Below, piece by piece: positions 1 to 64,000 of a DNA stretch of 64,000 nt (position 1 is the stretch's first letter; each line of letters starts with the position of its first letter). Below the pieces are notes generated by a model. It searched no databases, was not told the origin of the DNA, and worked only from the letters and a program-made list of their open reading frames with translations. Source of the stretch: Myxococcales bacterium (GTDB taxonomy: Bacteria > Myxococcota_A > UBA9042 > JABWCM01 > BTVJ01). The DNA is taken from the NCBI GenBank assembly GCA_045863395.1, contig BTVJ01000015.1, positions 71,663-135,662 on the forward strand, written 5' to 3'. The position numbers and the translations under genes are program-made.

Positions 1-2
1 CT

Positions 3-509
3 GAGCATCCCCCTGCGGCTGTCCCCCTGAGCGACCGCATCGTCCTGCCAGACGCCATCCACGAGTCGGAGGCGAAGCTCCCCGGCCTGGCCCTTGGCAT
101 CGACATCCCCTGGCGCGACACGGGCGACGGCTACGTGACGGGCCTGTACGAAGCGCTCCCACAGCACGCGGGCTGGGACGGGGTCGTCCACGGCGGCGTC
201 ACGGCCTACCTGGTGGACGAGGCCCTCGCCTTCGTAGCCGCGGGACAGCGAGGCATGGTCGGCATGACCGTGCGCCTGGAGCTCCGCTACCTTCGCCCCC
301 TGCTGGTCGGCCAGACCTACGTGGCCCGTGGCCGCGTGACGGACCGTCGGGAGGGCCTCGCGTCGATCATCGAGGTGTCCGTCAGCGACGCGCAGGGCCC
401 CTGCCTGACCGCGGAGGGCGTCTACCGCATGGCGCGCGCCGCCGCGGTGCGACGCCTGATCGCCCTCGCGCGGCGAGCCCCAGGGGACTCCGGCCCGACA
501 CCGGCGTGA
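3..509 (+). CDS. PaaI family hotdog-fold thioesterase (5' end truncated by window edge)
   Basis: Frame open from position 3; HAGWDGVVHGG..LVDE and TVRLELRYLRP motifs. Confidence 0.85.
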   Translation, partial: EHPPAAVPLSDRIVLPDAIHESEAKLPGLALGIDIPWRDTGDGYVTGLYEALPQHAGWDGVVHGGVTAYLVDEALAFVAAGQRGMVGMTVRLELRYLRPLLVGQTYVARGRVTDRREGLASIIEVSVSDAQGPCLTAEGVYRMARAAAVRRLIALARRAPGDSGPTPA

Positions 510-609
510 CCGCAGCGCCACGACGGCTCACCTGGGCGGTTGACAGCGCTTCGCCACCGACACTATGAGTAGCCCTCGGAGCAGCAGTCCCACAGCCCGC
601 GGAGGTCCC

Positions 610-2532
610 ATGAACCCAAGACGCCTGCTCGCGTTCGCACTGGTGGCGGCCCTGGCCAGCCCTGCGGCCGCGGCCCCCAAGAAGCCCGCCAAGGCGGTCA
701 AGGCCGCGCCGGTCTCGACTCTGGACCCCGCGGTGGCCCAGTCCCTCTGGGCGACGCTGGACAAGGCGACCCGCAGCGGCGACATCCTCGCCCGGGGCGA
801 CGCCTTCTACGGCCTGGCGCTCCTGAACCTCGAGGGCAAGGACCCCTCCGAGGTCCTCGTCGACGCCCTGAAGGACCCCCAAGGGAAGGTGCGGCTCGGG
901 GCCGCCAAGGGCCTGCTCGCCATCGGCAACCCCGCGTGGCGCGAGCCCATGATCCGCGCGCTCGGCGACTCCATGGTCAGCCTGGAGGACGAGGTGCTCC
1001 CCGCCCTCGCGCCGCTCCCGCTGGCCGACCAGGCGGGGCTCGTCGTGGAGGCTCTGTCCGGCAAGCTCGTGACGAACAAGATGCGCGTCGCCCAGGGTCT
1101 GATCCGCAAGGGCGGCCCCCTGCTGACCGAGACCGTGCGCCAGGCCGTCGCCAAGGGGGGCGACGCAGCGGCGGTCATCAAGCAGAACATCGCCACCCTT
1201 TCCCCGGAGCAGGCCCTGCTGGTGTTCCCGCTCATTCTTGCCTCGGCCGACCCGGAGCTGAAGGGCATCATCATCGCCAACGTACCGCGGCTACCCGCCG
1301 GCGTGGAGCTGCCCTGGCTCGCCCCGCTGCTGAAGGACCCCGACAAGGAGGTCGCCCGCAAGGCGGCGCTGGTCCTCGGCGCCCAGGGCAACCATGAGGC
1401 GGTCTCCATCCTGCTGCCCATCGCCAACGCAGAGACGGGACCAGCTCAGCTCTCGGCGCTGCGGGCCATCGCGGCGTCGGCCCAGCTCTCGGACCTGCCG
1501 AAGCTCGATGCCTTCCTGGACCCGGTCAACAACGTGCCGTCCACCGTGGTCGCCGAGGTCTTCGGCGCCTACGCCCACGCCGGCGCCCGCACGCAGCTCG
1601 AGCCCCACGTCCGTGCGGCGCTCCGCTCCACGGATGGCCCGCTCCGCGCTGCGGGGGTCCGGTGGCTGGGCTTCATCGACGGGACGGCGGCGCTGCCCCG
1701 CCTCGCGGAGTACCTGACGGACGGCAACGCGGACGTCCGCCGTAACGCGGCGAGCGCCGTCGGCGACCTGAAGACGGCGGAGGGCCTCCCGCTCCTGGAG
1801 CGCGGACTGCGTGAGACGGACGACGCGGCCCGCCTGGCCATCGTGGTGGCGCTCGCCCAGATCCCCGACAACCGCGTGGTGGACGTCGTCCAGTTCCTGG
1901 TGAGCGACTCCAACCGCGACATCAAGCTGGCCGCCGTCGCCACCCTGGAGCGCTTCAAGAGCATCAACGCGACCGACACGCTGCGCGTCGCGATCATGGA
2001 CTCCGACGCGGACGTGCGGAAGGCGGCGCTCAAGGCGATCATCGTGACGGACATGACCCAGGGGCGGGCTGCCTTCAGCCAGGCCCGCGGCTGGCTCCAG
2101 CTGGGGGACCTGACCGCCATGACCCGTCAGCTCGGCAAGGACTTCGCCCCCTACCTGGAGCTGGCGCTGGACGCCGAGACGTCCACGCTGCGCGCCGAGG
2201 CCCTGGACGCCCTCACGCTGCTCGGCCCCGAGGTCGCCGGGGCGCTCCTGGACACGGTCGTCGAGAAGACCCGCTTCCCCGAGCTCAAGCTGGCGGCGCT
2301 GGCGAAGCTCGTACCTCTGCGGGGCGAGGCGGTGGTGAGCAAGCTGGCGGCCATCGCGAGCACCCAGGACTCGCCCACCGAGCTGCGGATCCGCGCGCTC
2401 CAGCTCATCGGCGAGACGGGCTCCAAGGCCGCGAAGGAGACCCTCGACGCCGCCCTGAACGACCCGAGCGAGCAGGCCCGCGTGGCGGCCGCCCTGGCGA
2501 TCATCCAGATCCACCGCGTCCAGCCGAGCTGA
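610..2532 (+). CDS. Exported HEAT/PBS-lyase repeat protein
   Basis: GGAGG RBS before ATG 610; signal peptide MNPRRLLAFALVAALASPAAA; many L.D....VR..AA..L repeats. Confidence 0.85.
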   Translation: MNPRRLLAFALVAALASPAAAAPKKPAKAVKAAPVSTLDPAVAQSLWATLDKATRSGDILARGDAFYGLALLNLEGKDPSEVLVDALKDPQGKVRLGAAKGLLAIGNPAWREPMIRALGDSMVSLEDEVLPALAPLPLADQAGLVVEALSGKLVTNKMRVAQGLIRKGGPLLTETVRQAVAKGGDAAAVIKQNIATLSPEQALLVFPLILASADPELKGIIIANVPRLPAGVELPWLAPLLKDPDKEVARKAALVLGAQGNHEAVSILLPIANAETGPAQLSALRAIAASAQLSDLPKLDAFLDPVNNVPSTVVAEVFGAYAHAGARTQLEPHVRAALRSTDGPLRAAGVRWLGFIDGTAALPRLAEYLTDGNADVRRNAASAVGDLKTAEGLPLLERGLRETDDAARLAIVVALAQIPDNRVVDVVQFLVSDSNRDIKLAAVATLERFKSINATDTLRVAIMDSDADVRKAALKAIIVTDMTQGRAAFSQARGWLQLGDLTAMTRQLGKDFAPYLELALDAETSTLRAEALDALTLLGPEVAGALLDTVVEKTRFPELKLAALAKLVPLRGEAVVSKLAAIASTQDSPTELRIRALQLIGETGSKAAKETLDAALNDPSEQARVAAALAIIQIHRVQPS

Positions 2533-2575
2533 CCCACCCGTAGAGGCGCGGCGCGGAGACCCCGGGTGCGCCCGG

Positions 2576-3361
2576 CTAGTTCCGGGCGCCCCGCAAGGCC
2601 ACGACCGCGTCGTGGTGCAGGTAGCCGGGGCCGCCGGCCGTGATCGCCTCCAGAGCGTCCCGAGCCGAGGGCACGGGGCTCTGACCGAGCGCACGAACCG
2701 CCGCGATGCGGACGGCGGCAGCGTCGTCGCGCTCCGCCAGCGCCCGCAGGAGGTGGACCGCCTCCTCCGTACCAGCCGGCCCCAGGGACCGGGCGAGCTC
2801 CGCGCGCACGGGCTCCGAGGGATCCTCCGCGAGGGGCGCGAGGTCCGCGACGACGTCCCCGTGACCGAGCGAGGCCAGCCCGAGCAGCGCGCGGTAGCGC
2901 ACCGGCGCCTCCGCGTCGCCGCTCGCCGTCCGCAGCAGCTCCACGGCGCGCTCCCCGCCCAGCCGCGCGGAAAACGCGACGGCGCGGGACCGGACCAGCG
3001 CCGCCCGCGTCGGCGCCAGCGCGATGGCGCCGAGCTTCGCCAGCAGGTCGTCCCGCGCCGCCTGGTCCCCCTCGACCCGAGCGAGCAGGCGGTCACCGAG
3101 CTGCTGCTGGAGCCACAGGGCGTCCGCGTCGACGAGCCCCGTGCAGATCCCCCGGTAGCAGGCCCCGCCGCTGCACGACTCCTCCTGTCGGCACGACCGC
3201 AGCTCGCCAACCAGGATGGCGTCCACCGACCCGGTCATCGTCGGTCCTGGCGCGCCGTCGGGCGGCGCGCCCCCCCCGCACGCGGCCACCGTGAGCCCCA
3301 AGACGGTTACAATCAATCGACGGGCGCGAGGCGCGGGCGAGACAGACGACATGGTGCGCAT
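2576..3361 (-). CDS. HEAT-repeat lipoprotein
   Basis: C-terminal part of ORF 2576..4876; lipobox VAAC, small Cys knot, then HEAT repeats (DPSEPVRAELARSLG); start may be 3352. Confidence 0.75.
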   Translation of the reverse strand: MRTMSSVSPAPRARRLIVTVLGLTVAACGGGAPPDGAPGPTMTGSVDAILVGELRSCRQEESCSGGACYRGICTGLVDADALWLQQQLGDRLLARVEGDQAARDDLLAKLGAIALAPTRAALVRSRAVAFSARLGGERAVELLRTASGDAEAPVRYRALLGLASLGHGDVVADLAPLAEDPSEPVRAELARSLGPAGTEEAVHLLRALAERDDAAAVRIAAVRALGQSPVPSARDALEAITAGGPGYLHHDAVVALRGARN

Positions 3362-3610
3362 GAAGCAGCTCCAACGGCTTGAGCAGACACCGCGCGGCCG
3401 CGCCGCGAGCGACGGAGACACATACCCGCACCCGAGGCGCCTCCACAAGGCAGAAATTGTGATCAAGCGAGCCTCCACGACATACGATAGGATACGGGCA
3501 TGGCCCGTGCGGAGTGGGTGCACGGGGCGCGCATCGTCGTGGCGGCGACGAGCAGGCTGGCCAGAGAGGCTCCCCAACGAACCAGGGGGCAGCCAGCCGG
3601 GAGCGATGAG

Positions 3611-4810
3611 ATGCAGTGCTCCTTCCACATCGACCGAGGCTCCACCGAGTTCTGCCTCGGGTGCGAGGCCCCCCTCTGCGAGGGCTGCGCCTACCGCCAT
3701 CGTAACACCACCCTCTGCGTCCACTGCTATGCCCCGCGCCTGCGCCGCGCCGAAAGGGTCCGGCTCATCGCGTGGTCCGCTGGCCTGCTCGCGGTGGTGG
3801 CCGGTGCCTGGGCCTTCTACTCGTCGAGCGCGGAGCAGAACCGCCTCCGCAAGCGGTATGGGGCCTACGCCGAGGAGATCATCCGGCTGCGCCACATCTG
3901 GCAGGATGACCGCTGCAACGTCCCCGCAGGCCAGCAGCTCGCCGACCTCCTGGTCGCGGCCTCCAATGCGCCTGAGGCTCTCCGCGTCGCGCAGACCATG
4001 GCGGACGAGTGCCCGTCCTCCACGGATCCTCTGGTCAAGCTGTTCTTCATCCAGCGCCGTCTCCTCGACCTGGCCGGCGCCACGCGCACGGCGGACCGCC
4101 TGATCGCGCTCGCGCCGTTCAAGCCCGAGGGCTACGCTTTCCGGGCCATCGCGCGCGACGCGGCGGGGGAGTTCCAGGCGGCCGCGCACGACTTCCGTCA
4201 GGCGCTCCGCCTGGCGCCCCGCCTCCTGGACGTCCCGGTCAACCTGGCGAACGTCCTGGAGAAGATGGGGCGGTACTGCGAGGCGGCAGACCCGCTGGAG
4301 CAGGCGCTCGGCTACTACCCGGGCCTCGAGAACCGCTACGAGATCGAGCGCCGCATCGACCGGCTGCGCCAGCAGGGGGCCTGCGAGAGGGCATCGCTGA
4401 AGGACGCGGTGGTGGCCGTCTCCTTCGACCGGCGGGAGGAGGTCATCATCGTCGACGCCCGCGTGAACTCGGCCCACACGGGGCGCTTCATCGTGGACAC
4501 GGGGGCCTCCAGCGTCGTGATCACGCAGGACCTCGCAGAGAAGGTGGGCGTCAGCGACGTACTGCGTTCGAGCCCCGTGTTCGTCCAGACGGCGGGCGGC
4601 GTGGTCAACGCGTTCCCGGCGCGGCTGGAGTCCGTCGACGTGCATGGGGCCACCGTCTCGGATCTTCCCGTGCTGGTCTGCGAGACCATGGGAGACGACG
4701 TGGACGGCCTCCTGGGAATCAACTTCCTGAGCCGCTTCAACGTGTCCATCGATCACGAGCTGGGCCAGCTCACCTTTCAGCCCAAGCAGGCGAGACAGCG
4801 CGGCAACTAG
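3611..4810 (+). CDS. B-box-like Zn finger, TM helix, TPR repeats and retropepsin-like (clan AA) aspartic protease
   Basis: CxxH..CxxC..CxxC..CxxC N-terminus; TPR helices; IVDTGAS catalytic motif and GLLGINFL. Confidence 0.85.
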   Translation: MQCSFHIDRGSTEFCLGCEAPLCEGCAYRHRNTTLCVHCYAPRLRRAERVRLIAWSAGLLAVVAGAWAFYSSSAEQNRLRKRYGAYAEEIIRLRHIWQDDRCNVPAGQQLADLLVAASNAPEALRVAQTMADECPSSTDPLVKLFFIQRRLLDLAGATRTADRLIALAPFKPEGYAFRAIARDAAGEFQAAAHDFRQALRLAPRLLDVPVNLANVLEKMGRYCEAADPLEQALGYYPGLENRYEIERRIDRLRQQGACERASLKDAVVAVSFDRREEVIIVDARVNSAHTGRFIVDTGASSVVITQDLAEKVGVSDVLRSSPVFVQTAGGVVNAFPARLESVDVHGATVSDLPVLVCETMGDDVDGLLGINFLSRFNVSIDHELGQLTFQPKQARQRGN

Positions 4811-4824
4811 CGCTGGTTCAGGGT

Positions 4825-5400
4825 CTACTTCGGGTCCCCACCGACTCCGTCGACGACGAGCAGATCTGCCAAGCACCCCCTCTCGCGCAGAGGGTCACGG
4901 GCGCGGAGCAGTCGACTGCGGAGCAGCGTGCACCCGTCGGTCTCCTCGCCGAGCTGGGCGCAGCGCAGAGCGACCAGCGCGGCGCACGGGGTCATGCGGG
5001 CCGGGACGAGCTCCGACGTCGAGTGGCGACTCATTGCGTCTGCGCACCGGTCGCGGCCCCGGTCGGGGGCGAGGCGGCGTACCCGAGCGCGGAGCTCCAG
5101 GCACTCCTGGGCCCCCTCGGGATACAGGGAGCAGGCGGTCGCCACGAGGTCCTGGCAGGGGTCCGGCCGCTCGGGGGCGGCCGCAGGCGGCGCGCTCGGC
5201 ACGAGCGGCCGCCGGGGCATGCGAACTGCGAGGACGGCCTCGGCGGGTCGCCGGGGCAGCGAACGGACCTCGGGCGCCTGCGGGGGCTTGTCTCCTGCTC
5301 GGGAGCAGGCCCCCTCGGCGCCGAGCGCGAGGGCGAGGAGTACCAGCAGTGGGAGGCGTGGGCGCACAGCGACCCAGGATAGCACGGCGCGGCGGGCCAT
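4825..5400 (-). CDS. Hypothetical exported protein with duplicated Cys-helical motif
   Basis: Hydrophobic N-terminus with EGAC; PCQDLVATAC and PCAALVALRC repeats. Confidence 0.55.
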   Translation of the reverse strand: MARRAVLSWVAVRPRLPLLVLLALALGAEGACSRAGDKPPQAPEVRSLPRRPAEAVLAVRMPRRPLVPSAPPAAAPERPDPCQDLVATACSLYPEGAQECLELRARVRRLAPDRGRDRCADAMSRHSTSELVPARMTPCAALVALRCAQLGEETDGCTLLRSRLLRARDPLRERGCLADLLVVDGVGGDPK

Positions 5401-5475
5401 AGGGCCGCGTGGTTGCGGTTCGACGGTTTCGGCAGCAACGTTGACGGCGAGAGTGTCCGACCTTAGCCTCGGCCC

Positions 5476-7146
5476 ATGAGGACCACTCTCCAGCACGCAT
5501 CGCCGCTGTTGATCGTGCCCGCCGGCGCCGCGCAGGGTGCTCGCAACCGCCGGGCCCGGCCGGCCCGTCCGCTGGCCCCGGGCGCCGTCGTGCTCGGGGT
5601 GGCGATCCTCGTCGAGGTCGCCGCAGGTGTGCTCCACGGCCTCGGGGCGCTCCCCGCGGTGCTGCTCCACGTGGCGCTGCTGGTCGTGGTTGCGGTCGTC
5701 GCGGCGAGGGGCCGCGAGCGCATCGCCGGGTGGCTGGGCGCCCGCGCCGTCACCCCCGTCGAGAACGATCCGGGCGCCCTCGTGGCGCTGGCGGCCTCGA
5801 TGAGCAGCGCGGACGGCGGAGCGCTCCTGGTCCCCACCGAGTCCGGGGACGCGGTGCTCGTCGCCGGCGTCTTTGGAGATCCCGCGGTGGACCGACGCCC
5901 CGTGTCGGCCCGAAAGGGCGCCGTCGGCGCCTGCCTGGCCATCGGCCGCCCCCTGCGCATCGCCCAGGTGCCCGAGCGCGGGGACGCCCTGCCCTACCGC
6001 CGCGCAGGCCACGGGGTGCGCTCGTTGCTGTGCCTCCCGGTGATGACCCCGCGCGGGGTCGGCGTGCTGTGCCTGGAGCGGCGCGCCGGCGAGCCGTTCT
6101 CGGAGCTGGACGCCGCGCGCCTCGACCCGCTGCTCCCCGTCGCGGAGCAGCTCGTGGGACTCCAGGAGGCCGCCCGGTCTCAACATGACCGAGCCGGTCG
6201 GTCGGCCCGCAGCATGGAGGCGCTCCGCAGCATCGCCGAGGCGCGCACCCCCGAGGCCGCCATGGAGCGCCTGCTGGACGCCGCGGCGACCCTGTCCGGC
6301 TGCGAGCACGCGGAGTGGGTGCCCTCGTCCGCGGCCCCCGCCGGGTCCCTTGCCGCCCTGTGCATCGCCGAGAGGGTCGCGCTCCCGGCGGGCGGAGTCA
6401 CGCGCGGCAGCTCGGTCCCCCTGCGGGGCCCGGACGACCCCTGGACCCGGACCCCCGGCACGCCAGCGCGGGCCATCCCCCTGATCGCCGACGCCGGCCG
6501 CGGTGATCCGCCCCCCCTCGGCGCGCTGTGCCTCGCGGGCGGTCCACCGGGCTGCCTCTCGGACGAGACCATCGCGGTGCTGGAGCCCGTCGCAGAGTCC
6601 GCCGCGGCCGCCATGGTGAAGCTGGAGCAGCTCAGGGCCGCGGAGCACGCAGCGACGACCGACCCCCTGACGGGCCTCCCGAACCGCGCGGCCTTCGCTG
6701 CCCACCTGGCCGACCGGGCGGCAGCGTGCCGTGTGCGCGGCACCAGCATGGCCGTCCTGATGCTGGACGTGGACTACTTCAAGAGGGTCAACGACACGTG
6801 GGGCCACCCGGCGGGCGACGCCGTCCTGCGGACCGTGGCCGCGACCCTCCAGGAGGGGGTCCGCCGCGACGACCTGGCGGCCCGGTGGGGCGGCGAGGAG
6901 TTCGCCGTGGTCCTGGCGGGCGTGGACCGGCCCGTGGCAGAGATGCTGGCCGACCGCCTCCGCGCGGCCATCGCCGCCACCGCCATGCCTGTGGCGACGC
7001 CGGACGGCCCCCTCCGGGTGACGGTCTCCGTGGGGGTCTCGACCTACGGCCCGGCCACCAACACCCCAGACACCCTGGTCGCGAGCGCCGACCGCGCCCT
7101 CTACCAGGCGAAGCAGTCCGGACGGGACCGCGTGGTCTGCGCTTGA
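5476..7146 (+). CDS. Membrane GAF-domain diguanylate cyclase
   Basis: Two TM helices, GAF-like region, TDPLTGLPNR, DVDYFKRVND, RxxD I-site and GGEEF. Confidence 0.93.
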   Translation: MRTTLQHASPLLIVPAGAAQGARNRRARPARPLAPGAVVLGVAILVEVAAGVLHGLGALPAVLLHVALLVVVAVVAARGRERIAGWLGARAVTPVENDPGALVALAASMSSADGGALLVPTESGDAVLVAGVFGDPAVDRRPVSARKGAVGACLAIGRPLRIAQVPERGDALPYRRAGHGVRSLLCLPVMTPRGVGVLCLERRAGEPFSELDAARLDPLLPVAEQLVGLQEAARSQHDRAGRSARSMEALRSIAEARTPEAAMERLLDAAATLSGCEHAEWVPSSAAPAGSLAALCIAERVALPAGGVTRGSSVPLRGPDDPWTRTPGTPARAIPLIADAGRGDPPPLGALCLAGGPPGCLSDETIAVLEPVAESAAAAMVKLEQLRAAEHAATTDPLTGLPNRAAFAAHLADRAAACRVRGTSMAVLMLDVDYFKRVNDTWGHPAGDAVLRTVAATLQEGVRRDDLAARWGGEEFAVVLAGVDRPVAEMLADRLRAAIAATAMPVATPDGPLRVTVSVGVSTYGPATNTPDTLVASADRALYQAKQSGRDRVVCA

Positions 7147-7255
7147 GGCGTCAGCCCAGTTGCCAACCGGAGGCGCGCGCGCTAGAGTGCGGCCCCCTGG
7201 CGCCCCAGCGTGCGCTCCCCAGGCGTTGGCCAACGAACAGACGAGGAAGCGGGAG

Positions 7256-7867
7256 ATGACGGAAGAGAAGAACGACGCAACAGAGGCACCGGCTGCCCCG
7301 CCGACCGGGGTCCATGTCCACGGCCCGGAGTGCGATCACGACCACGCGGACTACGACGAGCGCGAGCCCATCGAGGCCCTCCTGAAGGTCGGAGCCCTCT
7401 TCGAGAAGGTCGTCCACGACGTGCAGCCCCGCCGCGTGATCGCAGAGATCCAGCGTGGCGACCGGGCCGCGTTCTTCAGGCATTTCAAGGGCCAGCGGAT
7501 GGAGAAGTTCAGCCGCCGCAAGATGACCGAGATCCTCTCGAAGGAGGTCTTCGGCCGCGAGAACATCTTCATGGCCCAGCTCCTGATGATCCTGTGGAAC
7601 GAGCAGCACCGCGAGCTGTACATCGCGATGCGCGACCACGTCCAGACCATCAACGAGGACGTAGAGGCCATCGAGCGTATCGAGGACGACAAGGCCCGGG
7701 AGTTCATCGCCGATCTGCGGGGCAAGGGCCACACGCGGGATGATATCTACATCTGCGTGCGTCTGAACGACGTGCGGTTCAGTGAGGAGGTCATCCAGGC
7801 GGAGCTCGTCGCCGGAGACGCAGACGCGGTCGACGCGCCGCCCGAGCCGGCGGCCGCTGGGGCCTGA
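7256..7867 (+). CDS. Hypothetical protein with His/Cys-rich N-terminal motif
   Basis: Strong GC3 codon bias; HVHGPECDHDH motif. Confidence 0.75.
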   Translation: MTEEKNDATEAPAAPPTGVHVHGPECDHDHADYDEREPIEALLKVGALFEKVVHDVQPRRVIAEIQRGDRAAFFRHFKGQRMEKFSRRKMTEILSKEVFGRENIFMAQLLMILWNEQHRELYIAMRDHVQTINEDVEAIERIEDDKAREFIADLRGKGHTRDDIYICVRLNDVRFSEEVIQAELVAGDADAVDAPPEPAAAGA

Positions 7868-7913
7868 ATTCCTCGCGGGGTCGCTCGTCGCTGGCCGCCG
7901 GAGGTGCAACCAC

Positions 7914-8852
7914 ATGACTGCGACCAAGCTCCTGGGACCCGCGCGACTCGGACGCGCCTTCGCGACCATGGCAGCCCTGCTCCTGGCCGCTTCCACATCC
8001 GCCGAGGAGGCTCCTGCGGCACCGACCACCTCGGGCGCCTTGCCTGAGGCCGCGGGCGAGCCATCGCCCCCAACCCCGCCGACTCCAATCGAAGAGGTGG
8101 CCCCCACGGCGGCCCCCGTTCCACCGGGCTCGGACCTCCTGGCCGAGTACCCCTTCCGGTCCGGCGAGCGCCTCACCTACGACATCACCGTGCTGGGTGC
8201 GGTGGCCGGCCGCGGGACCCTGTCCGTGGGCAAGCCCCGCACCTGGAACGGCGTGGAGGTCCTGCCGGTCCACGGCATGATGGCGAGCCACGGCTTCTGG
8301 GACAACGTCTACCGCGTGCGCAACCGCATGCTCTCCCTGATGCCCCGGCAGGGCGCCTACCCCCTCCACACCGAGATGTCGCTCGACCAGAACGGCGCCA
8401 GCCGCGACATGAGCCTCGACTTCGACCCGGCCACCGGGCAGCTCCGTGGCGAGCGCAGCGAGAACAAGGGGGAGACGAAGAAGGTGACCGCCAAGGTCCC
8501 CGCCTTCACGCAGGACGCCCTGAGCTGGTTCTACCACCTCCGCTCGCGCACCCTGACCACCGGGTCCGGGTTCTCCTTCAAGGGGTACAGCGGCAAGTTC
8601 GTCTACACGGTCTACTGCCGCATCGGCGAGGTGGAGGAGGTGTGGACCCGGGTCGGGATGCTGCCCGCCTACCGCATCGAGGCCGACATCCGCCGCGACG
8701 GCAACAAGGACTTCAGACGCAACGTCACGTTCTGGATTGGCAATGACGCCGACCACCTGCCCATCAAGATGTCCTTCGACTTCACGGTCGGCCGGGTCGA
8801 GGGCATCCTGACCAGCGCCGTCCTCCCACCGCGCACCACCGCCTCCCGCTGA
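7914..8852 (+). CDS. DUF3108 family exported protein
   Basis: Signal peptide; PFRSGERLTY, QDALSWFYHLR, WIGNDADHLPIK motifs. Confidence 0.8.
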   Translation: MTATKLLGPARLGRAFATMAALLLAASTSAEEAPAAPTTSGALPEAAGEPSPPTPPTPIEEVAPTAAPVPPGSDLLAEYPFRSGERLTYDITVLGAVAGRGTLSVGKPRTWNGVEVLPVHGMMASHGFWDNVYRVRNRMLSLMPRQGAYPLHTEMSLDQNGASRDMSLDFDPATGQLRGERSENKGETKKVTAKVPAFTQDALSWFYHLRSRTLTTGSGFSFKGYSGKFVYTVYCRIGEVEEVWTRVGMLPAYRIEADIRRDGNKDFRRNVTFWIGNDADHLPIKMSFDFTVGRVEGILTSAVLPPRTTASR

Positions 8853-8947
8853 CCGCCGCCCGCCGCCCGACGGCGGGGAATGAGGTGGCGCCACCTGCCG
8901 TTCCCGGGTATCATCGCGCCGCTTCTGCGGCTCCCCGGGAGGTCCCA

Positions 8948-11521
8948 TTGTCCTTGTCAGCCCGCGCCCTCTACCCGCTCGCCGTGGTCCTGGCGGCGCT
9001 CTCCGCCTGCGCCCCGGCCGCAAGGAGGCCGGTGGTGGTCGACCCGGCGTCCATCGAGGTCGCCAATCGCACGACCCAAGACTACGCCATCTACCTGGAC
9101 GGCCAGCACGTGGCCGACCTGCCCTCGGGTGAGCACACGCTGGTGGACGGGCTGGTCAGCGGCTCCCACCGCCTCGTGGCCACGCCGTCCCACGGTCGGA
9201 CCGGCGAGCAGCAGACCACGCTGGAGCTCGCCGTGGGCGGTTCTGCACTGTGGGATCTGATCCCCGAGCCCCCCGAGGCCCCGCTGGACGTCCCGCGCGG
9301 CTTCGGGACGGTGCGCCTCATCAACGACGTCGGCGCAGACCTGAGCGTACTCCTCGACGGCAAGCCGGCAGCGAGGCTCCTCTCAGGGAACGTCCGTCAG
9401 CTCCATGCGGTCAGCGCAGGGCCCCACGAGATCGAGGCGCGACGCGGGTTCGGTCACGCGCCCATCGTCATGCAGATAGAGCTTCGCCCGGGCGAGGAGC
9501 TGGACCTCCCCATCGACGGCCCGCGCGGGAGCCTGGAGGTCCAGAACGGGTCCGGCGAGCCCGTAGAGGTCACGGTTGACGACACCCTGATCGGGACGGT
9601 GGAGGCCGGTGGAGTCCGCACCTTCGAGCGCATCCTCGCCGGCGTTCGCACCGTGGCGGCCGTCGGCGAGCAGACCCGCCGGCGACACCAGCGCGAGCAG
9701 CGGGTGTTGGAGGGCGAGCGGGCTGTGTGGCACGTCCAGGCAGCCGCGGGTGCCGTCCAGGTGGTCAACGACACGCCAGAGACGGTGCGCGTCGAGCTCG
9801 ATGACCTCGAGATCGGCCGCGTGCCGCCCGGCGAGTCCCGCCTGGTCGCGGACGTGACCCTCGGCGACCACGAGCTTCGCGCCACCACGATGACGACGGG
9901 CGTGGAGCTGCGCATGCCCGTGGAGATCCGCACGGATCAGACCTTCGTATGGCCGCTCAGTGTCGACGAGGGTGTGCTCATCCTGGAGAACGCGACCGAC
10001 GAGGCCGTGCAGATCTACCGTGACGACGAGCCCTACCTGCGCCTGGAGCCAACCCAGAGCCGCACCCTGTCTCAGATCCCGGCGGGGACCTATGCCCTGT
10101 CCGCGTTCGGGGAGCGCAGCCACCGCATCGTGCCTCGCAAGGTGGAGGTGCAGGCGGCGCGCTCCGTGCGGTGGACCATCCGGCCCGAGTGGGCGGCGCT
10201 GGAGGTCCACAATGCGCGGGCCGAGCGCGTGCGCTTGCACCTGGACGCCAAGGTGGTGGGCGAGCTTGCCCCCGGGGAGCGGCGAGTCCTGGAGGGGCTC
10301 GTGGCCGGGGAGCAGCTCGTCGAGGTCCTCGGCCTGACGTCGGGCCGGGTCACCCGCGACCGCGCCGTCCTGGTGGCCCATGAGACGGTCCGGGTGGACA
10401 TCGGCGACCCCATGGCAGCCGTGATCATCGTGAACCGCTCCGGCGAGCCGCTGAGGGTCGACCCTGCCCTGGCCCCCCAAGGCGCGGTGGTCCCGGAAGG
10501 CGCGTCGTGGCCCTACGCCGTGTCCACGGCACGCAAGCGCCTCACGGTCACCGGCGAGGAGACCGGGCACCAACATGAGCTGCCCATCTCGCTCGTCCAT
10601 GACGAGACCCGCACGTGGGAGGTGGAGGAGCCCGTAGGCCACGTGGAGGTGTTCAACCACCGGGACGAGGCCGTGCACCTGTGGTTCGACGGGGCGCGGG
10701 CGGGCACGGTCCCTGCCGGTGGGTCCCTCCTCCTCGCGGACCGGCCCGTGGGACGCCACGAGCTGTTGGCGACGGGGGCCGAGTCGGGGCAAGGCGTCCG
10801 CGCGGTGCGGCGAATCGAAGCCGGCAAGGCCAACAACTGGCAGGTCGGCCACGAGGTGGCGGTGCTGCAGGTCGTGAACGACACGGGGGAGGATCAGGAG
10901 GTGTTCATCGGCGAGCGCCCCTACGGCCGGGTGCTCGCAGGGGAGACCCACGCCTTTGGCGGCATCCCGGCTGGGGCTCGGATGCTGAAGCTGGAGGGCC
11001 AGAGGTCCCAGGAGATCCAGCAGGCCATGCTCCAGTTCGAGGAGGGACGGACCGAGCGGTTCCGGGTCCGCCCGCTCAACGCAGGCCTGCGCGTGCTCAA
11101 CGAGCGCCCGGTCGCCGTCAGCGTGTTCCTGGATGGCGAGCGGGTGGGCGAGGCGCCCGCCAAGGGGCTCTACGAGGGCTTCCTCACGCAGGGGCCCCAC
11201 ACGGTGGAGACCCGGGACTTGGACACGCTGGAGTCGACCTTGACCCACCTGACGGCCAGCCCGTACCAGACCTACGACGTGCGGGTGGCCCCTCGCCACG
11301 GGACGCTGCGGATCACGAACACGACGCCGGCGAGCCTGGAGATCCGCCGGGGCGAGCGGCTGGTGGGCACGCTGGAGGCGGGAGCCTCACGCACCTTCCG
11401 CAACCTCCCCGCGGAGCGCCAGGTCCTCAAGGCCAGCGATGGCGACCGCTCCTGGACCCTCGATGTGCTGATCGACGACGAGGCGGAAGGCGAGTGGGTC
11501 ATCCGGCCTGCGGGTCACTGA
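8948..11521 (+). CDS. Lipoprotein with 11 tandem PEGA-like beta-sandwich repeats
   Basis: GGGAGGT RBS then TTG 8948; lipobox LSAC; about 75-aa repeats of V.N....v.v..D...G.v..G. Confidence 0.75.
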   Translation: MSLSARALYPLAVVLAALSACAPAARRPVVVDPASIEVANRTTQDYAIYLDGQHVADLPSGEHTLVDGLVSGSHRLVATPSHGRTGEQQTTLELAVGGSALWDLIPEPPEAPLDVPRGFGTVRLINDVGADLSVLLDGKPAARLLSGNVRQLHAVSAGPHEIEARRGFGHAPIVMQIELRPGEELDLPIDGPRGSLEVQNGSGEPVEVTVDDTLIGTVEAGGVRTFERILAGVRTVAAVGEQTRRRHQREQRVLEGERAVWHVQAAAGAVQVVNDTPETVRVELDDLEIGRVPPGESRLVADVTLGDHELRATTMTTGVELRMPVEIRTDQTFVWPLSVDEGVLILENATDEAVQIYRDDEPYLRLEPTQSRTLSQIPAGTYALSAFGERSHRIVPRKVEVQAARSVRWTIRPEWAALEVHNARAERVRLHLDAKVVGELAPGERRVLEGLVAGEQLVEVLGLTSGRVTRDRAVLVAHETVRVDIGDPMAAVIIVNRSGEPLRVDPALAPQGAVVPEGASWPYAVSTARKRLTVTGEETGHQHELPISLVHDETRTWEVEEPVGHVEVFNHRDEAVHLWFDGARAGTVPAGGSLLLADRPVGRHELLATGAESGQGVRAVRRIEAGKANNWQVGHEVAVLQVVNDTGEDQEVFIGERPYGRVLAGETHAFGGIPAGARMLKLEGQRSQEIQQAMLQFEEGRTERFRVRPLNAGLRVLNERPVAVSVFLDGERVGEAPAKGLYEGFLTQGPHTVETRDLDTLESTLTHLTASPYQTYDVRVAPRHGTLRITNTTPASLEIRRGERLVGTLEAGASRTFRNLPAERQVLKASDGDRSWTLDVLIDDEAEGEWVIRPAGH

Positions 11522-12047
11522 CGGGACCACGGCCCGCGACCAGGCGCTTCTCGCCCTCCCGGAACAGGATGACGACCCGGTCCTCCCCCTCTGTGCGCAG
11601 CACCCTCCCCAGACCGAACTTGTCATGACGGATCAGCTCGCCCTCCTCGAAGGCGTCTCGCATGGAGTAGGCGCGCGCGTAACGCGCGTCGACGTCATCG
11701 GCGCTGCCCACGAGGCGCTGCCACTCGTCGAACCGCTCCTTGGGGGCCGCCGCCGGCGCAGCCGGGCGCTTGGGAGCCGGCGCGCGGGGCGGAGGCTTCT
11801 GCTCCGCGGCGACCACGATGGTCCCGTCGGATGCACGCTTGCGGACGGTCAGGCCGCCCTGCTTCGGCTCGGACTTGGGGGCTTTGAAGCGATGTACGGC
11901 ACCGCACGTGTTGCACCGCGCCTGGGCGACCCTGGTCCCGACCATCGCGATGATGGTGTGGGCGAGGTCCAGGCGACAGCGGGAGCAGTGGGCGTCTATG
12001 TCGCGCCCCACCGCGACGGGATCCGGCTCGAACCTCATCGTTGGCAT
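11499..12047 (-). CDS. Zinc-ribbon plus DUF3553-like (Tudor/SH3-like) protein
   Basis: CSRC..H and CNTC..H motifs; C-terminal YSMRDAFEEGELIRHDKFGLGRV. Confidence 0.75.
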   Translation of the reverse strand: MPTMRFEPDPVAVGRDIDAHCSRCRLDLAHTIIAMVGTRVAQARCNTCGAVHRFKAPKSEPKQGGLTVRKRASDGTIVVAAEQKPPPRAPAPKRPAAPAAAPKERFDEWQRLVGSADDVDARYARAYSMRDAFEEGELIRHDKFGLGRVLRTEGEDRVVILFREGEKRLVAGRGPVSDPQAG

Positions 12048-12115
12048 CCTCTAGCTGAAGGCGGCGCGGATTCTAGCGACTGGCGCCGGCGAAAGCCAGC
12101 GCGGAGCGGGGCCGC

Positions 12116-12145
12116 TTGACCCTCCCGCGACGGCGCCCGTATCCT
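12116..12145 (+). promoter_or_regulatory. Putative sigma70 promoter, likely leaderless transcript
   Basis: TTGACC-N18-TATCCT ending 7 nt before ATG 12152; no RBS. Confidence 0.5.
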
Positions 12146-12151
12146 GTCCCC

Positions 12152-12850
12152 ATGCTCACCCGAGCCACATGGTCGGTGTCCGCCCTGCTCCTCGCGCTTG
12201 CGGTGGGATGCGCCGTGGACGACGCCCGCGATCACGCCCTGGGGTCGTCGGCTCCAGGCCGCCCAGGCACGCTGGGTCAGACGCTTGGAGGACCGCCCGA
12301 CGCGAGCGCCGCCAGCGCCGACGTGGGGCCCCTCTACGACCCGAGCGAGCCGGGCGCTCCCCAGGCCGTCGTCCTGGAGGCGCCCTACGCCGGAGGGCAC
12401 GAGTTCATGGTTGCCAAGGACGAGCCCGCCACCTCCGGCGCTCACGGCCCCTACTACGTCGCCTTCGACGTCGGGACCACGCAGGAGGTCGTGCGCGCCG
12501 CGCTGCCGGGCACAGTCATCGCCGTCAACGACATCTACTCCGAGGGAGGGCCTGCACCGGAGCTGCTCGGAGCAACGAACACCGTCGTGGTCGAGCACGA
12601 GGGAGGCGTCCGCACGGAGTACCTGCACTTGCGCACCCTGTCGGCCAAGGTCGTGTCTGGCCAGAAGGTCATCGCTGGCCACGCGCTCGCCGTCGCCGGC
12701 GGCACGGGCTATGTCGGTGGGCAGCGCATCGGCCTCCGCGCTACGCGGGGCGGCATGCCAGCGCCCATCTGCTTCAACACGGGACACCCGACCTGCGACT
12801 TCGCCCAGCCGGGGGACGTGATCGAATCGGCCAACTACTACATGCCATGA
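12152..12850 (+). CDS. M23 family peptidase lipoprotein
   Basis: Lipobox AVGC; H..FD, VRAALPGTV, NTVVVEH, YLHL, V..GQKV..G motifs. Confidence 0.75.
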   Translation: MLTRATWSVSALLLALAVGCAVDDARDHALGSSAPGRPGTLGQTLGGPPDASAASADVGPLYDPSEPGAPQAVVLEAPYAGGHEFMVAKDEPATSGAHGPYYVAFDVGTTQEVVRAALPGTVIAVNDIYSEGGPAPELLGATNTVVVEHEGGVRTEYLHLRTLSAKVVSGQKVIAGHALAVAGGTGYVGGQRIGLRATRGGMPAPICFNTGHPTCDFAQPGDVIESANYYMP

Positions 12851-12920
12851 TCCCCGACGCGGCGGTCCCCGCCTGTGGGGACTCCTCGCCCACCCCATGG
12901 ACCTACCGGAGCTACCGATC

Positions 12921-13721
12921 ATGAGACCACACCGCACCCTGCTCGCGCTGGTCATGGCGCTTGGGATCTGCGCCTGCGACAAGAAGGACGACGGCAATGA
13001 GACCGTCGCAAACCTCCCCAAGGGCCCGCCACCCGCCGCAGCGCCGGTCCCGCTGGAGGCGCCGCCAGCCGAGCCCGACACCCCCGAGGAGGTCCAGGGG
13101 CGCGGGGAGCCCGAGCCAACGCCAGCGCGCGAGGAGCTGAGGCTGCTGGCGACGAAGGGCGCGCCCGAGGTGCGGTCCATCCGGGCGGAGCGCACGGAGA
13201 TGTACAGCTTGTTCTCTGTCGCAGAGAAGGATGACAAGGCGGACGTCAACGCCCTGGTGAGCGCGGTCCAGGGCTTTCTCTGGGACGAGGAGCGCGAGGC
13301 GCTGGCCGCGGCGCCGTCGAAGCTCGCAGCTCACATCGAGTCCACGACCGCCTTCGCCGCTCGCTTCAAGAAGGCAGGCGAGGAGCTGATGGCCGAGGTG
13401 ACCGCGATGAACAAGGAGAACGAGGAGCGGGCGACGAAGAAGAAGTCACCCAAGCACACGCCGGTCAAGATCGACAAGGTGCAGCGCCGCGCCTCCACCC
13501 TCATGAAGCTGGGCCGCACCGGCGGGCTGCTGGCGCGGAGCCTGCTCGATGAGGCCCGCATCTACGCCCAGCTCGGCTCTCTGGCCATGCGGGCGGAGCT
13601 CCGCCAGCACCTCTCGCCGCTGAAGGGCCGGGACCTGGGCTACGAGCAGACCAACCTCGCGGCACAGCGGGTGCTCTGGGAGCTCAACGTGGAGGGCGCG
13701 GAGGAGCCCGCGGCCGACTGA
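12921..13721 (+). CDS. Hypothetical helical lipoprotein
   Basis: Lipobox ICAC-DKK; strong codon bias. Confidence 0.7.
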   Translation: MRPHRTLLALVMALGICACDKKDDGNETVANLPKGPPPAAAPVPLEAPPAEPDTPEEVQGRGEPEPTPAREELRLLATKGAPEVRSIRAERTEMYSLFSVAEKDDKADVNALVSAVQGFLWDEEREALAAAPSKLAAHIESTTAFAARFKKAGEELMAEVTAMNKENEERATKKKSPKHTPVKIDKVQRRASTLMKLGRTGGLLARSLLDEARIYAQLGSLAMRAELRQHLSPLKGRDLGYEQTNLAAQRVLWELNVEGAEEPAAD

Positions 13722-13937
13722 CCCGAACGTCCCAAGAGCGTCACATCCTACGTTCCCGACTTCCATCCGGCAGAGCCCCACTGCAGGAGCCAGGTCGCAG
13801 TGGTTTCGGCGGACGCAGCTCCCTGCAGTCCAGGGGTAACACGAGATCCGCACAGTTGTTCTTGCGCGACGGGGAACTTCGAGCTACACCCAGACCGCCG
13901 GACAGCGAAACAGTGAGGGCGGCGCGGGACGTTCGGG
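13722..13937. ncRNA. Candidate structured RNA or small element bounded by a 12-bp inverted repeat
   Basis: CCCGAACGTCCC (13722-13733) and GGGACGTTCGGG (13926-13937) with nested stems inside. Confidence 0.3.
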
Positions 13938-14077
13938 AACCAGAACGCCGGACCAGCGGAGCGTCGCGTTGGCAGCCGAGTCTGCGGCGTCGAGGGCTCG
14001 CTGTCGTAGCGACCCATGGCAGCGCACGTGCGGGACTGGCGCGGTCGCGGTGGGGAAACGAAACGCGAGTGGGACAC

Positions 14078-14704
14078 ATGACGACATCCATCTCATTGAA
14101 CGGCCCACGCCAGGTCGCAGCAACGCGGGATCGGGCCCTCGACTCGCAGCCAGGCGCTGTGGTCGAAGACGCTTCGCCCGACCCCGGACTGGAGCCGACA
14201 GCCCCGCAGCCACAGAACGTGGTGGTGAGGCTGGGGGACCTGGCGGTCCTCCAAGGGCCGGCTGGCCGCCTGACGACCTTCGCGCTGGGCTCATGCGTCG
14301 CGGTGATCCTCTACGACCGCCAGCGCCATGTGGGCGGTCTGCTTCACGCCTTCCTGCCCGATGGCGACGATGAGCGGTACCGCATTCGGGTCAAGCGGCA
14401 GCCGACCCTGTTCGTCAGGCCGGGCCTCTCGCTGCTGGTCGAGCAGGTCTACGCCCTCAGGAACTCCAACGCGCCGGACCTCGTCGCCAAGATGGCAGGG
14501 GGCGCCTCCCTCGTCGGCCACTCGGGCGGGATCGCGGGCGTCGGACGTGCCAACGTGGAGGCCGCGCGTGCTACGCTGCGCAGCCTTCACATCCGCCTCG
14601 TGGCTGAGGACGTCGGCGAGCACCGCGTGAGATCGGCCTATCTCGAGCTTGAGACGGGGCGGTTCGTCGTCCACACCCACGGACACGGGGAGGTAGTCCT
14701 GTGA
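14078..14704 (+). CDS. cheD: Chemoreceptor glutamine deamidase CheD
   Basis: TFALGSCVAVILYD, GGLLHAFLP, KMAGGA, VGRANV, EDVG motifs. Confidence 0.9.
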   Translation: MTTSISLNGPRQVAATRDRALDSQPGAVVEDASPDPGLEPTAPQPQNVVVRLGDLAVLQGPAGRLTTFALGSCVAVILYDRQRHVGGLLHAFLPDGDDERYRIRVKRQPTLFVRPGLSLLVEQVYALRNSNAPDLVAKMAGGASLVGHSGGIAGVGRANVEAARATLRSLHIRLVAEDVGEHRVRSAYLELETGRFVVHTHGHGEVVL

Positions 14705-15546
14705 GCACTGCGGCTGTCTCAATGACGCTGGATCAGCGACTCGCGGCGGTCCCACCGTTCCCGGCCGTCGGCCTCGAGCTGATGGCGATGGTCACCAACG
14801 ACGACGTTGGCATCGAGGACGTGGTCGCCGCCGTGCGGCGGGACCCGACGCTTGCCGCCAAGGTGTTGCGGTACGCGAACAGCGCGACCCTCATGCGGTC
14901 CCAGGCGGCCGAGTCGGTGCATGACGCGGTGCGCACGCTGGGCGTGGTCGGATCCCTGCGCTACCTGACGACGCAGCTCTCGGCAACGACTCTGGCGGCC
15001 GGGGCCGCCGGGTACGGGCAGGACGGCCGCAAGCTCTGGATGGACGCCGTCGTCGGCGCCCGTGCGGCGCAGGCCGTGGCCGGTCTGGTCGAGGTGTCCG
15101 GGCACGTGGCGTACACAGCAGCGCTGCTTCGCGACATCGGCAAGATGGCGCTGACCGGGGACGTGAGCCGATTCCAGGATCAGCTCGTCACCCAGGCGAC
15201 CGCCATCGCGGACTTCACGGATGCGGAGCGCGCCGTCTTCGAGACTGCGCACCCGGAGCTCGGAGCCGAGCTGGCGCGGCGGTGGCGGTTCCCTGACCCC
15301 CTGGTCGAGGCGATCCGGTGGCATCACCGGCCATCGGCCGCGACGAAACATCACCAGATCGTCGCGGCGGTCCACTTGGGCGACGTGATCGCCGCCATGG
15401 CCGGGGCGACGGGCGTCGATGGGTTCCTCACCCCCCTGGACCCTACGGCGCTGAGGACGCTGGGCCTGGACGACGACGCAATCATCGATGTCGTGATCCA
15501 GGCAGCCCAGTGGTCGCAGGAGCTGGCCGAGCTGGACGACGCCTGA
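14701..15546 (+). CDS. HDOD domain protein
   Basis: PPFPAV, DPTLAAKVLRYANS, LLRDIGK, HPELGAELARRWRFP, IRWHHRP; 4-nt overlap with cheD. Confidence 0.9.
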   Translation: MSTAAVSMTLDQRLAAVPPFPAVGLELMAMVTNDDVGIEDVVAAVRRDPTLAAKVLRYANSATLMRSQAAESVHDAVRTLGVVGSLRYLTTQLSATTLAAGAAGYGQDGRKLWMDAVVGARAAQAVAGLVEVSGHVAYTAALLRDIGKMALTGDVSRFQDQLVTQATAIADFTDAERAVFETAHPELGAELARRWRFPDPLVEAIRWHHRPSAATKHHQIVAAVHLGDVIAAMAGATGVDGFLTPLDPTALRTLGLDDDAIIDVVIQAAQWSQELAELDDA

Positions 15547-15580
15547 CCCTGTGGCGGGGGCCAGACGGGCCACCCGCGCG

Positions 15581-16537
15581 TCAGTCGAAGGGCGCCCCGT
15601 TCAGGATCCACCGCAGGATGATCTGGACGTCGGCCGCGGACGTGGGGGCCGCGCCGAGCGGCATCTGCGAACCCACCGGGGGCGCGGACCGCGTCAGCTT
15701 GAGGAAGAGGTAGCTCTGGGCGGGCGACCCCTGGCTGATCAGGACCATGTCGGGCTTGCCCTCCGCCTGCGCACCGACGAGCTTCTCGTGGAGCTGGTCG
15801 GGCTCCCGATCCAGGCGCAGATCACCGGCCTCGCTGCCGTCCACATGGCACCCAGACAGGGCGCAGCTCTTGTCGAAGACCCCGATGACGTCCTTCGAGA
15901 AGCTCGCTCCCGTGGGCTGCTCGGCCAGTACCTGAATCGTCACCGGCGCGCTCTGGACCCCATCCGCCGCCGCGGTCACCGTCGTCGCGCCGGCTGAGAT
16001 GCCGAGGACCAGCCCGGTCCCGTCCACGAAGAGGGTCGCTTCGTCTGCGGCCTTCCACGTGATGGTAGCGGACACCGGATCCCCCGAGGAATCGACGACG
16101 CTGGCGGAGAGGGCCAGCGTGTCGCCCACGGGCACCTTGAGCACGCCGCCCGCGATGGTCACCTGCGCGACACCGCCTCCCGTGTCCGCAGCCGCGTCTG
16201 CGGGAGCAGTGGAGTCAGGAGATGCGTCCGCCCCATCGGGCGCGCTGGCCACGTCCGAGGGGCTCCCGGTGTCCGTTGGACCTCCGGCGTCGGCGACGGT
16301 GCCGCCGTCGTCGTGGCTCGCCACGTCGCTCGGGGCACCATCTACGCCCGCGGTGTCCGCCCCACCGCCGGTGTCGACCGCGCCATCTTGCGCGGCCACG
16401 TCCTCGCTGATGGGGACCGTGTCCTCGTCGCCTTCGCGGACCTGGTCGCTGAGGCACCCACCAAAGGCCAGCGCCGCGGCCATGCCGGCTCCAGCCAGAA
16501 GGGAACGCCGGACCATCCGGCGAGAGACCGTCGTCAT
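15581..16537 (-). CDS. Lipoprotein with Ig-like (Big_2) domain and Cx4CH cytochrome-c-like domain
   Basis: Lipobox FGGC; D/A/G-rich linker; ITWKAADE..VDGTGLV; CALSGCH..MP..WI..GA. Confidence 0.75.
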   Translation of the reverse strand: MTTVSRRMVRRSLLAGAGMAAALAFGGCLSDQVREGDEDTVPISEDVAAQDGAVDTGGGADTAGVDGAPSDVASHDDGGTVADAGGPTDTGSPSDVASAPDGADASPDSTAPADAAADTGGGVAQVTIAGGVLKVPVGDTLALSASVVDSSGDPVSATITWKAADEATLFVDGTGLVLGISAGATTVTAAADGVQSAPVTIQVLAEQPTGASFSKDVIGVFDKSCALSGCHVDGSEAGDLRLDREPDQLHEKLVGAQAEGKPDMVLISQGSPAQSYLFLKLTRSAPPVGSQMPLGAAPTSAADVQIILRWILNGAPFD

Positions 16538-16539
16538 CT

Positions 16540-17106
16540 TCACACCTCCCGTGTGCTGCGTGCCCACGGAAGGTACAGGGGGAGGAGGCGGTCGAGCAAG
16601 GTCGCAGCCTCCTCTGGCGTATTCGCTCCGTATACGCGGTCGCCCGGGATGTGCGGGAACCGCAGCCGCTCATCGACGGGGCCGTCGGCCAGGCGCGCTG
16701 CCCACCCGCTCCCCCGGAGCGCGATGACCAGGCGGTCGAAGATCCACGCCAGGGCCATCTCCGAGAGGGTCCCTGCGCCACCGCCTATCGCGATCACCGC
16801 ATCGCCGCTGGCGACCAGACCATTCCGCAGGTGCGAGAGCCCCGTCGCAACGGCGGCGTCGACCCACGGATTGGCGGCCGCGGTGTCCAGGCCGGGCAGG
16901 ACGGCGACCACGTCCCCGGGGGCCCACAGGTGCGACTCCCGCGCGCCACGGCTCGCCCCCTCCGACACGCCGTGGCCCCCGCCCGTGAGCACCCGGTAGC
17001 CGCGGTCGACCAGGCAGCACCCCAGCGCCCGTGCGGCCTCGTAGTGGGGGTGGCCCGGCGGCACGCGGCCATCGCCTGCGACGGCGATGAGGGGCTTGCG
17101 GGTCAT
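16540..17106 (-). CDS. TIGR00725/LOG-like Rossmann-fold protein
   Basis: VLTGGGHGV, RNGLV, IGGGAGTLSE motifs. Confidence 0.85.
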   Translation of the reverse strand: MTRKPLIAVAGDGRVPPGHPHYEAARALGCCLVDRGYRVLTGGGHGVSEGASRGARESHLWAPGDVVAVLPGLDTAAANPWVDAAVATGLSHLRNGLVASGDAVIAIGGGAGTLSEMALAWIFDRLVIALRGSGWAARLADGPVDERLRFPHIPGDRVYGANTPEEAATLLDRLLPLYLPWARSTREV

Positions 17107-18170
17107 GGCACCTCCTGCAGGTCCAGGTCGACGACCACCTCCTTGGGGCCCTCGCCCGCGTCCCGCAGCAGCCGAACCTTCACGCGGTCTCCGGGCTTGT
17201 AGCGGTCCAACGTGTTGTAGAGGTCGTCGTAGCTGGCGATTCGGGCGTCCGCGATGCCCACGATGACGTCGCCGAGGCGCGGCTTGCCCCGGCGATCATA
17301 CTCGGTCCCCCGCAGCCCTGCGGTCTCCGCGGACGTGCCCTTGACCACGTCCCGCACGATGACGCCCCGGATGCCGACGGCGCGGGACACGTCATCCGAG
17401 AAGATGCGCACCCCGAGCCCCGGGCGCACCGGCTTGCCGTGGGCGATGAGCTGCGGCACCAGCCGCTTGATGAAGTTGACGGGGACCGCGAAGCCGATGC
17501 CCGCGCTCTGGCCGCTGCGGCTGAAGATGGCCGTGTTCATGCCGATGAGGCGCCCGCGAGAGTCCAGGAGCGGGCCGCCGCTGTTTCCCGGGTTGATCGA
17601 GGCGTCGGTCTGGATCATGTCGCGGATGGTCACTCCCCCGGCGCCCGTGATCTCACGCCCCAGCGCGGAGATGACCCCCGTGGTCAGGGTGCGGTCGAGC
17701 CCAAAGGGGCTCCCGATGGCCAGCACCTTCTGCCCGACGAGCAGGTTGGACGAGTCGCCGGCCACGACGGAGGCGAACCGCTCCCCATTGCCCTCCAGCT
17801 TCAGGACCGCGAGGTCCTTGGCCGGGTCCACGCCGACGAGGCGCGCGGGCACGGTCGACTGGTCATAGAGGGTCACGCTGTAGCTGCGCCCGTTGGCGAC
17901 GACGTGGTAGTTGGTCACGACGTAGCCCTCGGCGCTCCACAGGAAGCCCGACCCCGAGCCCTGGGGCACCTCGGTCCACTGGCGGGAGCGCCAGTCGCGG
18001 GCCACCGCGTTGGTCGTGACGAACACCACGGCGGGCGCGACCTTCTGGAAGGTCGTGATGGTGTTGCGCTCGTCCTCCAGCAGCCACGACGGCAGCTCCT
18101 GCGCCAGGGTGGGCCGCGCGAGGGCGAAGAAGAGGACGACCCCGGCCAGTGAGGCCATGCTGCGTGTCAT
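17103..18170 (-). CDS. HtrA/DegP-like trypsin serine protease with PDZ domain
   Basis: Signal peptide; GSGSGF, TNYHVV, DLAVL, QTDASINPGNSGGPL. Confidence 0.95.
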   Translation of the reverse strand: MTRSMASLAGVVLFFALARPTLAQELPSWLLEDERNTITTFQKVAPAVVFVTTNAVARDWRSRQWTEVPQGSGSGFLWSAEGYVVTNYHVVANGRSYSVTLYDQSTVPARLVGVDPAKDLAVLKLEGNGERFASVVAGDSSNLLVGQKVLAIGSPFGLDRTLTTGVISALGREITGAGGVTIRDMIQTDASINPGNSGGPLLDSRGRLIGMNTAIFSRSGQSAGIGFAVPVNFIKRLVPQLIAHGKPVRPGLGVRIFSDDVSRAVGIRGVIVRDVVKGTSAETAGLRGTEYDRRGKPRLGDVIVGIADARIASYDDLYNTLDRYKPGDRVKVRLLRDAGEGPKEVVVDLDLQEVP

Positions 18171-18364
18171 GGGGGCACTCCTGTGGCGACGCGAGTCCGG
18201 TTCGAGCGAGCATCCGCCGGTCGGCGGGCCCGTGCAAGCGAACACGTCGAAGCAGAAGTCGCTTCCAACGGGGGAGGAGAGGGCCGGACCCAGGTTGCAT
18301 GTCCCGGTGGCCGGAGCCCTACGGGGTTCACAAGCTGCCCCACTCGGGAAGGGGCATCCTGGGG

Positions 18365-19137
18365 TCAGTCTCCCCCGGCGCCCACCTTTGGGACCTGCCG
18401 TCCGATCTTCGCCTTCAGGTAGTCCCGGTTCATGCGCGCGATGAACTCCAGGTCGATGCCCTTCGGGCAGTGAGCCTCGCACTCCGCGTGGTTGGTGCAC
18501 GCGCCGAAGCCCTCCGCGTCCATCTGCGCCACCATGTTCTCGACGCGCTCCCAGCGCTCCACCTGCCCCTGCGGGAGCAGGCCCAGGTGGCCGATCTTCG
18601 CGGACGTGAACAGCATGGCCGAGGCGTTGGGGCAAGACGCCACGCACGCGCCGCACCCGATGCAGGCGGCCGCATCGAACGCGCGGTCGGACGCCGCCTT
18701 GTTGATGGGGACGGCGTTGGCGTCCGGGGCGCTGCCCGTGCCCACCGAGATGTAGCCGCCGGCCTGGATGATCCGGTCGAGGGCGCTCCGGTCGACGACC
18801 AGGTCGCGCACGATGGGGAAGGCCTTGGCGCGGAAGGGCTCGATGACGATGGTGTCGCCGTCCTTGAACGTCCGCATGTGGAGCTGACAGATGGTGGTCT
18901 CCGCCACCGGGCCATGGGCGTGGCCGTCGATGACGAAGCCGCACATGCCGCAGATGCCCTCGCGGCAGTCGTGGTCGAAGGCGATGGGCTCCTCGCCGCG
19001 CTCGATGATGTCCTGGTTGACCACGTCGAGCATCTCGAGGAAGGACATGTGCTCGCTGATGCTCTTCGCCTTGTAGGTCACGAAGCGGCCAGCGTCGCCC
19101 GCGTTCTTCTGGCGCCAGACTTCCAGAGTGAGTTCCA

Positions 19138-19138
<1 letters not shown>
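18365..19138 (-). CDS. sdhB: Succinate dehydrogenase/fumarate reductase iron-sulfur subunit
   Basis: [33 protein letters not shown]. Confidence 0.96.
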
Positions 19139-21051
<1,913 letters not shown>

Positions 21052-21065
21052 GATTCCCTCCAGCC

Positions 21066-21725
21066 CTACTTCACGAGCCCGGTCAGCACGGCGACCGGCA
21101 TCGAGATGTTTCCGATGACCACGACCAGGGTGATCGCGGTGGCGAGGCGGCGGCGCGCGGCGTTGTACTTCGTGTGGTTCCACCCCATGGACTGGAAGAG
21201 GCTCCAGATGCCGTGGTTCATGTGGTAGCCGAGCGCGAGCATCGCCACGATGTAGAAGAGGGAGACGTACCAGACCTGGAAGCCCTGGACGACGTTGCCG
21301 TAGACGTTGTGGGCGTCGAAGGTCCCCGGCCCGTAGCCCAGCGTCAGGTGGGCGACGTGGTACAGGATGAAGAACAGCAGGATGGGCCCGCTCCAGACCA
21401 TCGTGCGCGCCGCGTAGGTGGTCTTGCGGTCGGCCCGGAGACGGTAGCCGACCGGCCGCGCCGCGTTGTTGGCCGACCAGAGCTGGTACGCCGTCAGGAT
21501 GTGCAGCCCCACGCTGGCGAGGAGCACCAGGCGCACCGTCCACAGCAGAGGCATGCTGGTGCGCAGCAGCTTGGCGTATGCGTTGAGCTTCTCGGGACCG
21601 CCGAAGAGCTGCAGGTTGCCGATCATGTGACCGAGCACGAAGCCGATCAGGATGATCCCCGTGATGGCCATGATGGCCTTCTTGCCGATGGTCGAGCCAA
21701 CCAGTGTCGTTGCCCGGGCCGTCAT
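21066..21725 (-). CDS. sdhC: Succinate dehydrogenase cytochrome b subunit
   Basis: [32 protein letters not shown]; five TM helices. Confidence 0.93.
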
Positions 21726-22003
21726 ACGCGTCACCTCGCAGGCTGAAGAGCGCCACCTCCCCGGTGGTTGTGGCGCGTATACACCAAACGGACCCACAAT
21801 TGAAGAAGTCCTTGGGCCAAAATGACGCCGTGCGTCGCGTGCGTCGAAACCGCGCGAGGAGGTGCAGGTCGACAAAATCGTTGCGGTAGCAGATCCTGGG
21901 ACGTGGCTGTTGCGTCTACGCCCCTCGGAAGGTGGGGAACGGCTCACCAGGTAGAGCCAGTCGATTGAAATCCCTTGCGTAACAGCAAATGAAGGAGGAA
22001 CCC

Positions 22004-23179
22004 ATGAACCGTCTCTCGCGCACCCTGAACAGCCTGATCATCGCCGCCGGCCTCGCCCTGCCGGGGGTCGCCTCCGCCCAGTCCGCCGGGGCGCCGCTCG
22101 TCGCGGCGGGCCCCGTCGCTCCCGCGGACCAGCCGCTGATCCAGATCGCCATCCTGCTCGACACGTCGAACAGCATGGACGGCCTGATCAACCAGGCCAA
22201 GTCCCAGCTCTGGAAGATCGTCAACGAGTTCGCGCGCGCCAAGCGCAACGGCAAGTCGCCCCGCCTCGAGGTGGCGCTGTACGAGTACGGCAACGACAGC
22301 CTCCCCTCGGCGGAGGGCCACATCCGGCAGGTCGTGTCCCTGACCACGGATCTCGACAAGATCAGCGAGGAGCTCTTCGCGCTGAAGACCAACGGCGGCA
22401 GCGAGTTCTGCGGGCAGGTCATCGACCGGGCGACGGCGCAGCTCCCCTGGAGCAAGGACAAGGGGACCCTCAAGCTGATCTTCATCGCCGGCAACGAGCC
22501 CTTCACCCAGGGCCCGGTCGACTACCGCAAGGCGGCCAAGGGGGCCATCGAGAGCGGCATCGTGGTCAACACCATCCACTGCGGCAGCGACCGCGAGGGC
22601 GTCGAGGGCAAGTGGAAGGACGGGGCGCAGCTCGCCGACGGGCAGTACTCGTTCATCGACTCCAACCGCCAGGTGGCCCACGTCGCCACGCCGCAGGACG
22701 ACCAGATCTCCAAGCTCGGCGAGGAGCTCAACAAGACGTACATCGCCTACGGGCGCGCCGGGTCGGCCAAGAAGGAGCGGCAGGCCAAGCAGGACATGAA
22801 CGCCGCGTCGGTGGCGCAGGGCGCCGGGGTCCAGCGGGCGCTCGCCAAGTCCAGCGCGCAGTACAAGAACTCGGACTGGGATCTGGTCGACGCCGCGAAG
22901 GACTCGGGCGGCGCAGCGCTTGAGAGCCTGGCCGCGGAGGAGCTGCCCGCAGAGATGCAGAAGATGTCCAAAGACGAGCGCAAGTCCTACGTCAAGGGCA
23001 TGGAGACGAAGCGGGAGGAGCTGCAGAAGAAGATCGCCAGCCTGAACAAGGAGCGCGAGGAGTACCTGGCCAAGAAGCAGAAGGAGGCGGCCGAGAAGGG
23101 TGCCGAGGACACGTTCGACGCTGCCGTCATCAAGGCAGTCCGCAGCCAGGCCGCCAAGAAGGCCTTCACGTTCGAGTAG
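22004..23179 (+). CDS. Exported VWA-domain protein
   Basis: Signal peptide; LLDTSNSM MIDAS motif; NGGSEFCG; IAGNEPF. Confidence 0.88.
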   Translation: MNRLSRTLNSLIIAAGLALPGVASAQSAGAPLVAAGPVAPADQPLIQIAILLDTSNSMDGLINQAKSQLWKIVNEFARAKRNGKSPRLEVALYEYGNDSLPSAEGHIRQVVSLTTDLDKISEELFALKTNGGSEFCGQVIDRATAQLPWSKDKGTLKLIFIAGNEPFTQGPVDYRKAAKGAIESGIVVNTIHCGSDREGVEGKWKDGAQLADGQYSFIDSNRQVAHVATPQDDQISKLGEELNKTYIAYGRAGSAKKERQAKQDMNAASVAQGAGVQRALAKSSAQYKNSDWDLVDAAKDSGGAALESLAAEELPAEMQKMSKDERKSYVKGMETKREELQKKIASLNKEREEYLAKKQKEAAEKGAEDTFDAAVIKAVRSQAAKKAFTFE

Positions 23180-23289
23180 ACCCGCCTTCCCCCACGCGCA
23201 GTGCCTGTGCTACAACCGGTCGCAGCGGGGCGGCCGCGAGGCCTGCACTCACCCGCATCCAGAAGCCCAGCCACACCACAGCGCCTTGG

Positions 23290-24828
23290 ATGGACACGGT
23301 GGGGGAAGCGCGGACAGTCATCGTGGTCGGGGGTGGCATGGCGGGCCTCTCCACGGCCTGGGAGCTGGCTCGCGCAGGGGCGCGGGTGGTCCTCGTGGAG
23401 CGGGAGGCGGTCGCGGGCGGGCGCCTCTCCACCCCCCGAACGGTCACGCTGGAGCAGGGCGGGCGCACCTTCCACTTCCCCGTGGAGCACGGGATCCACG
23501 GCATCTGGCGCCAGTACCGTAACTTGCGCAGGCTGCTCGACGCGTGCGGCGCATCGCGCCTCCTCGCGCCATCCGGAGAGCAGGCGCTCGTGTTCGCGGA
23601 GGGCGACGAGGCGCTCCACATGCCCGTCGCGGAGGGACCCCGCACGTCTCGCCTGCCGGAGCCATTCCACCAGATCGCGATGCTCTCTCCCGACCTGCTG
23701 CGCCTGGCGCTGCGGTCGGGAGTGCTCCCCAATGTGCGGGCGTCTCTCGACCTGTGGCACGCCTGGTCGTTCGATCCGGACCGGGACGTGGCGGCCTATG
23801 ACGGCGCTTCGGTGGAGACCCTCATCGGACGCTGGCCGCTCCTCCTGCGGCGCCTGTTCGGCGCGCTGACCCACACCGGCTTCTTCCGCGACCCGAGCGA
23901 GGTGAGCCTCGCCGCGTTCTTCACGGGGCTCTCTCTGTATGTGCTCGGAGACAAGCGGGACACTGCCTTCGACCTGCTCACCGAGGACACCCAGACAGCG
24001 CTGATCGGGCCGCTCCTCCAGGAGGTGCGACGCCGCGGCGAGGTGAGGTTGGGCGCCTCCGTCGAGGACGTGCTCATCGAGGGCGGACACGCCCGCGGCG
24101 TGGTGGTCGACGGGGAGCGCGTCGCTGCCCACGCAGTGGTCCTCGCGGTCGATCCCCCTGCCCTCCGCGCCCTGTCTCGCGGCTCGCTGGGCGGGCTGCT
24201 GGGCGACGCCGCCATCCCAGATGGGCTCCACAGCCAGAGCGCGCGCATCTGGTTCGCCCGCTCGCCCCGCAAGGACCGCGCCCCCATGGGCGTGTGGGTC
24301 AGCGAGGGTCCGGACGCCTGGTTCTGGCTCCACCGCCTCCAGAGGCCGTACCGCGCCTGGCACGAGGCCACGGGGGGGAGCTGCGTGGAGTGCCACCTCT
24401 ACGGACGCCGGGCGGAGGAGGCCGTGACCCAGCCGGACGGCGTGGTCCTCGACCGGGTCGCAGCGGCGGTCGAGCGGGCATGGCCCGAGGTGAGCGGCTC
24501 TCGGATCCACGCCGACCTCTGCCGGAACCCGCCGACGCATGTCTCCTTCGAGCCGGGCTCCATGGTCCGGCTGCCGCAGGTCGCGACGTTCGTAAGCAAC
24601 CTCGCGCTGTGCGGTGACTTCGTGGCGGCGCGCTACCCGGTGCTCTACCTGGAGCGCGCGACGCTGACCGGCCTGGAGGCAGCGCGACACGTAGCGCCCG
24701 CGCTCGGGCTGGATCCCGCGGCCCTACCGGAGCCGCTGCCGCCTTTCCCCGCGCGGCGCCACGTCCGCGCCCTGCGGGGGACGCTACGACTCTTGCGGGC
24801 ACGTGGGCTGCTGACGGCCCTTGCCTGA
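23290..24828 (+). CDS. FAD-dependent amine-oxidase-family desaturase (CrtU/phytoene desaturase-like)
   Basis: VVGGGMAGLSTA, EHGIHGIWRQYRNL, CGDFV, ERATLTGLEAA. Confidence 0.75.
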   Translation: MDTVGEARTVIVVGGGMAGLSTAWELARAGARVVLVEREAVAGGRLSTPRTVTLEQGGRTFHFPVEHGIHGIWRQYRNLRRLLDACGASRLLAPSGEQALVFAEGDEALHMPVAEGPRTSRLPEPFHQIAMLSPDLLRLALRSGVLPNVRASLDLWHAWSFDPDRDVAAYDGASVETLIGRWPLLLRRLFGALTHTGFFRDPSEVSLAAFFTGLSLYVLGDKRDTAFDLLTEDTQTALIGPLLQEVRRRGEVRLGASVEDVLIEGGHARGVVVDGERVAAHAVVLAVDPPALRALSRGSLGGLLGDAAIPDGLHSQSARIWFARSPRKDRAPMGVWVSEGPDAWFWLHRLQRPYRAWHEATGGSCVECHLYGRRAEEAVTQPDGVVLDRVAAAVERAWPEVSGSRIHADLCRNPPTHVSFEPGSMVRLPQVATFVSNLALCGDFVAARYPVLYLERATLTGLEAARHVAPALGLDPAALPEPLPPFPARRHVRALRGTLRLLRARGLLTALA

Positions 24829-24882
24829 AGACCGGCGGGGTCGCTCCCCGCTCCAAGTGGCCCAAGTGGCCCAAGAAGAACG

Positions 24883-27090
24883 ATGAGCCGGCGCGCACCC
24901 ACCTCGCGATTCACCCTCTCCGTCGAGCGCACCCTTGCGTCCATGGAGCGGCAGGTGCGCGACTTCTACCACGAGGAGTCACGCGCCCAGTACGCAGCGC
25001 GCCTTCGCTTCTCCGCGCTCATCGGCATGATCTTCGTGTCCTTCTTCTTTGGCCTCGACCTGATCACCTGGCTCATGATCCACGAGGACTTTCCGATCAT
25101 CGCGCTCGGGCTGGTCCGCGTCCTGTCCATCGTCGTGTTCTGGGCCATGGGGCGCGCCCTCGCGGCTCGGCCCTATGCTCCCCGGACCCTGCTGGTGCTC
25201 GATCTGGCGATCTTCGCAAGCGTCGGTGTGTTCGAGGGCGCGCTGTGCCTCTGGGTGGATGGGATCGGGAGCAACTACTACGCGGGCATCATGCTGCTGA
25301 TGATGGTGCGAGGGATGCTCGTGCCCACCAGCATGCGGCGTACGATCGGCGTCATGCTGGCCGCCTGGGGCATGTGGGTCGGCATCCTCTTCGTAGCGGC
25401 GCTGGTCCACCAGGGTACGGCGGATCAGTTCGCCAACCGGCACGAGCTCGGCATGTTCCTGTCCAACAACTTCTTCACCCTCACCGGGTTCGGAGTGGCG
25501 GTCGTGTCGGCGGCCGTGATGTACAGCTTGCGCCGGAGCGCTGCGCAGGCGAGGCAGATCGGGCGCTACCGACTGATCCGGTGCTTGGGCCGCGGCGGGA
25601 TGGGGGAGGTCTACCTCGCGGAGATCGGGGTCCTGCGCCGCCCGTGCGCCGTCAAGATCATCGGGCGGTCCATGCCGGTCTCGGAGGTCGCGCGCAAGCG
25701 CTTCCAGCACGAGGCGCTCGAGACGAGCCGCCTCGCCCACCCGAACACCATCGGGATCTTCGACTTCGGCGAGACGGACGACGGAGTCCTCTACTACGCC
25801 ATGGAGTACCTGGATGGCCTCGACCTGGGTGAGCTGCTCCGCATCGAGGGGCGCGTTCCCCCGGCGCGCGCAGTCCACTTCGCCATGCAGGCGTGCGCGT
25901 CCCTGGGAGACGCCCACCAGAAGCGCATCGTGCACCGGGACATCAAGCCGGAGAACCTCCTCGTCACGGGCCCCAGCGCCGAGCCCGACTTCCTGAAGGT
26001 GCTCGACTTCGGGCTCGCCAAGGCGCTCGGCACCGACGGCGGCGCGACAGTGGACATGACTGGGGCCCACGCGGTGATCGGCACCCCCCTCTACATGAGC
26101 CCTGAGGCCTGCGAGGGCGGCCGCATCGACGCCCGCAGCGACGTCTACAGCCTCGGCGCGGTGCTATACCACCTGCTGACGGGGAGCGTCGTCCATGCCG
26201 GGACGACCGCCACGAGCATCATGGTCGCGCACATGACGATGCCCGCGGAGCCTCCAAGCAGCCGCGCCCCGGGGGCGGCAATCCCCCACGACCTGGAGGA
26301 GATCGTCATGAAGGCGATCGCCCGCGCCCCGGAGCAGCGCTTCCCCTCCATGGAGGCCCTGCGGGCCGCCCTGAGCGGCTGCTCGGTGGCCAGCGCCTGG
26401 ACCCGGGAGCACGCCGAGGCGTGGTGGGTGGAGCGGGACACGAAGGTCAGGGCGGTTCATGCGCGCCGCGCGGAGCAGACCTCCGGCGCCCTCACGTTCT
26501 TCGACCGGGCCGTGGGGTCCGCAGCGGAGGAGCCCCCGCCGGGTGCCGTCAGCCTCGACCCGGTGATCCCGGAGCACACTCCGTACAGCGACACCATGGC
26601 GGCGCCCCTCGCAGGGCAGGCGCGCGTGGACGACGCGATCTCAACCGCCCTGTCGGATCTCTACCAGGCCGGCTGGCTCCTGGACGTGGCGGCCCTCCGC
26701 GCCCGCCGCCCGCAGCACATCCTGTTCGTGTGCGACGACAACGCCGCCGTGAGCCAGATGGCCGAGGCGATCGGGCGCTCCCTCGCGCCGCCAGGGGTGG
26801 TGGTGTCCTCTGCGGGTCTTGCCCCGGCGCCCGTCAGCGAGCCCGCCATCGCCGCCCTCCGCGAGGCGGGGGTCGCAGTGGACGCCCCGGTCGCCAAGCC
26901 CCTCGCCGCGCTGGATCTGAGCACCGTGGACACCGTAGTCCTGCTGACACCCAACCGGCCCTCAGACCCGCTGCCGCCCCACGCCCAGCGCCTGAGCTGG
27001 CCCATGCCTCCGATCAGGGGCGGCGGGCCCGACGTACACCGGGCGGTCCGCGACGAGCTGACCCACCGGCTACGCGTCTTGTTTGCCTGA
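24883..27090 (+). CDS. Membrane Ser/Thr protein kinase with C-terminal degenerate LMW-PTP/ArsC-like domain
   Basis: About 6 TM helices; GRGGMGEV, AVK, HRDIKPEN, DFG, GTPLYMSPE; tail HILFVCDDNAAVSQMAE..SAG. Confidence 0.9.
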   Translation: MSRRAPTSRFTLSVERTLASMERQVRDFYHEESRAQYAARLRFSALIGMIFVSFFFGLDLITWLMIHEDFPIIALGLVRVLSIVVFWAMGRALAARPYAPRTLLVLDLAIFASVGVFEGALCLWVDGIGSNYYAGIMLLMMVRGMLVPTSMRRTIGVMLAAWGMWVGILFVAALVHQGTADQFANRHELGMFLSNNFFTLTGFGVAVVSAAVMYSLRRSAAQARQIGRYRLIRCLGRGGMGEVYLAEIGVLRRPCAVKIIGRSMPVSEVARKRFQHEALETSRLAHPNTIGIFDFGETDDGVLYYAMEYLDGLDLGELLRIEGRVPPARAVHFAMQACASLGDAHQKRIVHRDIKPENLLVTGPSAEPDFLKVLDFGLAKALGTDGGATVDMTGAHAVIGTPLYMSPEACEGGRIDARSDVYSLGAVLYHLLTGSVVHAGTTATSIMVAHMTMPAEPPSSRAPGAAIPHDLEEIVMKAIARAPEQRFPSMEALRAALSGCSVASAWTREHAEAWWVERDTKVRAVHARRAEQTSGALTFFDRAVGSAAEEPPPGAVSLDPVIPEHTPYSDTMAAPLAGQARVDDAISTALSDLYQAGWLLDVAALRARRPQHILFVCDDNAAVSQMAEAIGRSLAPPGVVVSSAGLAPAPVSEPAIAALREAGVAVDAPVAKPLAALDLSTVDTVVLLTPNRPSDPLPPHAQRLSWPMPPIRGGGPDVHRAVRDELTHRLRVLFA

Positions 27091-27102
27091 GGCGGGGCGC
27101 AT

Positions 27103-27158
27103 AAAGAGAGAAGGGAGGCATCGGGCCTCGCGGGGCAGCGAGGATCCCGATGCCCCCC
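27103..27158 (-). terminator. Putative intrinsic terminator
   Basis: GGCATCGGG/CCCGATGCC stem with inner CCTCGC/GCGAGG stem; pyrimidine tract follows on the minus strand. Confidence 0.5.
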
Positions 27159-27542
27159 AAGGGGGCTCGGCCAGTCGGGTGCTCGAGGCGCGGCAGTGGA
27201 GGCGGTTGCATCTGGGAGCACCCCTCCGTCCGACCCAGGCCCAGGGTAGCGACTCCGACAGCGGGGCGAGGGAGGCCCCGCGGTCGTGGTCACTGATGGC
27301 GGTCAGCGCGGCAGCGAGGAGGCGGCTCGAGACCGCCCTGACCGCCGCCCGGCGCCAGGCAGGCCTGACACCGGGCGATTGCGCACTGGCACAACGGAAC
27401 ATCGAACCATGGAGCACTGGCCACGAACCGTCTGCGTGATTCACCTCCGGGTCGCCGGCGCGCGCGGGTGGGCGCGCGGCTCGTGTCGTTCACGTTCACC
27501 CGCGGCTGGCGTCTTGCCTTGCGGGGGCTTCGGTAGCTGGGC

Positions 27543-28184
27543 CTAGAAGTAGTATCTGAGCCCGACAGTCGCCTGGAAGTTGCCGGGGCTGATGAAGTCG
27601 GACGCCTCGTAGGATGTCGGCGTCCCTATCGTCTCCCCTGCCCCCTCCTCGGTCAGCGCGCCCTCCTTCAGCGCGTGTGAGAGAACCGTCTGCTGGATGG
27701 AGCGGAGACCCGGTATGACCATCAGGTACTCCGCGGCGATGGTGAAGTGTTCGTCGATGTACACCTCCGCGCCGAGGCCCGCCTGGTACGAGTTGCTCTC
27801 GGCAGTCAAGCTGGCCAGGTCCTTGAAGTTGTCGGCCCCAAGCCCCCCGGTCAGGTAGATCCCCACCTCGTCGAGCGGCACCACGAAGATCTGGGCCGCG
27901 AGGCGCAGGCGGCTGTGAAAGACGAGCGTGTCCGCGTCGGCGCTCTCCGCTGCGGCGTTGAAGTTGAACTGGAGGCCCAGCACCCGCACCAGTCGCACGT
28001 GGACGAGCAGCTCGGAGACGAATCGGCTGTCGGAGGACGCGTCGAGCTGCGTACCGTGACTCACTCCGAGCTGGGTCCCGACGGCGGCCGTGAAGAGGTC
28101 GGTCGCGTCGGCGGCCGCCTGCATGGGCGCCGCCACCATCGCGCCCGCCAAGAGCGCACCTGAAAGTCGTCTCTTGCGCGACAT
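27543..28184 (-). CDS. Outer-membrane beta-barrel protein
   Basis: Signal peptide; alternating beta pattern; C-terminal VGLRYYF. Confidence 0.8.
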   Translation of the reverse strand: MSRKRRLSGALLAGAMVAAPMQAAADATDLFTAAVGTQLGVSHGTQLDASSDSRFVSELLVHVRLVRVLGLQFNFNAAAESADADTLVFHSRLRLAAQIFVVPLDEVGIYLTGGLGADNFKDLASLTAESNSYQAGLGAEVYIDEHFTIAAEYLMVIPGLRSIQQTVLSHALKEGALTEEGAGETIGTPTSYEASDFISPGNFQATVGLRYYF

Positions 28185-28272
28185 CGAGTTCACCGGGTCT
28201 CCAGCCTCGCCCTGCGCCTCCGCGGCCTGCCCTGGCCGCCCTCGTAGGGCATCCATCCGACGAGGGACCTCA

Positions 28273-28290
28273 TTGCCAGCGGCGTGCCAG
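28273..28290 (-). promoter_or_regulatory. Putative sigma54 -24/-12 promoter for the OMP gene
   Basis: Minus strand CTGGCACGCCGCTGGCAA (GG-N10-GC). Confidence 0.55.
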
Positions 28291-28521
28291 AGTCCGACTG
28301 GTGAGGCACATGCCGCCAAGCGGCTGCAACACCCTGAAAATACTTGCGGTGCCGCCATGAAACCGCTCGCAAGGGGGCAGCCCCAGGGGGGTGCTGGCGA
28401 CCCGGAGGGTCCATCGGGACCCGCTTCGGGTGTGGCGCTCGCCGGGTCGCCCGCGTCAAGTACCGCCGCTGGGCGGCCCACGCCCCGTCGACCAGGGGCC
28501 TGCCATCGAGCGATCCGGGTC

Positions 28522-28550
28522 TTGACGCCCCTCCGTGAATCGTCCATTAT
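28522..28550 (+). promoter_or_regulatory. Putative sigma70 promoter of ihfB
   Basis: TTGACG-N17-CATTAT. Confidence 0.45.
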
Positions 28551-28688
28551 CTCCGAGTCTTAGCATACAGGATGGTCGACCGGACGGGACGCCAGGTCGA
28601 ACAACTGAGCGTCACCCGACTCGCTGCCCGATGGTCCCCAGGGTATCGCCGGTCCCGAGTCGGAGATTCACAGGCGGAGGCAGGATTG

Positions 28689-28970
28689 ATGACGAAGGCG
28701 GAGCTCATCGACGCGGTCACGTCGCAGACTCAGCTGACCCGGAAGACCGTCGAGGCGATCGTCAACACGATCTTCGACAGCATGATCGACGCCATGCGGG
28801 ACGGCGAGCGCATCGAGATACGGGGCTTCGGCAACTTCACCATGAAGGAGTACCGGGCCTACAACGGGCGCAACCCGAAGACCGGCGACACGGTCCCGGT
28901 GCCCTCCAAGCGCATGCCGTTCTTCAAGGTAGGCAAGGACCTGCGAGACAGGGTGGACAACGGCGAGTAG
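28689..28970 (+). CDS. ihfB: Integration host factor beta / HU family protein
   Basis: MTKAELI, GERIEIRGFGNF, GRNPKTG, PFFKVGKDLRDRV. Confidence 0.88.
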   Translation: MTKAELIDAVTSQTQLTRKTVEAIVNTIFDSMIDAMRDGERIEIRGFGNFTMKEYRAYNGRNPKTGDTVPVPSKRMPFFKVGKDLRDRVDNGE

Positions 28971-28983
28971 CCCCCGGAGACCC

Positions 28984-30108
28984 GTGGAGAGCAGTCCCCC
29001 AGGTCCACCGCCTGATCGTCCGTCGCCGCCCGGTGCCCTTGCTGCTCCGGTGACAGCGAACGGCGTCGCGGGCATGCCCCGCGCCCTGTTCGGGGATCTT
29101 CCCACGCCTGTTCATCCCATGGAGCGCTTGGGGGAGGCTCTCCACCACGACGCGCTGTGGGTCAAGCGGGACGACGCCTCCGCACACCCGTACGGGGGCA
29201 ACAAGGTCCGAAAGCTCGAGTTTCTGCTTGGCCTCGCCGTCGCGCGCGGCGCAACCCGCGTCGCCACCGTCGGCGCGCTGGGGTCCAACCACGTTCTCGC
29301 TACCGCGGTGTTTGCGCGCCAGGTCGGGCTCGGGTGTGCGGCCATCTCTTTTCCCCGACCGATGAATGCTGGCGTCGTGCGCACTGTGCTCGCGACCGCG
29401 TCACAGGGGTGCCGGCTCATCCACCTGCCCACACCGGCGCTCGTGCCGCTCGCGGTCTCGGCGGTACGGACCGCTGCTGCCCTCCGGCGGGAGCGGCTGT
29501 GCTGGATCACGGGCGGGGGCTCTTCCGCACTGGGGTCCGTCGGGTATGTGCTCGCCGCCCTCGAGCTTGCGGAGCAGGTGCGCGCCGGGGCGCTCCCAGA
29601 GCCCGCGTGGCTGTATGTGGCGCTCGGCTCCGGCGGTACGGCCGCGGGGCTGCTCGCCGGCCTCCAGATCGCCGGGCTGCGGACGCGAATCCGCGCGGTC
29701 CGCGTGGTCCCGGGCCTGATCATCGGCCCCCGACGCACCGCCGCGTTGGCCAACGCTGCGCTGCGTCTCCTCGCGGCGGCGGGCTGGGACCATGGCGCGC
29801 GGCCGCTCGTGGCGGGAGACCTGGAGGTGGTCGGCGACCAGCTCGGTGGTGGCTACGGCCACTCGACCAGGGCGTCCGCGGCGGCGGTCCGCCTCATCAC
29901 CGAAACGGAGGGGATCCCGTGCGAGGAGACCTACACCGGCAAGACCCTCGCGGCCCTGGTCACGGACCTGGGCTCGGGCCGGGTAGCGCCCGGGGCGCCG
30001 GTGCTGTTCTGGAGCACGTACAGCGGCACGAGTGTGGAGGCCCTGGTGGAGCCTGGCGCTCACCGGGAGCTTCCCGCGTCCGTGAGGCGCTCGCTACCGT
30101 GGGTCTAA
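28984..30108 (+). CDS. PLP-dependent ACC deaminase/D-cysteine desulfhydrase family protein
   Basis: LWVKRDD, GGNKVRKLE, GSNH, GSGGTAAG, YTGK; start uncertain. Confidence 0.9.
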   Translation: MESSPPGPPPDRPSPPGALAAPVTANGVAGMPRALFGDLPTPVHPMERLGEALHHDALWVKRDDASAHPYGGNKVRKLEFLLGLAVARGATRVATVGALGSNHVLATAVFARQVGLGCAAISFPRPMNAGVVRTVLATASQGCRLIHLPTPALVPLAVSAVRTAAALRRERLCWITGGGSSALGSVGYVLAALELAEQVRAGALPEPAWLYVALGSGGTAAGLLAGLQIAGLRTRIRAVRVVPGLIIGPRRTAALANAALRLLAAAGWDHGARPLVAGDLEVVGDQLGGGYGHSTRASAAAVRLITETEGIPCEETYTGKTLAALVTDLGSGRVAPGAPVLFWSTYSGTSVEALVEPGAHRELPASVRRSLPWV

Positions 30109-30150
30109 GGGCTGGGATGAACAGGAGAGGCTGGAAGCAAGCGGAACGGC

Positions 30151-31212
30151 CTAGAGGATAGCGGCCAGCATGCCCTGCTTCTTGCCGGCCTCGATCAGCT
30201 TCTTCACCTGATCGGCGCTCGCGCTTGCGCTCATGGTCAGCACGTCGCCGGCGACCTCGACCTTCACGGACTCGACGATCTTCTTGAGGTCCTCGCCGAT
30301 GTCGGGGACGCTGGCGGCAAATCCGGCCCCGAGGCCGATGCCCATCTTGATCTGGGTCTGGGCCTTGGTGGCCTCCTCGGCCGAGGCCATCTTGATGGCC
30401 GACTTCAGCTCGATACCACCACCGAGATCGACGCTCAGCGCCACATGGGAGGCCTTGCCGAACATCTCGGCGCCCGGGGTCGCCTCGAGGGCCTCCTTGG
30501 GGATGGCCATGGCCATCCAGAAGGTGGCGCCCTCGTCCACGTGCTTGCGAATGGCCTTCAGGTCCGCATTGGCGTCGACGGACTCGCCGGTGCCCTTGGA
30601 CAGCTTGACCGCGGTGCCGAACATTTCGGGAGTGCCCGCCAGCAGCACGCCATCGGCCGGGAAGCCGACGGTGCCCTTGCCGCGCTTGTCAGTGATGGTC
30701 TTGACGCCCTCGATGTCCTTCTCCTCGCCCTTCTCGCCTGCGGACTCCTTCAGGAAGCCCATCATCTTGGTCGAGTCCCAGGAGCCAGTGACCACCGCGA
30801 CGAACTTGGGGTCCCCATCCTCGGAGCCACGCGCCATGGGCATGGGGAGCTTGGAGGCGCCGAAGGCGATGGTCGCGACCTTCTTGTAGTCGAAGCCGGC
30901 CTTGTCGCTCATCTCCTTGAAGCTCTTGTCGCCGTTGATCTTCTTCTCGATCTCGGGGCCGAGCTCCTTGTAGATGGTCGAGTCGTAGAAGCCCTTGACG
31001 TCGAAGCCGCCCACCACCTGGACGTCCTTGGGGATGTAGTTGGTCACGAGCTTGGAGGCGTCACCGCCCGCCTTGCGGAACGCAAACCACCAGACGGCGA
31101 ACGCGATCGCGGCGAGGACGACGACGCCGAGGATGATCGGCGCGGCCTTGCCGGAACGGTTGACGCGCAGCGGCAGCCTCGTGCCTGCGATCTTGTCCTG
31201 TACCTGGTTCAT
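30151..31212 (-). CDS. Membrane-anchored hypothetical protein (DUF3352-like)
   Basis: GGAG RBS; single N-terminal TM helix; strong codon bias. Confidence 0.7.
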   Translation of the reverse strand: MNQVQDKIAGTRLPLRVNRSGKAAPIILGVVVLAAIAFAVWWFAFRKAGGDASKLVTNYIPKDVQVVGGFDVKGFYDSTIYKELGPEIEKKINGDKSFKEMSDKAGFDYKKVATIAFGASKLPMPMARGSEDGDPKFVAVVTGSWDSTKMMGFLKESAGEKGEEKDIEGVKTITDKRGKGTVGFPADGVLLAGTPEMFGTAVKLSKGTGESVDANADLKAIRKHVDEGATFWMAMAIPKEALEATPGAEMFGKASHVALSVDLGGGIELKSAIKMASAEEATKAQTQIKMGIGLGAGFAASVPDIGEDLKKIVESVKVEVAGDVLTMSASASADQVKKLIEAGKKQGMLAAIL

Positions 31213-31425
31213 CTCTCTCCTCCTGAGGGCACTGTTCCGGAAAGCGCTAGTGGGTGACTCCGGTCACCGCACCTCTCTCCTTGACATTTTCGGCGCGGAC
31301 CATATCAGGGGTCCCTCGGTGGCACAAGCTGAAAATCGCGAGGCGCGCGGGGGGGCTTCCGGCGTTGATCCGCGCCCTCTGGAGGGGCTATCCTGCGTCG
31401 GACCCGCCCCTGAACCGGAGGTCCG

Positions 31426-33510
31426 ATGCTCCACCGGAGCGCCCGCCGTCTCCTCCTGAGCCTCCTCTTCGTTGGATGTACCGGCTCGTCCGGAGGGTCC
31501 GACGCCGGGCTCGGGACGAGCGACGCACCTGCCGGGGGAGCCCCCGACGGAGGCAGCCCGGCCGACGTGGCCACGAGCCCTGACCAGGGCGGGGGCGACG
31601 GGGCGAGCCTCGACGGGGTGGCCGACACGGTGGAGGTCGGACCGGACACGGCGGACGCCGGCGACTCCGAGGTCGTCGCTGACGCGGCACAGGACACAGC
31701 GGTCGACGGCGGCGCCGAGACGGACGCCGCGGCACCTTGCGCCCCCTCGCTCTGCGACGACGGCGACCCGTGCACCACCGATGGGTGCGAGGGCGGCGTG
31801 TGTGTCCACCTCCCCATGGTGTGCGACGACGGCGACCCCTGCACCGACGACGCCTGCGCCCTCGGCGTGTGTGGTGCCTCGCTCGCGCCGTCGAGTGAGG
31901 CGTGCTGCTACGAGGGCGTGCTGCTCCAGGCGGGCTTCGAGGGCGCCTCGACGGGCGGCTTCTTCCTGGCGGATCTCGCCTCCAGCGCTTCGCCGGCCGT
32001 GACGTGGCAGCCCCACGACGGTCGCGCCCGCGACGGGGTGTGGGCCCTCTACTTCGGCATCCCGGGCGAGCAGACCTTCGACAACGGGCTGCCCGTGAAG
32101 GCGAGCGCGACGAGCAAGGCTCTGACGTTCCCCGCCGGCCTCCCCGTGGAGCTGTCCTTCTGGGCATGGCTCGACGTGGAGGAGGGTCGCTCCTGGGACG
32201 TGCTCACGGTGGCCGTCATCCGGGGCGAGGACGTGGTGCCCGTCTGGGCCAAGAGCTACGGGACGCCGCTCAGGGAGTGGTTCCGGGTGTCCGTGAACCT
32301 GACCGCCTTCGCAAACCAGACCGTGCAGCTCATGCTGGTCTTCGACTCCGTGGACGCCACCATCAACGACGGGGAGGGCGTCTATATAGATGATGTCCGC
32401 TTGCTCGCCCTGTGCCCCGCCCCGCCTTGCGCCACGACCGCCGACTGCGACGACTCCCTGGCCTGTACGGCGGAGTCTTGCGGAGGCGGGAGCTGCGTCT
32501 ATGGCGTCTCCCCCGCCTGCTGTGCGTCCGACGTGGACTGCGACGACGACGACGTCTGCACCATCGACTACTGTGACCCAGTGGGGGGCTGCGCCCACGT
32601 CCCCGTAGGAAACCCGCTCTGCTGCAACGGCGTCGCCGACTGCGACGACGGCAACCCCTGCACGACGGACGCCTGCACCGGGGGCGAGTGCAAGCACAGC
32701 GTGGCGCCGACGCCCGGCTGCTGCGGGAGCAAGGCCGCGTGCAACGATGGCGACCCCTGCACCATCGACTCCTGCGACGCGTATCAGTGCTTCCACGTGA
32801 ACACCTGCTGCTTCTCGGACGCGGAGTGCGACGACGGCGACACGGTCTGTACGGTGGACTCGTGCATCGGCGGCGCCTGCGTGTTCGCCCCGACGGGCGC
32901 CCCCGGGTGCTGCGAGGCGGCGCCTGGCGCGTGGACGTTCGACGGGGGCGTCGAGGAGTGGACATTCGTGAACTCGGCTGGCCTCGACAAGGGGTTCCAG
33001 GTGTGGACCGGGTCCCCCAAGACCAAGAGCCCGCCAGGGGTGCTCTACTATGGTGACCCGCTCAAGGCCAACTTCGACTTCGGCAAGTCGAACGGCAGCG
33101 CGACGTCGCCGCCGGTGAAGCTGGACGCGCCGGGCAAGGTGACGGTGGCCTTCGACCTCTACGTGGAGACGGAGGCCGGCGACTTCTACGACGCCGTGAT
33201 CCTCTGGGTGGTGCCCGACGGGGGTAAGGCCGCGCAGGTGTGGGCGAAGGGGTCCAGCACGCCGCAGGGGACGTGGACCCCAGTGTCAGTCGACCTGTCC
33301 GCGTGGGCGGGGAAGACGGTGCGCCTGCGCTTCGAGATGGACACGAAGGACGGGGCGGCCAACGGGGGGTTCGGGGTGGCCATCGACAACGTGGCCATCA
33401 CCAACACCTGCATCGCCACGAGCTGCGCCCAGGCCAGCGAGTGCAGTGACGGCCACGTCGCGACGACGGATCAGTGCGTCGCGGGGGTCTGCCAGTACGT
33501 GACTCAGTAG
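31426..33510 (+). CDS. Cys-rich lipoprotein with CDDGDPCT repeats and two MAM/jelly-roll-like domains
   Basis: Lipobox FVGC; Dictyostelium-type repeats; two domains with LYFG/LYYG..WD/YD..V.L..AG.TV..IDD/NV. Confidence 0.85.
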   Translation: MLHRSARRLLLSLLFVGCTGSSGGSDAGLGTSDAPAGGAPDGGSPADVATSPDQGGGDGASLDGVADTVEVGPDTADAGDSEVVADAAQDTAVDGGAETDAAAPCAPSLCDDGDPCTTDGCEGGVCVHLPMVCDDGDPCTDDACALGVCGASLAPSSEACCYEGVLLQAGFEGASTGGFFLADLASSASPAVTWQPHDGRARDGVWALYFGIPGEQTFDNGLPVKASATSKALTFPAGLPVELSFWAWLDVEEGRSWDVLTVAVIRGEDVVPVWAKSYGTPLREWFRVSVNLTAFANQTVQLMLVFDSVDATINDGEGVYIDDVRLLALCPAPPCATTADCDDSLACTAESCGGGSCVYGVSPACCASDVDCDDDDVCTIDYCDPVGGCAHVPVGNPLCCNGVADCDDGNPCTTDACTGGECKHSVAPTPGCCGSKAACNDGDPCTIDSCDAYQCFHVNTCCFSDAECDDGDTVCTVDSCIGGACVFAPTGAPGCCEAAPGAWTFDGGVEEWTFVNSAGLDKGFQVWTGSPKTKSPPGVLYYGDPLKANFDFGKSNGSATSPPVKLDAPGKVTVAFDLYVETEAGDFYDAVILWVVPDGGKAAQVWAKGSSTPQGTWTPVSVDLSAWAGKTVRLRFEMDTKDGAANGGFGVAIDNVAITNTCIATSCAQASECSDGHVATTDQCVAGVCQYVTQ

Positions 33511-35252
33511 ATACGGCGCCGGAGCGCGGCGAGCCCCACGAGAAGGAGCCCGCCGATGCCGGCGGCCCCGCCGGAGGCGCCGCAGCCGCTGCTCCCGGAC
33601 CCGGACCCCGAGGTGACCACACCCTTCGGGCCCGTGGTCGCCGGGTTGCCCTTCCCGCCGTTGTCTGGCTCGGTCTCCAGCTCCTCGATGACCTTCGGGA
33701 CCTCCCGGGTGTCGAGCTGCTGGTCGTAGTACTCGACGGTCTCCCGCGGCACGACGCGGCCGGCGCCCGAGGTGCTCATCAGCGTGATGCTGTCCGCGGC
33801 GGGCTCGCCCTCGCCTCCGGCCATGGGCTGCCCCCACCAGTTGTCGAAGGGCCCCTGGAGCTCGAAGGTCTCTCCGCCCTCGAGCGTGATGATCACGGCC
33901 TGGGGCTTGTCGTCCTCGCCGCAGATCGCCTTGGCGCTCGCCTGGTGCACGTTGCTCACGTCGGGCAGCTCGGAGTTGAAGTCGAACAGCGGGTCGCGGT
34001 TCATCTCGTCGGGCGACACGGTCGTGTAGAGCCGCGTGATCTTCGGGAAGGCGCTCAGCATGGCCTGGGCTGCCTTCTGAGGCTCGATGATCTTCTCGAC
34101 CAGGTCGGCGACGAAGGCCTCCGGGTCGAACGCGAAGCCCGCGAGGGCCTCTGCGTAGCACTCGAGGCAGTTGTAGAACTGCTGCTCGGTGACGCCCTGC
34201 GCGGCGAGCGACGACGGCATGGGGATGTGCTTGCGCAGCAGCCCCTGCATCTGGGAGTCCCGGGGGAAGCCCTGCTGGAGGAGCTGCATCACGAAGTCGG
34301 CGGGGCTCTTCGCGGCCTTGAGCGCCGCCAGGTTGTACTGCCCCTCGTTGTAGACGAGGGTGGTCCAGCTCTCCGTGGAGCCGGCGAACTCCGTGACGAA
34401 GCCGTGGCCCGCCGCCTCGTTGACGGCTGCCGTGACGACGTCGTTGTAGTTGGAGCCGCCGTTGATCCAGTCGATCTTCTTCTGGTTGATCTCGACGTGG
34501 AACCAGTTGGTCGGGATGGCGCGGGCCTCCCCGAGCACCCAGATTCGCACCGGCATGTCCGCGACGGCCGCGATGCGGGTGAGGATGAGCGGCACGCAGG
34601 GCTGGCTCTCCTTGAAGTCCAGGACCACGGGCTGGATGTCGCCGACCCCCGCGTTCTGGCTCAGCTTGAGGGCCACGAACAGCATGTTCTGCGCCAGGTA
34701 GTGCTCGATGAGGGGCAGGGACTCCGCCGGCTGGTCGAAGCCGTTGGCGTTGAGCCAGTCGATCAGCGCCTTCGCGTCCTTGGATTCCAGAGTGACCGTG
34801 TTGTAAGGGCCTACCTCTTTGGTCTCGAGGACCGTCACACCGTTGCCGCCGTCCCCGGCGCCCGCGCTCGGCGCCGCGTCCTCCGCGAAGCCCCACCAGA
34901 AGCCGCACTGGTCCTGGTAGTCCCAGTTGAGGTACCACTGGGGCTCGGTGGCCGACCGGAGCTGGGTGAACAGGGACTGGGTGCCGACGCTGATCTCGGG
35001 CTTGGACGCCACCGGGACCACCCACGCGAAGTCCTCCGCCTCGCCGGCGAAGGAGATCTGGATGTGCGCGGTGACGTGACCCTCCTTCACGGCGAACACG
35101 ATCTGCTCGCCGCTCTGATCGATGGGGACCTGACTGCAGAAGAACCCTCCACACGCCTCGGCGGGGGTCGCGTCGAGGGCGACCAGGGGCACCGCCAGGG
35201 ACAGCGCGAGCGCTGCGCTCCACACCCTGGCGCGGAACCGTCGCTCCTTCAT
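33504..35252 (-). CDS. DUF2330 protein with MYXO-CTERM sorting signal
   Basis: AEACGGFFC, DFAWVVPV, VGPY, WLNANGF, FVALKL; C-terminal SSGCG..LLLVGLAALRRR. Confidence 0.9.
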   Translation of the reverse strand: MKERRFRARVWSAALALSLAVPLVALDATPAEACGGFFCSQVPIDQSGEQIVFAVKEGHVTAHIQISFAGEAEDFAWVVPVASKPEISVGTQSLFTQLRSATEPQWYLNWDYQDQCGFWWGFAEDAAPSAGAGDGGNGVTVLETKEVGPYNTVTLESKDAKALIDWLNANGFDQPAESLPLIEHYLAQNMLFVALKLSQNAGVGDIQPVVLDFKESQPCVPLILTRIAAVADMPVRIWVLGEARAIPTNWFHVEINQKKIDWINGGSNYNDVVTAAVNEAAGHGFVTEFAGSTESWTTLVYNEGQYNLAALKAAKSPADFVMQLLQQGFPRDSQMQGLLRKHIPMPSSLAAQGVTEQQFYNCLECYAEALAGFAFDPEAFVADLVEKIIEPQKAAQAMLSAFPKITRLYTTVSPDEMNRDPLFDFNSELPDVSNVHQASAKAICGEDDKPQAVIITLEGGETFELQGPFDNWWGQPMAGGEGEPAADSITLMSTSGAGRVVPRETVEYYDQQLDTREVPKVIEELETEPDNGGKGNPATTGPKGVVTSGSGSGSSGCGASGGAAGIGGLLLVGLAALRRRIY

Positions 35253-35296
35253 GATCATCACCTCAGTGCTTGAGTTTCGGGGGACCTGGGAACTGT

Positions 35297-35313
35297 AGCA
35301 CGGCGCGTGCCAG
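35297..35313 (-). promoter_or_regulatory. Putative sigma54 promoter for the DUF2330 gene
   Basis: Minus strand CTGGCACGCGCCGTGCT, 45 nt upstream of the start codon. Confidence 0.6.
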
Positions 35314-35398
35314 AACGCCAATCTCTCGTCTTTTCCAACTGTTACAGCGGAGGCACGGCAACGGGAGTGCGCGTCTTGGCACAGGCTGCGCACCTTCT

Positions 35399-37219
35399 CT
35401 ACACGGCCTCGGGCTCCGTGACCTCGCCTTCGGAGCCGGCGACGATCCGGGCGCCGATGAGGTCACCCCAGACGTTGACCGTGGTGCGCACCATGTCCAG
35501 GAGCCGGTCCACGCCGATGATCAGCGCGATGCCCTCGTCGGGCAGGCCTACGGCGCGCAGCACGAGGAGCATGGTCACGAGGCCCGCGCTCGGGATGCCC
35601 GCCGCCCCGATCGCCGCCAGGGTCGCCGTCAGGAAGATGACGAGCTGCTCCGCCATGCCGAGCTCGATGCCGTAGATCTGCGCGATGAACAGCGCGGCGA
35701 CCGCCTCGTAGAGGGCCGTGCCGTCCATGTTGACGGTGGCGCCGAGCGGCAGGACGAAGCTCGCGATGCGGTTCGAGACGCCGGCCTTCTTCTCGACGGC
35801 CTCGAGGCTCACGGGCAGGGTCGCCGACGACGAGGCGGTCGAGAAGGCGGTGATCAGCGGCTGCGCCATGCGCTTGAAGTAGATGAGGGGGCTGGTCCGG
35901 GCGACGAGCCACAGGATCAAGGGGAGGACCACGACGCCGTGGATCAGGAGGCCCAAGACGACCGTCGCCATGTACCAGGCCAGCTTGACCAGGGCCTCGG
36001 GCCCCATCTCGGCGGCGAGCTTGCCGAGCAGCGCGGCCACGCCGATGGGCGCCGTCCACATGATGACGTCGGTCATCTTCATGACCGCCTGGAAGAGGCC
36101 GTCCATGAAGGCGACCACCGGCTTCCCCGGGGCGCCGACCAGGGACAGGGCGATGCCGAAGAAGAGCCCGAAGAAGATGATCCCGAGGACTTCCGCGTTG
36201 ACGAAGGCCCCGAGCAGGTTGGCGGGGACGATGCTGAGGAGCACGTCGCCGAGTGGGACGGGCTCGGCGGTCGGCCGGCGGCCGAGCACGATGAGGGTCC
36301 ACGGCTGCCCCGGACCGAGCTCCGTGGCCTTGATGCTCGTCAGCGCCGCGCGGGTGCCTCCGGCAAGGCGGACCACCACGTCCTGCCCCGGCGTGGTCCG
36401 GATGGTGGCCACGTCCGCATCCCAGAGGAGGGGCTCCGCGAGGGGCTCTCCGGCGCCAGTCTCGGCGACGAGGGCGGGCAGAGAAGGCGCGCCATGCACG
36501 AGGCGCAGGACGACCCGCGCCGGGTCCACGGGAAGATCGGGGATGACCCGCGCCCGCAGCGTCCCCGTCGAGGCCCGGCCCGTCACGACGACGGTGGCGC
36601 CCGCGCCCGCCTCGAAGCGCGCCCCGGAGAGCTTCGCCAGCTCCTTGCCGTTGCCGTCGGTCAGGCGCAGGTCCACCACGCCGGGCGCGATGGCGACGGG
36701 TGCGGCCGAGACGCCGTAGCCCACGCGCTCGAAGAGGGTCGACCCAACGGCGGTGGACAGAGAGAGCTGGGGGACGTCCTGGGCGCCATTGATCAGCCCC
36801 GCGCGCGCCTCGTGGGGCGGGATGGGGAGCGCCTCCTGCCGCAGGAGCAGCCCGTCGGCGGCGATGGCGCGCTCCTCGCCCCGGTCGCCGGGCCGAATGA
36901 GGTTGACCAGCAGGAGCCCCAGGACGACGGCGATCCCGGTCGTGCTCATGTAGTAGAGGAAGGTCTTGGCGCCGATGCGCCCGAGGCGCGAGAGGTCGTC
37001 CCCGAGGCTGGCGACGCCGAGCACGATGCTCGTGAAGACCAGGGGGATGACGATCATCTTGAGCAGGTTCACGAAGAGGGCGCCGGGGTAGGCCATCCAC
37101 TCGGCGAAGGGCTTGCCGTGTCCCGCCGCGCCGAACGCGAGGCCGGCCCCGAGCCCGACCACCATGCCGAGCAGGATCAGCCAGTGGAGCTGCCGGTACC
37201 AGGGCCTGGCGCGGTTCAT
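35399..37219 (-). CDS. Dicarboxylate/amino acid:cation symporter (SDF/GltP family) with inserted DUF4397-like domain
   Basis: FVNLLKMIVIPLVF, AFSTASSSATLP, NMDGT, AGIPSAG, DRLLDMVRTTVNVWGD. Confidence 0.92.
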   Translation of the reverse strand: MNRARPWYRQLHWLILLGMVVGLGAGLAFGAAGHGKPFAEWMAYPGALFVNLLKMIVIPLVFTSIVLGVASLGDDLSRLGRIGAKTFLYYMSTTGIAVVLGLLLVNLIRPGDRGEERAIAADGLLLRQEALPIPPHEARAGLINGAQDVPQLSLSTAVGSTLFERVGYGVSAAPVAIAPGVVDLRLTDGNGKELAKLSGARFEAGAGATVVVTGRASTGTLRARVIPDLPVDPARVVLRLVHGAPSLPALVAETGAGEPLAEPLLWDADVATIRTTPGQDVVVRLAGGTRAALTSIKATELGPGQPWTLIVLGRRPTAEPVPLGDVLLSIVPANLLGAFVNAEVLGIIFFGLFFGIALSLVGAPGKPVVAFMDGLFQAVMKMTDVIMWTAPIGVAALLGKLAAEMGPEALVKLAWYMATVVLGLLIHGVVVLPLILWLVARTSPLIYFKRMAQPLITAFSTASSSATLPVSLEAVEKKAGVSNRIASFVLPLGATVNMDGTALYEAVAALFIAQIYGIELGMAEQLVIFLTATLAAIGAAGIPSAGLVTMLLVLRAVGLPDEGIALIIGVDRLLDMVRTTVNVWGDLIGARIVAGSEGEVTEPEAV

Positions 37220-37529
37220 GGAGCCTCCGGGGCGCGAGGGGAGCCCCGGGTGTACCCGACGGCCCAGGGAGCGTCAAGTCCTGGGCGTGCCACGACGCCG
37301 CAACCCGCACTCGCAGGACCGTGGGAGTGAACCCTCCGGAACGGGCGGCTCGCGCCGTGTCGCCTCGACGCGCCGGAGCCTGTCGCGCCTGGTCGCCTTG
37401 ACACGCAGAGGCTCGTTTGAGAGCTTGCTGCCGCCTCGCGCCCGGCGAGCGCCTCGTGGACAACCAGCGCGTCCGAGCGGCCCTCGGCGCCGCGACCCCT
37501 CCCAAGAGGTCGCCACCGGAGCCCCCCGC

Positions 37530-38363
37530 ATGCGCGTGTTCAGCTACCGCGAGGACCGGATCCCGGTCGCCATCTTCACCGCCCTCTTCGTCGCCGACCT
37601 CGCGATCTTCGCCTTCGTGGACAGCCTGCTGTTCGTGGCTCTGTGGGCTGCCCTGGGGCTCCTGCCCAAGGCGTACATCTCAGCGTGGAACCACCACCAC
37701 CAGCACGTGGCGACGTTCCGGTACGGGCTCCCCAACCGGCTCCTGGAGCTGGTCTTCGCCCTCCAGACCGGCGTGGTGGGGTACACCTGGGTGCTGCACC
37801 ACGTGCTGGGCCACCACGGAAACTACCTCGACCAGACCCGAGACGAGTCGCGGTGGAAGCGCAAGGACGGCACCACCATGGGGGCCCTGCGCTACACCTT
37901 CGAGGTGGCCCTGACCGCCTACCCGCGCGCCATCGGCGTCGGGCTCAGGCATAGGAAGGTGCTGGCGCGCTTTGTCGGCATGGTGGTCCTGACGGTCGCG
38001 GTGCTCGCCGCGCTCCTGTGGGCGCGACCGGCGGCGGCCCTGCTGCTCTTCGTGCTGCCCATGGTCACGTCGCTGCTCGCCGTGTCGTGGGCGACCTACT
38101 CCCACCACGCGGGCGTCGACTCGGACAACCACTTCGAGGCGTCCAACAACACGATGCACCCGCTCTACAACATCCTGACGGGCAACCTGGGCTACCACAC
38201 GGCCCACCACTATCGCCAGGGAGTGCATTGGTCTCGCCTGCCCGCCCTCCACGCGAAGATCGCGGACCGCATCCCCAAGGAGCGCTACCTCCCCCCGAGC
38301 TTCCCCCTCTCGTGGGTGATGACGCCGCGGGCCGAGGACGTGGTGACTGCGGCGAGGGAGTGA
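37530..38363 (+). CDS. Membrane fatty acid desaturase family protein
   Basis: Histidine boxes NHHHQH, HHVLGHH, HTAHH; TM helices. Confidence 0.88.
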   Translation: MRVFSYREDRIPVAIFTALFVADLAIFAFVDSLLFVALWAALGLLPKAYISAWNHHHQHVATFRYGLPNRLLELVFALQTGVVGYTWVLHHVLGHHGNYLDQTRDESRWKRKDGTTMGALRYTFEVALTAYPRAIGVGLRHRKVLARFVGMVVLTVAVLAALLWARPAAALLLFVLPMVTSLLAVSWATYSHHAGVDSDNHFEASNNTMHPLYNILTGNLGYHTAHHYRQGVHWSRLPALHAKIADRIPKERYLPPSFPLSWVMTPRAEDVVTAARE

Positions 38364-38553
38364 CGGAGGACGAGACGCTCGCTCGATGCGCGTCGCGCCT
38401 CTCTCGACGCTGCCCTCCTGCGTCACACCGGAATCAGGCTCGACGGGAGTCACACTCACCGCTATGCTTGGCCCGCCCTCCGGCCCGGCGATGTGTGGCT
38501 CAGTGCTGGAGGCACATTTCCACGACCAGCTACGGAGCGGGGAGAGGTGTCAG

Positions 38554-40176
38554 ATGAGGACGATGGTATGGGTCGCCGTTGCCGCGCTGCTGGCGGCGTG
38601 CGCCTCGGACGATGACGCTGCGGCAGGCAGCGACGCGACGGGCGGCGGCGAAGACGCGCTGCTTGCTGACGACGGAGGCCAGGCGGGGGAGGGAGACTCC
38701 GCAGAGCCGGACGTGGCCGGGGGTGACTCCGGCGGCGGCGACGCTGGCTTGATCGGAGACGGAGGAGGCGACGGGTCGGGCGGAGATACCACGGTCGACA
38801 CCTCCTTGGGTGACGCCGACTCGCACGGATCCGACGGCTCCACACCGGATGCCGAGGGAACAAAGACGCCCGAGATCGTGAGCCTCAAGGCGCAAGGGGC
38901 CGGCCCGAAGGGCCTGGACCTTCGCATCCGCATCCTGGGCTCCGACCCGGACGGGGACGCCATCGCGGCGCGGGTTCGCGTCCTGGACGCTAGCGGCGGT
39001 GGCGTGCTGGCCTTCGGCCCTCCGGTCGACGAGGAGTTCGACGGATCGCTGACGCTCATCGCCCTCCCGGCCGACACGGGCAAGCCCCCTGGCATCGACG
39101 CCGTGCTGAAGCTGGCTGGACTCCTCGGCACCTACCCTGCCATCGCACGTGTGGAGGTCGCCTTGCTGGATGCGGCAGGAAACGTCTCGGACGTCGCGAC
39201 TGCCGAGGTGGCGGTTCAGCCGGTGAAGGCGCTCGGTGAGCCGTGCGACCCCGCCAAGGAGCTGGACCGCTGCGAGTACGGCTACGGCTGCGGGGGCACC
39301 CCTCCCGCGTGCCAGGAGGGGAAGGCCCCGGCCATCACGAAGCTCGCCTACCTGACCTTCCCCGAGGGAGCCAAGATCCTCGTCCAGGGGACGGAGCCCG
39401 AGGACGATCTGGCGGCCATCGACCTGGACTTCCTCGACAAGGCGGGCAAGCCCGTCACCATCGACCTGGACAACGATGGCGTTCCCGACGCATCGAGCTT
39501 CAGCGTGGACGCCCACGGCGCGGCCGTCGACGGGGCCTTCGTCGTCGTTGTCCAGACGGCGGAGACCTTCCAGACCCTCGTCGCCAAGGTCGCGGCCACT
39601 CCTTCCGATGACCACGGCCACATGGGCAAGGCGGTGACAGCCGCTCAGACGAAGCCTCCCGTGAAGGCGCTCGGAGCCGTATGCAGCCCAGACGGCTTCG
39701 ACCTCTGCAAAGACGAAAGCCTGTGCGCTCCCAAGGCAGGAACGACGGCGTGGACCTGCCAGAGCGCAAACGCGCTCCGCAAGGCGGCGTGCGAGGCGGC
39801 AAAGCTCATCGAAGTGGGGTCTACGGTCAGCGGCGTCGCTACCGGAGCGAGCCTCTGGGACGCTCCGGTCGGGTGTCAGGGCACGGACCCCACGGGTCGC
39901 CCCGAGGGGCTCGCCCGCCTCCACCTGCAAACACCGCTCGCTTCGTTGACCTTGTCCACAGGTCACCCGGGCACCAACTTCGACACCGTGGTCTACGTCT
40001 TCGAAGGATGTGGCGATGCCCCGGCGGCAGTGCCCCTGGTGTGCGGAGACGACAGCCTGGCAGGCGGCGCGTCTCTCGTCACCATGGAAGACGTGGCCGC
40101 TGGTGACTACCTGATCGTCATCGACTCCTTCGACACAGCCGGTGGGTCCTTCGTGCTGTCCGCCGTGGCTCCCTGA
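38554..40176 (+). CDS. Cys-containing lipoprotein with DLDNDG motif and PPC-like C-terminus
   Basis: Lipobox LAAC; D/G-rich linker; FDTVVYV..C..CGDD..GDYLIVID; paralog of 42341..43690. Confidence 0.8.
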   Translation: MRTMVWVAVAALLAACASDDDAAAGSDATGGGEDALLADDGGQAGEGDSAEPDVAGGDSGGGDAGLIGDGGGDGSGGDTTVDTSLGDADSHGSDGSTPDAEGTKTPEIVSLKAQGAGPKGLDLRIRILGSDPDGDAIAARVRVLDASGGGVLAFGPPVDEEFDGSLTLIALPADTGKPPGIDAVLKLAGLLGTYPAIARVEVALLDAAGNVSDVATAEVAVQPVKALGEPCDPAKELDRCEYGYGCGGTPPACQEGKAPAITKLAYLTFPEGAKILVQGTEPEDDLAAIDLDFLDKAGKPVTIDLDNDGVPDASSFSVDAHGAAVDGAFVVVVQTAETFQTLVAKVAATPSDDHGHMGKAVTAAQTKPPVKALGAVCSPDGFDLCKDESLCAPKAGTTAWTCQSANALRKAACEAAKLIEVGSTVSGVATGASLWDAPVGCQGTDPTGRPEGLARLHLQTPLASLTLSTGHPGTNFDTVVYVFEGCGDAPAAVPLVCGDDSLAGGASLVTMEDVAAGDYLIVIDSFDTAGGSFVLSAVAP

Positions 40177-40338
40177 CCAGCCGCCGGCGATTTTACCTCC
40201 CGCTAGAAATTCCCGTTGACGTCGAACGGAAGGTCAAGCTAGGGTCGCCCGCAACTGCTTCAAGCAGACGGACGGCGACACACGAGGCGCCGGCGGCTGG
40301 GCCGTAACCGGCAGATGTTCATTCCAACGGAGGAGACC

Positions 40339-42276
40339 ATGCGAGATCGATGGGGACGACGGAAGCTGGCAGGAGTGATCGCCGGGGCGGCGCTTGCGTG
40401 CACCGCGGTGGGCTGTGAACCAGCGGGCAGCGGCGGGACCGAACCGACGGTCGTGGAGCCGGGGAGCACTGAGGGGGTGGAGGAGCTGGCTCAGCCGCTG
40501 ACGGCGCTGGGCACGGCGCCAACATTCACCACGGTCAGCAACGTGGCGACACTCACCGTGGAGATTGGCAACGACGAGGTAGCGATCATCTCCAAGCGCG
40601 TGGTCGACAGCGCCATCCTCGTCAACGGCTACGAGGTCGTTGGGGCCGGAGCGCTCGGGCTGGCGAAGACGACGAACGTCAAGAAGATCGAGGTCACGGG
40701 AAGCACTGGCAGCAACACCTTGATCATGGACTACCTCAATGGGATCTTCGGCAAGGGCACGGCCACGGCGGTGGGCGTGAGCTTCGCCGGAGGCGGAGGT
40801 GCCGACGCGCTGAAGATTCGCGGATCGTCGGCGGTGGAGGACATGGTCGTCGGCGTGGACGGAATCGCCGTCGACTCGGATGCGTTCAAGGACATCTCCT
40901 ATACCGGAACCGTGGACCTGACGTTCACCCTGCTCGGAGGAGCGGACCGTTTCTCGGCCCAGGGCGAGGCCCGCGGTACAGGCGCAGCGCTGGCCGCCGC
41001 CGTTCTGGTGTACGGCGGCGACGGAAACGACGTGCTCACCGGCGGCAATGGCAACGACGAGCTCCGCGGCGGGGCCGGGGACGACGTCATCAAGGGCGGG
41101 ACTGGCCACGATGCCCTGTTCGGCGAGGACGGCAACGACACCCTGACCGGAGAGGCGGGCGACGACGATCTCGACGGCGGCGCCGGCAACGACACGCTGA
41201 ACGAGAGCAGCACGAGCGATGGCGCAGGTGCGGACGTCCTGATCGGCGGCGCCGGGACCGACACGGTGACCTACGCGGCAAGGACCGCGGCGCTCACCAT
41301 CACGGCGGATGGCGTCGCTGACGACGACGGCGAGGCTCTTGAAGGCGACGACGTGAAGGACGACATCGAGGTCATCACGTGTGGCTCGGGTGACGACGAC
41401 GTCACCGCGGGAAACACGGTGGGCACCACGATCAATGGAGGCGACGGCGCCGATACCCTGACCGGTGGTACCCAGGGTGACGTCCTCAACGGCGACGCTG
41501 GCGACGACACCCTGAACGGCGGGGGCGGGGTGGACACGCTGAACGGAGGCGTGGGCGATGACACCTTCGACATGGGGACCGTGGCCGACGCAGGGGACGT
41601 CGTGAACGGCGGCGCGGGCACCGACACGGCCGACTACTCGGGTCGGAGCAACGCTCTGACGATCAGCCTCAACGGCACGGCAGACGATGGCGAGACGGCC
41701 GAGGGAGACAACGTCAAGGCGGACGTGGAGAACGTGATTGGCGGCGGTGGCATCGACACGATCACCGGCAGCGCCCTGGCAAACGTGCTCGACGGAGGCG
41801 GCGGCAACGACACTCTCAACGGCCTTGCCGGGAACGACACCCTCATCGGCGGGGCGGGCGACGACACCCTCAACGGAGGGGACGGCGACGACACCTTCGA
41901 CATGGGGGATGCGGCCGACGGCAAGGACACGCTCAACGGCGGCAACGGCACGGACCACGCAAACTACTCCGCTCGGACCAATGACCTGACCATCTCCATC
42001 GATGGTACCGCCAATGACGGGGAGGCGAGCGAGGAGGACAACGTCGGGACCGACGTCGAGAACGTCACGGGCGGCGCCGGGAACGACACGATCACTGGCT
42101 CTGCGGCCAATAACGAGCTGGTTGGCGGCCTCGGCGCCGATACCCTGAACGGCCTTGGCGGCGACGACATCCTCGAGGGCGGCGCAGGCGACGACACCCT
42201 GGACTGTGGCGCGGGAGACGGCGACATCGGGTTGCCTGGCCCCGGCGTGAACACCATGGACAACTGCGAGCTCTGA
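40339..42276 (+). CDS. RTX (hemolysin-type Ca-binding) repeat lipoprotein
   Basis: GGAG RBS; lipobox AVGC; many GGxGxDxLx nonapeptides. Confidence 0.92.
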   Translation: MRDRWGRRKLAGVIAGAALACTAVGCEPAGSGGTEPTVVEPGSTEGVEELAQPLTALGTAPTFTTVSNVATLTVEIGNDEVAIISKRVVDSAILVNGYEVVGAGALGLAKTTNVKKIEVTGSTGSNTLIMDYLNGIFGKGTATAVGVSFAGGGGADALKIRGSSAVEDMVVGVDGIAVDSDAFKDISYTGTVDLTFTLLGGADRFSAQGEARGTGAALAAAVLVYGGDGNDVLTGGNGNDELRGGAGDDVIKGGTGHDALFGEDGNDTLTGEAGDDDLDGGAGNDTLNESSTSDGAGADVLIGGAGTDTVTYAARTAALTITADGVADDDGEALEGDDVKDDIEVITCGSGDDDVTAGNTVGTTINGGDGADTLTGGTQGDVLNGDAGDDTLNGGGGVDTLNGGVGDDTFDMGTVADAGDVVNGGAGTDTADYSGRSNALTISLNGTADDGETAEGDNVKADVENVIGGGGIDTITGSALANVLDGGGGNDTLNGLAGNDTLIGGAGDDTLNGGDGDDTFDMGDAADGKDTLNGGNGTDHANYSARTNDLTISIDGTANDGEASEEDNVGTDVENVTGGAGNDTITGSAANNELVGGLGADTLNGLGGDDILEGGAGDDTLDCGAGDGDIGLPGPGVNTMDNCEL

Positions 42277-42340
42277 GTTCGTGCCCGCTCTCTGCGTCGG
42301 CAGAGGGCGGGCTTCCACTTCTCCCCAGCCCCACTCTCAC

Positions 42341-43690
42341 GTGACCGCCAGCCGTCCATTGCTCGTCCCACGCATCGCCATGGCCGCGTTGGCGCTCAGC
42401 GCCTGTGAAGCGCCCCCAACCACGGAGGCGGTGCGCCCGTACCACCTCGCCGCACGAGTGTCCTCATCGGGTGATCGAATCGGCCTGCGATTCACTGCAG
42501 AGATTCGGGGCACCATTGTCTCCGAGGCGGTCGTGACGCTGTCAGGCCCACCCGGAGCGCACCCGCGCTTCAATATGGAGTCAGACGGCGGGGGAGACCG
42601 TCAGACCGCCGCATTCTCGGTGGCCCCACAGGGCGGATCCCTCACAGTGGACACCGAGCTTTCGGGCGTAAGCGGAGTCATACCTGGCGAGACTCGGCTC
42701 CACGTCGTTCTGGCCGGGACATCCGCGTACTCCGTGGGGTCAGCGCTCATTGAGGCACCGGAGTCCCTGGTTGTAGGCGCCCCCTGTGATCCCACCGGCC
42801 TGTGGTCCCTGTGCCCGCCAGACTCGGTCTGCGCCGGCCTGCCGCCCACATGCACTGGGGCCGTCCCCGCGCTGACGCACCTCGGCTTCTTTTCTCGCAC
42901 CCACGGTCCTGAGATTCTGGCCGCGGGGACTGATCCGACAGGCGTCCTGGCGGCGGTACGTCTGGAGTTTCTCGACGCCACCGGCGCCTCAATCCTCGTG
43001 GATCTGGACAACGATGGCGCGCCAGAGTCGGGCTCCTTCGAAGTCGAAGCGACAGCCACGGATGGGGCCTTTCTCTTACGGCTGGTCACGGCAGAGACCT
43101 TCCCGGACTTGGTGCCCCGCATCCGGGCGGCACCCATCGACGTCACCGGCCGCGCCTTCGCGCCTCTGGAGGCAGCCTATGGACCCGCTCCTGTTTCCGG
43201 TGTGGGGGATGCTTGCGACCCACGCGGCTTTGTCGGGTGCGCGCCCGAGGCCGTTTGTCTGGGCGCCACGGCGTCTACCTGTACCCCCGTCGCCCCACTA
43301 CGGGAAGCGGCCTGCACCGAGGCACCGTTCCTCGAGGCTGGCGGGAGCGCCACCCTGTGCACCATCGCGAAGCCGCTCTGGACCGTTCCCGCCGGCTGCG
43401 CCCCCGGAGACACCTCGGCGCTTCCCGAGGCCGTCGTCCGGGTTCGGTCCACGGCTGGGGGCTCTCTCACCGTCCGATTCGACCAGGACGTGACCCAGAT
43501 TGACCCGGTGCTGTCCGTGCGCGCTGTCTGCGACGGTTCCGAGCCCCTCGCCTGCATGGACGATGGCCCTGACGGCCCGTGGCCCGAGGCAGTGTTGGAC
43601 CTCCTCCCCGGTGAGGAGCGAACGCTCGTCATCCACGCGTGGGGTGAGACCGGCGGGTGCTTCACCATGCGGGCGACTCAGACAGACTGA
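42341..43690 (+). CDS. Lipoprotein paralogous to 38554..40176
   Basis: Lipobox LSAC; shared GxPCDP, FLD..G..VDLDNDG, TAETF, CDPRGF, LW..P.GC motifs; start uncertain. Confidence 0.75.
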   Translation: MTASRPLLVPRIAMAALALSACEAPPTTEAVRPYHLAARVSSSGDRIGLRFTAEIRGTIVSEAVVTLSGPPGAHPRFNMESDGGGDRQTAAFSVAPQGGSLTVDTELSGVSGVIPGETRLHVVLAGTSAYSVGSALIEAPESLVVGAPCDPTGLWSLCPPDSVCAGLPPTCTGAVPALTHLGFFSRTHGPEILAAGTDPTGVLAAVRLEFLDATGASILVDLDNDGAPESGSFEVEATATDGAFLLRLVTAETFPDLVPRIRAAPIDVTGRAFAPLEAAYGPAPVSGVGDACDPRGFVGCAPEAVCLGATASTCTPVAPLREAACTEAPFLEAGGSATLCTIAKPLWTVPAGCAPGDTSALPEAVVRVRSTAGGSLTVRFDQDVTQIDPVLSVRAVCDGSEPLACMDDGPDGPWPEAVLDLLPGEERTLVIHAWGETGGCFTMRATQTD

Positions 43691-43761
43691 CCGGCGCGCG
43701 GTCGCCGGGCACCCAACGGGGTTCGGTGGACGGCGGCGACATGCCTCCGGCGCGGACCGCC

Positions 43762-45480
43762 TCAGCGCTGCGCGAGGATGCGGCGCGCCAGCTTCCAGCG
43801 GCGGAAGCGGCGGGTGGCCGCCGCGCGGTGGAGGATGCGGGCGTCTACCGCGGCGACCAGGCCCTCGCTGATGAGGGCGCCCGTGGCCACGCCCAGCGCC
43901 GCGGCCACCTCGTCCGCCGCGATGGCGCCGCTGAGCGCCGCGCCCTCCATGTAGCCTTGCGCGTCGAGGTTGGTGTGCTCTCCCGCGAAGTGCAACGTGC
44001 CGACGGGCTCCGCCTCGACGCCCGTGATCGTGGTGTACTGCCCTACCGTGTAGCAGGAGTAGCTGCCCAAGGTCTGGGGGTGGGTCGGCCAGTGCATGCG
44101 GGCCACCTTGCCGTTGCCCGCCGCCTTGGCGCCCGGGAAGACCTGGTCGAAGCCGTCGAGGAAGGCCGCCATGCGCTCCTCGGGCGTGCCCTTGCCCGCG
44201 TCCACGCCCACCTTGCCGCCGGTGAAGTTGGTGATGATGCCGCTCTTGCCGGGCTGGAGGCGGCTCGTCTCCCAGGACGCCTGGTAGCCGACGTCCGTGT
44301 AGGTGCTGCCGTTGGACTTGGCGGCGCGCCAGACCCGATCCGTGAAGCCGACCATCAGCTTGGCATTGGTGCCATAGCCCATCTCGTCGATGGCCTTGCG
44401 CTTGGCCGCGGGCAGCTCCGCCTGGATGTCCACCTCCCGCAGGCGGGTGAACGGGAGCGTGATCACCACGTGGTCCGCGTCCACCTCGAAGGCGCCGCCG
44501 TCCCGGTCGAAGCTGAGGGTCCAGCCGTCCCCGTTGGGCTTGATGCGGCGCAGGGTCGCGCCCGTCTCGATGGTGCCGGCCGGGAGCCCGTCGGCGAGCT
44601 TCGTCGTGAACGTGTCGTTGCCGTCCTTGGTGTGAAAGCGCTCGTCCGAGTCGCCGAACTCCTTGAAATCTGAAGCGTCCGTGCTGATCAGGAACAGCAT
44701 GTTGAGCACGTTCTGGACGTCGGTGTCGAGGCCGTACTCGATGGTGTAGGCCATCTCCAGCAGGTCGCGGACCACCCCGCTCGCCCCCACCTGGTCGAAC
44801 CACGCCTTGATGGACAGGGCGTCCAGCGCCTCGCCGCCGTTCGGCTTGTTGTAGTAGACGAAGAGGTCCTCCTGGTCGGGCAGGGTCGCCAGCGCCTCGT
44901 CCATCTTGGCGGCGATCGGGGCAAAGCCGTCGAGGATCTGCTGCATGGTGAGCTTCACGCCACCGAAGTGGGCCACCAGGTGCTCCAGCGTCGCGTCGTC
45001 CTTGGTGTAGTCCAGGAGCTCGATGGACAGCTCCTTGGCCAGGTCGTGCATGGTCTCGTGGCCGGTGTCGATGAGCTCGCCGCCCAGCTCGCAGTGCATG
45101 CCGTCGGGGAAGGTCGCCCGGTCGGTGAACATGCGCCCACCGGTACGGGACGACGCCTCGTAGATCGTCGACGCGATGCCCAGCTTGTGCAGGCGCCAGG
45201 CGCAGTGGAGCCCCGCCATGCCGCCGCCGACGATGGCGACGCGCGCGCCTCCCCCACCACTCGCGTCCGACGTGTCGCCCACCGCAGTACCCGTCGAGCC
45301 GCAGCGCGCGAGGATCGGGACGGCCACCGCCGCCGCGCTCGCCTGGAGGAAGCGCCGCCGGTCGAGGCGTTGCTCCGCCCGAAGCTCGTGCAGCTCGAGG
45401 GCGGGGACGCCGAGGCGCCGCGCCTCTCGTGTGGTCTGGAGCGCGCGCATCAGCTCGCGGAACAGCGGGGTCTTTGCCAC
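43762..45480 (-). CDS. Flavin monoamine oxidase family protein with twin-arginine-like signal
   Basis: GGAGG before GTG; RRRFLQ..LARC; IVGGGMAGL, ELGGELID, FAGEHT, MEGA. Confidence 0.9.
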   Translation of the reverse strand: MAKTPLFRELMRALQTTREARRLGVPALELHELRAEQRLDRRRFLQASAAAVAVPILARCGSTGTAVGDTSDASGGGGARVAIVGGGMAGLHCAWRLHKLGIASTIYEASSRTGGRMFTDRATFPDGMHCELGGELIDTGHETMHDLAKELSIELLDYTKDDATLEHLVAHFGGVKLTMQQILDGFAPIAAKMDEALATLPDQEDLFVYYNKPNGGEALDALSIKAWFDQVGASGVVRDLLEMAYTIEYGLDTDVQNVLNMLFLISTDASDFKEFGDSDERFHTKDGNDTFTTKLADGLPAGTIETGATLRRIKPNGDGWTLSFDRDGGAFEVDADHVVITLPFTRLREVDIQAELPAAKRKAIDEMGYGTNAKLMVGFTDRVWRAAKSNGSTYTDVGYQASWETSRLQPGKSGIITNFTGGKVGVDAGKGTPEERMAAFLDGFDQVFPGAKAAGNGKVARMHWPTHPQTLGSYSCYTVGQYTTITGVEAEPVGTLHFAGEHTNLDAQGYMEGAALSGAIAADEVAAALGVATGALISEGLVAAVDARILHRAAATRRFRRWKLARRILAQR

Positions 45481-45654
45481 CTGGCCCTCCTGGTCGGGTT
45501 CGGGATCGCCGGCACCTCCCACTCTGGGAGCCTGCGCGACGCGATGTCCGGGGTCGCTGGGGTGGTAGGGCATCGGGGCCGCCGCGTCAATGCGCGACCG
45601 GCGGGAGGCCCGAATCCACGGGGAAATCGGGGCGCTGGGGCGGCCCCACCAGGC

Positions 45655-46512
45655 TCAGGCGCGGCACACCGGCAGCAACGTGCACCCGGCGCACCGGGTC
45701 GGGTCCCGGCGCCGCGGGCAGTGGTTCAAGATGCCGAGGCGGCAGATCGCCCAGTCGTAGCGCACGGGGTCGTCGGGCGAGAAGGCCCGCAGCCCCTCCG
45801 TGATCTCCTGTGCCATGGCCCAGCCTTGGGTGCGCCGCTGCGTGAGCCCGAGGTAGGTGCAGATGCGGGCGACGTGGGTGTCGAGCGGCATGACCAGGTG
45901 CGCCGGGCTCACGTCCCGCCAGAGGCCCAGGTCGAGGCCGTCACGGCGCACCATCCACCGGAGCTGGAGGTTCAGCCGCTTGCACGCGCTCCCGTCCGCG
46001 GGCGACGCGAAGAACCAGCGGACGCCCTCGCCGGCGGCCAGCGAGCCCGGCGCGAGAGGGCGGAAGTCCAGGCTCAGGAAGTCGCGGGTGTAGCGCGTGA
46101 GCGCGGGCCCCACGTGGGGGTCGGCGGGCTCCATGCGCGACGAAAAGAAGGCGCCGAGCGAGCCCCACGCCTCATAGATCTGCCGGAGCCCGAGGCAGAG
46201 CAGCGCCAGATCGCGCCCCCGGTTGAAGCGGTGGACCCAGCCGTCAAAGACACGGGCGTCACGCCGGGGCTCGAAGCCTCGCACGAAGGCGTGCGGCCTG
46301 CCCATGCGCTGGAGCGCCGACCCCACGCTCGCGAGGATCTGCTCCACCCGCCCGTAGGCGAGCCCCGCCGCAAGCACCGCCGCGACCTCCTGATCCAACG
46401 GATCCGAGAAGCGGTGAACGACGGCCAGCGGGTCCCCCGGCAGCAGCTCCGGCCGCCCATACTGCTCGACCAGCCGCTCCAGGAAGGGCCCGAGCGCCCC
46501 CTGCCCGCTCAC
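45655..46512 (-). CDS. TIGR02757/DUF2400 family protein
   Basis: DPL..VH, LAYGRV, SACKRLNL.LRWMVR, PLDTHV, DPVRYD; GTGA overlap with rarA stop. Confidence 0.9.
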   Translation of the reverse strand: MSGQGALGPFLERLVEQYGRPELLPGDPLAVVHRFSDPLDQEVAAVLAAGLAYGRVEQILASVGSALQRMGRPHAFVRGFEPRRDARVFDGWVHRFNRGRDLALLCLGLRQIYEAWGSLGAFFSSRMEPADPHVGPALTRYTRDFLSLDFRPLAPGSLAAGEGVRWFFASPADGSACKRLNLQLRWMVRRDGLDLGLWRDVSPAHLVMPLDTHVARICTYLGLTQRRTQGWAMAQEITEGLRAFSPDDPVRYDWAICRLGILNHCPRRRDPTRCAGCTLLPVCRA

Positions 46513-47819
46513 CCCCGCTCCGTGCGCCACCGGTCGAGGCGCTCCTTGATGTACTTCTCGTAGCCGTAGCCCCGCGGCTCATAGAGCCGCGTGCCCCGCA
46601 GCGCGTCCGGCAGGTAGTGGTCGGGCACCCACCCGCCCGGCGCGTCATGGGGGTAGCGGTAGCCCTGCCCATGCCCGAGCTGCTTTGCCAGGGCCGTCGG
46701 AGCATTGCGCAGGTGCGCGGGCACCTCCAAGGAGCCCGCCTCCCGCACGACCCGCCGCGCCTCCCCCAGCGCCAGGTAGCTCGCGTTGCTCTTGGGCGCC
46801 GTCGCGCAGTAGGTCACCGCCTGTGCAATCGGGATGGCCCCCTCCGGCAGCCCGACCAGCTCGAAGGCCGACAGCGCCGCCGTCGCCACCTGGAGCGCCC
46901 GCGGGTCGGCGTTGCCCACGTCCTCGGCCGCGAAGATCACGATGCGCCGCAGGATGAACCGAGGGTCCTCCCCGGCGTCCAGCATGCGCACCATCCAGTA
47001 CATGGCGGCGTCCGGGTCGCTGCCCCGCATGCTCTTGATGAAGGCGCTGACCACGTCGTAGTGCTGGTCCCCCGCCCGGTCGTAGCGCAGAGGCTGGGCG
47101 GCGACCGCCTCCTCCACGCAGGCGTCGTCGATGACCCCGTTGGCGAAGCCCGCGGCCTGCTCCAGCAGGTTCAAGGCGCGCCGCGCGTCCCCGTCGGCGG
47201 TCCGGGCGATGGCACACAAGACCGCGTCGCCGGCCTCCAGGTCCATGCGCCCGATCCCGCGCTCCTCGTCGTCCAGCGCGCGCCGCAGCAGCCGCGCGAT
47301 GGCCTCCGCCCCCAGCGGCTCCAGGGTGACGACCCGGCAGCGCGAGAGCAGCGCCGCGGTCAGCGCAAAGGACGGGTTCTCCGTGGTCGCGCCGATGAGC
47401 ACGACGGTCCCCGCCTCCACGTGAGGCAGGAAGGCGTCCTGCTGCGCCTTGTTGAAGCGGTGGATCTCGTCGATGAACAAGAGCGTGCGGCGGCCATCGG
47501 CGCGCAGCCTCTGGCGCGCGGCGGCGATGATCTCCCGCACCTCCTTCACACCGCCCAGAACGGCTGAGAACGGCTCGAAGTGCGCTCGCGTGGAGTGGGC
47601 GATGACGTGGGCCAGCGACGTCTTTCCGCTGCCCGGCGGGCCCCACAGGATCATGGACGGGAGCCTGTCGGCGCGGATGGCCGCCGCCAGGAACCGGTGG
47701 CGTCCCAGCACCCGCTCGTGGCCGAGCAGCTCCTCCAGGGAGCGGGGCCTCATGCGGTCGGCCAGCGGAGCGGCCTCGCGCCGCCGCTCCGCCTCCAGGT
47801 GGTCGAGCAGGTCTGCCAT
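46509..47819 (-). CDS. rarA: Replication-associated recombination protein A (MgsA/RarA AAA+ ATPase)
   Basis: PLADRMRP, GPPGSGKT, FIDEIHRFNKAQQD, ATTENP, SAFIKSMRGSDPDA. Confidence 0.96.
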   Translation of the reverse strand: MADLLDHLEAERRREAAPLADRMRPRSLEELLGHERVLGRHRFLAAAIRADRLPSMILWGPPGSGKTSLAHVIAHSTRAHFEPFSAVLGGVKEVREIIAAARQRLRADGRRTLLFIDEIHRFNKAQQDAFLPHVEAGTVVLIGATTENPSFALTAALLSRCRVVTLEPLGAEAIARLLRRALDDEERGIGRMDLEAGDAVLCAIARTADGDARRALNLLEQAAGFANGVIDDACVEEAVAAQPLRYDRAGDQHYDVVSAFIKSMRGSDPDAAMYWMVRMLDAGEDPRFILRRIVIFAAEDVGNADPRALQVATAALSAFELVGLPEGAIPIAQAVTYCATAPKSNASYLALGEARRVVREAGSLEVPAHLRNAPTALAKQLGHGQGYRYPHDAPGGWVPDHYLPDALRGTRLYEPRGYGYEKYIKERLDRWRTERG

Positions 47820-47959
47820 CAACTTCCGAAACGTTCGACGACGTCGCGCGTCCCCATGAATGGACCATGCGCGGGTGCGGTCCGCCTTGCCACCCGGCAG
47901 GACCAGTGGCATTGTCGGGCCAACGCCCGAGTCTCCGGGCAAGTCGAGCATAGACCCTC

Positions 47960-49798
47960 GTGGTGGACGTTTTCAAAGACCCTGGCCCCGACGCCCCGGC
48001 GTCGCGCCTGCTCGACCAGCGCTACGAGCTCCTCCAGGAGGTCGGGCGCGGTGGCATGGCCGTGGTCTATCGCGGTCGCGACCGGCGCCTCGGCAACCGC
48101 GAGGTCGCGGTCAAGGTGCTCCACCCCTACCTGGCGACCAGCCCCGACGCCCGGCGCCGCTTCAAACGCGAGGCCGACGCCGTCGCCCAACTCGAGCACG
48201 AGAACATCCTCAAGGTCTTCGACGCGTCCGGCGTGGACTCCCGCGACACGTACATCGTCATGGAGTTCGTCCACGGCCGGACCCTCCGCGAGATCATCGA
48301 CGCCCGCACGTTCCGCGTCCCCGAGATCGGCGCCATGATCGCCCATCAGGTGGCCCGCGCCCTCTGCCACGCCCACCAGGCCGGCATCGTTCACCGGGAC
48401 GTCAAGCCCGAGAACATCCTGGTGCGCAACGACGGGGCTGTGAAGCTCACCGACTTCGGCATCGCGCGGGTCGCTCACGCGCAGCAGATGACGACCACCG
48501 GCGCCATGATCGGGTCTCCGGCCCACATGAGCCCCGAGCAGATCGAGGGGAAGCCCTCCGACGAGCGCTCCGACGTCTTCTCGCTGGGCATCCTCCTCTA
48601 CTACACGACCACGGGGGTCCTGCCCTTCCAGGCGCCGGCCCCCCACGCGGTGCTGCACAAGATCCTGGTCGGCCGCTACGAGCCGGCGGAGCGGGTCAAC
48701 CCGGCCGTCGGGCGGCGCCTGAGCCGCATCGTGGACAAGGCGATGGAGCGGGACCCGGCGGACCGCTACCAGTCGGCCGCAGCCATGCTGGCGGACATCT
48801 CCGACGCCCTGCGGGAGCTGGGCGTCGACGAGCCCGCCCTGGAGCTGCGCGCCTGGTTCGCCGACCCCGAGGGCATGGAGCAGGCGCTGCGGGAGCGCAT
48901 CGTCGGCAAGCTCCTGGAGCTTGCGGAGCGTGCCGCAGTGGAGCGCCGCAGGGCCGCGGCGCTCGGCGCCCTGGACCGCGTCCTGTCGTTGGACGACGGC
49001 AACCCCCGGGCGCAGGAGATGCTCGCCCGGCTGACCCGCCAGCGACGCTGGGGGCGCGTCGGGCTCGCCGCCGCGGCCTTGATGCTCGTCGCAGGTGGCG
49101 CCGCTCTGGGCATCGCGACGCTGCCGCCCGCGCCGCCGGCGCTCGTGATGCCCGTGGGGCGGGGCGCGGAGTCGCTCGGCGGCGCCCTGGAGACCCCGCA
49201 CCTGGCGCCCCCGATCCCCCCGCGCGTCATCGTCCTGCGGGCGCCGGAGGAGGGCGAGCGGCCCGTCGGGCTGGCCCGCCGTGACCTGAACCCGACGCCA
49301 CCGAAGAAGGCGGCTCCCGTCCCGCCGCCGCTGCCACCGCCCGCGCTTGCGGATGCGCAGATCGTCGCCTTCCCTCAAGGCGCCAGCGTGACGCTCGACG
49401 GCAAGTTCATCGGCTATGGGGGCGCGAGTGGCCTTCGCCTCACCCTGGGGAAGCACACCGTCCGCCTGTCGCACGCGACCTGCGAGCCGTGCGTGGACAC
49501 GGAGCACACGATCACGGTCGCCCTCGACAAGCCCAACGTCTTCCGCCTCCCGATCAAGCTCAAGCCCGCGACGCTGACCATCGAGGCCAATACACCAGCC
49601 TCCGTGCGCATCGCGGGCAACTCGAAGGGGTTCACGGGAGATGCGCTGGCAGTGCCCATGATGGAGGACCGCCCCACCTCCAAGAAGGTCAAGGTGGAGG
49701 CCCCCGGCTACAAGACGCTGGAGTTCACCGTCACCCTGGAGGCAGGCAAGGCGGTCACGAAGAGTGTCACGCTCCAGCCGGTTGCGCCCCCGCTGTAG
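47960..49798 (+). CDS. Transmembrane Ser/Thr protein kinase with PEGA domains
   Basis: GRGGMAVV, VAVK, HRDVKPEN, DFG, GSPAHMSPE; TM helix; two PEGA-like repeats. Confidence 0.93.
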   Translation: MVDVFKDPGPDAPASRLLDQRYELLQEVGRGGMAVVYRGRDRRLGNREVAVKVLHPYLATSPDARRRFKREADAVAQLEHENILKVFDASGVDSRDTYIVMEFVHGRTLREIIDARTFRVPEIGAMIAHQVARALCHAHQAGIVHRDVKPENILVRNDGAVKLTDFGIARVAHAQQMTTTGAMIGSPAHMSPEQIEGKPSDERSDVFSLGILLYYTTTGVLPFQAPAPHAVLHKILVGRYEPAERVNPAVGRRLSRIVDKAMERDPADRYQSAAAMLADISDALRELGVDEPALELRAWFADPEGMEQALRERIVGKLLELAERAAVERRRAAALGALDRVLSLDDGNPRAQEMLARLTRQRRWGRVGLAAAALMLVAGGAALGIATLPPAPPALVMPVGRGAESLGGALETPHLAPPIPPRVIVLRAPEEGERPVGLARRDLNPTPPKKAAPVPPPLPPPALADAQIVAFPQGASVTLDGKFIGYGGASGLRLTLGKHTVRLSHATCEPCVDTEHTITVALDKPNVFRLPIKLKPATLTIEANTPASVRIAGNSKGFTGDALAVPMMEDRPTSKKVKVEAPGYKTLEFTVTLEAGKAVTKSVTLQPVAPPL

Positions 49799-49816
49799 CT
49801 CCCCCGAATCAATGCG

Positions 49817-49845
49817 TTGCCACCCGGCGCCACCCCCCCTATAAT
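49817..49845 (+). promoter_or_regulatory. Near-consensus sigma70 promoter, likely leaderless transcript
   Basis: TTGCCA-N17-TATAAT ending 9 nt before ATG 49854. Confidence 0.65.
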
Positions 49846-49853
49846 GCGCGCCC

Positions 49854-50684
49854 ATGCGTGCCGGTTTCCTCATGGTTCTCGCGTGGTTGTGCGTCGCCGC
49901 GCCGGCGGTCGCCGGCACGCCGGAGGAGGACTTCCGCACAGGCGAGGACGCCTTCCGCTACCAGAACTATGATCTGGCGGTCCGGTCCCTGGAGTCGCTG
50001 TTCTACCCGAACCTCCGCCTCTTCGACCCCCAGCAGGTGGTCAGGGCCCGCGAGTACCTGGCCGCGTCCTACTGGTGGCTCGACCGCAAGGACGCCGCCG
50101 AGGAGGAGTTCATCGCCCTGCTCGCCGTGGACCCGGAGTACGAGCTGGACGCCTTCTACCACCCTCCGCCGCTGCTCCAGTTCTACGCGGACCTGCGAGC
50201 CAAGCTCCAGCGCCTCGGGGTGATCCGCAAGGTCAACCCCGGCGAGGTCGACCCGACCCCAGAGGGGCCGACGCGCGTGCTCGTGCGGACCGTGGAGAAG
50301 CACCCCTTTGCGCTGAACCTGGTGCCCTTCGGCGTCGGGCAGTTCGAGAACGGCGACACGACCGCCGGCGTGCTCTTCCTGGTCGGCGAGTCCCTGACCC
50401 TGGCCAGCACCATCGCGACCTACTTCCTGATCCTCGAGTTCCGCCAGGACGACCCGGACCGGGCGCGCACCTTCGAGACCGCGCTCTGGGCTTCGCAAGG
50501 GGCCTTCTGGGGGCTCGTGGCGGGGGGCATCCTGCACGCCAGCCTGCGGTGGGAGCCGGAGACGATCACCGAGACCTGGGAGGAGCTGCCGGCCGCGCCC
50601 GTGTCGGACGCACCTTCCCTCCGACCGGGGTTGGCGCTCACGCCGGATCGGGGTATCTTCGTGGGCCTCGGAGGTTCCTTCTGA
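49854..50684 (+). CDS. Exported TPR-like protein with C-terminal hydrophobic segments
   Basis: Signal peptide; TPR-like helices; PFGVGQFENG. Confidence 0.75.
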   Translation: MRAGFLMVLAWLCVAAPAVAGTPEEDFRTGEDAFRYQNYDLAVRSLESLFYPNLRLFDPQQVVRAREYLAASYWWLDRKDAAEEEFIALLAVDPEYELDAFYHPPPLLQFYADLRAKLQRLGVIRKVNPGEVDPTPEGPTRVLVRTVEKHPFALNLVPFGVGQFENGDTTAGVLFLVGESLTLASTIATYFLILEFRQDDPDRARTFETALWASQGAFWGLVAGGILHASLRWEPETITETWEELPAAPVSDAPSLRPGLALTPDRGIFVGLGGSF

Positions 50685-50714
50685 CGGGCCCGCGCCCGCT
50701 GCTGGGGAGAACGT

Positions 50715-52535
<1,821 letters not shown>

Positions 52536-52798
52536 AGGCCACGGCGCCCCTGACACGGATGTCGTGGATGCGCGCGAAGTGGAGTTGCCCGGTGCCAGGT
52601 TCCCGCCAGATGTCGCTGCAAGAGCTGGCGGTAGGAGCTCCGCGCGGGGGACCTGCGCGTGAGAATCGCGATGGCGTCCGGGGCCTCCATGTCGCCGTCC
52701 CTGCTCTGGATTCTAGCTCCGGATGTGCATCGGCCCCAGGGGCGCACTCTCCCGACCGTCGCTCCCCTCTGAGGATCGGCCGCCTCCTGGCACACCCC

Positions 52799-53287
52799 TT
52801 GCTGTCGGGGCGCGCAGCCTTGGCAGCGCTGGCGCTGGCCCTGGCCGCGGGCTGCATTCCCCCGCCCATCGACGACCCGGAGCCCCTCGTCGCCGGGCTG
52901 CTCTTCTTCCCGGATCAGCTCAAGCCGGCGATGGACACAGTCAAGACGGTCCGCAACCAGGCGGGCCAGGAGCTGGTGTTCGACGTGCGCACCGCCTTCA
53001 AGGACCCGGAGGGCAAGGCGCTCACCTACTACTGGTACGTGAGCTGGGACGCGGAGGCGCCGACGAAGCCCATCGTGAAGGACACCGTGGGGACCCTGAC
53101 ATTCGTGCCATGCACGTCCAAGGACGTCCTGATCGCCGGCGCGCGCCCGGCGACCCACCGCCTCATGGTCGTCGTGACCAACGAGGCGCTGGAGGATGAG
53201 ACGCTGGCCACCCTCGGGGCCGCGGACGGGGCGCGCATCGCCAAGGTGTGGTGGCTCATCGACTTCCAGGGGACCACATGCCAGTAG
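52799..53287 (+). CDS. Hypothetical lipoprotein (start uncertain)
   Basis: Lipobox AAGC; Ig-like DPEGKALTYYW; overlaps the next gene. Confidence 0.65.
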   Translation: MLSGRAALAALALALAAGCIPPPIDDPEPLVAGLLFFPDQLKPAMDTVKTVRNQAGQELVFDVRTAFKDPEGKALTYYWYVSWDAEAPTKPIVKDTVGTLTFVPCTSKDVLIAGARPATHRLMVVVTNEALEDETLATLGAADGARIAKVWWLIDFQGTTCQ

Positions 53288-54999
53288 CGCGAGCCATGGT
53301 CGTAGTGCTGGCCCTCGCCGCGTGCGAGCTGCCGGCGCCGGATCAAGCGGGCTCGCCGCAGTGCTTCGAGGACGCCGACTGCCCGAGCGGCCTCCGGTGC
53401 GCGAAGGACCTCGGCTTCTGCTACGACCCCACGGCCATCACGAAGGCGCTGGCGGTGCAGCTCATCCCGCCCGCGGGCAAGAGCCTCGTCACGGACCAGC
53501 GCGCGAGCGTCGTCCTGTGGGGCGACAACACCTTCAGCGCCGCCATGACCCCTGCGCTCGCGGTCAAGGGGCTGCTCCACGACGCCAGCAACAAGCTCCC
53601 GCACAGCATCGCGGCCCAGGTGTCCGCCACGACGCCGGGCGACGTACCGGGCACGACCCTGCGATCCGACGCGACGTCCGGACCGGGGCTGCTGGAGGGG
53701 GGGCACGGCTTCACGCTGCCAGTCATACCCGACCGGCAGTACCTGATCAGCGTCATCCCGGATGACACCCGGCGGCCCCCGCTGCACGTGTCGCGCAAGT
53801 TCTCGACGGCTGACGCCGCGCTGGACCTGGCCCTCCCGGGCCTGCACGAGTACCCGGTCGTCTGCGGGCTCCTGACGGACGGCAAGGACCGCGACAAGGA
53901 CGGCATGCCGGACCCGTTGGCCGGCGTGCGCGTGCAGGCCATCGAGGTGCGCCCCGAGGGGAGCGAGGGCGGGCCGCTGCGCTCGTCCTCCGTGGCGGTC
54001 ACGGGAACGGATGTCGGAGAAGCGGCAGACCGGCGCTGCGCGACGAACGAAGTGGAGCTGCGGTTTCCTCTCGAAGCGGCGGAGTACGTCCTCCAGGTGG
54101 AGCCCGCAGCGCCGGACCCGGCGCGCCCGGAGCTCGTGCCGGCGCTCATCCCCAAGCTCACCGTCGACCCCGCGCTGTGGACCATCCAGATCGCGGGAGT
54201 GGCGGGGGAGATGGCGACGAACCTCCAGACCATCCTGGTGGCTCCACCGGAACCCGTGAGCGCGACGCTGACGGTCCGCGGCAAGTCGCCCGGGGGAGCC
54301 ACGGTGCCCATCGGGGGGGCCACCGTGATGCTCAAGGGGTTGGTCGAGCAAGGCGGCGTGTTCACGATGCATGGTGAGACGGGGACCGACGGCGTGTGGA
54401 CCGGAAAGGTGCTGCCGGGTGCGTACACCGTGACCGCCACGCCGCCGCCGGACGCACAGCACGCGGAGGTGACCGAGGAGCTCGCCATCGACGCGGCGGG
54501 GGCGACCTCGACGCTGCTCGCCCAGGCGCGGGCGCGGGTGAGCGGCCGGGTGACGGGCTACGATGGGCGCGTGCTTTCCGAGTGTACGCTTCGGGCCATC
54601 CGGCTCGGGAAGAGCGGCGCAGAGCCCGTGACCGCCGTGACCGACACCGATGGCCGCTACGAGCTGTGGCTCGATCCGGGCCCCTGGGGGGTCGTCGCCA
54701 TCCCTACTGGGACCACTGGATACCCGAGGCTCGTGGATCGAGACGCGACGCCGCTTGGGGCCGGAGCAAAGGTGACCCGTGACTTCGTACTCCCGGCGCC
54801 CCGGCTGGTGAGGGGCTCCATCACGAGCTCCGCGGGGCTGCCGCTGGCGGGCGTGACCGTGGAGTTCTACGATCTGCAAGCTGAGAAAGGGGCGGAGCAG
54901 GACGCGCCGGGGCTCGATCAGCTTCGCCTGCTCGGCTATGGAGTGACGGACGACAAGGGCAGCTACCAGGCCCTCCTGTCGCCCGTGTTCAAGGAGTGA
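53278..54999 (+). CDS. Lipoprotein with carboxypeptidase-regulatory-like beta-sandwich domains
   Basis: Lipobox LAAC; CFEDADCPSGLRC; VSGRVTG..TDTDGRYEL repeats. Confidence 0.8.
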   Translation: MPVARAMVVVLALAACELPAPDQAGSPQCFEDADCPSGLRCAKDLGFCYDPTAITKALAVQLIPPAGKSLVTDQRASVVLWGDNTFSAAMTPALAVKGLLHDASNKLPHSIAAQVSATTPGDVPGTTLRSDATSGPGLLEGGHGFTLPVIPDRQYLISVIPDDTRRPPLHVSRKFSTADAALDLALPGLHEYPVVCGLLTDGKDRDKDGMPDPLAGVRVQAIEVRPEGSEGGPLRSSSVAVTGTDVGEAADRRCATNEVELRFPLEAAEYVLQVEPAAPDPARPELVPALIPKLTVDPALWTIQIAGVAGEMATNLQTILVAPPEPVSATLTVRGKSPGGATVPIGGATVMLKGLVEQGGVFTMHGETGTDGVWTGKVLPGAYTVTATPPPDAQHAEVTEELAIDAAGATSTLLAQARARVSGRVTGYDGRVLSECTLRAIRLGKSGAEPVTAVTDTDGRYELWLDPGPWGVVAIPTGTTGYPRLVDRDATPLGAGAKVTRDFVLPAPRLVRGSITSSAGLPLAGVTVEFYDLQAEKGAEQDAPGLDQLRLLGYGVTDDKGSYQALLSPVFKE

Positions 55000-55739
55000 C
55001 GATGCTCGACGCTCGCCGCCTGGTTCTGGTGATCGCCCTGCTCATCGGGGCCTGGATCTGGTCCACGGAGCTGTTCGCCATCGCGGCAGGAGTCGTGGTG
55101 ACCTGGCTCATCGTGCGCTGGAAGACCGCCCCCAAAGAAGAGGACCGCCGGCCGGTGGAGCCCGAGACCCTGGAGTCGGCGGCGCGGGACCTGCCCGTGG
55201 CGGCCATCCGAGGCGAGCAGGTGTGGACCGCCATCGACGAGCGGCCGGTCATGGTGACTCTGGAGCACGCCCGCTCCCGGTCCATGGGGGAGCTGCCGGT
55301 GATCCGCCTGGAGGTGCGCATGGGGCCGCCCATCCAGTACTGCTTCATCGTGCGGCGGCGCATGAGCCTCTTCCCCATGCCGGTGCTGGTCTGGAACACG
55401 CTGATTCCCCGCGCCTCCTTCGAGTACGAGCTGCGCCGCGTCGAGCTGGACGCGGATCTCCAGCAGCGCTTCGAGGCCGCCTCCAACGCGCCGCGCCTCA
55501 CGCAGCGCCTCTGGGAGTCGCGGCTCCGGCAGGCGCTGGACGGGCAGCTCGATCCCTCCCAGCTCCGCCTGGAGGAGCTGGCGTTCAACGGGGAGAGCCT
55601 CATCCTCGTCTACATGCCCGCCTGGCCCCTGGAGCCAGACCCGAGGCTCCCGTTCGTCCTCGACGAGGCGGGCCCGGCGGTGGAGGCCCTGGACGCCTTC
55701 ATCCGCGAAGAGGCCCTCCGAGACGCGACGCCTGCTTGA
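54996..55739 (+). CDS. Hypothetical membrane protein
   Basis: GTGA overlap with previous gene; N-terminal TM hairpin; codon bias. Confidence 0.7.
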   Translation: MTMLDARRLVLVIALLIGAWIWSTELFAIAAGVVVTWLIVRWKTAPKEEDRRPVEPETLESAARDLPVAAIRGEQVWTAIDERPVMVTLEHARSRSMGELPVIRLEVRMGPPIQYCFIVRRRMSLFPMPVLVWNTLIPRASFEYELRRVELDADLQQRFEAASNAPRLTQRLWESRLRQALDGQLDPSQLRLEELAFNGESLILVYMPAWPLEPDPRLPFVLDEAGPAVEALDAFIREEALRDATPA

Positions 55740-55839
55740 GAAGCTTGGCGTAGTTTCCAGTGGTTGCGTGGTTCGGCGCGGCAAGCGCGCGGGGCCGTGG
55801 CTATCATGGGAGCCCGCAACCTCTGAGCGGAGCGACTGG

Positions 55840-56421
55840 ATGAAGCGACGGGTCCAAGCCCTGTGTGTGAGCCTCGTGGTGGGGGTGGCGCTCGGCACCC
55901 CGGCCACCGCGGATGACCGCGCCGACCTGGAGCAGCGCCTCGGGCAGCGCGAGATCGTCGTGCAGAGCAAGACGGTGCGGCAGAGCCCCGTGCCGCGCGT
56001 CACGGCGCTGGCCCTGGTCGACGCGCCGCCACCGGAGGTCTGGGGCATCGTCTCCGACTGCGAGCGTCTCCAGGAGGTGCTGGAGAGTGGCTCCGTCGCC
56101 GAGGAGCTCAGCCGCAAGGGGAACCGCTCGAAGTGCCGAGTGCGAGTCTCCGTCCCCTTCGGCGAGCTGGTCTCCGTCACGGACGTGAGATTGAGCGTGA
56201 AGCCCGGCAAGCAGTGGCGCTCCACGTGGACGGGCGCCGGCGGAGACTTCACGGTCAATGACGGGAGCTGGGTCCTGGCCCCCTTCGCCGGCGGTACTCT
56301 CGTCGCCTACACGGTGCAGGCCGCGCCGACGATCCCCATTCCCCGCGCGATACTCGAGCAGACCCAGCGCTCACGCATGGTCGCCATGCTGGAGCGGCTG
56401 CGGGAGGTGCTGGAGCGGTGA
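55840..56421 (+). CDS. Exported SRPBCC/START (Coq10-like) domain protein
   Basis: Signal peptide; VDAPPPEVWGIVSD, GDFTVNDGSW.L.P, TLVAY. Confidence 0.82.
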   Translation: MKRRVQALCVSLVVGVALGTPATADDRADLEQRLGQREIVVQSKTVRQSPVPRVTALALVDAPPPEVWGIVSDCERLQEVLESGSVAEELSRKGNRSKCRVRVSVPFGELVSVTDVRLSVKPGKQWRSTWTGAGGDFTVNDGSWVLAPFAGGTLVAYTVQAAPTIPIPRAILEQTQRSRMVAMLERLREVLER

Positions 56422-56535
56422 GAGACTCACGCGAGACGCACGGGTTGCGGGCCCGCCCGGTACGCCAGTTTCCTCAGGCCGCCGGTGAATTGGGTCTGGA
56501 CTGGGGCGGGTAGCGGTGCAGCGCAGCAGCGAGGT

Positions 56536-56769
56536 TCAACAAGACCCTGGCAACGGGACCTCGATCTCCTCAGACCGCCATGCCGCGTACGATAGCGCTG
56601 CCCGGATGTCTGCTTCATCCAGGTACGGGTAGGCAGCGAGGAACTCCTGAGTGGAGTGCCCGGCGGCGAGCAAACCGATGATCGTTCCTAGCGTGACGCG
56701 CATGCCACGAATGCACGGCTTCCCTCCCATCACCAGCGGATCGAACGTTATCCTCTCCAGCAGGTTCAC
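56536..56769 (-). CDS. DUF433 protein (VapB45-like antitoxin)
   Basis: GGAGGT RBS; RITFDP.VMGGKPCIRGMRV, YPYL..DIRAALSYA. Confidence 0.92.
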   Translation of the reverse strand: MNLLERITFDPLVMGGKPCIRGMRVTLGTIIGLLAAGHSTQEFLAAYPYLDEADIRAALSYAAWRSEEIEVPLPGSC

Positions 56770-56873
56770 GACGTCACCTCCAAGCTCCCACGCGCTTCGC
56801 GCTCCCGCCCTCAGGCTACCAGGAACTTCACGCATCTGGCGGGGCTGTCCCAGCGGCATTTACCGGCAGGTCG

Positions 56874-58382
56874 TCAGGGCGGGAGGTCCGAGGGGTCGTC
56901 GCAGTGGATGGTCGGGAGATAGGTGCTGGCCGCGAGGCGGAATCCGTGGACTGCGGCGCGGATGCAGAAGTGGCGGTCCTCTCCTACGATCTCCGCTGGC
57001 AGATTGTGGATGGGGTCGTAGGTGACTCCGGCGTCCGCGACCGCCCGTCGGATGAGGGTCACCGCGCCCAGACCGCCCACGGGCCGCACACCGGGACGCT
57101 CGATGAGGTCGGCGATGAAGTCTTCGCTCAGGTCGTACTGGCCCCGCTCCCAGACCTGGGGCCACTTGCCGGCCCGGACCTCTGAGAGGGCGCGCGCCAC
57201 GTCCCTGCGAAGCGGAGTCCCGTCGGGGATGCGGAGGATCGGTCCACCGGTCTGCAGGTCCCACCGCGCCCAGAAGACGGGGCTGACCACGTCCTCGCCC
57301 GTCGCGAGCAGGTGGCCGGGTGTCCGAGGGTCCATGAGGACATCCGAGTCCAGCGCGAGCAGCGCGTCGGCGCCGCTGGCCTGGAGTCGTCGCAGCATGT
57401 CGTTGCGCAGGCGGGTCATGCGGCGGAGCGGCCCCTCCGGGTCGTGCGGCGGCCCCCACCAGCGGTTTCCGCCTGCCGCAACCGGATCCGGGAGTGAGAC
57501 GGTCTCCACGCGGACGTTTCGGTGGCTACGGGAGGCCCACTCCCCGAGGAGCGCTGCCGTCTCGTCGGTGGAGTCGTTCACGAGGAGCTGGATCTCGACG
57601 CGGGCGGGGTCCATGTGCAGCGCGTCCAGAGAGGCGGTCAGATGGGGGACCATCCACGCGCGATTGCGGATGGGGATGCAGAGCAGGATGTCTGCGGGAG
57701 CGAGCGCGGATGCCAGGGGTCGTAGAGTGGGCGGGCTGAGGATGGTGTGCGCGTGCGCGAGATTCACGCCGGTGTTTCGGGCCAGGTAGTGCTCGGCCTT
57801 CTGCGCCCGCAGCTCCTGGCGACCGTAGGCGAGGTGGAGCACGGGCGGGTCAAGGGGCTCCGGGACGAGGTCTGCTGCGTACTCGGGCAGGCGCGATGCG
57901 TGGAAGGTGGGCCCGGCATCCGGGCGCGCCGCGAATGGAACATCGCGAAAGCGTACGAAGAACGTCAGCCAGGGAGACCACCAACCGTCGAGCCGCCAAT
58001 GCGAGTCGTCCCACAGCTCCAGGAGCTTGGCGTCGAGGCGCTCCACCGAGACGGGCAGACCACGTAGCCGAGATGCGGACAACGTGGCGCTCGGCACCTC
58101 GTCCGCGTCGAAGAGGGCCACCCAATCATCGTGCTTCGCCACCTCGCGAACCGCCTCCCAGAGCCGAGCGCGAGCGAGCGTCTCGTGGACGAGAAGCATG
58201 GGGGTGTCGCTTCGGTGGAGGACGACCCTCGGGCCGTGCCGGCGGAGCACGTCGGGGGACCCGTCGTCGCTCGCGTCATCGGGAACCACGAGCACGTCGA
58301 CCAGGGCGAGCATCGCCTGCGCCCATCGCTCCAGCCACCTGCTGCGCTCGTTCCTCAAGATGGTGGCCCCTATGATCTTCAT
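56874..58382 (-). CDS. Two-domain GT-A (family 2) glycosyltransferase
   Basis: Domain 1: RNE, DDASDD, FDADE, HLAYG. Domain 2: PIRNR, NDSTD, LDSD, VGGLGA.TLI, GEDRHFCIRA. Confidence 0.88.
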   Translation of the reverse strand: MKIIGATILRNERSRWLERWAQAMLALVDVLVVPDDASDDGSPDVLRRHGPRVVLHRSDTPMLLVHETLARARLWEAVREVAKHDDWVALFDADEVPSATLSASRLRGLPVSVERLDAKLLELWDDSHWRLDGWWSPWLTFFVRFRDVPFAARPDAGPTFHASRLPEYAADLVPEPLDPPVLHLAYGRQELRAQKAEHYLARNTGVNLAHAHTILSPPTLRPLASALAPADILLCIPIRNRAWMVPHLTASLDALHMDPARVEIQLLVNDSTDETAALLGEWASRSHRNVRVETVSLPDPVAAGGNRWWGPPHDPEGPLRRMTRLRNDMLRRLQASGADALLALDSDVLMDPRTPGHLLATGEDVVSPVFWARWDLQTGGPILRIPDGTPLRRDVARALSEVRAGKWPQVWERGQYDLSEDFIADLIERPGVRPVGGLGAVTLIRRAVADAGVTYDPIHNLPAEIVGEDRHFCIRAAVHGFRLAASTYLPTIHCDDPSDLPP

Positions 58383-58470
58383 GGCTCCTCCGCTGCCAGG
58401 TGAGCTGCCGCCAGGGCCAACCGCATCAGGACATTGCGGCCGCGCCTGGGGTCTTGCGCAAGGCTCTCAC

Positions 58471-58502
58471 AAATCAGGCAAAAAAAAAAATTGCTATTGA
58501 CA
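58471..58502 (+). promoter_or_regulatory. A11 homopolymer within promoter-like sequence between the divergent GT genes
   Basis: CAGGC-A11-TTGCT followed by TTGACA (58497-58502). Confidence 0.45.
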
Positions 58503-58710
58503 ACGAAATGCGCCCGGGTGTAGGGGGTGAGGACATCGACACGATGGACCGCAGGGGCGGTTCACGGCGCAAGGCGACGGACGCGGGCTGGCAGTGGCTG
58601 TACAGGGTGTCGATGACACCCGGCGTCGGGAGTGTGCTCGAAGGGCGCCACTGACTCGCCGCGTCCGAGACTGAGTCGAGAGCGGGGTGCGATACCAGCG
58701 GGGAGAGACC

Positions 58711-59721
58711 ATGCTGTTGAGCGTGTGCATGATCGCGCGGGACGAGTCGCGCTGCATCGGAGACGCGATTCGAAGTGCCAGGTCCCTGGCCGACGAGGTC
58801 ATCGTCGTCGACACCGGCTCACGGGACACGACGCCCCACGTCGCGAGCCAGCTCGGCGCCCGCGTACTCCACCAGCCGTGGCAGGACGACTTCTCCCTCC
58901 ACCGGAACCATGCAATCGACCAGGCCCTCGGGCGCTGGGTGCTCATCCTGGACGCGGACGAGGTCATCGAGCCCGCCGACTTCGGCGAGACGCGGTCGCG
59001 ACTGGCCGGCGACGGGCTCCCGGACATCCTCATGGTGAAGCACTGGTCCACGTATCCCGGCGGCGACTCGGTCCTCGAGTATCTGGCCCGCATCGTCCGG
59101 CGCGACAGCGGCATCCGATACGTCCACCCCATCCACGAGCAGTTGAAGGTCCGCGGGGAGGAGGCCCTGCTCAGCAACCTCGTCCTGCGACACAGCGGGT
59201 ATACGGGAGCGGAGCGCCTGCGCCAGAAGCACGAGCGCAACCTGCGCATCGCGCAGATGATGCCCGACGACGAGCCCCACGCGCACCACTGCCGCATGCG
59301 GAGCCTCGCAGCGCTGGGTCGTTGGGACGAGGCGGCCCGCGCCGCGGACGCCCTGCTGGCCCTGCACGGCGTCGCGGACCCCGTGAGGTCCGATGCCCAC
59401 GTGCTGGCGGCGGCCGCGCGGCTGGAGGCGGCCCGCCGCGGCTAGCCGAACGGAGACTTCCGCGAGCACCTCGGTGCGGCCCGTGCCCTCGACCCCCTGG
59501 CGCCGGATGTCCCCTATCTGGAGATGTTCGCGTCGGCGCTCGACTACCTGAAGGCGCTCGACCGAGCCAACACACCGGGCACGGCGGAGTTCCTGCGCAT
59601 CGGGCACTTCTAGCGCGCGGGGTCGAGCGTCGAGGAGCTCGTGCGGACCATGACGGGAGAGACCCTCGACGCCCTCTCGCGGCGCGGGCAGGTGCGCCGG
59701 AGCAAGAGCGACGAGAAGTGA
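58711..59721 (+). pseudogene. GT2 glycosyltransferase with TPR-like tail; catalytic ORF 58711..59445 intact, tail broken by two in-frame TAGs
   Basis: LSVCMIARDE, VVDTGS.D.T, WQDDFS..RN, LDADE, IHE, H.GY; frame continues after TAG 59443 and TAG 59611 to TGA 59719. Confidence 0.7.
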
Positions 59722-59806
59722 CCGCGCGGAGAATCCGACACCGCCTCTGCCGGAGACCCCAGCGCCAAGTGTTGAGTGACCCGCAGATACAGGAGGAGCA
59801 GACCCC

Positions 59807-60163
59807 ATGGCAGCAGTGATTGAGCTGGCCCCCTGGACGACGTTGAGCGGCTCGGGCAGCGTGACGTTGACGCAGGCGCCGGGAGAGTGGGTGGACGTCT
59901 CCGAGCACGCCGACGGGATGTTCCTGCTGGACGTGAAGGACATCACCGTCTCCGTTCGCATCTACGTCGACACGAGCCCGAGCGACGACGACGGCTATTT
60001 CACGCCGCTGTTCGACTACGTGGCGACCACCGGCGCGACCCTGCGGATCAGCCGCTTCGCCGACGCGGCCACGCCGCTGATGCGCTACGTCCGGTGGAGG
60101 CTCGCCTCGGGCACCAACTGGGCCGTGACCTTCAGGATCTCCGCCGTCCTGAAGACCCTCTAG
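59807..60163 (+). CDS. Small beta-rich protein, paralog type A1
   Basis: AGGAGG RBS; ELAPW..LSG..Q..EW.D..TPLMRYVRW..W..FRI. Confidence 0.88.
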   Translation: MAAVIELAPWTTLSGSGSVTLTQAPGEWVDVSEHADGMFLLDVKDITVSVRIYVDTSPSDDDGYFTPLFDYVATTGATLRISRFADAATPLMRYVRWRLASGTNWAVTFRISAVLKTL

Positions 60164-60178
60164 CCCACGGAGGACACC

Positions 60179-60589
60179 ATGGCCTGCACATGTGACAGCC
60201 GGGGCGGATTCCACCTGAGCGCGCGCGACACGCCGGGCGAGCTGCTCCCCTGGTCGCGACTCGGGGGCAGCACCGCAGCGACGACCATCACCCAGCCCGC
60301 AGAGCAGTGGCTCGACGCCGGCATGTTCCGGCACGCCCTGCTCTGCCTCGACGTCCGGGCGTACTCCGGCGACGTCCACCTCTTCATCCAGACGGCGCAG
60401 GTCGACGAGGAGGACGCCTTCGTGACCATCGTCGACCACCAGCCGGCGGCGACCGGCAGGACCTGGTTCAAGGTAGAGGCCACGGCCACCACGCCGCTGC
60501 TCCGCTTCGTCCGCTGGAAGGTGGGTGCGGGCAGCGGGCCCTGGAGCCTCTTTGCCCGCGTCGCAGCCACCTTCAAGTCGGCTGCCTGA
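60179..60589 (+). CDS. Small beta-rich protein, paralog type B1 (N-terminal CxC)
   Basis: GGAGG RBS; MACTCD..PGELLPW..TPLLRFVRWK. Confidence 0.88.
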   Translation: MACTCDSRGGFHLSARDTPGELLPWSRLGGSTAATTITQPAEQWLDAGMFRHALLCLDVRAYSGDVHLFIQTAQVDEEDAFVTIVDHQPAATGRTWFKVEATATTPLLRFVRWKVGAGSGPWSLFARVAATFKSAA

Positions 60590-60635
60590 ACGTGTACACT
60601 GAGCACCGGCCCCCGGCGCCGGAGGAGAGACGACC

Positions 60636-60995
60636 ATGAGAGGTGTCATCGAGCTCGCCCCCTGGACCAACCTGAGCGGCGGCGCCAGCCAGGACTTCAT
60701 CCAGCCGCAGCGGGAGTGGCCCGACATCGGCTCCTTCGCTGACGGCACCATCTTCGTCGACATCAAGGACCGGGGCGGCGCCCCGACGCTCCACCTCCAG
60801 ACTGCCATCGTGGAGGAGGACGCCTACTTCGTGGACTTCACCGGCGGCATCGCCACCACCGGCACCACGCTGCTCGTGAGCCGCTTCGCCACGGCGACGA
60901 CGCCCATGATGCGTTACCTGCGGTGGAAGGTGGAGGCCGGCGCCTCCGCATGGAATCTGACGTTCCGCATTCTGGCGGTGCTGAAGCACGGCTGA
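60636..60995 (+). CDS. Small beta-rich protein, paralog type A2
   Basis: GGAGG RBS; VIELAPW..TPMMRYLRWK..TFRI. Confidence 0.88.
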   Translation: MRGVIELAPWTNLSGGASQDFIQPQREWPDIGSFADGTIFVDIKDRGGAPTLHLQTAIVEEDAYFVDFTGGIATTGTTLLVSRFATATTPMMRYLRWKVEAGASAWNLTFRILAVLKHG

Positions 60996-61007
60996 GGAGG
61001 TGCCCCC

Positions 61008-61424
61008 ATGCCATGCGACTGCCCGAGCAGTGGAGCCCCGAGGGTCCGGGAAGACGCTCGCCCCGGCGAGCTGTGCCCCTGGACCCGCCTGCAAGGCTCG
61101 ACAGGGACCACCGTCGTCACCCAGCCGTCGGCCGAGTGGGTCGACGCCAAGGACTTCATCGGCGCCCTCGTCGGCATCGACGTCCGCGACTACAGCAGCG
61201 ACGTCCGCATCTACGTCCAGACCTCGAATACCCTGGACGACGCCTCCTTCGTCGACTTGATCAACCACCGCCCCACGGTGGCAGGCAGGAAGTACTTCAA
61301 GCTCCTCCCGACAGACACGACGCCGCTCCTCCGCTACGTCCGCTGGAAGGCCGGCAACGCCACCGCGGCCTGGAGGGCCCAGTTCCGCATCGTCGCCAAC
61401 TTCAAGAGCCGTGATGGGCGGTAG
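61008..61424 (+). CDS. Small beta-rich protein, paralog type B2 (N-terminal CxC)
   Basis: GAGGAGG RBS; MPCDCP..PGELCPW..TPLLRYVRWK. Confidence 0.88.
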   Translation: MPCDCPSSGAPRVREDARPGELCPWTRLQGSTGTTVVTQPSAEWVDAKDFIGALVGIDVRDYSSDVRIYVQTSNTLDDASFVDLINHRPTVAGRKYFKLLPTDTTPLLRYVRWKAGNATAAWRAQFRIVANFKSRDGR

Positions 61425-61698
61425 GGAGCTGGGGATTGGTCATCGTTTCGGCCACTCCACACGAACACTGCTCAGGCCGCGCCCTGAAGAAGGGACAGTC
61501 GACCGTTGGCGGGATTGTGCGCTCATCCCCCAGCAGCTCGCGGCCTTGCATCGCAGCTCGCCGAGACTTTGAGCATAGCCCATGCAGGCAGCAGTGGAAC
61601 GAGACATCGAGTGCGCGGAGAGTCCGACGCATCTACAGAGCCGGTCACGCCGCGATTACGTCAATTCGCGCCTTCTGCCCAAGCTGCTTGAGTGAGTC

Positions 61699-62109
61699 AT
61701 GACGCGGCACCCGACGACTATCGAGCCCTTGAGTGCCGACGGCCACGGGCTCGGCAAACCTCCAGAGAACGAGCCTCGGGAAGATTCGCCGAATTTGGTG
61801 GACGGGTCCACGCAGGGAGTCCAGCTTCATAGACAACCCCTGGGCATTGACGTTGCCGACGTTCAAGACAGCGCGCAAGATCCACCGTACCCAACGCCTA
61901 CGTTCGCCGATCTCCTTGGGACCGGTGCCTTGGCAATGGTGCTGAGACAGGCACGGCAGGGACAGTTTGATCACATGCTCACTCCATCCGTGTTGGAGCG
62001 TCTGGAACGATCTGGAGCCGCCAAGCATGGCCAAGTACGTTGGGAGTTCGCCAACTCGGACGATGCCCTGGCGATGCTGGCATGGCTCACCGATAGATTC
62101 GAGGCCTGA
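61699..62109 (+). CDS. Hypothetical protein (lower GC)
   Basis: 136-aa ORF ending 2 nt before the next ATG; no recognised motif. Confidence 0.4.
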   Translation: MTRHPTTIEPLSADGHGLGKPPENEPREDSPNLVDGSTQGVQLHRQPLGIDVADVQDSAQDPPYPTPTFADLLGTGALAMVLRQARQGQFDHMLTPSVLERLERSGAAKHGQVRWEFANSDDALAMLAWLTDRFEA

Positions 62110-62111
62110 CC

Positions 62112-63116
62112 ATGAGTCCATGTGAGAAGTTCGTGCTGTCCGGTGGGTTCACCAAGGCTTCGAATCTTGGTCTGTTCCTGGATTGCATACTGTTCTCCAT
62201 GGGCAAAGGAGCCACATCCAGCGGACCAGGAGCCCTGATTGGCGCGGTGTTCTTCTTCATCATCGTACACCATGCTTACAAGCAGGCCCCTGCGGTTTGG
62301 ATGTGGGACGATAACAAGGCGCCGCAGGTGCCGGGGAAGTTTCTGGCGACACAAGTGCTTGCGGATCCCAAGCCCTATCTCGCTTGGGCAAAGAAGCGCG
62401 GAGTTTTGCATACTTGGATAGACCCGATCAGCGCAATAGTCAGTCCGACACCCAAAGCAGTTGCAGACCTCTCGAACTTTTTGACTCTTTCCAGGAAGCA
62501 GGGCCTGACGACGCAGTTTCTGTTTGCCTCTACAGGCAGTTCGGACCCAGCGGGCACAGGTTCCAACGAACTCGACGCCATTTTCGGCTTGCTCAAGCAG
62601 ATCGACAAGAAATTTTGGCCATCGGCCGTTCAGACAAACATTGAGGGCTTGGGTGGTGGCGTTGATGCGACCAAACAATACAATGCCCACAAGGCGTTCA
62701 AGGCAAAGGTCGACTCGTTCAACTTGAAGAACGGCACCCAGCTTGGACTTGCGGCGTCCGTAGGCTTCTGGTGGCTCAAGTTCGAAGCTGGCGGCGACCC
62801 ACCGAAGGTCGGCGGAAAGGACTACGGTCTTGCGTTGTTGGAACTCGGCTTCGACGTCACAGTCCAAGTCTATCGCAAACCGGAGTGGACCATCAAGCCC
62901 GCGGAGAAATGGTCTGATGTTGCAGGGGATTTCGGCCGCCAGGCGTGGATTGGTCTGTTGGTGGGGCCCAAGGAGACCGGGTCGTACGACTATTCGGACA
63001 AAATCGAGGCGCTCGGCGGAGCATTCGCGGACGTAGTCGACGCGTGTATCAACAAGCCTGGTTTTGCAGGAGTGGCCGCCCACGACACATATTACTGGCA
63101 AAAGGCCGCCCCATGA
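62112..63116 (+). CDS. Putative TIM-barrel glycoside-hydrolase-like protein (lower GC)
   Basis: AVWMW, KKRGV, TNIEG, VGFWW, VQVYR, WIGL, FAGVAAHDTYYW pattern; start uncertain. Confidence 0.55.
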   Translation: MSPCEKFVLSGGFTKASNLGLFLDCILFSMGKGATSSGPGALIGAVFFFIIVHHAYKQAPAVWMWDDNKAPQVPGKFLATQVLADPKPYLAWAKKRGVLHTWIDPISAIVSPTPKAVADLSNFLTLSRKQGLTTQFLFASTGSSDPAGTGSNELDAIFGLLKQIDKKFWPSAVQTNIEGLGGGVDATKQYNAHKAFKAKVDSFNLKNGTQLGLAASVGFWWLKFEAGGDPPKVGGKDYGLALLELGFDVTVQVYRKPEWTIKPAEKWSDVAGDFGRQAWIGLLVGPKETGSYDYSDKIEALGGAFADVVDACINKPGFAGVAAHDTYYWQKAAP

Positions 63117-63151
63117 GACGTAGGCTCTATCCACACCGGGGAGGCACCACC

Positions 63152-63799
63152 ATGCTGAAGGATTACCGGGAGCAACCGTGTGGCGCGAGACTTGGTGCCT
63201 CGCTTCTTGTGCTCATTCTCACTGCTTGCTCGGCCAGTCAAACGTCCCCCGCCGCGGCTGGAGCAAGCTTGGATATTGTGGACGCGGACTCTCCAGACAA
63301 TGAAGACATCGCCTCGTCGGACGCGGCCGAAGTCATCTCGGACGTAGGCTCCATCGACGACAGCCCCGTTGCACCTTGCGGCGCCGATGAGTGCATCGGA
63401 TCGTGCCGCGGGTGCCCCGCCGGGGAGGCGTGCTCCCCAACCGGCCGGTGCGATCCGCAATGTGCGCCCTTCTGTAGCGACCGAGCGTGTGGCTCCGACG
63501 GTTGTGGCGGCGAGTGTGGCAAGTGTGGGTCTGGAGAGACGTGCACCCCGTCCGGCCGGTGCGAACCGGAGTGCACTCCGTCCTGCAATGGCGAGACTTG
63601 TCGGTCCGACGGTTGCGGCGGCGAGTGTCAATGCCCAGCCGGCTGGGCCTGCAATGCAAATGGAGTTTGTGCGCTGTGGTGCTGGCCGACATGCAATGAC
63701 AAGGAGTGCGGATACAACGGATGCGGGATTGAGTGCGGATTGTGCGACGAGGGGGAGGTCTGCACCGAAGCTGGGATGTGCGAGCCGGAGGTGCCGTGA
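63152..63799 (+). CDS. Cys-rich repeat lipoprotein (C.P.C....CG.DGCGG.C repeats), possibly truncated
   Basis: GGAGG RBS; lipobox LTAC; three full repeats; the repeat continues past the TGA. Confidence 0.8.
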   Translation: MLKDYREQPCGARLGASLLVLILTACSASQTSPAAAGASLDIVDADSPDNEDIASSDAAEVISDVGSIDDSPVAPCGADECIGSCRGCPAGEACSPTGRCDPQCAPFCSDRACGSDGCGGECGKCGSGETCTPSGRCEPECTPSCNGETCRSDGCGGECQCPAGWACNANGVCALWCWPTCNDKECGYNGCGIECGLCDEGEVCTEAGMCEPEVP

Positions 63800-64000
63800 G
63801 AACTCTTGTGCTCCGACGTAGAGTGCGAATCCGAAAGCTGCGATGGATCGTACTCGTCCGAGCTTCACCGACGGGCGGACGTCTGCCGCCGTGCTACAGT
63901 GAGCGCGGAGGCGTGCATGCTGCAGGTACGATGGTGGCGGGGTCGCTGGTCGGCGGTTCGCGGGGCGCGGGAGGGTCAGCCGGGGGGCTGCCAGTTCATG

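Follow-up and report, generated by a model that had tools for sequence, protein, structure and literature searches.

Jelly-roll paralog arrays linked to glycosyltransferase, variable cargo and lipoprotein genes in a Myxococcales bacterium and related genomes

Gene content of the locus and its glycosyltransferases

Within the 64,000-nt stretch of Myxococcales DNA that was analyzed (the window), four small co-oriented paralogs lie next to two divergent glycosyltransferase (GT) genes and are followed by a variable "cargo" gene and a predicted lipoprotein gene. The features are as follows, with the basis of each assignment in parentheses.

56874..58382, minus strand: two-domain GT2 glycosyltransferase, 502 aa, a local accessory gene (Pfam PF13704/PF00535/Anp1)
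58383..58710, no strand: divergent intergenic region of 328 nt that includes an A-tract and the hexamer TTGACA (sequence)
58711..59721, plus strand: array-linked GT2, 336 codons, whose C-terminus is helical (TPR-like); its nonsense codons at 59443 and 59611 are specific to the strain (frame, Pfam, alignment, other DNA runs)
59807..60163, plus strand: jelly-roll subunit A1, 118 aa (paralogy, tree)
60179..60589, plus strand: jelly-roll subunit B1, 136 aa, N-terminal extension of ~15 aa with CxC (paralogy, tree)
60636..60995, plus strand: jelly-roll subunit A2, 119 aa, the modelled member (AlphaFold2, fold searches)
61008..61424, plus strand: jelly-roll subunit B2, 138 aa, N-terminal extension with CxC (paralogy)
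61436..61702, plus strand: candidate 88-aa ORF, doubtful, with a TTG start, GGAG upstream and a stop overlapping the next ATG (sequence)
61699..62109, plus strand: signal-less 136-aa ORF that accompanies the 334-aa ORF (homologs in L119, L120/L123)
62112..63116, plus strand: variable 334-aa cargo ORF (homologs in four other class genomes)
63152..63799, plus strand: predicted lipoprotein, 215 aa, with lipobox Cys26, Cys-rich repeats and an RBS (lipobox rule)

The initial annotation had placed the limits of the system at 56874 and 61424, but the cassette continues on the same strand with the 136-aa ORF, the 334-aa ORF and the lipoprotein gene. The GC content of the genes after 61424 is ~0.60 versus 0.69, and the right end of the window is also the end of the contig. 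Homologs of the 88-aa ORF are absent from its own genome and from the locus set. A promoter scan of the divergent intergenic region returned zero sites, with no full sigma-70 site. A DUF433 antitoxin-like gene (56536-56859; Pfam) lies at the left edge of the island. One base at 61003, in the spacer between the RBS and the start of B2, is absent in all four other DNA runs, and a conspecific contig (run X7) matches the window up to 61455, followed by 954 nt of different sequence.

The minus-strand product contains two GT2 stretches recognized by Pfam, and this two-domain enzyme was found in just 2 of 107 genomes of the class, its own and G001 (ortholog, 53%), in each case beside an A-B array. 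The plus-strand GT frame, opening at ATG 58711, crosses in-frame TAG codons at 59443 and 59611; the alignment column of the second is occupied by Trp in seven of the eight other GTs aligned there, and related GTs are 330-360 aa long. DNA contigs from two other studies (runs X2 and X7) carry GAG and TGG instead, with intact alleles, indicating that the TAGs of the window are nonsense alleles of its own strain or assembly; recoding was rejected on the same grounds. Thus, the divergent GT2 pair of the initial annotation is in place, but, judging from the reading frame, its GT2-TPR member is broken in its own assembly, and the TPR matches in Pfam are weak (E 0.07-0.27). Its match to TIGR04195 reaches E 8e-14, with a score of 51 against a cutoff of 350. 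SunS-type GT2-TPR enzymes glycosylate proteins; they and the flagellin-modifying GT2-TPR enzymes likewise have a GT-A core, an LSxCMIxxNE-type start and a helical C-terminus, but the array-linked GT constitutes a subfamily of its own, apart from both.

A profile of the C-terminal half of this subfamily, run over the 107 class genomes, identified 17 places in 10 genomes, corresponding to 10 of the 21 array-positive genomes and 0 of the 86 others. Among the nine places outside the profile training, five adjoin a full array (window included), one adjoins array remnants and three adjoin neither, one of the three extending to a contig end. These sequence searches support a tie between the GT2-TPR subfamily and the arrays. 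The GT is optional to the cassette, being located within 1.5 kb of the array in 14 of 51 class loci (8 of 26 where both flanks were assembled), in 1 of 9 other loci, and in 0 of 19 Polyangiaceae-like loci (f19 and Polyangiaceae-titled records). The initial annotation had cast the GTs as partners of the paralogs, had proposed scoring their co-occurrence, and had counted homologs without GT neighbors against the claim. A tie to the arrays is supported for the GT2-TPR subfamily, all 10 GT genomes being array-positive; the two-domain GT2 is rare, and the many arrays with no adjoining GT in part represent the outcome counted against it.

An intact 334-aa GT2-TPR paralog is present in the same genome on contig C149, between two degenerate family remnants. 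It lies in a second, decayed cassette (G000:C149:123-5640; L105) with the order trypsin-like ORF, lipoprotein, internally deleted jelly-roll remnant, intact GT2-TPR, degenerate remnant, and lipoprotein.

The jelly-roll paralogs and their structural relatives

The four paralogs (118, 136, 119 and 138 aa) conform to their original description as a co-oriented A-B-A-B series with strong RBSs and neither signal peptide nor transmembrane helix: GGAG(G) precedes each start (59807, 60179, 60636 and 61008), and no hydrophobic N-terminus or transmembrane segment was found in any of the four, with a hydrophobic N-terminus occurring in 1 of 274 family proteins. Pairwise identity is 47% for A1/A2, 46% for B1/B2 and 33-40% between A and B types (all E<=1e-19), and the B types form a separate clade (support 99 in a quick tree). 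The abundance of Thr and Ser claimed for them is raised but not extreme, at 15-20% versus a mean of 10.5% over 690 same-size genes of the same genome (top 2-10%). CxC with an extension of similar length is found in six of nine B-clade sequences, core Cys positions vary in the family, and A1 and A2 contain no Cys.

The AlphaFold2 model of A2 (pLDDT 92, pTM 0.82) is a single jelly roll, and its best fold match is Ena2A, a subunit of endospore-appendage fibers, tied with phage cement proteins and XepA/YomS; Ena1B and Ena3A are also among the fold matches listed. None of the four paralogs matches DUF3992 in Pfam at E<=1, no library family matched, and the family was not found in the open literature searched. 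The fold search suggested in the initial annotation thus returned a structural-type jelly roll with no characterized sequence family matched, and the model supports the view of the family as undescribed and of structural-type fold.

The best match evokes an Ena-like surface fiber or coat, in which the subunits would assemble by beta-sheet augmentation, the CxC arms of the B types would cross-link turns, the GT would glycosylate the fiber, and the downstream protein would be a tip adhesin or an unrelated passenger. The linkage of GTs to the arrays is in line with such a fiber, as is the parallel between the CxC extension and the Ena connector: in the accessible part of the source (10.1101/2020.08.21.260141), Ena fibers are built from both A and B jelly-roll subunits, with an N-terminal connector of 15 residues that carries Cys and provides Cys-Cys cross-links. 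A single jelly-roll subunit is common to Ena1/Ena2/Ena3 (DUF3992; PDB 7a02, 9i0y, 8pdz) and the present family, but identity is 11%, with no DUF3992 or sequence similarity. Furthermore, whereas Ena combines a CC connector with a conserved acceptor Cys in the core, here CxC is confined to one clade and the acceptor Cys is not conserved, the A types of the window lacking any. Also unlike Ena, the family resides in a Gram-negative, non-endospore-forming host and is linked to GT, cargo and lipoprotein genes. No link to sporulation was found, and nothing connects the locus to myxospores, for which a coat had been proposed. We consider the fiber unlikely.

The other structural relatives are viral. 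Phage cement or decoration proteins (BPP-1 Bbp16, 3j4u; KHP40, 7dou; Carin1; Pam1) and DUF6385-like clusters have near folds and are phage-borne, and in the nearest ESM Atlas clusters of the jelly roll (TM 0.89-0.91), viruses account for 61-89% of the members that have a record. Searches also linked the LamG tail of fused members to a family of phage virion proteins (E 1.6e-16) and one divergent member to part of a family of major tail proteins (E 1e-5). Together with broken copies (in C24, in C149, and with a TAG in G001) and transposases or integrases close to some arrays, these affinities are what would be expected if the arrays were left over from phage genes for capsid cement or tail accessory proteins and had become trapped in variable islands, without a shared function for the host. 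However, no capsid, portal, terminase or tail gene was recognized in 274 neighboring or fused ORFs (Pfam; most neighbors without a family), nor was a holin/amidase lysis cassette in the same set, and no relative was found by sequence in IMG/VR or GenBank phages, which distinguishes the arrays from phage cement and from the prophage tail modules that the initial annotation had listed as speaking against its proposal. Moreover, just 1 of 94 family domains has an internal stop, and the conservation of subunit types and gene order across arrays, with a dedicated GT across families, implies selection; that the arrays are mere relics appears highly improbable. XepA (PBSX) and YomS (SPbeta; PDB 6i56, 6i5o), prophage pentamers according to the accessible part of PMC6834076, are homo-oligomers without cargo from prophage lysis cassettes, and their two-domain arrangement is unlike our two-domain model (rmsd 23.8). 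No DJR-MCP was among the best 50 matches listed for that model, and no packaging ATPase was recognized.

Arrays, cargo genes and lipoproteins across genomes

Each cassette encodes two to nine distinct jelly-roll subunits, and up to eight arrays with differing downstream genes occur in one genome (G034), which fits a polymorphic system better than one coat. In 9 of 19 Polyangiaceae-like loci, compared with 0 of 51 class loci, a member is fused to a LamG-like lectin domain. Such a member would suit the tip of a fiber; it also bears on the proposal that the subunits are cytoplasmic adaptors or carbohydrate-binding modules, which would chaperone cargo to a secretion system already present in the cell, or bind what the GT makes, with no exported particle. 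The lectin fusions and the CxC arms suggest extracellular action instead, and no vgrG/PAAR-type gene was recognized among the neighbors scanned, so that such adaptors seem decidedly unlikely. Overall, the gene system is real, recurrent and apparently undescribed.

Three incomplete copies were encountered. One is a family gene cut off at a contig end (G000:C68:38775-38889), another a pseudogene remnant in a mobile-looking region (G000:C24:55515-55694), and the third an A-type paralog of G001 with a TAG at an invariant Trp and an adjoining IS66 fragment (L026:1537-1896), at a locus that may be decaying.

The first co-oriented ORFs behind the arrays, 58 in number, fall into 53 clusters (automatic picks, some wrong). 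Most have no Pfam family; those that could be assigned include S8 proteases (L043, L054 and, weakly, L028), beta-helix proteins (L032, L037, L107), and GH113-like (L030), beta-lactamase-like (L072), JAB-like (L079) and glycine-zipper (L046) proteins. Many are Cys-rich with a Pro-rich start, and one array of G001 is followed by two cargos that have 16 nt upstream and the first ~12 residues in common and then diverge toward their C-termini. A variable putative effector after a conserved upstream part, as in polymorphic toxin systems, is therefore present here. The cargos of L046, L048, L049, L050 and L067 (Polyangiaceae-like) have, by eye, repeated terminal P-N/D-P-x-D/G...G-P-type motifs, possibly a second targeting signal. 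Three different G034 cargos (L034, L039, L056) have in common a short D-I/V-I-G-S/T-A-H motif near the N-terminus.

The 334-aa cargo of the window has no match in Pfam, PHROG, NCBIfam or PDB sequences, and, by eye only, it may be TIM-barrel-like. Its homologs occur in 4 other of the 107 class genomes, with a small signal-less beta-rich ORF upstream in three and a lipobox gene directly after in two (by eye). The similarity of these small ORFs to the jelly-roll family is not significant; they are either evidence against the array-cargo link or more distant jelly rolls. A related pair of small beta-rich ORFs lies upstream of the 334-aa homologs at L126:8868-9293 and L127:782-1195, possibly a second scaffold family. 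For the 136-aa ORF, no Pfam family was found; homologs of it were identified in L119 (E 1e-20) and in L120/L123 (E 4e-6), each time 5' of the homolog of the 334-aa ORF.

We applied our own lipobox rule to the 56 arrays followed by 2.5 kb or more of sequence. In 20 of them, from 12 genomes or records and including 7 from G034, a non-lipobox gene and then a lipobox gene come next. The same pattern follows 87 of 1410 random genes of the own genome (6%) and 5 of 135 more remote genes within the loci themselves (4%); an earlier, stricter rule gave 9 of 68 arrays versus 58 of 1071. The window cassette follows this pattern except for an additional gene (136 aa, 334 aa, lipoprotein). The repeat type of its 215-aa predicted lipoprotein, a candidate immunity or anchor partner, is common to other genes of the same genome, and the lipoproteins matched no known immunity family.

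A putative effector cassette

Directly supported by the data are the fold, the conserved subunit types and order, the GT linkage, the cargo variability and the lipoprotein enrichment. With confidence evenly poised, we propose a modular effector cassette consisting of an optional dedicated GT2-TPR, two to nine jelly-roll subunits, a variable cargo and a lipoprotein. The variable downstream ORF and the lipoprotein point to a carrier or display role; the paralogs may well be structural subunits, as originally suggested, given the fold and the Ena-like best match, but a plain coat is less favored. Lectin fusions, cysteines and envelope-located partners further suggest action outside the cell, although subunits and cargo lack signal peptides.

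In the proposed cassette, the paralogs would be non-interchangeable subunits of a hetero-oligomer, a ring or short fiber, with the AB unit duplicated in the window. The oligomer would bind the signal-less cargo, probably via the Pro-rich N-terminal leader of the latter, and both would exit by a Sec-independent route, such as lysis, vesicles or a contact-dependent machine. The cargo may be an extracellular hydrolase or toxin for predation or competition, and the lipoprotein would shield the envelope of the producer or anchor the complex. Before export, the cytoplasmic GT2-TPR would attach O-glycans to the Ser/Thr-rich subunits or to the leader of the cargo; for the Polyangiaceae-like lineage, the lectin-fused subunit might supply target binding in place of this step. 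In the strain of the window, where the array GT appears inactivated, the intact C149 paralog possibly substitutes.

The closest functional analogy, with the same logic, is offered by the umbrella toxin particles of Streptomyces. In the accessible part of PMC11062931, the particles (UmbA/B/C/D) combine paralogous scaffold proteins, some lectin-fused, with a polymorphic toxin whose immunity gene comes immediately after it, and no GT is described there, in contrast to the GT-linked arrays. The folds are unrelated: a trypsin-like UmbA and an ALF-repeat UmbC ring stand against a jelly-roll scaffold in which no ALF repeats were recognized, and neither family was found among the cargos scanned. More tentatively, and at somewhat less than even confidence, Myxococcota might have converted a jelly roll resembling phage cement into a novel type of protein particle, self-assembling and hetero-oligomeric, that packages or displays interchangeable enzymes and toxins. 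Lectin-fused subunits would aim it in one lineage, a dedicated GT2-TPR would glycosylate it in another, and lipoproteins would provide the matching immunity. It would be the Gram-negative equivalent of umbrella toxins, with as many as eight variants in a genome. The novelty rests on the gene system, and the function is what we infer from it.

Most predatory myxobacterial lineages are uncultured. The cassette bears on how predatory myxobacteria deliver signal-less lytic proteins, serves as a marker for mining many uncharacterized effectors, and, as a recurring scaffold-cargo-lipoprotein unit of <5 kb, is small enough to be rebuilt in a laboratory host. If the subunits assemble, cells would have domesticated a virion accessory fold, and the product would be a protein particle that is both new and programmable; a fiber, in contrast, would amount to an Ena-like appendage outside Bacillota.

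Several loci have additional genes. Those for LuxR/GerE, sigma-54 activator or ECF sigma proteins lie immediately 5' of arrays L034, L080, L050, L055 and L058, hinting at dedicated regulation. The divergent loci L051, L052 and L053 (G293) comprise two jelly-roll genes, a third small beta-rich family and paired 264-aa paralogs, with a GT2-sulfotransferase fusion also in L052. Finally, a LanC/kinase gene (class III/IV lanthipeptide synthetase-like) is located between two arrays at L049:8809-11466.

Follow-up and report, generated by a model that had tools for sequence, protein, structure and literature searches.

In the 64,000-nucleotide stretch of DNA analysed here (the window), positions 59807 to 61424 are filled by four open reading frames on the + strand, A1, B1, A2, and B2. 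A1 (59807..60163) encodes a single jelly-roll protein of 118 aa that has neither cysteine nor a signal peptide, and A2 (60636..60995) encodes a second class A protein, of 119 aa. Alternating with them are the class B genes B1 (60179..60589; 136 aa) and B2 (61008..61424; 138 aa), whose products begin with a CxC-containing extension that is ca. 15 to 20 residues long in B1. All four are genuine genes. Each is preceded by a GGAG(G) ribosome-binding motif, and their GC3 values (0.91 to 0.95) are host-like. Comparison with four other runs gave 9 synonymous and 3 nonsynonymous differences among the 40 of 66 rows listed, and such mostly silent variation is expected of selected genes. Metagenomes from sludge, wastewater, and bioreactors contain the stretch. 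An RNA-library contig (run X6), from one study only, covers positions 59792 to 61406, almost exactly the array; its level and strand are unreadable, and it may derive from DNA. No sigma-70 promoter, terminator-like site, or regulatory repeat was found between positions 58300 and 62200.

An earlier note on this DNA had proposed that the four genes form a paralogous family with a shared Trp/Arg signature. The family relationship was confirmed by BLASTP, in which A1 and A2 were 47% identical, B1 and B2 were 45.5% identical, and the cross pairs were 33 to 40% identical (E values of 1e-19 to 1e-46), and by an alignment with 21 invariant columns, the start methionine among them. The submotifs that had been named agreed with the genes in 10 of 10 checks; however, the full signature, written as a strict regular expression with tight gap settings, matched one gene of the four. 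Departures from it include IQ for TQ in A2 and FAR for FR in B1. In keeping with the note, Pfam, NCBIfam, and PDB sequence searches led to no enzyme family, and these searches, together with PADLOC, provided no family name for the four proteins.

Gene history and range of the family

Phylogenetic analysis separated A1 and A2 from B1 and B2, with support of 100/97 in one tree and 99/95 in a second, in agreement with the proposed A/B split. The accompanying proposal, a nested duplication of the AB pair, fared differently as a lineage-specific event. Once relatives were added, the classes persisted but A1 and A2 were no longer sisters, nor were B1 and B2; both sisterhoods were rejected (AU p=2e-6 and p=0.006, respectively), and A1 clustered with a protein from elsewhere (98/96), in a tree built on 124 to 136 columns in which many deep forks are weak. 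The split between the pairs is therefore older than several of the sampled relatives, and the AB-AB order goes back either to an early duplication or to the joining of two AB cassettes.

A profile of the four proteins retrieved 815 family representatives (50% identity) at E values of ≤0.001 and 292 at 1e-10. Because those relatives that carry a name are MAGs of Myxococcales and Polyangiaceae, we assign the family to Myxococcota. Its spread among the searched genomes of this phylum is patchy: an 87-sequence family profile matched 26 of 401 phylum genomes, and a broader, 65-sequence profile matched 26 of 107 class genomes, the highest number of matches in a single genome being 23. A genome-contig scan that used the four-gene alignment gave no match, and a search for longer homologues yielded one protein out of a crowded candidate set.

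Four loci (three duplicates and one 1-kb fragment) were removed before domains were counted. Among the 66 that remained, 51 carry at least two jelly-roll domains (two domains at 17 loci, three at 25, and four to eight at 9), while 15 carry one, and the domains within each locus all lie on the same strand. In these arrays, some clades are tied to a gene position, and domains of different classes can be fused. In the triads of other families, each of the three gene positions has a clade of its own, although support is mixed, and neighbouring domains are sometimes fused through linkers of variable length. Fixed class positions and fusions suggest that the classes are nonredundant partners, and the A:B order is this lineage's form of a wider arrangement that includes fixed-position triads, longer arrays, fusions, and singletons. 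A reading of the tandem forms as double-jelly-roll capsid proteins was set aside, since linker lengths vary widely. A predicted A1:B1 complex scored 0.00, the proteins having been folded without alignments, which lowers the power of the prediction, and this score speaks neither for nor against a complex.

None of 196 proteins scored positive for an N-terminal signal in our own heuristic test; a member from a distant locus (L079) has a signal-like leader, as judged by eye. Serine and threonine make up 19% of the family (background, 10.6%), Trp residues are conserved, and cysteine is absent from 40 of 87 members. A LamG domain, which matches a virion structural PHROG, is present in 8 of 46 long forms, one of which passes the Pfam cut-off.

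Further traces of the family lie in the genome that carries the four genes (G000). A fifth member, which belongs to a third class, is represented at L096:2773-2889 by its 3' end, because contig C68 stops there; one more array may be missing from the assembly. A second, decayed locus (L095, on G000:C149, 123-3257) comprises a trypsin-like ORF, a lipoprotein gene, a fused A/B remnant, a gene for a GT2 glycosyltransferase that is an intact paralogue (67% identity), and after it a gene for a 1,231-aa protein that has no family. An eroded part-copy of B2 (L098, G000:C24, ca. 55300 to 55730) was seen by eye beside nucleotidyltransferase-type genes that are toxin-antitoxin-like. In another genome, G289, the class A gene has a premature stop inside the conserved RW motif (L054:1609-1944). 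IS66-like genes were observed by eye inside or beside the arrays at L063, L068, L054, L056, and L115, and ECF or sigma-54 regulators lie upstream of several other arrays.

Fold and phage connection

The AlphaFold model is a ten-strand, all-beta jelly-roll sandwich (pLDDT of 84.6), and this model and the structure search agree with the single jelly-roll or beta-sandwich fold that had been suggested. Ranking with VIA-align over 48,161 chains placed XepA first (Z of 10.1 to 10.3, rmsd of 2.9, 106 aligned residues), with the match falling on its N-terminal domain, followed by BPP-1 cement (Z of 9.8), the Carin1 capsid chain (9.5), PNGase F (9.3), YomS (9.1), Ena2A (9.0), and PirA (8.8); these top values are near ties. 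Most of the top matches are subunits of virions or of other self-assembling oligomers, which favours a role as a scaffold. On the other side, the best Z values are only 1 to 2 above those of PNGase F and the carbohydrate-binding modules CBM36, CBM86, and a porphyran CBM (8.5 to 8.7), and a shared fold alone shows no function; both points count against that role.

Phage proteins came closer: those in BFVD matched the model with TM scores of 0.70 to 0.75, and Atlas clusters that are 61 to 89% viral matched it with scores of 0.89 to 0.91. Viral taxa make up 79 to 92% of the nearest Atlas clusters. DUF6385 is a neighbour of the family in the Atlas, and PMC13700489 refers to it as a single jelly roll within a protein of an archaeal virus. 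One of the BFVD matches is a 115-aa protein of phage PPpW-3, which we equate with ORF-7 (115 aa), located two genes after the major capsid gene. The family profile found ORF-7 with an E value of 0.006, and hhalign with the broad profile gave a probability of 59% (E value of 9e-5). ORF-7 belongs to phrog_5707 (E value of 1e-34), a phage head-module family that was weakly matched by 3 of 87 members (best E value, 6e-4), although not by A1 itself; one member of the 87 matched Bbp16 (E value of 0.005). It is likely that the family descends, remotely, from a jelly roll of a phage head module.

The proteins share with phage cement (BPP-1 Bbp16, KHP40 cement, and the Carin1 capsid chain; Z of 8.4 to 9.8) a single jelly roll of ca. 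120 aa, in addition to the weak profile similarity to the head-module gene. The cement protein of BPP-1 is a jelly roll that is needed for phage production (PMC3863775). Unlike cement genes, however, the genes described here form chromosomal, multiparalogue arrays that have no capsid genes among the scanned neighbours and are tied to glycosyltransferases and variable enzymes. A second likeness is to Ena pili (Ena1A/B/C; Z of 8.4 to 9.1), whose jelly-roll subunits also come from a small paralogue cluster, and the Cys-bearing N-terminal extension of class B is of similar length; CxC is present in 6 of 9 class B proteins and in none of 10 class A proteins. The connector-to-core disulfide scheme of Ena, as described in bioRxiv 10.1101/2020.08.21.260141, is unavailable to the family because the core Cys acceptors are missing: A1 and A2 have no cysteine, and the core cysteines of class B are at differing positions and not conserved. 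The family is therefore not an Ena, and Pfam-type scans of the window proteins and family members gave no match to DUF3992 (Ena). The likeness to PirA of the PirA/PirB binary toxin is one of fold only, and a PirB-type partner is absent downstream, where the first gene product has no family and the second is a TIM barrel.

Taken as a whole, the family and its gene module are real and previously undescribed; the fold is a known one, and we deduce the function from fold and context only. A literature search, whose coverage excluded most subscription papers, found no earlier description of either.

Glycosyltransferases, downstream DNA, and export

Immediately upstream of A1 lies a gene for a GT2 glycosyltransferase of the GmaR/SunS type with a helical, TPR-like tail (58711..59721, + strand). 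Its nearest solved relatives are GmaR (E value of 1e-24) and SunS; it scores far under the SunS family cut-off, however. GmaR transfers GlcNAc to flagellin (PMC9638930). In the assembly, the gene is interrupted by in-frame TAG codons at 59443-59445 and 59611-59613, which counts against a scaffold that depends on it. The first is a sense codon in all 4 other runs and the second in 2 of the 4, and these stops are therefore either strain-specific inactivation or assembly error. Farther upstream, a divergent protein of 502 aa with two GT2-like domains is encoded on the - strand (56874..58382), and by inspection a similar gene flanks the A/B pair of G289. An antitoxin-like DUF433 gene (56536-56859) stands at the left edge of this glycosyltransferase block.

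A glycosyltransferase of the GmaR/SunS type is encoded within 5 kb of 12 of the 66 loci, in 7 genomes, as detected with a profile that drew partly on the jelly-roll loci themselves. The other 54 loci have none within this distance, which speaks against a glycosylated scaffold, although many loci end at contig ends. The genome of the four genes has three enzymes of this class, two at jelly-roll loci and one at a flagellin locus (L099:1981-17475, on G000:C34), where nonulosonic-acid-type biosynthesis genes were also recognised by eye; this myxobacterium appears to be flagellated.

Downstream of B2, and again on the + strand, d1 (61699..62109; 136 aa) opens a variable cassette; it has a low GC3 (0.65) and encodes a Pro-rich protein without a family. 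The product of d2 (62112..63116; 334 aa) has N-terminal helices with a hydrophobic segment, followed by a glycoside hydrolase-like TIM barrel (pLDDT of 70.6) that resembles a GH5 mannanase (Z of 18.4) and Cwp19 (Z of 18.0), a cell wall protein with peptidoglycan hydrolase activity. The third gene, d3 (63152..63799), encodes a Cys-rich protein of 215 aa whose lipobox-like N terminus was noted by eye and missed by the automatic test.

The GC content falls downstream in 27 of 30 arrays (from 0.68 to 0.64), and most array neighbours match no family. Domains that were recognised downstream comprise S8 peptidase (two loci), GH113, GHL10 (weak), beta-lactamase-like, and lanthipeptide synthetase domains, beta-helix or tailspike-like proteins (four loci), and the surface proteins RCC1, FG-GAP, and FGE-sulfatase. 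At L118 and L119 (G415), two to four genes for beta-helix, tailspike-like proteins stand in a row behind the arrays; at L049 and L051 (G272), a jelly-roll pair is followed by a small gene, a fusion of GT2 and sulfotransferase, and two genes of ca. 260 aa that are related to each other and have no family; and at L041:7809-11087 a lanthipeptide synthetase (RamC/LanC/kinase) lies immediately behind the array.

The trio of d1, d2, and lipoprotein genes was also found in 2 of 400 other genomes, G052 and G074, in both cases without an adjacent array, which indicates that the cargo can travel independently of the array. G052 has the cassette but no detected family member, a finding that weighs against the scaffold; its cassette (L100:8100-11900) lies between two similar copies that resemble transposase remnants. 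In G074, the cassette sits behind a different beta-rich protein of 94 aa (L092:2516-2797) that has no family and did not align with the jelly-roll family; it could be an analogous module.

Family f6 is the richest in arrays, with 10 of its 13 genomes carrying them, and Hcp, FlhA/SctV, flagellin, and Pvc16 were each detected in 0 of these 13 genomes, which are incomplete drafts. Pvc16, the eCIS marker, was present in 79 of the 107 class genomes. Dependence of the arrays on type VI, type III, or eCIS machinery was accordingly not seen in f6. The genome of the four genes lacks Hcp and has FlhA, flagellin, and Pvc16. Neither an export signal nor a shared secretion system was found with the heuristic signal scan and marker profiles in these draft genomes, and this, too, counts against a scaffold.

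A putative display scaffold and its alternatives

We see about an even chance that the arrays encode a domesticated, phage-type heteromeric scaffold that is glycosylated in the cytoplasm and shows exchangeable glycan-binding or hydrolytic heads; the product would probably be a surface fibre or particle with a sugar coat, of a kind not described so far. From the fold, classes, arrays, and neighbours reported above, we infer the remaining steps. The four proteins would be subunits of a fibre, spike, or small particle and would derive from cement or decoration jelly rolls of phage capsids that were domesticated in Myxococcota. They would be synthesised in the cytoplasm, free of signal peptides, and would co-assemble, with two or three nonredundant classes filling different positions. 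Where it is present, the GmaR/SunS-type glycosyltransferase may put sugars on the Ser/Thr-rich subunits; Ser/Thr richness is common among beta proteins, however, which weakens its value as evidence. Variable heads would be displayed on the assembly, either as fusions (the LamG lectin) or as products of genes directly downstream (glycoside hydrolases, tailspike-like beta-helix proteins, and proteases), and would be exchanged by recombination. The assembly would then reach the outside, possibly via lysis, and may serve in adhesion to, or digestion of, prey and matrix glycans. Such a scaffold, which is read here from genes and models, would work like Ena pili or decorated virion fibres. The 15 of 66 loci with a single domain count against it.

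The downstream variability also invites an explanation in which the array is the carrier or export chaperone of a polymorphic toxin system, comparable to the WXG100 pairs of type VII secretion, with the first downstream gene encoding an antibacterial effector and the next a lipoprotein that confers immunity. We consider this unlikely. As in polymorphic toxin loci (Rhs/CDI orphans and SitAI), a conserved module at the front is followed by variable genes, and fragments and multiple copies occur; in the arrays, the downstream genes are low in GC and mostly without a signal-like N terminus, one genome has as many as 23 matches, and d2 resembles Cwp19. G140 has a second, orphan-like cassette that combines a jelly-roll fragment (3' part) with a paralogue of the cargo that shares its N terminus (84% over 209 aa). 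A lipoprotein start lay within 4 kb of 25 of 43 arrays, compared with 33% of 1,497 G000 genes and 21 of 72 control genes (a background of 29 to 33%); however, the enrichment failed on later, held-out loci, where the same test found a signal-less protein followed by a lipoprotein at 6 of 15. This test is noisy, related loci are not independent, and the counts omit loci with <2.5 kb downstream (7 in the first set and 5 held out). Moreover, most of the lipoproteins are either large propeller proteins or Cys-rich ones, and the SitA-SitI order of myxobacteria is the reverse of the order seen here. No nuclease, deaminase, or named toxin domain was found among the neighbours scanned (79 plus 41 against Pfam and 56 against NCBIfam), in which hydrolases were the only recognised domains relevant to toxins. 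No known delivery system accompanies the arrays, and the array-rich f6 genomes are without Hcp, FlhA/SctV, and Pvc16.

There is a small chance that the genes are left over from a prophage or virus, or act as decoys that disturb phage capsid assembly, as the phage-like fold, the largely viral Atlas clusters, and the toxin-antitoxin genes, IS66, and integrases near several arrays would suggest. However, no relative was found in 50,697 phage records or in IMG/VR (three strict pattern scans, which are weak evidence), and the scanned array neighbours include no terminase, portal, capsid, or other virion-assembly gene. No HK97-type capsid gene adjoins the arrays among the neighbours in the window or the scanned neighbours of relatives, and no viral contig was found. 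Codon use is host-like, strain variation is mostly silent, and 0 of 14 proteins matched PADLOC profiles of known anti-phage systems. We give a slightly lower probability to stand-alone glycan-binding modules whose paralogues widen ligand specificity without co-assembly. The fold similarity to CBM36, CBM86, and the porphyran CBM, the conserved Trp residues, and the glycan-related neighbour genes are consistent with such modules, but a CBM match in Pfam was obtained for only 1 of 87 members (E value of 0.019), the sequence link leads to a phage family, and a fixed class order is unexpected for independent lectins. The least probable explanation is that the proteins are XepA-like, oligomeric, membrane-damaging agents of lysis or killing. 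The N-terminal domain of XepA is the top fold match, and single and linker-joined double forms exist both here and in XepA/YomS of Bacillus subtilis prophages; XepA itself has two jelly rolls and forms pentamers, a layout that the linker-joined two-domain relatives echo. Against this explanation, single-domain YomS was not cytotoxic in the same source (PMC6834076). The narrower family profile gave a probability of 0.3% against a single YomS sequence, and the PDB sequence search gave no match. The arrays do not lie in a lysis cassette, and neither a holin nor an amidase was found among the scanned neighbours.

The preferred reading, a glycosylated display scaffold, has a more far-reaching form that we put forward tentatively, as possible but doubtful: a stand-alone, cement-derived nanodevice of two or three glycosylated classes that would bring interchangeable lectins, depolymerases, proteases, or toxins to prey or rivals without type III, type VI, or eCIS machinery. 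It is roughly as doubtful that the arrays are delivery or display devices of a new class. Since the proteins are small and signal-less, their assembly and glycosylation are directly testable in Escherichia coli.

Most of the phage parts that bacteria are known to have domesticated are tails or HK97 shells. If the scaffold reading is true, the use of a domesticated cement-type jelly roll as a multicopy, modular scaffold would be an added case of such domestication, and the arrays would offer a candidate means of prey attachment or digestion to predatory, as yet uncultured myxobacteria without type III, type VI, and eCIS markers.
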